This document shows, in pieces, positions 1 to 64,000 of a DNA stretch of 64,000 nucleotides. The translations under genes and the position numbers were made by a program. Each line of letters starts with the position of its first letter. Positions within the stretch are counted from its first letter, which is position 1. This stretch comes from Anthoceros angustus (taxonomy: Eukaryota; Plantae; Anthocerotophyta). Under the pieces are notes generated by a model. It had not been told where the DNA came from. It searched no databases and saw nothing but the letters and a program-made list of their open reading frames with translations. The DNA lies in contig MU008192.1 of assembly GCA_010909165.1 (NCBI GenBank), forward strand, positions 372,001 to 436,000. Direction: 5' to 3'.

Positions 1-343
1 GGTGTTGGAGATGGAGTCGCTGGTGACGCCCACCAGGACTACCAACATCTTGGATGTGTTCCTGAACCTTCCGGAAGCGGACGGGAGCACGCCCATCACC
101 ATCGCCGAGTACGCGGGAACGATGTACGAGATTCCCCACACTTCTGCTGCCGTTGCGAGCGACGGGAGCGTGGAGCGCAAGAATTGGCGCACCCAGAGCT
201 TCCGCCTCGCCATCTCCGGCGTGCTCGCCCAGATCGGGGTCTCGCCGGGTAGCCGAGACCCCGTCGTCGTCTCCATCGTTCCCAGAGGACCCGACAGGAT
301 GGAGACCAAGTTCGTCCAATCTGTTTCCATTCGCCTCGTCTGA
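1..343 (+). CDS. PPO: Polyphenol oxidase paralog, C-terminal (shielding/KFDV-type) domain; 5' part lies outside the window
   Basis: Translation DVFLNLPEADGSTPITIAEYAGTMYEIPHTSAA...FRLAISGVLAQIG aligns closely with the C-terminus of the PPO at 10693-12868 (DIFINLPEADSSTPITIAEYAGTFYEIPHTSAA...FRLAISGVLAQIG); ends in TGA at 343. Confidence 0.93.
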   Translation, partial: VLEMESLVTPTRTTNILDVFLNLPEADGSTPITIAEYAGTMYEIPHTSAAVASDGSVERKNWRTQSFRLAISGVLAQIGVSPGSRDPVVVSIVPRGPDRMETKFVQSVSIRLV

Positions 344-1133
344 TGCTGATTCTGATTTTGAATACCAGGTACTCTGCCAGCTAGGTCTTCAAACATCTCT
401 GAATGGCTTCCGGCATCTAACTCTTTTGGCAGATTGGAACCCGCGTGATTAGCTAGCTTTAGACTGTAAGTTGAGTGCGGGATGCACAGAGGGCGTAGCT
501 AATGTAAGAGAAACATCTAGCTGTGTACAGTATATGTGAGTAACATAATCAACATGTGGAAGATGTGAGGTACTTCAAACCTTCAATCAAATATTCAGTC
601 AAAGAACTTGACAATAAAATTCACAAAGCTGCCTGCTGGCAACGACAATGGCCTCAGCCTGGAACACAGGTAAGAGGCACCTCGAGGTGAACGCAAACTC
701 TTCCTGAAACAGTTGGAGCAGAGCACTCAAGAAAGTGCAGCATCATCTCTGGTGTTTGAGATGGACTTCTGACGGTCAAAGCAACCTCAAGACATTTGGT
801 ATCATCATACACAATGGTGCATAAAGGTAAGGCATTCCTGCTGGAAATACAAATATTGTACTGCAACAGGTACCCTGCTCTCTTAAGATACTGCACAGAA
901 GCAGAGGAGAATATTTACAGACTATCTGGGGCACTAGAATATCTGGGGCACTAGACTATCTGGGGCCTGCGCTTAGGAAAGCAAAGCCTACAGTCAGCGA
1001 CCAAAATCAGTACAACGGTATTGGTCAGAGCTGGAAGTCTGTAATTTAAAACTAGAACAGAACAAATAGTCAAGGGTCGTGGGGCAAAGCAAGGGAGCAG
1101 CAGCCGTTGTGCTATGGTTGCAATTGTGCTCAC

Positions 1134-2238
1134 CTGTATTCGGTCATCCAGTGATGCAAGAACACCTTGACTTCCATCATGACTAAATCTTTGCCCAGAC
1201 AGCTTCTAGGACCAGTCCAGAATGGCATGAATGTGTGACGCTTTGCGCGTTCCTAACATGCAACCAGCAGAGCATCCGGTTTGTAAAGTCTTGCCTGAAG
1301 TGGTTGAAAAAGTAACAACGGTTGGGGATGGATGGAACTCAAACGCAACAAGCTTACATCGAAACGCGAGGGCTTGAGGTCTTCTAGCTCAGGGTATAGC
1401 TGAGGGTTGTGATGTAAGTCGTGCCAATGTTCCAGACCTTGAAAATGTGCTATCCTGCACAGCATGATTTCAATCGTCCTAGTTAACATACATGAGACTT
1501 CCACCCTTAGTTGCCAGTACTGATAGAACAAGCAAGCTGCGAGGGGAGAAAAGCAGGCGAGTGGACCGTTGAATGTGAAGTCCTGCTTCACAGAACTGAG
1601 GTGCCAAAAAGCCAGAGATGCCACCCTGATCAGAGCGACTCTTCTATCGCCTATACAGCACCAATGGACTTGTTAATTCACCTTGCTGATGAACCTCAAC
1701 TCAGGGTAGAACAGCTAAGGGACAGGATCTCACTGCGGAAGTCGTTGTTGAGTTCTTCCATGTCAGCGGCTCTCCCTCTTGCTCTCTGCTTCTCATAGCC
1801 TGATGTTCAGCCTGCCAAACACGGAGGGCAGATTAGGTCTTGAACATCCACACAGGCAAGCTTGCATCTGAACTCAGTTGTCGCTGATGGTTCAGAAGGA
1901 CAGAAAACTGCATACGACGAGCTGCTGTTTGACATGAGGATGCTCGTGAATGAACTTTGCAACCAAAATGATGGAGTTTGTGAATGTCTCAAATGTTTAT
2001 GGCCAGCCAGGATCAAATGTGTCATTTGGCTCATTGTTTGCCCTACATCTGTCTACGTGTTTTCACATCCGCCGGCACTTCTTGAACGGGGCCAGCAGAT
2101 CCATGGACTCGCCAGAAGCGGCCACCCCAAGGTTCCCGGGAGTGGCTTGGCTCCCTTGGACGCGTGGATGCCAGATTGGCCATGCCAGCACCGGGACCAG
2201 CAATGCCACCGCCATCTCACTGCCAAACCCACCTCCAT
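1134..2238 (-). pseudogene. Cytochrome P450 pseudogene, CYP85-clan-like, with frameshifts and a large internal deletion
   Basis: Minus-strand motifs occur in order: KPLPGTLGWPLL(GES)MDLL (~2150-2095); I-helix HLILAGH/ET..IILVAKFIHEHPHV (~2025-1920); AEHQAMR..EGEPLTW (~1810-1755); ExxR as AIEESL[insertion]RVASLA..DFTFNG (~1650-1565); DLHHNPQLYPELEDLKPSRFD (~1420-1357); and the heme motif FMPFWTGPRSCLGKDLVMMEVKVFLHHWMTEYR (~1232-1134). Frameshifts lie inside the I-helix and ExxR. Confidence 0.85.
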
Positions 2239-2968
2239 TTTCCCCTGCTCACGCGCACTCCGATACTCTCTAGGAAATGCCTCGAGGGACCAGTGTGACT
2301 CGGGTTCAAATGCCGAGGTCCGCTATTCGGAATCAGAGATGCGGATGTCTGGACTCTGAACTCCACTCAAGAAATGCAATAGGAATTAGGTGATAACTAT
2401 TCTTAATTTAAGTCTTCCAACAGGACGGAGTGAGCTTAAGTATATTACCACCACGACTTAAGCGAATCTAATGAACGAATTTTTTGTAATTTAAATATAT
2501 AAATATTTTATTTTAATCTTTTTTATCATGCAAAGATTAAATTATCTTATACTTTAGATTCCTTTTATTGATAAAAACTTTACTTATATTCTAATACAAA
2601 AAATAATATTAATGATCAATAGGTTGTTCATCTTTTTAATTGTACGAGTTTATAAATGGTGATAACTTTTATTTTCTTATATGTTAGGTTCACATATAAA
2701 TTCACTTCTCTTGAAAAGTAATTAATTATATTCATATAAGTGTTGGATGTTATTGTGTTATAGAAACTTATATAGTTTCAAATTAAGATTAAATTTAATT
2801 TTGATTTGTACCATTAACTACTCTTCATCTTATATGATGGTTCAACATGCAATCTATCTAGACATAATATTCTTTTATACATATATGCAAGTTGTTTTGA
2901 TTTGAAAATTGTGAGACTTATATTGTTGGTTTTATGTATAGAAATAAAATATATATTGCATTAGAAAT

Positions 2969-3400
2969 ATGGAACGACTTGAAAGAGAATCCATCATCAT
3001 CATAATATGTATGGTATTTACATGCAAAAATCTTGTACTTGCGCAACGAGAAGCAAATGTGACGGAGGTTGTACCAGCAGTTTGTGGTCCTCAATTTCTT
3101 AACGACCCAGGAAGTTTTGACTTAAAGTCTCTTGAAATTTCTTTATCATATCTTGCCAGCGATGGATCCACCCAATTTCCCGATGGATTGCCATATTCTG
3201 AACACATAGAAAAGATCGGTTATACAGGGACTGTTACGTGTTTCGAGTCGGAGATAACTATGACATCTCAAGAACAATGTCTTGATTGTTTAATGTATCT
3301 TGCTAAAACCATTGTACAGAAATGTTACCGTGCTCGTTCAGGCACACTGCATGTTGTAGACTGTTATCTTGCTTATGCCTACAATTCTAGTACATTCTGA
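2969..3400 (+). CDS. Single-domain Gnk2-homologous (DUF26 / ginkbilobin-2-like) secreted cysteine-rich protein
   Basis: Intronless 143-aa ORF with a hydrophobic N-terminus (IIIIICMVFTC...VLA). Cys pattern VC...TC-x12-C-x2-C...KC..ARSG...DCYLAY resembles the Gnk2 fold (canonical C-x8-C-x2-C). Confidence 0.72.
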   Translation: MERLERESIIIIICMVFTCKNLVLAQREANVTEVVPAVCGPQFLNDPGSFDLKSLEISLSYLASDGSTQFPDGLPYSEHIEKIGYTGTVTCFESEITMTSQEQCLDCLMYLAKTIVQKCYRARSGTLHVVDCYLAYAYNSSTF

Positions 3401-4035
3401 TTTTGTTGATGGCTATGGCTGTGGTTTATCGCTATCTTGCTAATAGCTTTGACCAAGATAACTATGAGATCTAAACAACATATGTCTTGCATGGCCTTAT
3501 GTTAGCTGTAGGTTTCTGAAAACCTTACACTTGTCGTTCACCCTATATGTCATATGCTCAGAAGCTCCTATATGACAGAAGTCAGTCGTCACCAATATTT
3601 CTGCATGCATGTCAGCACTGGTGGAGAGACTCCTAAATCTCTCATTTTTCAGCTGAGAAGCTTTTACAAGGTGACTCCTAAGTCTCTCATTTTTCAGTGG
3701 AGAAGCTTCTATAAGGCTTGAGTCAGCCGTCACCCAAATCTCCACATGCGTGCCAACACTGGTGGAGCTCTCCTAAATCTCTCATCTTTCTCATCTTTCA
3801 ACATGTAAAATATGATCTTGCAACAAGCTGGCCTGCACTCACTACTTCTTGCTAAGAGTATATAATTTTCTTATTGGGAAGCTCGTTGTGTAAATTACAT
3901 AACTCTGCCTCTAACTATATCTACCTAGTAATAGAGAAGTTCATTATGTAAATTACATAACTTAAAATTATTACAAGCCACAAACCTAACCTATTGTGTA
4001 TGTTGTGTACATTACATGAAGTTATCAAATTTACA

Positions 4036-4174
4036 TGTGTAATCTTACAATTTGATGTAATATAAGTGTGATAAACAAGTACCCTTGGGGGCCCTTATGA
4101 AGGTTGTGTAATCTTACAATTTGGTGTAATATAAGTGTGATAAGCAAGTGACCTTGCGGGCCCTTATGAAGGTT
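4036..4174. repeat. 69-bp direct tandem duplication (2 copies)
   Basis: tgtgtaatcttacaattt...gggcccttatgaaggt begins at 4036 and again at 4105. Confidence 0.85.
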
Positions 4175-4318
4175 ATCAGAATTATACCGTAGTGATAATG
4201 TAAGATACACAACAAATCGAACATAAAGCAATCGAACGTAAAGCCTTGTGCTGACCTTTCTCCAGCTTGTGGGAGGAAAAAGTTCTCCAGGCATCTTACT
4301 TTGACATGGAGACCAATA

Positions 4319-4446
4319 GCTGGAGAACGTTCAAATAAACATTGGCCACGCCTTCAGTGATGTCCTTGTGTGTGTCACCATGGCTGGAGAACGTTCAAAT
4401 AAACATTGGCCACGCCTTCAGTGATGTCCTTGTGTGTGTCACCATG
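4319..4446. repeat. 64-bp near-perfect tandem duplication (2 copies)
   Basis: gctggagaacgttcaaataaacattggccacgccttcagtgatgtccttgtgtgtgtcaccatg begins at 4319 and at 4383. Confidence 0.9.
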
Positions 4447-4722
4447 CCAACCTGCAGCATCAGTCAACAACCAGTGTGTACTTGGATTGCCACGGAACGA
4501 TGGTTGGTGCCTTTTTGGTAAACCACCGTGGTCACGGTACGACAGAAGTGACTCTCCTCACCCCTTTGCTCCAGAGCACCTGCCACTCTAGTGCATGACC
4601 TTCCACATGGTACATGGATGGTATTTTAATGATCCGTTGAAGAGAGATTCAGAGATGGTCAAGTATGCTTCCTCGTACTGGAAGTCCAGTCCAGTTTTTG
4701 CAACAAACAGCTGTGCTACATC

Positions 4723-6159
4723 TCATTGTCCTCTGGCGTCTCCTCGAGCGCTTGGTTTGGTGGCAGCTAGGAAGATGGATATCCTACTGGTGAGCACAAA
4801 CCCAGCTACTCCTGCTGCCACGAGGGAGTACTGCGGAGTGACAGCATCTCCGGGACTCCACACCATCCTTGCTAGTACCAGAGTGACCATGGCAACCAGA
4901 GTCAACCGGGTCAGAGGAGATGAAAGGACATTGGTGACTAGGAAGGAGGTCTTGCTGGTTGCCGAGTCTGAAGATGCTGCCATGTGATCAACCACCTTCT
5001 GTAACAAGAGGAGGTGTAGAATTGCCCCCGCTCCTCCAATAGCGAAACTCTCAGCTACTGGCATCGACTCCACAGAAACAAGCGAAACAGTCCCTAAAGC
5101 TACTAGGAGTGCAGAGGTGCCTAGCAGGGAAGTTTTGAGAGCTTTATACTCCTCCATGCCTGCCTCTCGAGCAGCTACAGAGAACTCTTGACCCTGAGCA
5201 AACTTTTCACTGTGAGGCCAGAGTGCTTTCAGCCCAAGACCATCCTCGAAACCACGTACCGAATAAGGTGCTAACTCCACTGCGGTGGTGTCGCCAAGCA
5301 GGCAATCCTTGTTCTCCGCAAACATGTGCACCACACCTGTTAGGGTTTCTCCATCAGAAAGTGAGGAGACTGCCAACGGAAACCCGAGCCTGTGGATTGT
5401 CTGCGAGTTGGATTGGTCATGAGGAATCACCGCCACAACTGCCCGCTCCATCCTCCACGTCCCTGCTCAGTCATGAAACACCATGGCCAACATGAGACAA
5501 GCTCAAGCGGTAACATGACAGGGACGGGGATTAGAGACGAAAATGGCACCTGCTTCTGGTGCGATCCATATTGCACTCAGCCGCCCCAGATCCGCTCCAT
5601 GCAGCTTGATCACGTCCTGAGATCCCGTCTGGAAGAAACCGCTGTCTTTTCCAGAACAGGGGCACGGTACTCTTCGCAATAGAGCTTTGCCATTTTCTCC
5701 AATTAAGGAGATGATGACACCGGCATCAGGCTCCGACAGGCCAGATCCGTTATCCTTGCTGGTGATCAACTGAACAAGGTATAAAGCTCCAGATTCGGGG
5801 GCATCTTGCACCGGCTGAAAACCATCAGCGCGATCTCGGAAGCCGACATCATCTCCGTTGCTTGGCAAAAGCCACAAGGGTTCAACGAACCGCTTCTGCA
5901 AGCCATGCGTCATGCACAACCTTGGCCGAGGTCAGTAGCTGCTTGCTAGGTCCCAAGTGCTGATCATGATGCGCTTGTGAATCCAATTAGCTACCTTGGA
6001 CAAACATAGGACAGGCCCTCTTTGCAAATGCCTGGACAGCCACACTCTGCATCGCTCGGCTCCCTGTTCTTCCAGCCCCGTCACTCGCGGCGGGAAAGCC
6101 ACTCGAATCCTAGAGACAGCTTCTACATGCAACCCGCGGCAGCTCAGCAGGGAATCCAT
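4723..6159 (-). CDS. Conserved uncharacterised plant protein: putative transit peptide, PLAT/LH2-like domain and C-terminal membrane helices (~416 aa, 3 exons)
   Basis: Exons 6159-5995, 5895-5550 and 5462-4723 join in frame at GT-AG junctions (...APEAG|TWRMERAVV). PLAT-like segment YLVQLITSKDNGSGLSEPDAGVIISLIGENG...FQTGSQD...LGRLSAIWIAPE; hydrophobic C-terminal stretches. Confidence 0.82.
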
Positions 6160-6419
6160 TTTCAGGGTCTCGTTATCTGTCACAACAGTATGTGAGTGAC
6201 ACCGTCACACGGTGGCGAAACGAAACGTCGAAGTGAAAATGCGTTTTCGCAGCAGTCTAGGCAAACACCTCATAGGTACCTCAGGACCCTAACGCACTGT
6301 GATTCGCGATGTGGCAAGGCCGGATCATCATGCCAAGGCTTGCATGGGCACTTGCAGCAGCGAAAAAACTGCTGAGGTATGGCAGCTGGAGGCACCAAAT
6401 TTCATGGGCAAGATGTCAA

Positions 6420-6565
6420 GCTTTCAATGTGCCACATTTTGCATACATATATGTCCACCACGCGAGGTGCCCACCACTATCCACGAGTCCTCTTTCAACA
6501 GTTTCAGAGTGCATCTGCCTGCCCTTCCGTAAGGCACCCGTGCTTGCCCAGGCCCGCAAAAGGCA
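6420..6565 (-). pseudogene. PLS-class PPR gene fragment
   Basis: Minus strand reads LLRAWASTGALRKGRQMHSE..ERGL..., then VDI/MYAKCG, matching L/S PPR motifs also seen at 59.1-59.3 kb; frameshifted. Confidence 0.65.
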
Positions 6566-6640
6566 AGCAAAAGTACCACCAGCCCCGCCTGCAAAAGTAC
6601 CTCAACCCTGCCCCACCCTAAACCCTAAGAGACAGATCAT

Positions 6641-7330
6641 ACACCTAGTACTGGGTCTGGCAGAAGGAAGAGGGAACGAGAACATCTTGCTCTTCCTCCA
6701 AGTAGTTGCGATGGCAAGATATTGAAAACACCTGGTACTATGTCTGGCAAAAGGACGAGAATGAGAACATCTTGCTCTTCCTCCAATTAGTTACGACGGC
6801 AAGATATTCAAAACACCTAGTTCTGGGTCTGGCAAAAGGAAGAGAATGAGAACGTCTTGCTCTTCCTCCAATTAGTTACGACGGTAAGATAATCAAAACA
6901 CCAAGCACCGGGTCTGGCACAAGGAAGAGAGTGAGAACATCTTGCTCTTCCTCCAAGTAGTTACGACGGCAAGATATTCAAAACACCTAGTACTGAGTCT
7001 GGCAAAAGAAAGAGAGAATGAGAACATCTTGCTCTTCCTCCAAGTAGTTACAACAGCAAGATATTCAAAACACCTAGAATTGGGTCTGGCAAAAGGAAGA
7101 GAGAATGAGAAGATCCTTGCTCTTCCTCCAAGTACTTACGACAACAAGACATTCAAATTGCCTAGTACCGGTCCGGCAGAAGGAAAAGAGAATGAGAACA
7201 TCTTGCTCTTCCTCCAAGTAGTTAAGACAACAAGATATTCAAATTGCCTAGTACCGGTCCGGCAAAAGGAAAAGAGAATGAGAACATCGTGCTCTTCCTC
7301 CAAGTAGTTAGGACAACAAGATATTTAAAT
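6641..7330. repeat. Minisatellite, 8 copies of an 85-88-bp unit
   Basis: Unit acacctagtactgggtctggca(g/a)aaggaagag..gagaacatcttgctcttcctccaagtagtt..ggcaagatatt starts at about 6641, 6728, 6813, 6898, 6983, 7070, 7158 and 7244. Confidence 0.93.
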
Positions 7331-8371
7331 CTTGCTATTCATTTTGTGGAAGTCTATGCCTAATCAGCCATAATATTTCTGATGGTGGCTTTTGTGACAT
7401 GCACATCGACAACATTTCTACTTGATTATGTTCAACCGGTAATAGATGCAGTGGATTGTGTTTTTGTTGATAGTGATAAAGGTGAATTACTCTGAAGGAT
7501 TGTTTTAGGAACATTATTCACAGTTTTTAGATAGGTAGCTATTGGTGGAGCTAATAATTTGGAAGATCTATGCCTTAGGAAATGTGACGCTTCTTCTCCA
7601 CAAAAATTGGTGCAAGAGAACATTGATGAAGATGAAGTAGGTCCAAAGAAAGCATGAAGTTCCCTACAAAAGGATAAGAGTTTCCGGAGCTTTTAGTTGA
7701 AACATGAACATGATCATAGTTTTTCTCTTCTTTGACAGAGTATCGATCTTGTGGCTTACGTGTGGGATAAAGTTTTGATAGCGAAGCAAAACCAAATGCA
7801 CACAACTTCCCCAATAGGATCATATTCTTTCCTTGAAGAATTCTTGTCCAAACAGTATCCAAGTCCAGTCTACCTGGAGCTGTGTAGCAAAGTGGTATTG
7901 TGAATGTGCACGCTAGTAAAAACAAACTTGTCATATCTTAAATTTAGTTCCAACTATATGGGCAACTGCTTTTCTGGTTCTGCAGGGCTGGTGGAAGTAG
8001 ATCAAAATGGCAAAGTTTAGAGTCTTCTTCTTCGTCTTCAATTTTGGTTAGTGACAACAACTGTGTACGTACCTACCTAATGTGTTAGCAGCCAGCGTAC
8101 AGTAAAGTCGTCCATGCGCCCTTCAAGTGGTGTTCCCAAAGAAGGCAAAGCGGTATTATTTGAGAGAGACGGAGGAGGAGTGCGTGGCCGCGTTTCGGCC
8201 TGGAGAAACGGCCCCTTTCGCAACGAGGCCGGCCAATCATCCACGCCTCGATTTCACGCCTGTTTAATCTCTCTCCTCGGTCCTTTTAAACCCCTCAATG
8301 CGGCGAATTTGAACGGAATCTCGGTAGCTGGGCTGGTCTACCAGGCTGCGCAAGGTGGTACTCGGAGGAAC

Positions 8372-9578
8372 ATGGCGGCCATAGCCAGGGAAGCCATGGG
8401 CAAGTGCACGGTGCTCGCATTGCTGCTGCTCTCCATCCTCTGCCCAAGCTCCGCCTCCAGAGGCCTGCCCACCACCGACGTGAAGGGCAACCCGCTGCAG
8501 ATCGCCCTGCCCACTGAGCGGCCCCAAGGCGAGCTGAAGGCGGCGGGATGCAACATCCCGGACCCGCTCTTCGACCCCGTGTTCGAGGTCATCGATGGCC
8601 GGGACGTGATCTGGCAGACCACCCCGGGGGCCAAGGCCGTGCTGGTCATGATCCACGCCCGCGGCGGTGACCCCTACCGCTACTTCGACCAGACGCCCAA
8701 GTGCCAGGTCTGCACTGGGCTGCCGGAAGACAGGCTCAACATCCTCGAGGGAATCCAGCGCGGCTACGGCAATGTGATCGCCATCCGAAGTGCGGGCTAC
8801 GAGTACGATGTGAGTGTTGAGGTTTTGCGTTTATCCCATATTGCTCCTGCAGTCTGTGTTGCCGTTCCCGGCCTGACCTAATCTGCATTTTCAGATGTGG
8901 CCTCCGGAGGAATCCACCGACCTGAGTGCTTATCTCAACATTCTGGAGATATGGCGGAACCGGGAGGGCATCGCTCACCTTCCGATTGTCTCGCTGGGAG
9001 TGTCCAATGGCGGCAACTTCTCCACCGTGCTGGCGCTGTACTACCATCTGGACGCGATCGGCCTTATCGTCGCCCCAGGCAGGCCCGAGGCTCTGGACCT
9101 GGCCAACAACCTCTTCCCGCCGACGCTCTTCGTATACATGGCCAAGGACGAGCTGGTGCCCTACATTCTGCACGGCATTTCGCAGGTGGAGAAGCTGGGG
9201 GTGGACCATGACACCATCGTCTGCGGTGACATCCAGCTCTACCCGCTCATCTTCATCGAGCGCATCCCGTGCTTTAGCCCGGAGCTGTCCATTGCGGTTT
9301 ACAACTCCCTCAGGGCCAGCGGCTGGATCAATGCCGAGGGCTACCTCACCGACAACCCTCGTCTGAATGAGGAGTGGGTGGAGGTGCTCCGGAGGGACAA
9401 GGTGCTCGACGAGTGTGCCGACAACCTGTGCTGGAAGACGGAGATTGCAGAGGAGCTCAATGTGGCCTATGGCGTACATGCCGTCACTAGCCTGAAGAAG
9501 GCTGAAATCTTCGACTGGTACGACCATGTGCTGTTCGGGGCCCCCTACGCCTACAAGCATGAGACACCTCAGCTGTGA
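8372..9578 (+). CDS. Secreted alpha/beta-hydrolase-fold protein (uncharacterised plant family), 2 exons, ~373 aa
   Basis: Exons 8372-8809 and 8895-9578, with a phase-0 intron gtgagt...ttttcag. Signal peptide VLALLLLSILCPSSAS, C-x2-C in CQVCTGLPE, nucleophile elbow GVSNG, candidate Asp (MAKD) and His (AYGVHA). Confidence 0.85.
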
Positions 9579-10692
9579 GCAGGTTCAGAACCAATTTTGG
9601 TCCTTGTAGATACTACCTCCGAGATCGATCATCTCACTGGGAGAGCTGTAGGTTTCCAAGAGTGAAGCAATTTTCTGTGTGTTCTGATCGTGAATGCTGG
9701 AGGTGTAATGTAATGTATTGCCACCAGCCTTTTCGTGTACTCTCTTGTCCATCTGTCCTTTTCGGATTCCGGGTGATTTTTCATTGCAAAACATTCATGA
9801 GAAAACATGAAATTGTTCCTGGAGACATTCTTACTGGATCGAACTCAGGCCTTATCCTAATGTACAGCATATGGAGAATGTCGTCAACACCTTCTTCTTC
9901 TCAATTGACAATGTGAGCATCAGCGACGATATCATATCGGTACTTTCTCGTTGGCGCATACTGTTGTCTATCTTACATTGCACTCCTGAATTCAGCACAG
10001 CTTCTTCTGCATCTCTCTTGCCTTGGCTCTGTTTCCACCTTGCATCCTGTGATGAACTTCGTCCATCCTACAAAATCTCAGAGCTGAAACTTGCCAGGTA
10101 ATGCAAAAATTCAGTCATCGGACAGGGCTAGTTTTCCTTCAGCGTCTTGGTGGCTGCTGCAGACTACTTGCAACATGAACCTGTGAATATGACAAATGGA
10201 TGCCTCAACTGCTAGTGGCCCTGCTTCCATATTCCAGACAGGTAACGCTTCTTTTATGTCCGGCCGTTGGAAAGAAACGTTGTTTTCAGTGTTTCACAGA
10301 ACAGGATGTCGGCCTGGTCAGGGCCTGTCAGGTGTACGATACGATCGAACAACATGGTTGGTAAGAATTGGAGTCTGTGCGCACTCCCGGAGGCGGAACT
10401 CGCGGATGCTCCTCCATTTCGGTGCATTATTTGAGAGAGAGAGGGAGGAGAAAGCGTGGCGGAGTGTGGGCCTAGTCTAGTGGCCCGGTGTACAGGTGTG
10501 CAATAGTGCGTTACTGGACGTCAATAAAACATGGTCCTCTTGCCTTCTGCATTCTGCAGCACTGTGTGACTTTTTCCTGGCAGAGCCAGCGGCCGGGCGG
10601 CCTCGAATCCGACCCTGCCCGCCGGGGACTGTGCGCTTCTGCTGGGATCTGAGCCTTGTCTTGAGCCCAATGTGCGAGCAGGGGGGGAGGGA

Positions 10693-12868
10693 ATGAGGAT
10701 GACTGCCAGGATGACGACGGTGCGGTGGCTGGCTTGGAGTTTGGCTTTGCTTGTGGTGCAATGCGCGTCAGGAGCTCCGCTCAAGACCCCCGACTTCGCG
10801 CAATGCCGGAACATCACGCTGAAGCTCACGCACAGCAACTACCGGTGTTGCCCGCCCGTGCCCCGATCCGTGAAGCCTTTCCAGTACCAGACTGACCTGC
10901 CGGTGCGGGTGAGGCGCCCCATCCACACCCTGGTGAACGACACGGAGTACTGGGACAAGTACAACCGGGCCTATGCTGCTCTGCGGGCGCTGCCGGATGA
11001 CGACCCCAGGACGCACAACATGCAGGCCTGGATGCACTGCGCGTACTGCAACAACGCGCTCATCCAGCGGGACGTGGCTCCGGACACCGTGCTGCTCATC
11101 CACAAGTCCTGGTTGTTCCTGCCCTGGCACCGCTGGTATGTCTACTTCCATGAGCGGATCCTGGCCAAGCTCATAGACGACGATACCTTTGCCTTGCCCT
11201 TCTGGAACTTCGACAACCAGACCGCCGCCGAGGGACACCACCGCGCCAACCGCTTCCCCTTGCAGTATACTGAGTGGGGTGCCCTGGGGGATCCCCTGCG
11301 GAGCAAGTTCCACATGCCGCCGCACACAATCGATATCCCCTTCGACCTCATCGTGGATTCTGGTCAGTCTTGAAAAACGTCGTTGCGAACAAGGAGTGGA
11401 TTGACAGCACATGTCGTTCTTGTGGATCACTGTGCTTGTTGTTTGTGTGCGATCTGAGATTTGCGTTTCGGGAAATTCAGGAGGGGAGCAGAGGCCAGAC
11501 TGTGGTTGTGTGTGATGTGAACTTTGCATCTTGGAGTCTGATGGTTTGCAGCAATTTATGTCATAGTGCATTTGCAGTCTGATCTGAGCTTGCCTACTTC
11601 GCCATCCCAGACGGAGGGATTGCAGCAATTTTAGGAGTGGAATGGATATCGAATTGGTCCAACCTGACGTCCTCTACTCTTGGTGTATGATTGTTGCAGG
11701 GGACTCTCCTTACACTCAAACGGAGCTGGAGGAGCGCAACAGAATTAGCATGAACAGGAACGTCTATCTTTCAACTGTTCCGCAAACCTTCTTCGGCCAC
11801 AAATTTGTGGAGGGGACGCCGGAGGCGCCTGGAGGCGGCTCAATTGAGTACATCCCGCACAACAGCATTCACGACTGGGTGGCGGATCTGACGTCTCCCG
11901 ACCACGAGAACATGGGGAATTTCTATTCCGCCGCTCGCGACCCGGTGTTCTACGGATTGCACTGCAATTTGGACAGGCTGTGGACTGTGTGGAATAATCT
12001 TCCTGGTGGCCGGCGCCAGAACCCCACGGAAACGGATTGGCTGGACACGGAGTTCATCTTCTTTGACGAGAACGGCGACGCGGTGGTGGTGAACGTCTCT
12101 GGCAGCCAGGAGACGGAGAGATTGCGGTACAGATACGAGGAGGTGGAGAATTCCTGGGCCAACTATTTCCCGCTGTCGCAGGGCTCCAACATTCTCCAAG
12201 CCGCGGCCAGGGCGCAGCAGCAGCGGCAGCAGTCCAAGATCGGTGCGTTGGTGAGCAGTGTCCTGCCGTCCTGGGCCAGCGAGTGGTGGAGGAGGAACGC
12301 TGCACCTGTTTGGAGTATTCTGGAGGAAGGCGCTGCGACAGAGACTGACGGCGACTGGGCAGTGAAACATTTGGCGGGAATTCCGCTCATGGGGCCCGCC
12401 TCCACGCCCGGCCAGAGTCCGGTCACCATCGGCGGGGAGCCGTTTCACTTCCGCGTTAGTAGGCCCGTGAAGTCCCTCCTCAGGCGGGGCGCGGAGGCAG
12501 CGGGGCTGGTGCCGGTGGCGGAGGAGGTGCTGGAGATTGAGGGGCTCGTCACCCCGATGATGAAGACCAACATCTTCGACATCTTCATCAACCTCCCGGA
12601 AGCCGACAGCAGCACGCCGATCACCATCGCCGAGTACGCAGGAACGTTTTACGAAATTCCCCACACTTCCGCTGCCATCAAGCCCAACGGCGAAGTGGAG
12701 CACCAGGACTGGCGCAATCAGAACTTCCGGTTAGCCATCAGTGGAGTCCTCGCTCAAATCGGCGCCTCCGACTCCAGCACCGAGCCCTTGGTAGTTAGCA
12801 TCATCCCAAGGGGTCCTGACAAGATGGAGCCGATGTTCATCACCGGCGTCACTGTCTTGCATTTGTAA
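10693..12868 (+). CDS. PPO: Polyphenol oxidase / tyrosinase-type type-3 copper protein with a secretory signal peptide, 2 exons, ~612 aa
   Basis: Exons 10693-11362 and 11700-12868, with a phase-1 GT-AG intron. CuA HCAYC...IHKSWLFLPWHRWY; CuB EYIPHNSIHDW...NMGNFYSAARDPVFYGLHCNLDRLW; DWL motif; C-terminal EYAGTF domain. The N-terminus WLAWSLALLVVQCASGA is signal-peptide-like. Confidence 0.96.
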
Positions 12869-14614
12869 GTTAAAAACCCTCTCCTCCACAGCTGCAGGCG
12901 ACACACTATTGCCACCACCTGCCCTTGTGTTGGAATTAGCATCACTATTTAGGATCCCAGTTGCCTCGGGAATTGGGAAAGGCTGTGTTGTATCTTGTAG
13001 AGAGTGCTCTCCGACCATCCCTGCCATTGCAGCATCTGGGAAGAGGCGATTGTCGAGTCCTTGAATTTTGTCCTGCGAACGTTAGATTAGGTTTCAGTTT
13101 CTGCTGGGAGCTTTACCGGCTTCTGGTGTATGTACTCTACCAAGTGCTTGGCATGTTAGCATCAGTAATTCCAGTCTCATGGCTCTGGCTGTCGACTAGG
13201 GGCGCTGAAGGTGTTACCCCCAGTTGGTTCCAGTCGACTGACTCCTCTTTTGTCGTATCTGGCCCTACCCGTACCCCTGCTCCTCCAACCTGCCAAGCTC
13301 CTACAACTTCCCAGCAAGCGAAGAGACAGGTGCGCGATTCTTGTGGTCCGCTATTGCAGCCACCACGCTTGCTGTTCAAGTGGAAAATGCTAGCGAAGTA
13401 CACAAAAGTCGTAGATCTGCTGGAAAGGCCCAGCGTGATGGGATTTTGCGCCGGAACCGGCCATCAGTCACACACTAGGCTCGAATGCGAAGCAACCTGG
13501 GAAACCGAGACCGAGGAACATGGGACTCCGAGATGGAGGTACAAACACAGTGGTACTTGCTGTAGGTAGTGACAAGCCCCACTGTATCCGTCAAAAGCAT
13601 GAGAGGCAGCCCCTGTACGTGCAGAAGAGGGATGACGCAGGCTCGGAGCCTGCCGGCCTGGCGTAGGCCCTCCCTGGAGCCTGGCCCCCTCCAATCATCC
13701 ATGTCCCGGAAGCAGAAGCAGCCGCGAAACTGGTCCGCCACGGGCGCCCACGACGTGGCCCGCCGTGGCCCACCGAACTCCCTACCGCCGGTCACCCCGC
13801 CAATAATGCGCACCAACCCGCTCATCTTTCCGGCGGCCGAATCTCTTTCCACCCGGAAAGATAACCTTTCCCCATCTTTCCGTCATCTTTCCCGCCTTCC
13901 CATCCCTTCCTTTTACACCAGGTTGTATAACTCCCCGTCCCTGTTCTGCTCCGAGCATCGTGCTGGTTGACCGCGCGCGTCCCAACATGCCGGCAAGCTA
14001 GAGAGAGGAGAGAGAGGCGGGAAGGGGGGAGCAACGAGCGTCTGGGACTTGGGACTTGCTTGTTCTAGTTCTAGTGTGGAGAGAGTTCGCTGGTGGAAGC
14101 AGGGGCCTGCATGATTGCATGTAAATTTGGCAGCCTCCATCTCCGCCCGGCCATCTCTCTTACCCATGTGTGGCTCCTTCCCGAGCTCCCGAGCTCCCGA
14201 GCATGATTGGCGTCCGGTTGTGAAAATTCGCGCATCGCTCTAATAAAGCAGAGCCCAGGAGGGTGGAGAGTAGCGGGCAGGAGGCTATCGCGGCAGGCCG
14301 CGCGGTGAGGGTGTCAGGCCAGGCGCGGGCAGACCCGGAGCAAGGGCAGCCAGGCGTTGATGTGCGCCTGCTTCTGCGCTTTCTCCTCCTCCTGCTCCTG
14401 GTCCAGCCTGTGGCCGCCTCCCTGCGTCTCTTTCATCTTCCTCGTTTCCTTCTCCAATCGCCCAACAAGTTCCTGCGCCCCTGCCCCCGCCCCCGGCATT
14501 GTGCGAGCCCGGCACCGGAGCCGGGAGAGCTGCATTGCGGAGGGGGAGGCGGAGGCGGATCGGGGACGGGGACGGGGACGGGGACGGGGGGTGTTTGTTG
14601 CCGCTGCTGCAACC

Positions 14615-15708
14615 ATGGTGGCCACGGGGAAGAAGCCCGGGGTGCTGCAGACGCAGCCCATGCTGGCGGACCTGGAGACGGCGCTCAGCGCCAAGTACAC
14701 GCACTACAGGATGTGGGAGGCGGCTGATCCCAAGGCGTTCGTGGCGGAGCACGCGGAGTCGATCCGGGCTGTGGTGGCAAACGCGTCGGGAGCCAGCGCG
14801 GAGCTCATCGACGCGCTGCCCAACTTGGAGATCGTGGCCTCGTTCAGCGTGGGGGTGAACGCCATCGACATCCCGCGCTGCCGGGAGAGGGGCGTGCTGG
14901 TGACCTACACTCCTGATGTGCTCACGGATGACTGCGCGGACATGGCCTTGTCGCTGCTGCTCGCCACCGTGCGTAGAGTTTGCGCCATGGACAGATACGT
15001 GCGGCAGGGCATGTGGCCTATTCATGGCGATTTCCCCCTCACTCCCAGGGTAACCCACTTTGCTTGCCTTCCTTCCCGTTCTCCGTCTTCGCCTTCGGGT
15101 TCTTGGGCTCGTTGCGGTGATGGGTTTCGTTGCGTTTCCTTCTCCTGCTTACGGTGTTTGAGGGCGGTTGGGTGCAGCTGAATGGGAAGCGGTTGGGGAT
15201 TGTGGGTCTCGGGAGGATCGGGCTGGCCATCGCCAAGAGGGCGGAGGCTTTCGGGTGCCTCATCTCCTACTACTCCAGATCCGAGAAGGCCAAGACTCCC
15301 TACACCCACTATTCCACGGTGCTGGAGCTGGCGCAGAATTGTGACATGCTGATGCTGTCTTGCGCTCTGACCAAGGAGACTTTTCACCTGGTGGGGAGGG
15401 AGATAATCGATGCGTTGGGGCCCGAGGGCACGCTCATCAACATCGCCAGGGGGCCTGTGGTGGACGAGCAGGAGCTGGTGAGCGCTATTCTGGAAGGCCG
15501 ATTGGGAGCAGCTGGGCTGGATGTGTATGAGAACGAACCTCATGTGCCGCAGGAGCTCTGGGGGTTGGACAATGTGGTGTTGCTGCCGCATGCTGCCAGC
15601 CTGACTTGGGAAACCAGGCGGGGGATGGGCAACCTGGTGGTTGCTAATCTGGATGCTCACTTTGGAGGGAAGCCGCTTGTCACGCCCTTCACTGCGGACT
15701 ACATGTGA
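14615..15708 (+). CDS. HPPR: Hydroxyphenylpyruvate reductase / glyoxylate-hydroxypyruvate reductase (HPPR/HPR2-like D-2-hydroxyacid dehydrogenase), 2 exons, ~321 aa; possible upstream in-frame ATG at 14360
   Basis: Exons 14615-15049 and 15178-15708. Motifs [28 protein letters not shown], Rossmann [15 protein letters not shown] and LDVYENEP...LPH. Confidence 0.92.
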
Positions 15709-16526
15709 ATGTCACCTCTGTCTCCAACCCCTCTGGCTTGGAATCTTGGGACACAGACACAGGAGTGGTTCAGGTGATTGGGCCACACAACTTGGGTACA
15801 GCCGTCTGTGGGTTGGGCTTCAAGTAGCCCAACCCACAGAGCAACTGGTATGGTACAGCTTTCTTACAGGTTCCTGAAATCCGAGACTTATTAGAGCTTG
15901 TGGGTCAAGAAAAGTCCTAGCGTAGGAGATTTTTGCCATGAATATTGCATAACCTTGTACAAAACTCGTTCGTTGTAGGCAGGTTCGAACTGCGATCATG
16001 GTGTCATCGAATTAGGTCATCCAATCTTTGTTGAAATAGATTTTATTTGTCTTGTTGGCAGCTGCCTCCTGAAACTGGCTTTCCTCCTGGCTCTGGGATT
16101 GAGGCCCGTGTCCTTTGATTTAGTGGAATTGTATCTCGAATAAAGTTTACGAGCCTGCACTTTTGATTTTAGATCTTCCACTTAGCTCCTTCCACTATAG
16201 ACGAAGGGAAAGTGAACATGGTACGAACAAACGCTCTCCATTCTTTGCCCCACCAAAGGCAACGTAAAGTGAAGTGTTCTGTACCCGGCAACAGAGGAGA
16301 CAACGTGTCGTGAATGTTTTGTTCCCGGCACTTGAATGTACACTGGCCACAGAGTTGTAAATTGTGCACAGCGCCATGTCCCTTGGTGGCAGAAATTAAT
16401 TCTGCCGTAGCACCACTCACTATTCAGTTCTCGCTAGAGTCCAGCTCTGTTGCAACCAGCTGTTCAAGTCAGTTGTGGCGCACATTATCAGAGTTTCGGT
16501 GGGAACAGATGCTTAAGTGTCATGAT

Positions 16527-18509
16527 TTATTTACGCCTCTTGCTACTGCCGCTTCCGCCAACTATCTTCTGCTGCTTCATGAATGCCGAGGGGCACAGGC
16601 TTTGCGCTTTGCAGATTGCGCATTGGGGGGAAACAGGCTTGCAGACCTGTCACGACGGCACCCACGCACATTTGCACTTTGTACAGAAATGCTGACACCG
16701 ATGAGATCTGAAAACGACAACTTAACAAGATAACAGCTCACAGACCTGCTGACCGAATCCCACGAACAAGAAGCTCAACTCCCCCCAAACAGTTCTTGGC
16801 AACCATGGCTCTAGTGCCTTCCGTGTCTGCTCTGGACTTGATTTCTCGGGCACCCATCCTAATCTGCAGCAAACTCTCCTCACATTTGTATCGACGATAA
16901 TTCCTTCCTCACTCCTGCAACGTGGCATACCAACCAGGGAGAGGTCAAGGGTGATACCAATCACAACCATCGGACTCATCAACAACTTGCGGTGATTGCA
17001 TCAGGAACTTGGCACTTGCTTGTTTCACCTTCCAAATGCCACGCACATGACAAGAAGCGCAACTTTTGGACCCACACCAGGTAGTTTCATCTTTGAGCAA
17101 GGGGCAATGGCTGCTGGTCAGTCACCGATACAGCGACAACGGCCAAAACTATTTACACGAAACAGAGCAGTATGAAGGTCCAGGGACTCCCTGGCTTACC
17201 AGATCTTCAAGTTCAGAAGGGACTGTCCCATTGTGTGGTGACTTTGATAGTATCTGTGCTATGCCCTTCAAATGCTTTGCTTTTTGCCTACGATCCACAA
17301 TGGCAGTGCAACATAAGTCCTCAACCAGCCATTCAGCAGGAAGGCTACAGGCGCCGGGTTAATTGAAAAAGACAGGGGGTGACAATCTCTTGTATGCCCA
17401 CCTGTAGAATCCAACTGGCTTGAGAACTTCAGACAGCGTATCAATGGTGTTTCTATCATTGTCAATTGCATTGATAGTCAGGCCCCCGGGCAAGGCATGC
17501 AGCCTTCTCATGGCATCTGCAGTTACAGCATCCCTCGTCTGCGAGCTAATCATTCCTGCTACTAGAGCATGAAATCTCTGTGTTTCTGCAGGAGCATCAG
17601 GATCCATGAGCTGCAGAGCAAAAAGGTGCATGTTTGTTATACCAGGCTTAGTTCATCTCAACCAACATACCACCAGAAGCACGTGTCACTCTTTTCTCCA
17701 AAACCGTCAAACAAGAACCTGACAAGCCAGCCTAAAACACCATACCTGCTGTGGACCCAGCAAGTCTACAGGTGCATTCCGGTCTATCCTCATGTCTCTG
17801 TATCACGTGATTTGGGTTAGAGAAAAGGTGCATTACAAGCTGGTAGGCCACATGACATTTTTCCACATCTGCATCGGCCACTAAAACGTCCATCAGAATA
17901 GTGCAAAGACACCTACAAAACTCAACAATCCGCAAGAGAAGAACCACACCACATAGGGTATCAATCAGCATCCAACACCAGAGGGCTGGCATAAAAAGAC
18001 CTGATCAAATCAAGAACAGCTTCCCACTTGGCCGGTGGTCCAGCCACGGCACTTCGCGTATTAGAAGCTTCCACGAAATCGGCTTCCTCCCCAGCACTGG
18101 CCTCCGTCTTCACATCCGCCATATCTTCAATGTCCAACTCCTGCTTCACGTGACGCTCAACCCTGCTGCGCAATTTTGCAAGCCGGCACTTCTTCATTGT
18201 CGCAGATTCCTCCAACTTTCCTACTCTCTTCTGACAAGAGGACGCTCTCCTCTTTGGTTCCCTCTTCTCCGCAGGACACCTGCCAGCAGAAAGTTCCTCC
18301 TCCTCTGCTTCCTTCTTGACCTGCCTAATTTCTCTAGTGACAGAAGGCAGCACCTTCCCGCTATTTTCTGCGTCCTTTCCATCTTCCTGTTCCACAATGG
18401 AAGCTGAGATCTCCGAGCACGCGTTCTCGACCAATTTTGCCATCGACTGCCTAGCCTTTTCCAGTCCATCGCGACGAAACGAGAAGTTGGCGAAAATATT
18501 GTACTCCAT
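16527..18509 (-). CDS. NTH: Endonuclease III (Nth-like HhH-GPD DNA glycosylase/AP lyase with 4Fe-4S motif), 7 exons, ~402 aa
   Basis: Exons 18509-18001, 17797-17746, 17610-17402, 17287-17200, 17090-17029, 16914-16746 and 16646-16527 join in frame. Motifs SSQTRD, PVGFYR, HhH LPGVGPK, VDTNV, GFGQQVC, FCL C-x6-C-x2-C-x5-C and C-terminal KRRK. Confidence 0.92.
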
Positions 18510-20340
18510 GCATGGACACACGCGTAGTCGGCAGACTGACGAAGACGAGGATGAGGACTCGCCGGCTTTCCTTCACATGTACACGACCAGACAGAAATAT
18601 GGAAGAAAATTCTTACGCCTACTAACCTTTTTTTGCTTTTTTGGTAATGGACGAGTCTTGTTGCAAGCTGAAATTGAGCAATCGAGCAATCCTGGAGAGA
18701 TTTTTACAAAGGTTCACAATTCTAAAAAGCTTCATCGTAGGAAGTCACCTATCCAAGTAGCCACACACCAAAGGATGTAACTACGGCATTCATGGGGATA
18801 AAGACGAGGCCCTTTTTCGACTTTCTCATGTTAATCATATGTATTTAAGCATAATTAAATAAATGAAAATCTGGTTGTTGTGTTCTCACTTGCATAATTA
18901 CCAACATAGTCAATTCCACCCCCTCATCTATTAGGAAAAAAGGAGGGGCCACTGATGCCTCTCCCATCAATTTTGAGATCGCGATGAGGCTCCATAACGA
19001 AGGCGAGCATCTTTACGTCTCTTTGGAGTGCGACAGCAAAGTTGATTGAGAAAACTTTATGAGGGCTCCGTGACACCATCTTCAGCACTCTCCAAAAAAG
19101 CCAGCATCATCTAAGGCATGGAATATGCTATTCGAATTTTCAATTATAGAAATCCATTTGGATTGAAGCAAGCTGGTTTGGAGTGTGGACTCAGCTAGTT
19201 GTAAGGAATTATAGATCTTCTTGCCCATGGTTGGGCATAGAGATGATGTCCAAATTTTTGTTCCAGAAATCGACATGTTCCTCAAAGTGCCTTACATCTC
19301 TGCTCAAAGGTCCGAGGTCTTCAACAATTGGAAAAAAACTTCATAGAGCATAGAACACAACGAAAAAAATTCAAAGTGAGTTAGTTCCTCCTTCATGGGT
19401 TAATCTCTAAATTCTATACCATCAACCCCGATCATGCATTGATTAATTTTTTAAGGATTTATATTATACTAAACTAAATTATAAATTCAATAAATAATTT
19501 TAAAAATAATAAAAATTAAGAAAAATAGTAATAAAAATTACCCCACTACATCTAAAGATTGCATGGATGAGGGTTAAACACCACTTGTGACCTCCAACCC
19601 TATTTGATGTCCTAATTGTTGAATGTAGGCAGCACTTAAGACTCTTAGGCATTAGAAGTTAGGAGTGGTGGACGTGCCCAAGGATGTCATTAGCCGGATT
19701 TGGGGTTGGTAAGTAAAGCACAAGACACGCCCAATGGTCGTAGCGACACTGGTATATGTGGATTTTGGTCGAAGATTCCATGAAGTTCGAATCCAATATT
19801 TGGCCTACCAAGATAATGTCCATCCGATGGCCATTGTTAACAGTTTTGACAAGCATGCCGGAGTTTTCCCAGCTCACATACGATTGCCTAAGTTCTCTGA
19901 ACAAAAGTTGTCCACTTTGGCCTATGATGTCCAAGTTTGGTTGCGGCAATTAGGGAGAATAGTTCACACAAATGGTCGGTGGTGTCATGATCAAGCTTTT
20001 GTAGCCGTGGATCACAGCTTGGAGATTTCTACGACAACTTAATTTGGAAATCGGTGCTTGTCTACTAGATCTTGAACAAGAGTAGGAAGATGCTATGAAA
20101 TGGTATATCTCACGGTCAGGATCCGTGAGACTCGAGGTACATAATTGTTCAGGAAGAATTGGCTGCTTGTCCTAGCTTTGTTATGTATTTGTCCATTATA
20201 TGGTTTTGGGCCAAGACGGCCGCGGCAGGCCGTTGTCTTGCCAGGCCTCAACTACCTAATTACTACGTATTTACTGGTTAAACCTGTATTTATTCCGGTT
20301 TAAGTTTGGGAAAATCCGCAAATCAGCATTTACCATATAT

Positions 20341-20522
20341 GGTTGGTTGGTTCCTGATTCACACACGTTGCCTTAGTTAGGTTGGTATCACGGTTGTGAC
20401 AGTATATGTGTGGCCTCTAACCCTTTTGATGTGTAAGTGCTAAATGTAGGCAGCACTTGAAAGAAGGGTCACCCTACACTTCAAAGGCTGTTAAGCATGA
20501 GGGGTTATGAGTGGCCGACATG
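20341..20522. repeat. Dispersed ~170-bp repeat (second copy 26639-26797, partial copy ~19565-19645)
   Basis: ggttgg..gattcacacacgttgcc..gtggcctctaaccc..aatgtagg..gcactt..ttaagcatgaggggtta..gagtggccgacatg is shared between the copies. Confidence 0.75.
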
Positions 20523-20759
20523 TAGTGGAGAACAGATTGAGCCGAAAGATCATTACATTGATGAGCAATGTGCGCTTACATACCCGTTTGAGCGGGTAAC
20601 AGTTAGCAACCATGATAACTAAGCAAGAAACTGCTTGTATAGTTGAACTGCTTGGCTATGCCGATTGATGATGCTACAATACGAATACATTCTTTTATCA
20701 CTATACTATCTATATGTCACAAAAAGCGTTGAAAACCCAGTTTTGTTAAAAAAAGATCC

Positions 20760-21748
20760 CCTGTATCTATTTGTCCGTTGGAATACTACTCATGAGTAAA
20801 CCCTTGTAGAAGACCAGATTAGCTATGTTGAGGGATGTGTGCACATATTGCTGCTTCACTTGTCTGCTGGCCACCACTTTTTTGATGAAATGGTGGTGGA
20901 TTTTGATGTGCCTGTTAGACCGGGTTTAGTATCATAGAAATGGAGGATTGGTTGCCTTATAGCAAGATGGTAGGGCCGACCTGTGGCTGATCAAGATTGG
21001 TGAGGAATTGTCGCAACCATATGATTTCCTTGGCCGCTCAAGAGGTAGTTGCATACTCTGCTTCAGTGAAGAAGAGACACACACTCGGTAGCTTCTTGGA
21101 TGCCCATGATATAGCTATGCTACTGAGAACCATGCAACATGCGGCAATGGACTTTCAGGCATCAAGGACCTTGCAGTCTTGGTGCTCTTGAGGTATCTCA
21201 ATATCCGTTTGACATATGTGATCCAATGATGTCTGTCAGGGTCGGAAACATAGCGAGAGGCAACATTGATGGCTTGTGCTATGTTTGGCCTGGTCTAGAT
21301 TGAGAGAAATAGCGGACGACCTACGACTTCATCTTATGGGACATTGTGCGACTTAGCAACATCTTCAAGAGTGGAAGGGCTATCCAAGTGAGATATCTTT
21401 TCACTAGTAGCTATTGGTGTACAACAGGGCCTGGCCTCAGATAAGTTGAAGCGTATTAGGATTTGCTCCACATAATGTGGTTCGTGAAGGAAACTAGTGT
21501 GTCTTGAAATATTTGATATAAACTGTAGGCCGAGGGCAAATTGCAGAGGTCCTACGTCCACCATGTCAAATTGTTGGGATAAGAGGCCTTGTCGATAAGT
21601 CTGATGCTATTGCCAAAGAGGAAATTATCGTCGACATAGAGTGCAACCAAAACTAAGCTTTGTCCTTCTTGGAGGATATAGACGTTATGGTTTGTTGCAA
21701 AGAGGATAAATCCATAAGCAAGAAAGAATTTAGCATTGATGCACGCAT
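20760..21748 (-). mobile_element. Older degenerate Ty1/Copia RT-RNaseH remnant (host), continuing at 26497-26570
   Basis: LVALYVDD near 21650-21625. The frame LYGLNQSSKAWHA|CINAKF is continuous once the nested element is removed. RNaseH-like KHIKIHHHFIK near 20910-20880. Confidence 0.8.
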
Positions 21749-34410: not shown

Positions 34411-34656
34411 GTGCCACGTTTGTTGGGGAGGATTGATGTGCCACGTTTGTTGGGGAGGCACTCGTGCCACGTTTGTTGGGGAGGATTGATGTGCCACGCT
34501 TGTTGGGAGGATTGATGTGTGCCACGTTTGTTGGGGAGGCACTCGTGCCACGTTCGTTGGGGAGGATTGATGTGTGCCACGTTTGTTGGGGAGGCACTCG
34601 TGCCACGTTTGTTGGGGAGAATTGATGTGCCACGTTTGTTGGGGAGGATTGATGTA
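34411..34656. repeat. 9 x 26-29-bp tandem repeat with two alternating tail types; 8 units contain GCCACGT
   Basis: Unit gtgccacgtttgttggggag + (gattgat[gt] or gcactc); lies just 3' of ccctatataag (~34362). Confidence 0.9.
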
Positions 34657-34789
34657 CCGAGATATTGTGGGAGCTTAGAGTGTTTTTGCTTTGAAGAGGA
34701 GATCGACAAATGGGAACACAGTGTGTCTGTGTGATCTTGTGAGGCTAGAGGATTGCACAACTTCTCATTCAATACTAAGTACTAAACAC

Positions 34790-36320
34790 TAACCATAACT
34801 CTTCATTCAACACTAAGCATTGAGCACTAAATTCTAAAAACTCAACACACACTAACCACTAACCACTAACCACTAACCACTAACCACTAACCACTAACCA
34901 CTAACCACCAACCACCAGCCACTAACCACTAACCACCAGCCACCAACCACCAACCACTAACCACCAACCACTAACCACTAACCACTAACCACAACCACTA
35001 ACCACCAACCACTAACCACTAACCAACAACCACCAACCACCAACCACCAACCACCCACCACGACCACCACCACCACCACTCACCACCGACCACCCACCAC
35101 CCACCACCCACCACCCACCACCCACCCACCACCCACCACCACCAACAACTAAGCACCAAGCACTAAGCACCAACCACAACCACCAACCACCAACTACTAA
35201 CCACTAACCACCAACCACTAACCACTAACCACCAACCACAACCACTAACCACCAACCACACCAACCACGAACCACGAACCACTAACCACTAACCACCAAC
35301 CACCCACCACAACACTAACCACCAACCACCAACCACCAACCACCCACCACCAACCACCCACCACTAACCACTAACCACCAACCACCAACCACTAACCACT
35401 AACCACTAACCCCTAGCCACTAGCCGCTAGCCCCTAGCCGCTAGCCCTTAACCGCTAACTCCTAACCCCTAACAACTAAGCACTAAGCACTAAGCACTAA
35501 GCACTAAGCACTAAGCACTAACCACTAACCACTAACCACTAACCACTAACCACTAACAACTAACCACTAACCACTAACCACTAAACCCTAACCACTAACC
35601 ACCAACCGCATTTGCGCTTATGGGGGCGGCAGTGTGCAAGTTGGGCGGTAGCGGGTGGCCTCCAAGCACCAACCACCAACCACTAACCACCAACCACTAA
35701 CCACCAACCACCAACCACTAACCACCAACCAACCACTACTGACCAACGACCACCCACCATTGACCACCCACCATTGACCACCCACCACCCACCACTCACC
35801 ACCACTAACCACTAACCACTAACCACTAACACTCAACCACTAACCACCACTAACCAACCACTAACCACAACCACCAACCACTAACACTAACCACTAACCA
35901 CCTAACCACAACCACGAACCACTAACCACTAACCACTAACCACTAACCACTAACCAACTAACCACTAACCATCAACCACTAACCACCAACCACTTCAACC
36001 ACCTAACAACTAACCACTAACCACTAACCACCAACCACTAACCACTAACCACCAACCACCAACCACCAACCACCAACCACCCACCACTAACCACTAACCA
36101 CTAACCACTAACCACTACCCACTAGCCACTAGCCGCTAGCCCCTAGCCGCTAGCCCTTAACCGCTAACTCCTAACCCCTAACAACTAAGCACTAAGCACT
36201 AAGCACTAAGCACGAATGTGGTGACCACATGGGTACTCAGACCCCCCTCGGAAAGGAGTGTTTTTTTTGTTTTGTGGTTAAGTACTAAGCACTAAGCACT
36301 AAGCACTAAGCACTAATGTG
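34790..36320. repeat. Heptamer satellite (AACCACT/AACCACC/AAGCACT)n, telomere-like, ~1.5 kb
   Basis: Directly visible. A higher-order duplicate block tagccactagccgctagcccctagccgctagcccttaaccgctaactcctaacccctaacaact occurs at ~35414 and ~36123. Confidence 0.93.
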
Positions 36321-39300
36321 GTGACCATGCTGGGTACTAGAGACCCCCTAAAGGAGTGTTTTTTTGTTTTGTGGTTGTTGTGAGAATCGTGTGGAGTTGG
36401 GATGAAGTAGGTTAGAAATAAGAAAAGTCTACTAGAGCCTAGTAGGAGGAAGAGAGTCTAGTCACGATCCCGGATGTAACCTTGAGGGTTCGCCGCCGCC
36501 GTTGCTAACGCGGCCGCTAGGGCCGATGTTGGTCAGACTGGCTATATGACAAGAATCGACGGAGCTCGCTATGGTAGCAACTAAGTCGGAGTTATTTTCC
36601 GATAAATCGGAAAACCTAATTGAGCGAAATCATTGGAAATACCCGAACGGAAGTAACGGGGTCCTATTAACGATTTCCAACAAGGGAAGGACAAGGAATA
36701 TTTGCAGCGGATCAAGGCGGCGCCACACCTCAAGCTCGAGCGTGACCGTGACGGAGGCGGAGGAAACGCATGGTCGCAATGAGTCAGATGGCGGCCGCGA
36801 GACGCATCAAGAGGGCCGAATCGGGTGGAATGGCAGTCCGGGGCGGATGCGGCAATCGAAACCGAGCAGGAGGCCGTGTTGAGACGGGCGACAGATTCCA
36901 AGGCTACGGCGAGGAGGAGCCAGAGGCCAGGTGACACAGTAAGAGCTCAAAGTGAGAGCCCGAGGGCTGTCCATGAAGCAATCAGAGCAAATGGGGACAC
37001 GATCAGAAACTGGCCAACAGAGGAAAAGATGGAGAAAAGAAGTTCCAAAGAAAAGGGAGAGGAAGCTGAGTTTGACCTGACGTGCGCCCGAAGTCATGGA
37101 GATGATAGAGGAGGAATTGACCAAGACAAATAAACCGCCGAGCTCGTGATCCCGAGATCGCAGAAGTCCTCTGGAGTTTGCAAGCCGTTGCTAAGGGAGC
37201 AACCGCCGTTGCTAAACAAACAACTAACGGCTGTTGCTAAGGGAGCAACCGCGTATTTGTCAAGGGAAGAAGGAGGGACCGATCGAGGACCATTTAACCT
37301 TGAAGCCATCATGGATCAGCAGCTATTACGCTTGGTCAACTATTGAAGGACAACCCAAGTACAACAAGTTCGGAGGGCCTTGCAAGAGGCGCAACCCAAG
37401 AGGAAGAGGCGATTGCCCAAGCCGGGACCAAGGGTGTCTCCTCTGATCAACCTAGTGTCCATGATAGACCAAGGGCCGGAGTCGCAAGTGAGATCATTGC
37501 GTCATCAAGCGGGTTCCCCGGATACCGGATCCGGGTGAACATCATGACGGAAGCAATAGCAAGGAAGCTTGGGTTGACATTGAGCATACCACAAAGGTCG
37601 AGATTGGTCGACATGTCAAAAATGCACTGTGGAGGCGAAGGAGTAACCACCATCATAGGGACCATTCCCTATCTCATGGACTATGTGGTTATCCAAGACA
37701 AGGCGCTGTAATACATCCTATTGGGAAGGACTTGTATGGCTCAAGATGCAAGATGACTTGGGGAGGAAGGAAGTGGCTTTTAAGCCAATGGATTGGGACC
37801 CCAAGACGGCGAAGGAGGCCGAATTTGTTTGAGTTGGAGCAGGATACCACCGTGGGGAGACTCCTACAAAGAACGGAAGGATACACATCACTGGAGAAAC
37901 ATCCGACTGGAGGAAGAAGGGGAACTGGACAAATTTCCTTTGCACATATCGCATGGTCGATGAGGAGGAAGAGTATAGGAGGGATATCCCTTACTCCCTC
38001 AATTTGGTGGATCTTTGGGTTCATGGAGGACCGCACCCGGTGAGAGGGACCGAGCTACAGGCGTTGCTAAGGAAGCATCACCTTGACGGTTGCTAAGGAA
38101 GCAGCAATTGACAAAGTTGCTAAGGAAGGGGGGCCGCAGGCGAGGGTGAGCCAGGATCATTCGATTCACCTCGAGGACCTATTTAGGAGTGGGGATGAGG
38201 GAAGAGGACCTCGTGACCGGAGGAAGGGTTTGGTGAGAGTTCACCCGTGGAGCGAGAATGGGTACAAGCGACGAGATTAAGGATGTGGAGGTATTGCCCG
38301 AAGGTGCTGAAGTTTGCACGACGGTGGAACCGCGTTGGAAGAAGGAATGAAACAGCTCCTTCGAGTTCATCGACGTGTTTGCCGAGGTGATGATATGAAG
38401 GGATTCCCAAGAAGTGGGGAGCATAGGATCGATTTGGAGCCGTGAGCGACTCCTTCCCCCTAAAAACCCAGTACTCACAAGGTGAAGGAGCAATTTGAAT
38501 TGTACTTGAAGGCGGGGCGTCATCTATCCAATCGTCAACACGGAGTGGGTGGCTCCGATCGTTGTGGTTCAAGAAGCACCGGAAAGATTCGAGTATGCCA
38601 AGACCGGAGGAAGCTCAACAAAGCAACCAAGAAGGACCATTTCCCCCTGCCATTCATTGACAACACCCTGGATTTGGTGGTCGGAAGATGTGTACTCGTT
38701 CTTGGGCGGTACTGGGTACAATCACCGCACTTGAGGGAGAGTGACGGCCTCTAACCTTCACAACGGATTGGGACCTTCGCACAAGAGAAGTGCGTCGATT
38801 GACGGAGCGCCTTCCTTCATGCGAGCATGGTTGAGATCTTCAAGGAGTATCTCCACAAGTTCATGGAGGTATTCCTAGATGATTTTGTGTGTTTGGGAGT
38901 GTGGAGGAGCACCGGATCACTTGCGGCGGTGCTTGGCGAGGTGTCGTGAAACTCAACTTTGCCTACATCCCGAGAAATGCTACTTTGGCATGCGGAGGGA
39001 TTTTTGTTGGGGCACAATTTTGCACGGGCATCGTTGATCCGCATAAGGTGAAGATGATTGTTGCCCGAAGCTAACAACTCTCAAGGAACTCCGGGGTTCC
39101 TTGGCATGGTGGGCTACCGACGCTTTGTGCCTAACTTTGCTAGGAGGGCTGCTCACCAGCTTGTTGAGGAAGGACCAAGAGTGGGAAGGTGAGAGGGAGG
39201 CAGATTTCAAGATTTGAGGACCACGTTGGTACCCAACCCTCAAGGGACCGGATTGGAGCAAGAAGTTTCATGTTTACGTGGATGTTTCCGCCTTCGCCAT

Positions 39301-42300
39301 TGGTACAGTCTTGAGCCAGCGGGATAACAAGAAGAGAGACTACCCGATCTACTACGCTGGACGGCAACTCACCGATGCGGAGCGCAAGTACACAACAACT
39401 GAAAGGGAAGCCCTTGGCATGGTGTATTCAGTAAGAAAGTTTCGTCATTATCTCCTCTCCTATGAGTTTGTGTTTCATGTTGACCATTTTGCTCTCAAGC
39501 ATCTTGTCAACAAGGCGGACCTATCCGGTCGCATAGCTCGTTGGATCTTACTGTTGCAAGAGTTCACCTTCACGGTGGAGACACGTGAGGGGAGGAAGCA
39601 TGTGAACGCTGACTACTTGTCTCGCTTGAAGACGGGGAAGGTGGAGCATGATCAAGAAGACCATTTTCCGGATGAAGCTTTCTTGTTGGAGGAGGGTAAG
39701 GAGAGTGCTAGGCCCAATGCCAAGTTGACTGCAAACGGAGGTACAGCCAAATGAGAAGGGAGGGAGAAGTTTGCGCCACCTATGAGGAGGTCTTTCGCTT
39801 TTAGCAACGGGTCGATACAACAGACTCCACAACAAAGCAGAGGTTGTTCTATACTTCTCGGACTGTTGTTAAGCGGGGACAAGATGGTAGGGCCGGATGG
39901 AGTTGAGAGGTTGTGGGTCAAGGATGGTCAAAAGGACCGGGTTCTCGGCCTTGCATGAGGAGGAGGGGAGGTCACTACGCTACCAACGTGACTGTAAGAA
40001 GATCTTGGAGGCGGTGGTATTGGTGGCCAACCTTGCAGATGCTAGGGAGTTCATCAAGCGTTGTGATGCATGTCAAAGGGTTGGGAAAGCCGGACCACAC
40101 AGGGCCATTGGTCCCTATCCTAGCCTTGGCGCCTTTGAGAAGTGGGGATTGACGTGGGGCGATTCAACCCCAAGACCAAGGGGAACCAATATATTAGCAG
40201 CAGGACTCCCGCATGGTGGAAGCTCAAGCCTTGCCGTGGACACGGAAATGTGGTGGCGGGTTCTTGTTTGAGCATATCATCAGGTACGGTGCCCGTTGGA
40301 GTTGGTTAGCAGTACCCATTTCATCAACGAGGTGATCTCACACATGGTGAAGTATTTCAACATCAGCCACGGAAGACCACCCCTACAACCCCAAGGCGAA
40401 TGGACTCACGGAGAAAGCTAATGGGTTGCTTTCGGGATCCTCAACAAGTTAACCACCATCACACTTACGATTGGGACCGAAGCTTCACTCGTTGTGGGCG
40501 TAGGACAGTGGAGAAGGTGACCACACTGTGACTCCCTACTACCTCACCTATGGGCATTCACCACCATGCCCATTGAGTTTGAAGTGCCAACGTTGAGAGT
40601 CCAAGAGCATAAGAGGATGACGGTGGAGGAGAGCCCGGTTGGAGGCTCATAGGCTTTGTTCAGCACATGGAGAGTAGGAACAAGCCTTGGCAGCTGAACG
40701 TCAAGAAGAGGAAGGAATGGCATGACCAAGCGCAAAAACAAGAGTACGTTGTTCGGGACTTGGCGTTCTTTGTGTGACAGTACATGCACTTCCACAGGGT
40801 GCATCTTAGATGGATGGGTCCCTACAGTGGTGCAAGTGTTCGACAATGGATCCATACACGCAGCAACTTGATGGACCCTACAACTGTGGTCAATGGTTGG
40901 CGTAGTACCAATAAGTTGGCGGGGGCGCCAACAAATGAGAAGGGAGTATGTGGTGACCACATGGGTACTCGGACCCCCTCGGAAGGAGTGTTTTTTGTTT
41001 TGTGTTTAAGTTGTGAGAATCGTGTGGAGTTGGGATGTGAAGTAGGTTAGGAAATAAGAAAAGTCTACTAGAGCCTAGTAGGAGGAAGAGAGTCTAGTCC
41101 ACGATCCCGGAACCTTGGAGGGTTGCGCTCGGCCGGTTGCTAAGCGGATCGCTAGGGCCGTCTACGGGACTGTTGCTATGGCAAGCTCGAACTGTTGCTA
41201 TGGTAGCAACTAAGTCGGAGTTATTTTCCGATAAATCGGAAAACCTAATTGAGCGAAATCATTGGAAATACGAGCGAAGGAAGTAGCGGGTCCTATGCGA
41301 TTTCAGTGGCGGAAGGACAAGGAATATTTGGCGGCAAGGCGGCGCCACACCTCAAGCTCGGGCGTGGCCGTGGGCGGGCGGGAGAAGCATGTGGCGGTCA
41401 CAGGGCCTGTGACGAGCGCCTCAAGAGGGCAGAATCGGGTGGAATGGCGGTCCGGGCGGATCTGGGTGAAGCCGGCGGCAGTCTTGAGGCGGCATTCCAA
41501 GGCTACGAGGAGGAGGAGCCGAGGCGGCGAACGAAGACCGTGGAGGAGCTCGAGGCGTGTGAAGCAATCGAGCAAGCATGGGCCGCAGAATCATCAACAG
41601 GAGTGGGGAATAATCGGGCCGAGCGGCTCTGGAGGCGGGCGGCTCGGGCTGCGTGGCATCTGAAGGCAGAAGAGTAGGGCGGGGGGCGTAGTAGGGCAGG
41701 AATTGCCGAAAGGAGGCGTGCACGGTAGGTGCGGTGGTGGCACCCTAAAGGAGGCGGATTAAGGCGGGCCGAGCACGAGTCACTTGTCTAACCACGGTTG
41801 CGGGATTTTTCTCCCACCTCACATATTTGAGGAAGGCGATGGTAAGCAGGGAGGCGGCATGTTGTGACGAGGTGGAGTAGGGTTCCAATTCCGGTGGTGT
41901 CAACGCTTTCGAGGCGTGTGGGTGTGCGCTTTGTCGTGGAGACACGAGATCGGGCGAGGCAAGGCGACAATTTGTGATGTAGGAGGGAGGTTGGTGGATT
42001 CGGTCAGGAAAAATCGGTCGGGGCACTCACCGCCGTGGAGATGGAGTCGAGGCGGGTTACCCCTAGGGGATCCTTGATCAGCGGCCGAGGTTGAAGGAAT
42101 TTCGGGTGGTCGACCGAAAGGCGACACCCCAGAAGGCTTGTGGGAAATCGCAATGGCGGTGTAGCCGGACACTTTTAAACTCTAGGCTCGTCACGGGACA
42201 AGGAGCATGGGACCTAAGAAGAACGGTGGCCATTGAGGCCATTACCAGCATCCTGGCCCAACATGGGGCCGGAGTGTGAGTTCCTTGGTGGCTAAGCATC

Positions 42301-44240
42301 ACTTGTCCTTCATGGACAAAAAGTGGTGCTACAATAGCCCGATTGGTTGAGTGTCACATGAGGAGAGAAGGCCACGAGAAGGCAACACGAGAACCAACCC
42401 CTGGAATATTCGGTTGTTCCAGTCATCTATGAGAGGCTGAAGAGGAATGTGGTGGAATAATCATTGATCCTTTCGAGCCCTCCCCAAAAATTGCGGGAGG
42501 CTGGCCATTGCTCCCACATTGTCTAGGGTGGAGAATGGTGGGTCACCAATAAGTTAGACCACGAGTTGGCGGATTAGCCAAGTGGATCCTGTGCTCTCGG
42601 CTCACTAAGAAGCTAGAGCACATTCTTGACCATTTTCTTGTCTTTCTCTATGAGGTGGTGAGAGGGTCCAAGATAGATTGGGCTAGGATGTTCTATGACC
42701 TGCATGCGAGAGGGACCACTTGACCCTACCATCACCCATCCCTCTATCTCCTTCTTAATCCACATTTTGACCATGCCAAGTTCTTTGGAGGGATAGAGAT
42801 GGTCTCGACCTTCCATGCAGGAGGTGTTTGAAAGAAGGAAGCCCAAAGAGGAGTCGGAGGAAGAGGCCATCTCCGGTGCTTGGGAGTGAAGATGAGAAGT
42901 CAGTGTCCATGAAGAGGAATGTGGCGATTGCTAAGGCATCGGCCCGGTTGCTAACAAAACAGCTGGAGTTGCTAAGACTCAAGGCACCAAGAGGTCGGGT
43001 GAGCAGCAGGGGACTCCAACCACTCCTAGAGCCACAAGAACGCATGAACTCACAGGCGAGCAGGATAAAGGAAGGCCAGGCGGCACGATTCGCGAGGCAG
43101 TGGTGAAGCCTGTCAGCAGGAGGAATCGGTAACCTTGGGCACAGCCGTGACCAGAAAGTCACTGTTCAAGGGGTGACCTCAAGTATACCGGAAGTGGTCG
43201 CGGGGAGAGTCGATTCTTGAGATAGGAAGGAGGGAACCCATCGGTAGGGTTTGGGGCCTAACATCACCCTAAGCTGGTCTCGGCTATGCGCACTAGGGGT
43301 GAGATGGAGGACAGGCTGGTCCTCTCTTTGAGGTTCTGGTGAGGGGAACAACAGGAGGCGGTAAGGAGCTCCGAGATGAAGCGGGAGAAGGAGGTCTTGG
43401 AGGGCGCCTAGGTAGCATGGAGGCGGAATTAAGGAAGGTCAGGAAGAGTTGCGGCGGAAGACCAAGGATCGGGGAAACCTCATGGTTCGGCTCTCGGACG
43501 CCAAAGCACCATGGGAGGCTGCAGAATGTCATCTCGGATCATGAGTTGGGAGCCGCGGATGCCCTGTGGGCGCTCTAGAAGGAGAGGAGGACGAGGCAAG
43601 GGTTGGAAGAGGCCAGAGGGCCGGATTGCAAGGAGAGCCAAGTGGAAGATCACGGAGCCTCCATGGAAGAATCATTCTTGAGTTAGCAGCAGAGGAGGTT
43701 GCTAAGCAAACAGCCAAAAGCCTAAGGAAGCAACAACTCGGACCATTCTGCTAAGGGACAACAGGCTCAGACAGCTACAACAAGGAAGAAGGGCCGGAGG
43801 AGGACAAAGCAGGCCGAGGGGGGAGGCGGGGGACATGGGTACTTGATCCATGCCTTGGCCAGACATTTGGATCCTCAAGTTGGATTATAAGGAGAAACTC
43901 GTGACCCATCCGAGTTCAAGAGCTCACCAGGAAGTGCGAGGACTATGGGGAGCCTGAGGTCCGCTCCAGGGAGGTAGAGATTTTATGGAGAGATTGTGAC
44001 CCAAGAGGAGGAGGAAGCGAGGAGGAACATGGGCTAGGCGGCCTAGGAGGCCGGGAGAGTAATGGGGTAAGTGGCCTGAAATAGCTAAAGGCCCATGTGT
44101 TATGGGTACCAAATCTTATCCTCTCTCATAGTGGGCGGAATTAATAGATAGGCCTCTAGGATTGGTAGGCTAAAATGATTGGTATTTTGTGGCGGCCAAT
44201 TGCTTTGTGATCTTGGGTATAAAGAAGCATTGCCAATGAG
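36317..44240 (+). mobile_element. Degenerate Ty3/Gypsy retrotransposon (non-chromovirus-like) with long 3' region; boundaries approximate
   Basis: Protease DTGSGVNIM (~37522), RT KDHFPLPFID and FMEVFLDDF, RNaseH DVSAFAIGTVLSQ..PIYYAGRQL..EREAL (39278-39600), integrase CDAC and PYNPKANG. Segment 36317-36930 repeats 40949-41525. Confidence 0.88.
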
Positions 44241-44699
44241 CGCGACTTTGTTGATAGCGGTAAGGCGCGCCACAATCCGTGTCGTTGTAGGAAGAAGTCC
44301 GTTCCCAAAGGAATGATAGGCTCCGTTTAGCGTTTGGTGATTCCTTACCTCACTTGCGCTCGTTCGACCTCACACACATACTCTACTAGCGTTCCGTCTG
44401 GGCCGGTATGGCCAAGCGTTTAGGGACCCGTTCGCGTCCGTATCGTTCATCCGTCACTCACATCATCCTTTCCTCTCTCCCCTCACGCTACACTCCTCGG
44501 TCTTAGAAAAGCCGCGGGTTACGGTCGGACCTCCTCCGTCNCGTGGTCTTACACCGTGCGCGGTGCCGATCCCGATGCGCCTGCCCTTAGACGTTCTACG
44601 GCACACACACAGCCCTGCTCCAAAGATGCTGGAGTGAGCCACGCTACTACCTGCTGATTTCTGTGACATCCTCCTACTGCTTTTGCGCCATCATGACAT

Positions 44700-45080
44700 C
44701 CTTCCCCGTCAAGAACCTAGCTCCTATAAACAAGCTCGCTGGCCCCTGATGCCAAGTGGCAACTCATGGAGGCCTTCTTTGCTCAAAAACAAGACTGAAA
44801 CTTGTCGATTTCCCGGTCGCAAGGCCATCTCCTCGCAAGTGGGTTTTAAATTAAAACTCATGCACACGGAGCTATTGCACGATATAAAGCCAGGCTCGAG
44901 GCTAGAGGCTTTACTCGTAGAGGGCCGGACTCATCAGAGACTTTCTCCCAGCTTGTTCGAGCCCACCCATTCGCATCTTACTTGCTCTTGCGAAGAGTTA
45001 GATCTCGGACTTATAGCAATGATGGATGTGTGTAACGCCTTCTTGTATGGTGACCTAGATGAAGACCTGTACATGATGGT
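44700..45080 (+). mobile_element. Ty1/Copia RT fragment
   Basis: EPSSYKQA...PGRKAI...MDVCNAFLYGDLDEDLYM. Confidence 0.8.
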
Positions 45081-45414
45081 TATATTAGAGATGTGGTGGA
45101 GCGTGGGTCATAAGGTTGGCTACATATGGCTACATTTGCCAACGTTGTGATGTGTTAACAAAGGCCGGTGAAGCATAAATACTACAACACATGTCGTGTT
45201 TAGGGCGGATGACTACTCAAGATACTTGGTCAGCTAGTGGCTTATCTCGGGAGGTGGGGCGTGAACCCGGTTCCCTAGGTGTTGTTGAGTTGTGTCTATG
45301 GTTCCTTCGAGACAAGGGATAAGCATAAGCCCGCACAATAATAATGCGTTAGGTCACCAGGTAAGGGTGTTAGTACTAGGAGATGGGGAGTAAACATCAC
45401 ACGCAAGAAGGCCA

Positions 45415-46699
45415 CAGACGTCTCAAACTTAGATGTTGTAATTGCTTTGCAATTGGGATGTTGTAGATGGTTTTGTAAAGCAGTCGTTGTAAAGCGCGTT
45501 GTACCCACAGACGTCTCAAACTTAGATGTTGTAATTGCTTTGCAATTGGGATGTTGTAGATGGTTTTGTAAAACAGTCGTTGTAAAGCGCGGTACCCACC
45601 AGACGTCTCAAACTTAGATGTTGTAATTGCTTTGCAATTGGGATGTTGTAGATGGTTTTGTAAAACAGTCGTTGTAAAGCGCGTTGTACCCACGACGTCT
45701 CAAACTTAGATGTTGTAATTGCTTTGCAATTGGGATGTTGTAGATGGTTTTGTAAAGCAGTCGTTGTAAAGCGCGTTGTACCCACACCAGACGTCTCAAA
45801 CTTAGATGTTGTAATTGCTTTGCAATTGGGATGTTGTAGATGGTTTTGTAAAACAGTCGTTGTAAAGCGCGTTGTACCCACGACGTCTCAAACTTAGATG
45901 TTGTAATTGCTTTGCAATTGGGATGTTGTAGATGGTTTTGTAAAACAGTCGTTGTAAAGCGTTGTACCCACACGTCTCAAACTTAGATGTTGTAATTGCT
46001 TTGCAATTGGGATGTTGTAGATGGTTTTGTAAAACAGTCGTTGTAAAGCGCGTTGTACCCACGAGGCGTCTCAAACTTAGATGTTGTAATTCCTTTTGCA
46101 ATTGGGATGTTGTAGATGGTTTTGTAAAACAGTCGTTGTAAAGCGTTGTACCCACACCGAGACGCTCAAACTTAGATGTTGTAATTCCTTTTGCAATTGG
46201 GATGTTGTAGATGGTTTTGTAGTCGTTGTAAAGCGCGTTGTACCCACCGAGACGTCTCAAACTTAGATGTTGTAATTCCTTTTGCAATTGGGATGTTGTA
46301 AATGGTTTTGTAAAACAGTCGTTGTAAAGCGTTGTACCCACACCCGTCTCAAACTTAGATGTTGTAATTCCTTTTGCAATTGGGATGTTGTAAATGGTTT
46401 TGTAAATGGCACCACGTCATCACATGGTGATGTGGCAATGAGGGCCATGTCATCAAATTATGCCATGTCATCACCGATGATGTGGCAATGAAGCCATGTG
46501 GCAACAACATGCCATGTCATCACTTGGTGATGTGGCGATGATGTGGCGCCACATCACCACTTTAATGACATGCCCTTTGGGCGGCCATGTCGTGCAATTT
46601 TAGCGTCATGAAGCTCTCGGTTTACAGCGGCGTTGCGCGTTTTAGCGCGTTGTAACACCCGTTGTAAAACCGTTGTAAAACCCTCATTTTCTTGTAGTG
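45415..46699 (-). mobile_element. CACTA (En/Spm) transposon end with 11 x ~92-bp internal tandem repeat and subterminal repeats
   Basis: Reverse complement of 46687-46699 is CACTACAAGAAAA; repeated (cg)ttgtaaa subterminal motifs. Unit acgtctcaaacttagatgttgtaatt..gcaattgggatgttgtagatggttttgtaaaacagtcgttgtaaagcg spans 45418-46407. The other terminus was not found. Confidence 0.85.
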
Positions 46700-46739
46700 A
46701 ATCCATCTCCTCCTCGACCACGTGATTTTGGGAAAGGTA

Positions 46740-49700
46740 GTCCTCATTCGTATCCTCGCTCGCGTTCATTGTTCTTGAGGTGTACCCCTACGTAGTGTGG
46801 CCGGTTTCTCCACGTGTCCTTACTCCTCAGTGTCGCTGTCCTTCCTCACCTTGGATCCCAGTCCGGCTTGAAGTGTATCTCCTTCTCAAAGTGTAGTTTT
46901 GTCTGGCGAGGCCCAGGAGCCAGCGGACCTCATACCCGGTCCGGCGGAGTGCGATGACAAAATCTAATGTATAGGGGCTCCGCTATGGTGGCTTGGACTC
47001 GGACAACTCCCTGGCGCTCGCGCGCATGTCCGCCATCCGAGGGTTTTGGTGGATGGCTCGAAGGTGGTGAACCCGCCGTCTTGCGGTGGCCTCGGTGATG
47101 AGGTTCACTCGACCCGTGAGGCACGTTTTTAATTACACACCCGCAATTTCCACACCGCTGGCGAGTCCGTGAGATCGACCCTTACCTCCACGTTCTTGCC
47201 CTTAGGACCAAGGGTTCCGGCGTGGTTGCGTTTCACGATGGCCTTCGGACTTCACATCGATGCCGGGTTGTCCTTTAACAAGCCTAAGGGACACCAAGTG
47301 TTGTTGGTCCATCATCAAGTCGGCCACCTTGAAAGGGCGGGTGGTTCTCTGCGTCGCGTCGCCTTGTCTCCTCCGGTTTGGCTCTTTGTGGTGGCGGACT
47401 ATACAGGTCTGAGTTCTTCTTGAAGCATCTCGGTCACTTCGAACCACATCCGGTGGAAGCTGCGGGCGTTGCCGTGGGTGAGTCCCTTCTCCGGAGACTC
47501 CGGTGGCTTTTGGTTTCTTCTCTGGCGAGGCTGCCGGTTTAACTCCTCTTTGGCGGGTTCGGCTTCCCAGGTGTTAGTCCTCCGTATCCAGTGGGACTAT
47601 CTCATTTTCTTCCTCTTTGTCTCCGTTCCTTGCTCCTTTCGGCGACTCGGGTTGACACTTCCGGTACCTCAGTCCGCCTTCTTCTCCTTAGCGAACTTGT
47701 ACCACCTCGTTCGAGCTCCTCGGTGCCTCCTCCCTCACTTGATTGTCGTCTTCAATTTGTATACAGGCCCCTTAGGAGGGCGTGGTGGTCTTGGCTCCCC
47801 CAGTTGCGTGGCGTCTCCTCGGCGAGGATTCGGACCAGTCTTGCACGCATGTGCCCCTTTTGCCCCAATCTGACGTTCAAAGTCTTACCTTGTATGCGGT
47901 GGGGTATGGGACGTTGGAGTAGTGTCGGGGTTCCACAGTTCCAGACCACGCCGAGAATTCACGGAGGGGCTCCCATGCGGTCTTGCAGTCGATGCAGGGG
48001 ACCAGCTGCGGGTACATCGTCACAGGATACCGTGGTCGGTTGTGCTTCTTGCACTTGGTATCGTCCTCCGTTCCTCGGACTCTTCCATACTCCACAGTTC
48101 CGGGTGCGGAGGCGGTTGGCCTTGAATGCCCATGTTGGTGACACACCGCCACGGATGAGTCGGACCGTGGTGGCCTTTGCGTTCTTTATCCTTCACGGTT
48201 GATCGTCAACTCCTCCACCTCTTCATTACCGTTCTAGATCTTCCCTCGGCCCACTACTTCCTTCAAAGGAGGTGGGCGGACCTCGTCAGCGGGCATCATG
48301 ACCTCCTTCTTTTCCACCCTCCGCGACTACGGGCTTCTTCTTCTTTTTTTTGGGGTTCTTCTTCTTCCATGACCTCCTCAGTTCTTCTTGAGTCCTCTTC
48401 CTCTCTTCCTCCGGGTGCCTCGGTCTCATCATCCTCCTCTCGTCAGGGTTCTTCATCTTGATCCAGGCCCCGTTTCTTCTTTTCTTCTTTCCTCTGGAGA
48501 GTCCTCGGCCGTCGTTGGTGCATCGATTCTTCATAGTTCTCCGCGCCGGACCGCCTTGCTCACATCTTTCTACCAGCACGTGTAGCCATTGGCTTGGATA
48601 AAGTGCGAACCAATACACTTTGCATGGTAGTGTGGTGGGGTGCGGTCCCGGTAGCGTAGAACCGTTCGATGTCTGATCCCAACTTCTCCGTCTTTCCCGC
48701 TTGGTTCTCGAGTTTGGACAAGACAGCCTTCTTGATCGATTCGCGGAATCTTTCTAAGGCATCCTTCAATCTTGAAGGTTGCGGTGCGTTAGGCGGTCGG
48801 TATTTCCTCCGATACCAGCGGCTGTACCCGAGGACCCCTTGGAGCAATTTGGAATGAGCTGCGCATCCGAACCTTCTCCGTTGAAGTTTGCAGACACGAA
48901 ATCCTCCACGAAGGTTTGATCTCTCTCCTTCTTACCTCAAAGAGAATCGCTTGCTTGGTCGGCGTTGTTGCCATCGCCGCGCGATTGGTAAGGGATGAGG
49001 AACCGCCCCCTTACCACCACTGACTTGGTCTGCGTCCTCCTCTCGATCAAACAACTCCACCACACTTACATTGGTGGTGTCCTCGCCTCGAGCTCGTCGT
49101 CTCTCACGTTACTGCGCTCGGGCGCTCGGCGATCTGGCGTCCGACTCTCGGTAATTCTTCCTTAACTACCTCCGTCCTCCACGCATCCACGCCTGCTACG
49201 AACGATTTCATTCCCAGCAGCGCCAAAATGTGCGCGACTTTTGATGGCCGGTATACAATCCGTGTCGTTGTAGGAAGAAGTCCGTTCCCAAAGGAATGAA
49301 GGCTCCGTTTACGCGTTTGGTGATTCTACGTCACTTGCGCTCGTTCGTCTCCGCACTCCTAACTACGCGTTCACCGTCTGAGGCCGGTATGGCCAAGCGT
49401 TTGAGACCGTTCGTCGTCGTTCCATTCGTTCTCACACTCGGTCCTTTCCTCTCTCCCCTCACGCTACACTCCTCGGTCTTAGAAAAAGGCAGGGTTACGA
49501 TCCGGACCTCCTCCGTCGTTCGCGGGCCTCTCGTCTCTGCCGCCTCCGGAGTTCCTCGGCTCACACGTTCGGTCCGTTCGGTCTTTGGGCGCGGCTCGGG
49601 CGAGCGGGTCCCGATCACCCTTCCTGCACACCACAACACGTTAGGTCCGTCACGGGACCACGATCAATCTCCCGGGAGGCCGTGCACCTTTCGGTGACTC

Positions 49701-52700
49701 GGGACTCACGTTAGCAAGAAGACACACAAGGTGCAGAGCGGCATCAACACCAAGAGAAAGATGATTTATTGGGCGGCCTTAGCCCTCTTATACTCGCCGA
49801 AGGTCGGCGCCTTTATTACACCTCTATTACGGTGAGGCCAGCTCGGTGTGCCTAACCGCCTACCACCCTATTCACTATCGCGGTCGGTGGTGGGGTGGGA
49901 TAGCCTCATTCCTTCTTGGCACGGCGGCAGAGCCACAGCCAGGCGCAATCGGATGATCGCGGTGGACCCCTTCCTCTTCAGTGCAGCCGTGCGCCACCGT
50001 GGCGGCGACAATCACCACCAAGTCTTCCTCGTCCTCCCTCTTCTCTCTCTCTGGCGGGCCCTGCGGTGGGCCCTCAAGGTTGGATCTGTGGGGTTGGTGT
50101 GGCTCTCCCCACTCCCAGTTTGGACCTCGGGACCTGTCACTCGGTCCGGACCTCTAGGTCAGTCTTCCCTCAGGGTCGGTCTCTGGGCCCGGCCTTCTTT
50201 GGAGTCCGGTCCTCGGGGGCCGGACTTGCCTCCAGGGTCGTCTTTGGACCCAACCCTTCCACAGGGTCGGACCTCGGACTCGTCACTAGTCTGGATCCCT
50301 AAGTCCGGACTTTGAGGCGGACCTCGGGATCCGGCCTTCCTCAGTCGGACAAAGTCAGGACCTCGATCTGGGCATGCCTCCTCACGGGCTAGTCAGGTTC
50401 ATCCACTTGAGCCCTCCCTTGGTTCCCGAATGCCCGGTTGCACCTTCCTCTCAAGATCCTCCTCGTCCTTCCATGCGAGGTCTGTACCTCGGTGTGGACC
50501 CCTTCCTCCTCCTGCCTCCCGCTGCCTCCTTCGCCGCTGCTTGCCAAACAGCCCTAGGACTCCCGTTGTCTTTGTCCCGGGTCCGTCCTCCCTCGCTCCT
50601 CCTTGATCCCAGAGTCCACCTCCACACTGGGGTGGCGCGGGACCTCGAGCCTTGAGGAGCTCTGGTAGTAGCGGGTCGGAATCGACTTCTGAATCGCCTC
50701 CTCCATGAGCCGGGCACGGTACTCCCTCCTCAGGTGCTCCGTGGCAGCGGATCGCCCACCTGGCCTCTCGTGGCCAAGCTTACGGTATGGTGGGGACTCC
50801 TTGAGGCCGTCAAGTGCCTCAGATTACCTCTTGCAACCTTGCTGCTGCTCGGCGTTCTCCTCCTCCGTCGTTGTTCACTCACTTTTGCGGGCCATGGGTG
50901 AGCTCCTCCTTCACCGGCCGGACGGGCATACCTTTCCTCGATGCTTTCCTCCCTCTTCTATTCTTTCCCGAGGTCCTCCACTTCCTTCTCGGGCGGGCGG
51001 TATCCCCGTCAGGCTCACGGCTTCCATCCTGCTGCAACCTTGCGGCGTGAACTCCTTGCCGCCGCCTATTCTCCTCCGTCTTCAAGCGGGCTGGGCGTTC
51101 CACCTCTGCTCGAAGTCTTGGATTCTCGTTGAGAACCCCTGCTCCGTGCATCTTGGGTTGCAACTCCAAAGTGTCCTTGTCCTCCGGCTCCTGCCGCCCT
51201 TCTACCTCCTGCTGCACCACAGGGTCCCCAATCCCGGGTCTTGGCCTCCAGCCTCCTCACGGCTCGGCTTGCTCCATGACCACTTGCTCGGCCTTGATTG
51301 GCGCGGCTCTCGGCCGCCTCCTCCACCGGTTCGATCACGCCGATAGTGATCGCGATCGGCCGCCGTGGCCTCCGCCTCCTTGGCCACCTTCACTGAGCCT
51401 CTCGGCTTGGCTCGGTCGGGCTGCCTCACGCGGATCCGCGCCCGTTACGCTTGCCGGGCGTCCTCACGCTTCTGCTGCGCTCGCCCCTCTGCGAGGTCCC
51501 GCCGCTTGGCCTCCTTGGCACCTTGTGTTCCTCGGTGAAGGAATTTAGTCCGGTCCTTGCGGATGGACGGACCTCCCTCTCCGCCTCCGGCGTTTTCCTT
51601 CCTCAATCCGGCCGAGCTTGGCCTTCCTTCTCGCCTCACAGGCTCCCTCAGCTGCTCTGGAGGTACCATGCCTCGGGGTGGCTTCCACCTCCAGGCCTTC
51701 TCGGCCATCCCGAGACCCCAGGCATACCGTCCATGGCGGTAGCAGGACCCGCCGTGTTTCCTCCACGGCTGCTGAGTGAGGCTCCCACAAAGTCCGTGGC
51801 GGGCCGGCATCTCCACAGTCGTCAGGACCTCCATACCGATCCGAGCAAGTCGGTGGGTTCTCGGACAATCGGGACCCTTAGGTCTGGCTCGAGCTTCCCC
51901 TCCTTGGCCCCGCCAGCGCGAGCTCCTTCTCGCCCTTTTCCTCCACAGGGCTCGGCGGAGGTGATGGAGTCAGAGCACGCCTTTGCCCCTTCACATCGGC
52001 GGGGACCCGGCTCTGGATCACAGTGCTGCCGGTGTCCTCCGCTCCACAGGCGGCGTCCCTTTACGCCCTCCTTCACTTCCTCCGCTTCTTGCCACTCCGT
52101 CGGCGGGGAAATCTTGGCACCGGCCCAGGGTGCAGCGTTGGTAGCCGTGGTCTTGCGTCTCTTGGCTCTCTGGTCGTGGGGCTCCTCGGTAGGAGTGATG
52201 GCGTGGCGGGGCTGGGTGGGGCACTTCTGCTTTTGGGTGGTATTACGGTTGGGGCACGGAAGGAGGAGGGTGCTTCCATACTTCCACAGGTGGTGAGGGG
52301 TCCGTTCACGTATGGAGTCAGGAATCCTCGATCGTCCTCCTCCGAGTCCGTTTGGTTTTCGGGGCCTCCTCCCTCGGCGCCCTTGCCGCTCCACTTGCGG
52401 GGCCTCGGTCCTTTCCGGGCGCTCGCTCAAGCTCTCCTTCCTTGAGGAGCTGAAATGCCCCATACATGGATCGGTATGGGGCCCAGATGGCGAGGCTTCT
52501 CGGTCACGAGCTTGCGAGCCTCACAGCTAAGCGAAGATAATCCTTCCCAGTCGCCCTCTTCCGCGCAGCGTGCGGGAACACCAATAGATTATCACCAAGG
52601 TGATCCACCTTGGTGAGTAGGACGATGATGATCGGGCCACGCCCTCGGTCAGCAGGTCGGATATCGACCAACCGTTGGTGGTCGTTGCGTCGAGCCTTAA

Positions 52701-53633
52701 CATGTGCTGGACCTATCTTCCCGCCGCCTTGGGGCTCGGCACCCTCCCCTCTTCCTCCTTGGGCGGTTGTAGGCCGCCGGGACCTCAAGGTCCATCGCCT
52801 TGGTCCTCCGGAGGTTCTTGGACCGCACCTCCTTGTTGCGCCCGGCATCTTGGCAAACTCCGGACGGGTGACCATCAAAGGTCGGACCATTTGGAACATC
52901 CAAATGCCACTCCTGCACCAATTCTCCGCTTCCTGGGCGGCCCAAAGTCCGGATAGCGCGGGTCACAATGTTGCGCTCCACAAGGTTCCATGGCTCCCAA
53001 ACTTCGCGGGCTTTTGGGTGCCATCGCCTTCTCCTCCCTGGCTTGGCCGGAGGCTGGCGCGTTGAGCCTCCCGCGCGTTCGCTTCTCGACCTCAGCGGTG
53101 AGCGCGCGCGAGCGTCAGTGTCCACGAGATACCGCCCCGAGCGGTTGCGGGCGCAAGATCGCGGTGTCTCGGCTGCGGTAATGACCTTCTTCGCGACCAC
53201 GCCTTGGGAGTAAGCGGGCGGGCGCCTCTTCCATCGTGCGCCAGTGCATGGCTTACTCACTGGCCCCTCTGCTGCCAGCGTACTCGGCCTACTGCGCGTA
53301 CTGCGGCCCCTTCGCGCGCGGCCAGCGGGCGTGAATACACTATAACGGCCTCGGCAAGGTTCACGGTCTGACCATTGCATGCCGTCCTCCACTCAGGGTC
53401 GTCCACGTGGCGTCGCCCAGTCCGTCCTTACGCTCCAACTTCTAAGTTACTTTCCCTGGCGTACTTATCCTGCCTGGTCCTGGAGTGGGTCCGGACTTAC
53501 CCCGTCGCCTGCCATCGTAGGTCTAAGTACGTTCCTCACTCCGGAGTCAGGAGTATACTCCGGAGTGCCGTCCGGAGTGCTAACCGGGCTTATTTCCTCC
53601 TTTTTCGCCTCATTTTATCCTTCGCTCCCACAA
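46740..53633 (-). mobile_element. GC-rich LTR-retrotransposon remnant; PBS-like TGGCGC next to a TG...CA-bounded segment 49229-53633; related fragment at ~44225-44560
   Basis: cagcagcgccaaaa|tgtgcgcg at 49215-49236; 49229-49520 is homologous to 44238-44540; the segment ends ...ctcccaca at 53633; degenerate ORFs. Confidence 0.6.
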
Positions 53634-53649
53634 AAAAAAAAAAATCCTA

Positions 53650-56600
53650 CCTAATTTCTAACCCCCCAGGGAAGTCCGTAGTCCACACGCGACAATATGT
53701 CCAGTTGTTGTTGGAGGCCCTCATGAGAGTGGGAGAGGAGGACAATGTCATCCGCATATAACAGAATAGCAATATAGACCAAGGAAAGTAGGCAACCAGG
53801 ATCCCCATACTCCGTAATTCATGACTCCAATTCATCAATGTAGAGGCCAAATAGGTTAGAAGAAGATGGATCTCCCTGCCGCACTCCCATGTTGCAAAGC
53901 AAATCCAATAGGTCAAAAGCAGCAAAAGAAGTGCGGATCTTAGCTTTCACCTTGTCATATAGAACCCCTATGGCATGTAGAAGATGAGGAGGCATCCTAT
54001 GGAAGCGGTCAAAGAGCTTCTCCTCGAGATAGAGTCAAATGCCGCTTGAAGTCAACAAAACATACATAAACATGCTGTTATCCTTCTCGCTCTTGGCTTC
54101 CTGAATAATAGCAATGAGAGTGAAGAGATTATCACAGGTATTACTGCAGACGAAATCCGGCTGGCCCGTGCCCTAACTCCGATTCTCAGTCGTAGTGAGA
54201 ATTTCCAAGCAAGAGCTAAAGATCTTGGCAAAATGGACTCAACCATGATATACCTATAGTTGGATGGGGAGGTCACTGTCTTGAAGATGGAATGGATGTC
54301 ATTCCGGCACTCATCTGAAATCCATGGACCAAAGCTTCGTTGAGCAGTAGCGAGGGGAGCAATCACCATAGGACTTGCATACGAGAAAAGCTCTCAGAAT
54401 GTCTTGGTCGGGGCTCTACCGGATCTAAGGTTATTGATGGCGGTAAGGATAAGGTCGAGTGAAAAGCTTGACCCGGATCCATGGTCCTAACGGGAGGGGT
54501 ATAGATTCCGAAGAAAAGAGTTTGGACATATTCGATAAGCTCGGGACGCTGCGGCTTGGATAGTTGATGGGAATGAAACTCCCTCCAAAAAGCGGCACCG
54601 CCAGAGGATTCCTTGAGGAGCTTGACAAGACGATCACGTTGGGAGGAAAAGAAAGCAGACTTTTGACAATAGGGCTTTATGCGACTTGACAATTTCCTTG
54701 TACAACAGGGAATGATGGGACTTGGATGGGACCTTGAGAGCACGAAGGCAGTTGTGAGTATGGAAGCGAAGGCGTTTGCACTCATCAAACCGGGGATGAC
54801 GAGGGCGTGTTGGAAAGCTTGACGGGGTGACAAGGTTTAGGAGGAAGATTTGATGTGCACAAGAAAGCAAAGTGAAAGCGTGTCTGGGGGAAGAGACGAG
54901 GAATAGCCAAGGATCTTTTCAAAAGAGAGGAGTATTGGGAAGCTAGACGATGGTCGAGGTCGGAGACTCTAGGAGACTTGTGGTATTGTAGAATGGCTTG
55001 CGCTTATGACACGAGATGTGCCAAGACAAGAAGGCATGGTCGACTCTAGAGGCTTGAAGTTAGAAACATAAACATGCAATCAAGAACGAAAGAAGCCCCC
55101 TAGAACGTAATCAAGAACAGGGAAGTTGACTGAAGGCGCAAAGTGGGTGATCCTCTCGCCTGTGCCATTGAGAGAGCCGCTGTATATAAATAATCCATGC
55201 CACTCCACGAGGTTGAGAAGTGCCCGCCGAAAAGATTAACCTGCGGATCATCGACCTTTCTCGCAAGCCTGTGTCCGCAACATCAAGCGGAATAGTTGAT
55301 GTCGATCATCCGTGCATAGATAGGAGATTGTTCCGAGGAGGTCCAAGCATTGAAGTCTCCAACCAAGAGGATATCTCCTTGGGGCATGAAAACATGAGAT
55401 CTTCAAAGAGGTCTTGAAACGAAAGAGAGGTTGGCCTCTAGCATGCGGAGAACCCCGAGGTGGAAAGCAAACATGCTATGAACAAATAGCAGTTAGATGG
55501 AAGGATGGTTGCGTAAACCTTGATCCATAAGACCTCAAGGAGTCCTCCCAACGATGTTGATGAAATCGAGAGAAGATCGGAAAACAAGCGACGCCACTGC
55601 ACTTGGGCCTTTTGAAGAGACATAATTCAAAAGAGAAAAGAATGGAAGTTGGGAAAGGTGGGAGGTGTCTAGCACGGTGTTCGTGAGTTTCGTAAGGAAG
55701 ATCAAGTCGTGTTCCGCTAAAAGTGGAGCAATCACCGTTGTGCCCATAAAGATCCATTACAATTCCAGAAGCCATCTTGATGATTCCTCGGTGGGCATTG
55801 CGAGTGACCTTCATAAGGTCAAGAGCCGTGAACTCGGGAGGGCTCCTTGACAATCAGCCGATCTCCATGGAAGAAAGTCCCGCGAGCCTCCTCGAAGCAT
55901 CAAAGCTTGCTTGGTCTTCACCGTAGCTTGGTTAAATCATCTCCTATATAAATATCCGGCCTCGAGATTAGTACGGGCGCAAGACTTGGAGCCTATTCGA
56001 GAGAATGGAAAGCGGATGAGAAAGACCTGGACGAAAGCGGTGGTCCTTACCCACCAAGCATTCGGAAAGATATGCAGTAAATGGAGCTTGATAAGAACTG
56101 ATATGACTTCTGCGGTGTTCTGACCCTCCGCTACCTCGAAGATTGAGGAGCTCGATCCGTTCTTGAGATTCAAATTGGCATCAAGAAGGCGAGCTTCTGC
56201 ATAATATCTTGTTTGAGGGCCGCAACGCCTCGTTGAGCGAATAATGTGCAAAAAATTCATGCCCGAATGTGTCCAATCAGGCCGTAATGTTGGAAGACGC
56301 TTGTTTTTAATTGAGGAACCGCCGTCTTTGGAAGATAAGAAGGCAATTGCTTATTGAGGGAAGCAATTTGGTGTTGATGCTGGAGAAGATCCGCACGTAT
56401 AACTGCAAATTCACGCTCCAATTCTCTTCGAAGTGCAGCAATCTCGAGTTGTTGGGCCTGAATCTTGTCTACAAAATGTTGCTTGGAAATTCGGAACTTC
56501 GATTTTAAGTTCGTGCAGCTCAGCTTGGGAAGCCTGAAAGTCTGATCGCAACTTCTTGATATCAACTTGGAAGGATTTGAACAGCCTCTCGATTTTATTC

Positions 56601-56900
56601 TTGCCCCTCGTTCCCTTGGAGGATGTAGGAGCCTGCGATTCAGAAAATGCTGTGGGTCCAAAGCGGTTTCTCCTCCAACAGATGGTCCACGTCCAAGCAT
56701 GATATCCGAAGCCATAAGAAAATAGGTGTTGCGCCTATGCGCTCAAAGGCGGGGCCAGCTATGTATGCAATGGCCACCTTTGAGGAAGAGCGAAAGGTGG
56801 TAAAAGAAGCCACAAGCCACTAGGCCCGAGCCCCAAGCCGCTCGGCCTCCCAACCTTCAGAGTCCAAGGTGTCCCGGCCTCCCGTCGCCCGCTCAACCTC
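53650..56900 (-). mobile_element. LINE (non-LTR) retrotransposon, frameshifted, 3' end missing
   Basis: ORF1-like coiled coil (56715-56257); APE endonuclease HDLIFLTET, LLVGDFNA (~55385-55345), VLDYVL; RT CFVDF..AFDS (~54065-54025), GVRQGDP..LFGLYIDE (~53890-53825), LLYADDIVL (~53764-53738). Confidence 0.9.
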
Positions 56901-57189
56901 CCGGACTCAGGACCCGCTTGAATCTTGGCCCGGCCTCATTATGCAGAAGCACCTCAGGTCAAGGATCGCCGAGTTCGCTTGTTATCAACCGCACGTATGG
57001 TGTATCGGTTGTACACCCTTCGTGGTTACCGAGAAAAGTTTTTTCACTCTCTCTCTATAATATGGAATATTATATTCATTTCTACGTATAAATCTGGCGT
57101 GGCAATCAAATACATATAAATCTTAGTCATACACACACTTCCATTCAGATGTAATCCTTATGTAAACCTAACTCCCTGCACAAAAATAC

Positions 57190-57586
57190 AAAAATATTTT
57201 GAGTTAGTGTGCATTGAATAAGAGATAATGTGCATTGGATACGAGTGTGCATTGGATATGAGATAGTGTGGTACATTAGGCGGAGGACTTGGGGAAGATT
57301 TTGATACTCCTTGGCACTCCCAAATACAGTTTATGGTGGGACCGTATTCTAAAGAGATTATTTGGCAACTGACCAATCGGTACACCATAGGTACGGATTA
57401 CGAAAATATTTTGAGGTAGTGTGCATTGGATATGAGATAGTGTGCATTTGATACGAGATAGTGTGGTACACTAGGCGGAGGACTTGGGGAAAATTTTGAT
57501 ACTCCCTTGGCACTCCCAAACATAGTTTATGGTATGACCATATTCTAAAGAGATTATTTAGCAACTGACCAATAGATATACCATAG
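57190..57586. repeat. Two diverged ~200-bp direct repeats with internal gtgcattggata subrepeats
   Basis: aaaatattttgag..gtgtggtaca..ggcggaggacttgggga..ggcactcccaaa..tattctaaagagattattt..caactgaccaat at ~57190 and ~57403. Confidence 0.8.
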
Positions 57587-58249
57587 ACTCTACCAATTGA
57601 ACTACATCCTTGTAGTCCGTAGTAAAGAGCAGAAAAAATAAAAATATCCTGGTGGTATGCTAAATGTTCGTTTGCCTGCCGCTGGTGCTGGTGCTGGTGT
57701 TAGTGTTTGCAATTATGTTTTGAAATAGGTACATATTATCTATTACTTTCTCAGAAAGTAAAGAATATTCACCTATTTCTACCTATTAGGTACTTGGTGG
57801 TGCGTTTCCCGATATGAAGATCTATCAATGGGCTGGTTGGGGCTCAGCTCAAGTCCAGACAGCCGTAAAAGAAGCGCATCGTGTGGGTCTGGAAAGCCGG
57901 GGAGCTCAGCGCCAAGCCTGGAATGGACGTACCGCTTGCCGCAAAAGCTGCAAACTGAGGTACCGAGACGAGCCCATGTTCGGGAAATTTTCGAATAGGA
58001 CACCCTTGTCCACGCAGCTTTCTCTGACTGTGATTGCCACCTGGTCGACAATGCAGCCCCCAAGTCAACAATGCACATGCTTGAGCATCCGCCTTCACTC
58101 CTGACCCCGCATCTCATGGTACAGTTGTACTGCCTCATTAGGTTTCCCATGTTCAGCACAGGCAGATATGATGGAAGACCACGTGAAAAGGAAGGTCTGA
58201 AGATTAGGTTTCCCATGTTCAGCATAGGCAGAGATGATGGAAGACCACG

Positions 58250-58520
58250 TGAAAAGGTCTGATCGCCTACCCTGGTGAACACATCTATGGCCTGCTTAGC
58301 TTGCCTCCACATGCATACATGCGCAAGATATGGTTCCCCACGTACGCAATGGACTCGTACCCGAGTTTGACACTGAGATCATGAGCTCGTCGCCCCACAA
58401 CCAAATCCTTCTTAGCTGTACACAGTTTCAGCACAGGGCAAAACAGAAACTGAGAAATAGCAGAGTCTGTCTGCGACAGAGATTCCAGGGCTCCAACAGC
58501 ATCAGAAAGCCTCCTCTGCT
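58250..58520 (-). pseudogene. N-terminal fragment of a PLS-class PPR gene
   Basis: AVGALESL...VLKLCTAKKDLVVGRRAHDLSVKLGYES..YVGNHILRMYACGG. Confidence 0.65.
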
Positions 58521-58529
58521 GTCCTCTGC

Positions 58530-60360
58530 TGACATGACAGCATGGCCTCAGAGGATGTGGTGACATGGAATGCGGTGATTGCTGGTATGCATAGCTGGAT
58601 GACGTTGTGGTGGGCAACTGCCTGGTGGGTCATGTATGCGAAATGTGGTGAACTGGAAGATGGAAGCCAGGTTTTTGACAGCATGGCCACTAAGGATGTG
58701 GTGACATGGAATGCCCTGATTGCTGGGTATGCACTGCAAGGACTGGGGCAAGAGGTTCTTGTTGTGTGTAGACAAATGGAGAATGCGGGCCTCATTTTGG
58801 CTGACGATGCTTTGTTTTGCTTGCCTTCTGAAGGCCTGTGGAAGCACTGGTGCCATACAGAAGGGCATGCGACTGCATTCATAGATTGTCGAAACTGGAC
58901 TGCTGGAAAACGTAGCGGTGGGCGCCTGCCTGGTGGACATGTGTGCGCAATGTGGTGAACTGGAAGATGCAGCCCAGGTTTTTGACAGCCTGGCCACAAA
59001 GAAGGTGGTGACACGGACCACCCTGATTGCTGGGTATGCACAGCAAGGACTGGGGCAACAGGCGCTTGTTGTGTATGGACAAATGGAGGAGGCAGGCCTC
59101 ATTCTGGCCGACGATGTTGCTGTTGCTGGCCTTCTGAAGGCCTGTGCGAGCACTGGTGCCTTACACAGGGGCAGGCAGCTGCACGCACAGATTGTCGAAA
59201 GAAGACTGGTGGATGACCTAGTGCTGGGCAACTGCCTGGTGGATATGTATGCAAAACATGCTGAACTGGACGATGCACGGCAGGTTTTTGACAGCTTGGC
59301 CACAGAAGGATGTGGTGACGTGGACGGCCCTCGTTGCTGGGTATGCACAGGAAGGGGCAGTCAAGAGGCGCTTGTCGTGTATGGACAAATGGAGCTGATT
59401 TTGGCTGACCATGTTACTTGTGCTTGCCTTCCCTGTGCAGGCACTGGTGCCCTACAGAAGGGCAGGCAGCTGCACTCACAGATTGTCAAAAGAGGACTGG
59501 GAACTGCCTGGTGGACATGTATACAAAATGTGATGAACTGGAAGATGCACGCCAGGTTTCTGACAGCATGGCCGCAAAGGATGTGGTGACATGGACCGCC
59601 TTGATATCTGGGTTTTGTGCTTGTGATGAAGGCCACAAGGCACTAGCTTGTTCAGCCTGATGGTGCTACTTTTACTTGCCTTCTAGTAGCATGGAGTCGT
59701 GAGGGACTGGTGAATGAGGGTCGCAAGCACTTTGATTCCGCGGCTGAACAGTATAGCATAAACCTACTCTTCAGCACTACAATTGCTTAATTGATCTGCT
59801 TGGGTGTGCTGTCCATTAGATGAGGCAGAGAAGATGCGATTATCATGTGAGGGCCAAGGTGATGTTGTGGGGTTGACGCCTTTGTCGAATGCCTGCAAAA
59901 GTCACGGGGATATAGTGAGGGCGATATAGTGTTTTGAAAGCATTGTCAAAGCTGGACCCCCAGGAGGCGCCTGCATATGTGCTCATGCAGATGCAGGTAG
60001 ATGGATCAATGTCGATAGGATTGAAACACTCAGAAGGTTAGCAAGAGCTAACAAGAAACCTTCAGTGACGATCATTGAGGTGAAGGAGGTACATAGATTT
60101 TTGGTGGGAGAAAGGAGAGGGGATATTGCGCTTGAGGTAGAGAGCACCAACTGATGTCAAGCAAGAAGGAGCTCTGGTCTTTTGGACACTCTGAGTGGGA
60201 CACCTTTGGTGGTAACGAAGAATCTACGTATGTGCAGCGACTGTCATAGTTTTACAGAAATAATATCAAGGCTTGAACAGAGAGAGATTGTTGCAAGGGA
60301 TGGGGACCGTGTGTTTCGATTTGCAAATGGTTGTTGCAGCTGTAAGGATCGAGCTTGTGA
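58530..60360 (+). pseudogene. PLS-class PPR-E-DYW pseudogene, KP-type DYW domain
   Basis: Repeated DVVTWNALIAGYA / LLKACASTGAL / CLVDMYAKCGEL motifs; HYNCLIDLLG; KKPSVTIIEV (60053-); KNLRMCSDCH; REIVARD..F.NGCCSCKDR. Many stops and frameshifts; the HxE segment is missing. Confidence 0.9.
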
Positions 60361-61196
60361 AGGGAGAACTTGCCAGTGCTCAAGTTTGTACGTCTGAGAG
60401 TATTCCTTATCTGGGAGCGAATGTGTTCGCTTACCTCATACCTGTCCAAAACTGAGACATGGACTTGGATGGCTTCCACCAGCCCTAGGGACTCATCGAA
60501 TTGGAAGCTGTTACTGCTGACTGCTTGACAAGGCTATCCCGCAGAGCGGCTCGCACAAGAGAATGAGTTGCCCATGAGATGCGCTCCATCTAAAAGCAGC
60601 CTGTCAACGCTGGATGCCTTTGATTTTATGGCTGACCGCATGACTTGTGCATTCCCACAGCGGCTGCAGGGCCACAGTTTGATAAATATGTATGGGAAGT
60701 CTGGGAGCATGGTTGATGCTCAACAGAGATCTTGCCACCTGGAGTGTCCTTAACGCAGATCCAGGTCCCTCTCCACCCGGAATGCCTTTCCTTGCTGCTT
60801 GCACTGCCTGAGCAAATTGTCATCAACATACTTCTCAAGTTCCCGCCTTCAGACATGTCCACCACATCTAGAACATCTGCCATCTGTTTTGCTCACCCAT
60901 TAGCAAGGATTCCTTGAGTATTCCTCAAGGAATTCGGACATTAACTGCTCAACGTCTGCCGTCACCTGTTTCGTTTGAAAGCTCTTCTGCAATGAGCACA
61001 CGCGAACTTTGCCTTTTCCAGTGCAATGGATGCCAACTTAAGGTGAGCTACCAACTCCCAACCCTCCATCCCCTCCAACAGGGATCCAAGGCTTGGTGCC
61101 TGCTCGTGTAGCTCATGTTGATTCGTCCCTAAGAAGGGGGCATAGCTCTGGTTTTCAGAACAATCTCGTTTCAGCACTACTTGGTCTCAACGTCAC

Positions 61197-61383
61197 AGAT
61201 ACTGCGCATCTATTTGACATTGAAATAGATGCAACTTCAGGTGATACTAACCCCAGTCGAGATACTGTGCATCTATTTGACGCGGAAATAGATGCAACTT
61301 CACGTATACCAACCCCAATCGAGATACTGTGCATCTATTTGACATTGACATAGATGCAACTTCAGGTAATAACAACCCCAGTC
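61197..61383. repeat. 3 x 62-63-bp tandem repeat, each containing an inverted repeat (hairpin)
   Basis: Core gcatctattt-N7-aaatagatgc (third copy has one mismatch) in units starting ~61198, 61261 and 61323. Confidence 0.85.
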
Positions 61384-61596
61384 GTCCATCTGCAAACGGG
61401 AGCAAGGGCTTTCATGCCCACTCATACAGCTCACATTTATTAGTCCCAAAGAGTGTGGCATAGCTCTGGTTTTCAAAACCATCTCATTTTCAAACAACAC
61501 CACTGGGTTTCGAGCAGGAGCCACATGTTCGGCTGGTTGACTGCCAGCTCGGTCGATGCGCTCGCTTCACGCCGCGGGAGAAAGGATGGGATTATG

Positions 61597-61703
61597 TGGA
61601 GGTTTGCGGAATTTTGAGGATCATGTGTGCACGGAGTTTGGAGGGGTTTGGAGGTTTGCGGAATTTTGAGGATCATGTGTGCACGGAGTTTGGAGGGGTT
61701 TGG
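61597..61703. repeat. ~52-bp direct tandem duplication
   Basis: tggaggtttgcggaattttgaggatcatgtgtgcacggagtttggaggggtt occurs twice. Confidence 0.85.
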
Positions 61704-61974
61704 TTTGCTGCATGGAGTTTCTTCGCATATTCTCGAGAGCATTATGGGAATCAGAAATCAAGTAAAAAGAAAAAGTGCCAAATGTGGATTGAGAAACTAA
61801 ATCTCACACTCTAAAGTCGGTGGGCAGCAAACCACACCTAAAGGCAAGCTACACCTCCATGGAAACTACGCCTAGAGGCAAACTGTCGCATATTCTACAA
61901 AACTTATTTTCCATGTCTCCATCGTTATCTTAGGAATATAAGTATTGTGGATATAGGTGTTATACATTATAATT

Positions 61975-63503
61975 TTATCTACGCCTCACCATTTCACGAG
62001 CCTCAATTTCATCTAATATTGATTCGGACAGTGGCTCCCAATTGATTTCTTGGCTGATCCAGTCAGTGATATCATTATAACCTATTTCACATTCATATAA
62101 TTAGTCAATATGATTTATAACTAAATATAATATTAAATTATCAAAATTTATTTCAAATAATTAGTTATTATAGTTTATAGATTACATTAAAAGTAGCATC
62201 TAATGATTTACCTTCTTGAAATAAAATAAATTCGAAGATATCCCTAAGGGAATGACAAAAGATGACAAAATCACATTTCAGGTTCTCACAACTATTTATA
62301 GCTCGATTTATTATCTGAATTATTAGAACATCGGGATGGAAATATTAGTAGAAGGTGTTACCATTAGAGTATGAAGCTCCATTAGAAAGACAAAATACGA
62401 ACCTCAATTTCATGTTCATTTCGATCTTGACCAAGAGCATTTTGCAAAAGAATTACGATTTGACTTTTCAATTGGTTTGCATCTGACCATCTGCACAAAA
62501 ATTGTCGTTCATATGGATGTTTATGTTGCTAGAGACATAATTTTTCTCTATATTCTACTTCTTTGACATACCCATTTGATTCGGTGAGGTTCTCTGATTT
62601 ACCACATTCCATGATGTATAGCTGCAAAAGAATATGATGAAAAACCATTAGAATTTTAGAAGAGAAATGAGTTGTAAGAAACAATGTCTTTCAAGGTTTG
62701 CTAGCCAATTTTTTTTGTCTAACATGGGATTTGAGCAATTGCTTGTGGATATAACACACGAATAGGAAGAATTTTCCAAATAACACACGAAGAGGAAGGA
62801 TTTTCCAAGGATTGTTGTTTTCATGTTCATATAGTATAGTACCAGTGAAAGTAAAATGACTATACCAACCTGAGCTTCTAAATTTTCTTTAACATTTTCT
62901 CTAGAAGCCATTATGAAATTCTCGAGTAGTAAATTTCCATGATTGAGATGCATCATATGCATGCTCTCCATTATGTTGATCTATGAGACACACACATGAA
63001 GATAAGTGGGCCATGGATGAGGCTAGTTTGACGATACAATATTGATACGCAATGTAGATAAAGAGGTACTATACCATTTGAATTACGAAGAAAAAAATTG
63101 TCTTCAAAGATAACCTATTATTAAGATCTCCAAGGTTGCTTGTCTCCACAACTTCTAATATAATAACATCCAGGGTATTTTCCTTGAACAAAACGTTAGC
63201 GTGAGCTCTCGAATGTGGAATACCAGGGCCTCCTCTAAGATGATGATAGAACCATTTTTCTTTTATGAAATATTCATAATTATTAATGATTCTAATTGTG
63301 ACTATCTTTTGATCTTTGATATCTAGTCCTGAAAATAAGCGTAATTTTAGAATAATATTTTAAAATAATTTAAATAGATTATGAACTGTAGAAGTAATAT
63401 TAACTTACAACTCACCCATGTGCGTAGTTCCAAATTGTCCTTCCCGAATGCATTTCCCAATTCCAAAGCTTCTATCCTCACACACGATCACCCCATTATC
63501 CAT
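61975..63503 (-). CDS. Highly divergent casein kinase 1-derived predicted pseudokinase, 7 exons, ~266 aa
   Basis: Exons 63503-63416, 63328-63075, 62980-62870, 62621-62572, 62490-62403, 62314-62212 and 62081-61975 join with GT-AG introns into one stop-free 801-nt frame. It aligns to CK1 at LRGGPGIP, LSLKTIFFFVIQM|IN, ENFIM, Q|LYIMECG and LFQEG|YNDITDW. Confidence 0.8.
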
Positions 63504-63924
63504 ATCTCCACACTAACACAAGATCTAACTAGATCCTAGTATTAGTAAAAACGTCCATATTGATATCAATTGGGCAGAAGTAAGACTTGACCAAGCAAGC
63601 TGGTTACTCTTGCTTTGAGCACAAGATCGATGGCTTGCGGTATCTTACACCTTGCATCTTGTGAGGAAGCTCGTGTCTGCCATAAAAATCTCTTCTCATG
63701 CTTCTACCGCAAACCTGGCTGAAACCATCATCTCTATATATACCCCTGAAAATATCACGATTGGGTTCGTGGAGAAGTCTGAGCGTCGTATAGGCCTCAA
63801 AAGCCTTCAACCACTTCGGCTTCGGATTCCATAGGGCCATCCAAAATATTATTGCATGGCGTTGCTGCTTCGGTTGTGCGCACTCCTCCGCTTTCCCTTA
63901 CGCAAGCCCAAAGGAATGAGTGGC

Positions 63925-64000
63925 TACTCAAGGGCGGGAATCCTGCAGTACTCAAGGGTGGGAATCCTGCAGTACTCAAGGGCGGGAATCCTGCAGTACT
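63925..64000. repeat. 24-bp tandem repeat running off the window end
   Basis: tactcaagggcgggaatcctgcag, three or more copies. Confidence 0.9.

Follow-up and report, generated by a model that had tools for sequence, protein, structure and literature searches.

The locus considered here lies near one end of the window, by which we mean the whole 64-kb stretch of Anthoceros angustus DNA that was analysed, and it raises the following question: is a far-diverged, AT-rich frame with CK1 signatures a gene that the hornwort maintains, and from what did it descend? A reading made from the sequence alone had described a hidden but intact pseudokinase derived from CK1, with its catalytic motifs replaced and its activation segment deleted. 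We examined the gene model and its transcripts, the descent of the gene, the residues and exons that have been lost, and the explanations that compete with that of a maintained gene.

Gene model, transcripts and surroundings

The CK1-like gene occupies positions 63503-61975 of the minus strand and comprises seven exons separated by six GT..AG introns of 81-248 nt (Table 1). These are the same seven exons that the sequence-only reading had joined by canonical splicing into a stop-free frame of 266 aa. Their lengths sum to a coding sequence of 801 nt, corresponding to 266 codons and a TAA, and the per-exon peptides together with three split Gly codons give the 266 residues. As had also been stated, the list of open reading frames contains exon 3 alone, extended into the adjoining intron (62648-62971, 107 aa). 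Over the 264 codons that lie entirely within exons, the coding frame is free of internal stops, whereas the two remaining frames of the same exons exhibit 19 and 29, and at these off-frame stop rates the chance of an open frame is P ~2e-9 to 3e-14. The codon-position composition is strongly periodic, with a GC1 of 0.44, a GC2 of 0.27 and a GC3 of 0.33. The longest intron, intron 3, carries a 29-nt tandem duplication (62751-62808, 93% identical). No second copy of the gene is present within the 64-kb window.

Table 1. Exons and introns of the CK1-like gene, with positions in the window.
Feature	Position	Strand	Length (nt)	Phase and boundaries	Content or counterpart
Exon 1	63416-63503	-	88	ATG at 63503; ends in phase 1	N-terminus and degenerate Gly-loop (REGQFG)
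Intron 1	63329-63415	-	87	GT..AG; phase 1	Place and phase of land-plant CK1 intron 1
Exon 2	63075-63328	-	254	Ends QM	beta-3 (VTIR), alpha-C, GGPGIP, LSLKT
Exon 3	62870-62980	-	111	Phase 0 to 0	alpha-E and catalytic loop HGNLLLENF
Exon 4	62572-62621	-	50	Ends in phase 2	ECG at the DFG place
Intron 4	62491-62571	-	81		At the site of ancestral introns 6-8 and exons 7+8
Exon 5	62403-62490	-	88	Phase 2 to 0; ends IE	
Intron 5	62315-62402	-	88	GT..AG; phase 0	Plant intron 9
Exon 6	62212-62314	-	103	Phase 0 to 1; ends QEG	
Intron 6	62082-62211	-	130	GT..AG; phase 1	Plant intron 10
Exon 7	61975-62081	-	107	TAA at 61975-61977	DW motif, then short charged tail

The CK1-like locus is transcribed and spliced. 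One public run, X1, covers part of the stretch, and its RNA nature was in itself a guess. Two of its contigs are identical to the window and sit on exons of the gene, and they omit introns 1, 5 and 6 at the exact bases predicted, with zero depth inside these introns. As introns are omitted exactly at their GT..AG bases, run X1 appears to hold processed RNA. The 3' end of exon 1 is joined to exon 2, of which positions 63119-63327 lie within the contig, and exon 5 is joined to exon 6, the shorter arm of this junction spanning 89 letters. The omission of intron 6 was read at cut +2, and positions 62055-62079 of exon 7 are contained in the contig. The start of exon 6, for which the earlier reading had left dots, is fixed by the contig at 62314. 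With regard to the RNA check of six junctions that had been proposed, junctions 1, 5 and 6 are therefore spliced exactly as predicted, and the contigs reach neither exons 3 and 4 nor junctions 2-4. The depth of the contigs is low (3.4-4), and they show neither transcript ends nor an expression level.

The transcription unit forms an AT-rich island (~61900-63560) with 14-37% GC per 100 nt, between flanks of 45-60% GC. Within the gene, the exons have 35% GC and the introns, which are T-rich, 29%. Two readings of this island were rejected. CpG decay alone does not account for the AT-richness, as the CpG observed/expected ratio is 0.62 and the TG/CA excess is mild, less marked than in the flank. 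Capture by a transposon was set aside because neither terminal repeats nor inverted terminal repeats were found around the island.

Just downstream of the CK1-like gene, on the plus strand at 58918-60352, lies a remnant that comprises PPR repeats (Pfam, E 1.8e-14) and a DYW deaminase end (E 9.9e-17). The two parts are apparently read in separate frames and divided by stops, and the whole looks like a fragmented gene or a pseudogene. In this flank, the CpG observed/expected ratio is 0.47 and the TG/CA excess ~1.5. Tandem repeats flank the gene at 61197-61384, 61597-61700 and 63925-64000, with units of 63 nt in three copies, 52 nt in two identical copies and, at the end of the window, 24 nt in three copies. 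The window also contains ordinary plant genes, encoding a polyphenol oxidase with tyrosinase, DWL and KFDV domains (11642-12868), a four-EF-hand protein (29502-30296) and a CGL160-like ORF (4723-5451). At 2400-3400, a second, very AT-rich stretch (21-25% GC) leads into an ORF of 143 aa (2969-3400) whose N-terminus is hydrophobic and whose weak match to the Gnk2/DUF26 'Stress-antifung' domain stays below threshold (E 0.002). This ORF is possibly another AT-rich, diverged gene.

Descent from a land-plant CK1 gene

All searches were run with single exon peptides. In Pfam, no exon taken separately matched any family when E values as high as 10 were admitted, and Pkinase (PF00069) was accordingly not matched. 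In the PDB, phmmer with exons 1, 2, 3 and 6 gave no significant CK1 match. The best CK1-alpha match of exon 2 had an E of 1.2 and fell at the correct place, exon 1 matched the kinase domain of FAK at its Gly-loop (E 0.2), and exons 3 and 6 matched unrelated proteins, with no kinase among them. A word search with exon 2 returned a blank, and HMMER with the same exon against 1.84 billion representatives returned no CK1 and no match to itself; the two repeat proteins that it did match were judged spurious. In the ESM Atlas feature search, unnamed fungal clusters ranked on top and Pkinase clusters reached 0.93-0.94 with low shared-feature counts, which we take as a lead only. The AlphaFold model of exon 2 alone, computed without an alignment, was uninformative (pLDDT 49).

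No relatives of the gene were found in viral and metagenome contigs. One candidate (L012) proved to fit one of the search patterns by chance, on a contig of 63% GC that is probably bacterial. A literature search found no report of such a gene. The missing relatives were nevertheless rejected as a sign of novelty, since the EF-hand gene of the window also finds nothing above 54% identity, which indicates that the proteome of this hornwort and those of its close kin are absent from the database.

A directed approach gave a different result. A back-translated pattern of the catalytic loop led to CK1 ORFs in giant-virus MAG contigs, one of these viral ORFs was used to retrieve cellular CK1s, including those of a liverwort, a moss, a fern and an angiosperm, and a local profile built from 22 CK1s was searched against the seven exon peptides singly. 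Exon 2 aligned with this profile along its entire length, at hmm 29-112, with a score of 13.1 bits and an E of 1.4e-5 (Z=7), and exon 3 aligned with hmm 113-139, whose first position comes right after the end of exon 2. Exon 1 aligned through its Gly-loop (hmm 8-22), and exon 6 aligned weakly, at the expected place (hmm 252-258, FCHSL to YCRSL). Composition-preserving shuffles equalled or exceeded the real score in 0 of 3000 cases for exon 2 (maximum 5.4), 11 for exon 3, 80 for exon 1 and 126 for exon 6, each out of 3000. The check by HMMER/BLASTP that had been proposed at the outset, carried out exon by exon, was thus negative for the Pfam Pkinase family and positive for the directed CK1 profile with exon 2.

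When the exons were compared in a matrix with the exon pieces of the Marchantia CK1, significant values were observed on the diagonal only, and there for exons 1-4 only. The z values against the Marchantia counterparts were 4.2 for exon 1 (reached by 0 of 500 shuffles), 10.4 for exon 2, 5.4 for exon 3, whose counterpart is Marchantia exon 5, and 4.8 for exon 4, which was compared with Marchantia exon 6 (1 of 500). Exons 5, 6 and 7 showed no significant similarity to any Marchantia CK1 piece. The CK1 signatures GGPGIP, LSLKT and ENFIM are found at the aligned places and TGTARYAS is absent; QEG and DW are also found at exon ends, where they carry no statistical support. The identity to CK1 is ~31% over exons 1-4, with nothing recognisable in exons 5-7, and the CK1s of plants, animals and viruses share ~50% identity among themselves. 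Placement in a clade by sequence was abandoned, as the exons obtain similar scores with profiles of plant, bryophyte, animal/protist and viral CK1s. The directed exon-wise tests, and only these among the similarity searches, support a CK1 ancestry of the gene, and the profile match of exon 2 points to membership of the CK1/CKL family by descent.

The intron map is more specific in this respect. Exons were mapped exactly in three land-plant CK1 genes, those of Marchantia paleacea (L011), Ceratodon purpureus (L014) and Capsicum (L015), which have eleven kinase-domain introns in common, at residue/phase 25/1, 39/0, 62/1, 112/0, 144/0, 167/2, 188/1, 209/2, 238/0, 280/1 and 308/0. The hornwort introns 1 to 6 exhibit phases 1, 0, 0, 2, 0 and 1, and they match plant introns 1, 4, 5, 6/8, 9 and 10 in place or phase: all six by phase, and introns 1, 2 and 3 by exact aligned position as well. 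Intron 1 falls in the Gly codon past the Gly-loop (25/1), intron 2 follows the residue aligned to 112, and intron 3 precedes the residue aligned to 145. Intron 4 follows an exon end in phase 2 (plant 167/2), intron 5 follows IE (238/0) and intron 6 follows QEG (280/1). The places of plant CK1 introns that the sequence-only reading had given hold against these real liverwort, moss and pepper genes.

In Marchantia numbering, the introns of the Trichoplax CK1-alpha gene lie at 33/0, 68/2, 111/0, 190/2 and 242/0, none of which coincides exactly, and the giant-virus CK1s are uninterrupted ORFs. The intron map shows descent from a land-plant CKL gene by duplication at the DNA level, and the retained host introns exclude a retrocopy. 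The original claim of a CK1-derived kinase therefore stands as to descent from a plant CKL, and needs to be narrowed as to extent, since only exons 1-4, from the N-lobe to the DFG place, are recognisably CK1.

Catalytic residues and lost segments

The alignment with the CK1 profile shows the replacements that had been proposed in the Gly-loop (GSGSFG to REGQFG), at the VAIK Lys (to Arg) and in the HRD motif (to HGN). The change of DFG to ECG, in which Asp becomes Glu, was likewise recovered, in this case from exon 4 aligned pairwise. Within the catalytic loop, HRDIKPDNF has become HGNLLLENF in the profile alignment, so that Asp is replaced by Asn and the catalytic-loop Lys by Leu, and the Asn is kept. 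The retention of this Asn and of the alpha-C Glu, both seen in the profile alignment, had not been remarked on before. Several marks of the CK1 fold are also kept, namely the G and F of the Gly-loop, GGPGIP, LSLKT and NFIM, as are two His residues, that of alpha-E and that of the catalytic loop.

With regard to the features of an active kinase, the beta-3 Lys, the HRD Asp and the DFG Asp are Arg, Asn and Glu in the hornwort gene, and the activation segment with the P+1 loop is absent, as probably is alpha-F. A pseudokinase is a kinase fold that lacks one or more of the catalytic Lys, Asp and Asp, and all three are replaced in the hornwort gene. Judged by these residues, the predicted product cannot be a conventional phosphotransferase.

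Comparison with the ancestral exons shows how the gene has been shortened. Exon 2 corresponds to ancestral exons 2+3+4 (260 nt) fused without their introns, and exon 4 corresponds to ancestral exon 6 minus 21 nt, with the same end phase as at plant intron 6. About 42 residues are then missing, which equals ancestral exons 7+8 (62 + 64 = 126 nt, 42 codons). As these two exons enter and leave in phase 2, the reading frame survives their loss. The activation segment, the P+1 loop and helix alpha-F of CK1 all come from these two exons, and the absence of the TGTARYAS activation/P+1 segment, noticed in the sequence-only reading, is accounted for by these codons. Intron 4 is too short for relics of the two exons. 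By phase and length, exon 5 resembles ancestral exon 9 (85 nt); alternatively, it could be a fused and shortened remnant of ancestral exons 7-9. Its comparison with alpha-F gives 6 identities in 20 ungapped positions and a z of 0.9, which is weak. Exon 6 resembles ancestral exon 10 (127 nt, ending in REG) and is 24 nt shorter. In place of the long C-terminal tail of plant CK1, which is encoded from ancestral exon 12 onward, the gene has a short charged end.

Helix alpha-F, which is the core of the kinase C-lobe, was probably part of what is missing, and a C-lobe that lacks it is not expected to fold. As the alpha-F region is probably gone, the survival of any kinase fold is uncertain, and the label 'pseudokinase scaffold' may overstate what the putative product is. 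Pseudokinases are a well-known kind of protein. The gene is a truncated, lineage-specific, CK1-group pseudokinase-like gene.

A maintained gene and its alternatives

The explanation that we favour, with moderate confidence, is that of a transcribed, spliced and coding-looking CKL paralogue that is kept as a non-catalytic protein. That selection keeps the frame is suggested by a frame free of stops where the two alternatives contain 19 and 29, by the codon periodicity and by the six GT..AG pairs, all at an identity of ~31%; from the open frame, the splice sites and the periodicity, we infer that the protein would also be made. The gene is probably a non-enzymatic kinase relic rather than plain junk. 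Against a maintained gene stand the outcome of Pfam, PDB and the large libraries, none of which gave a significant CK1, the unrecognisable exons 5-7, and a contig depth of 3.4-4 from one run.

In the history that we propose, a land-plant CKL gene would have been copied in the hornwort nuclear genome, at the DNA level because the host introns are kept. The copy would then have diverged far, to ~31% identity in exons 1-4 and past recognition in exons 5-7, and would have become AT-rich, as seen in its exons. Its losses would comprise the plant introns 2 and 3, the C-terminal tail and, without a shift of frame, the 42 codons of ancestral exons 7+8. More tentatively, the retained N-lobe-like part may still bind, and might act as a partner, a competitor or a decoy of CK1 interactions; a scaffold, binding or decoy role is accordingly only putative.

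The most serious alternative, to which we give perhaps a minor share of the probability, is that of an expressed pseudogene, in which a duplicated CK1 decays freely, transcription and splicing persist, and the open frame serves no function. The replaced catalytic Lys, Asp and Asp, the two missing exons and tail, the unrecognisable C-terminal half and the low contig depth would all be expected of such a copy. So would its setting, with tandem repeats and the apparently fragmented PPR-DYW gene adjoining, and a composition that is AT-rich unlike that of the neighbouring genes; no relatives were found in protein libraries either, although these lack hornworts. However, at no more than ~31% identity and 35% GC, drift should have introduced many stops, and the coding frame contains none (P at most 1e-9). 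Furthermore, all six splice-site pairs are intact, at least three of them are used, and the codon-position composition is strongly periodic. The pattern of loss is also selective, as the fold-related CK1 motifs are kept and the catalytic motifs are lost.

It is very unlikely that the locus acts through its RNA only, as a spliced non-coding transcript in which the open frame is incidental. Low abundance and the absence of translation evidence agree with such a transcript, whereas the stop-free frame and the codon periodicity do not, and the divergence from CK1 is too large for base-pairing with CK1 mRNAs. Foreign origin, as a short CK1 derived from a giant virus or otherwise acquired horizontally, is largely refuted and scarcely credible. 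The six introns share place or phase with those of land-plant CK1, whereas no intron breaks the viral ORFs; every catalytic motif is intact in the viral proteins; and no close relative occurs among viral or metagenome contigs. In favour of such an origin, the giant-virus MAG CK1s are also AT-rich, short (257-308 aa) and devoid of a tail, exons 2 and 3 score similarly with the viral and the plant CK1 profile, and the transcription unit and the AT-rich island have the same extent.

Among known systems, the CK1-like gene is closest to the land-plant CKL genes (Marchantia paleacea P0096/L011, Ceratodon P0104 and Capsicum CKL3 P0046), with which it has intron place or phase in common at six sites. 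It also resembles them in exhibiting GGxGIP, LSLKT and NF(I/L)M, in the collinearity of exons 1-4 and in an N-terminus that begins just before the Gly-loop. Unlike these genes, it lacks the catalytic Lys, Asp and Asp, exons 7+8, the C-terminal tail and the plant introns 2 and 3; it is ~31% identical to them over exons 1-4, its exons have 35% GC, and none of these matches Pfam singly. The CK1s of the giant-virus MAGs (L001-L010) are similar in size and AT-richness, and they are tail-less, with nothing beyond the kinase domain. In contrast to the hornwort gene, they are intronless and catalytically intact, with GxGxFG, VAIK, HRDIKPDNF and DFG, and with the activation segment in most of them. They share ~50% identity with plant and animal CK1.

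The vertebrate protein VRK3 is a CK1-group pseudokinase with degraded ATP-binding and catalytic motifs, which is regarded as a scaffold and has kept a complete kinase fold. The hornwort protein would be comparable to VRK3 in that both derive from CK1-group kinases and exhibit degraded ATP-binding and catalytic motifs. VRK3, however, possesses alpha-F and the activation segment, where the hornwort protein lacks ~42 residues, and the two have no direct kinship.

A broader proposal is that hornworts possess a class of their own of AT-rich 'mini' versions of core regulatory enzymes that evolve fast, and that this gene is one of them. Such copies would be retained without catalysis, to bind, mislead or inhibit the pathways of their parents, and a conflict with viruses, symbionts or selfish elements may lie behind their retention. 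We regard this proposal as a doubtful, speculative extension of the maintained CKL paralogue.

Taken alone, evidence from one species gives the finding moderate significance. A CK1-derived pseudokinase that has lost two exons of the kinase core and is nevertheless open-framed and spliced is unusual, and it raises the question of whether half a kinase, consisting of an N-lobe and a remodelled remainder, can work as a protein. The gene is an orphan by standard searches, and its parent is betrayed by the intron map, which is a lesson for the annotation of 'orphan' genes.
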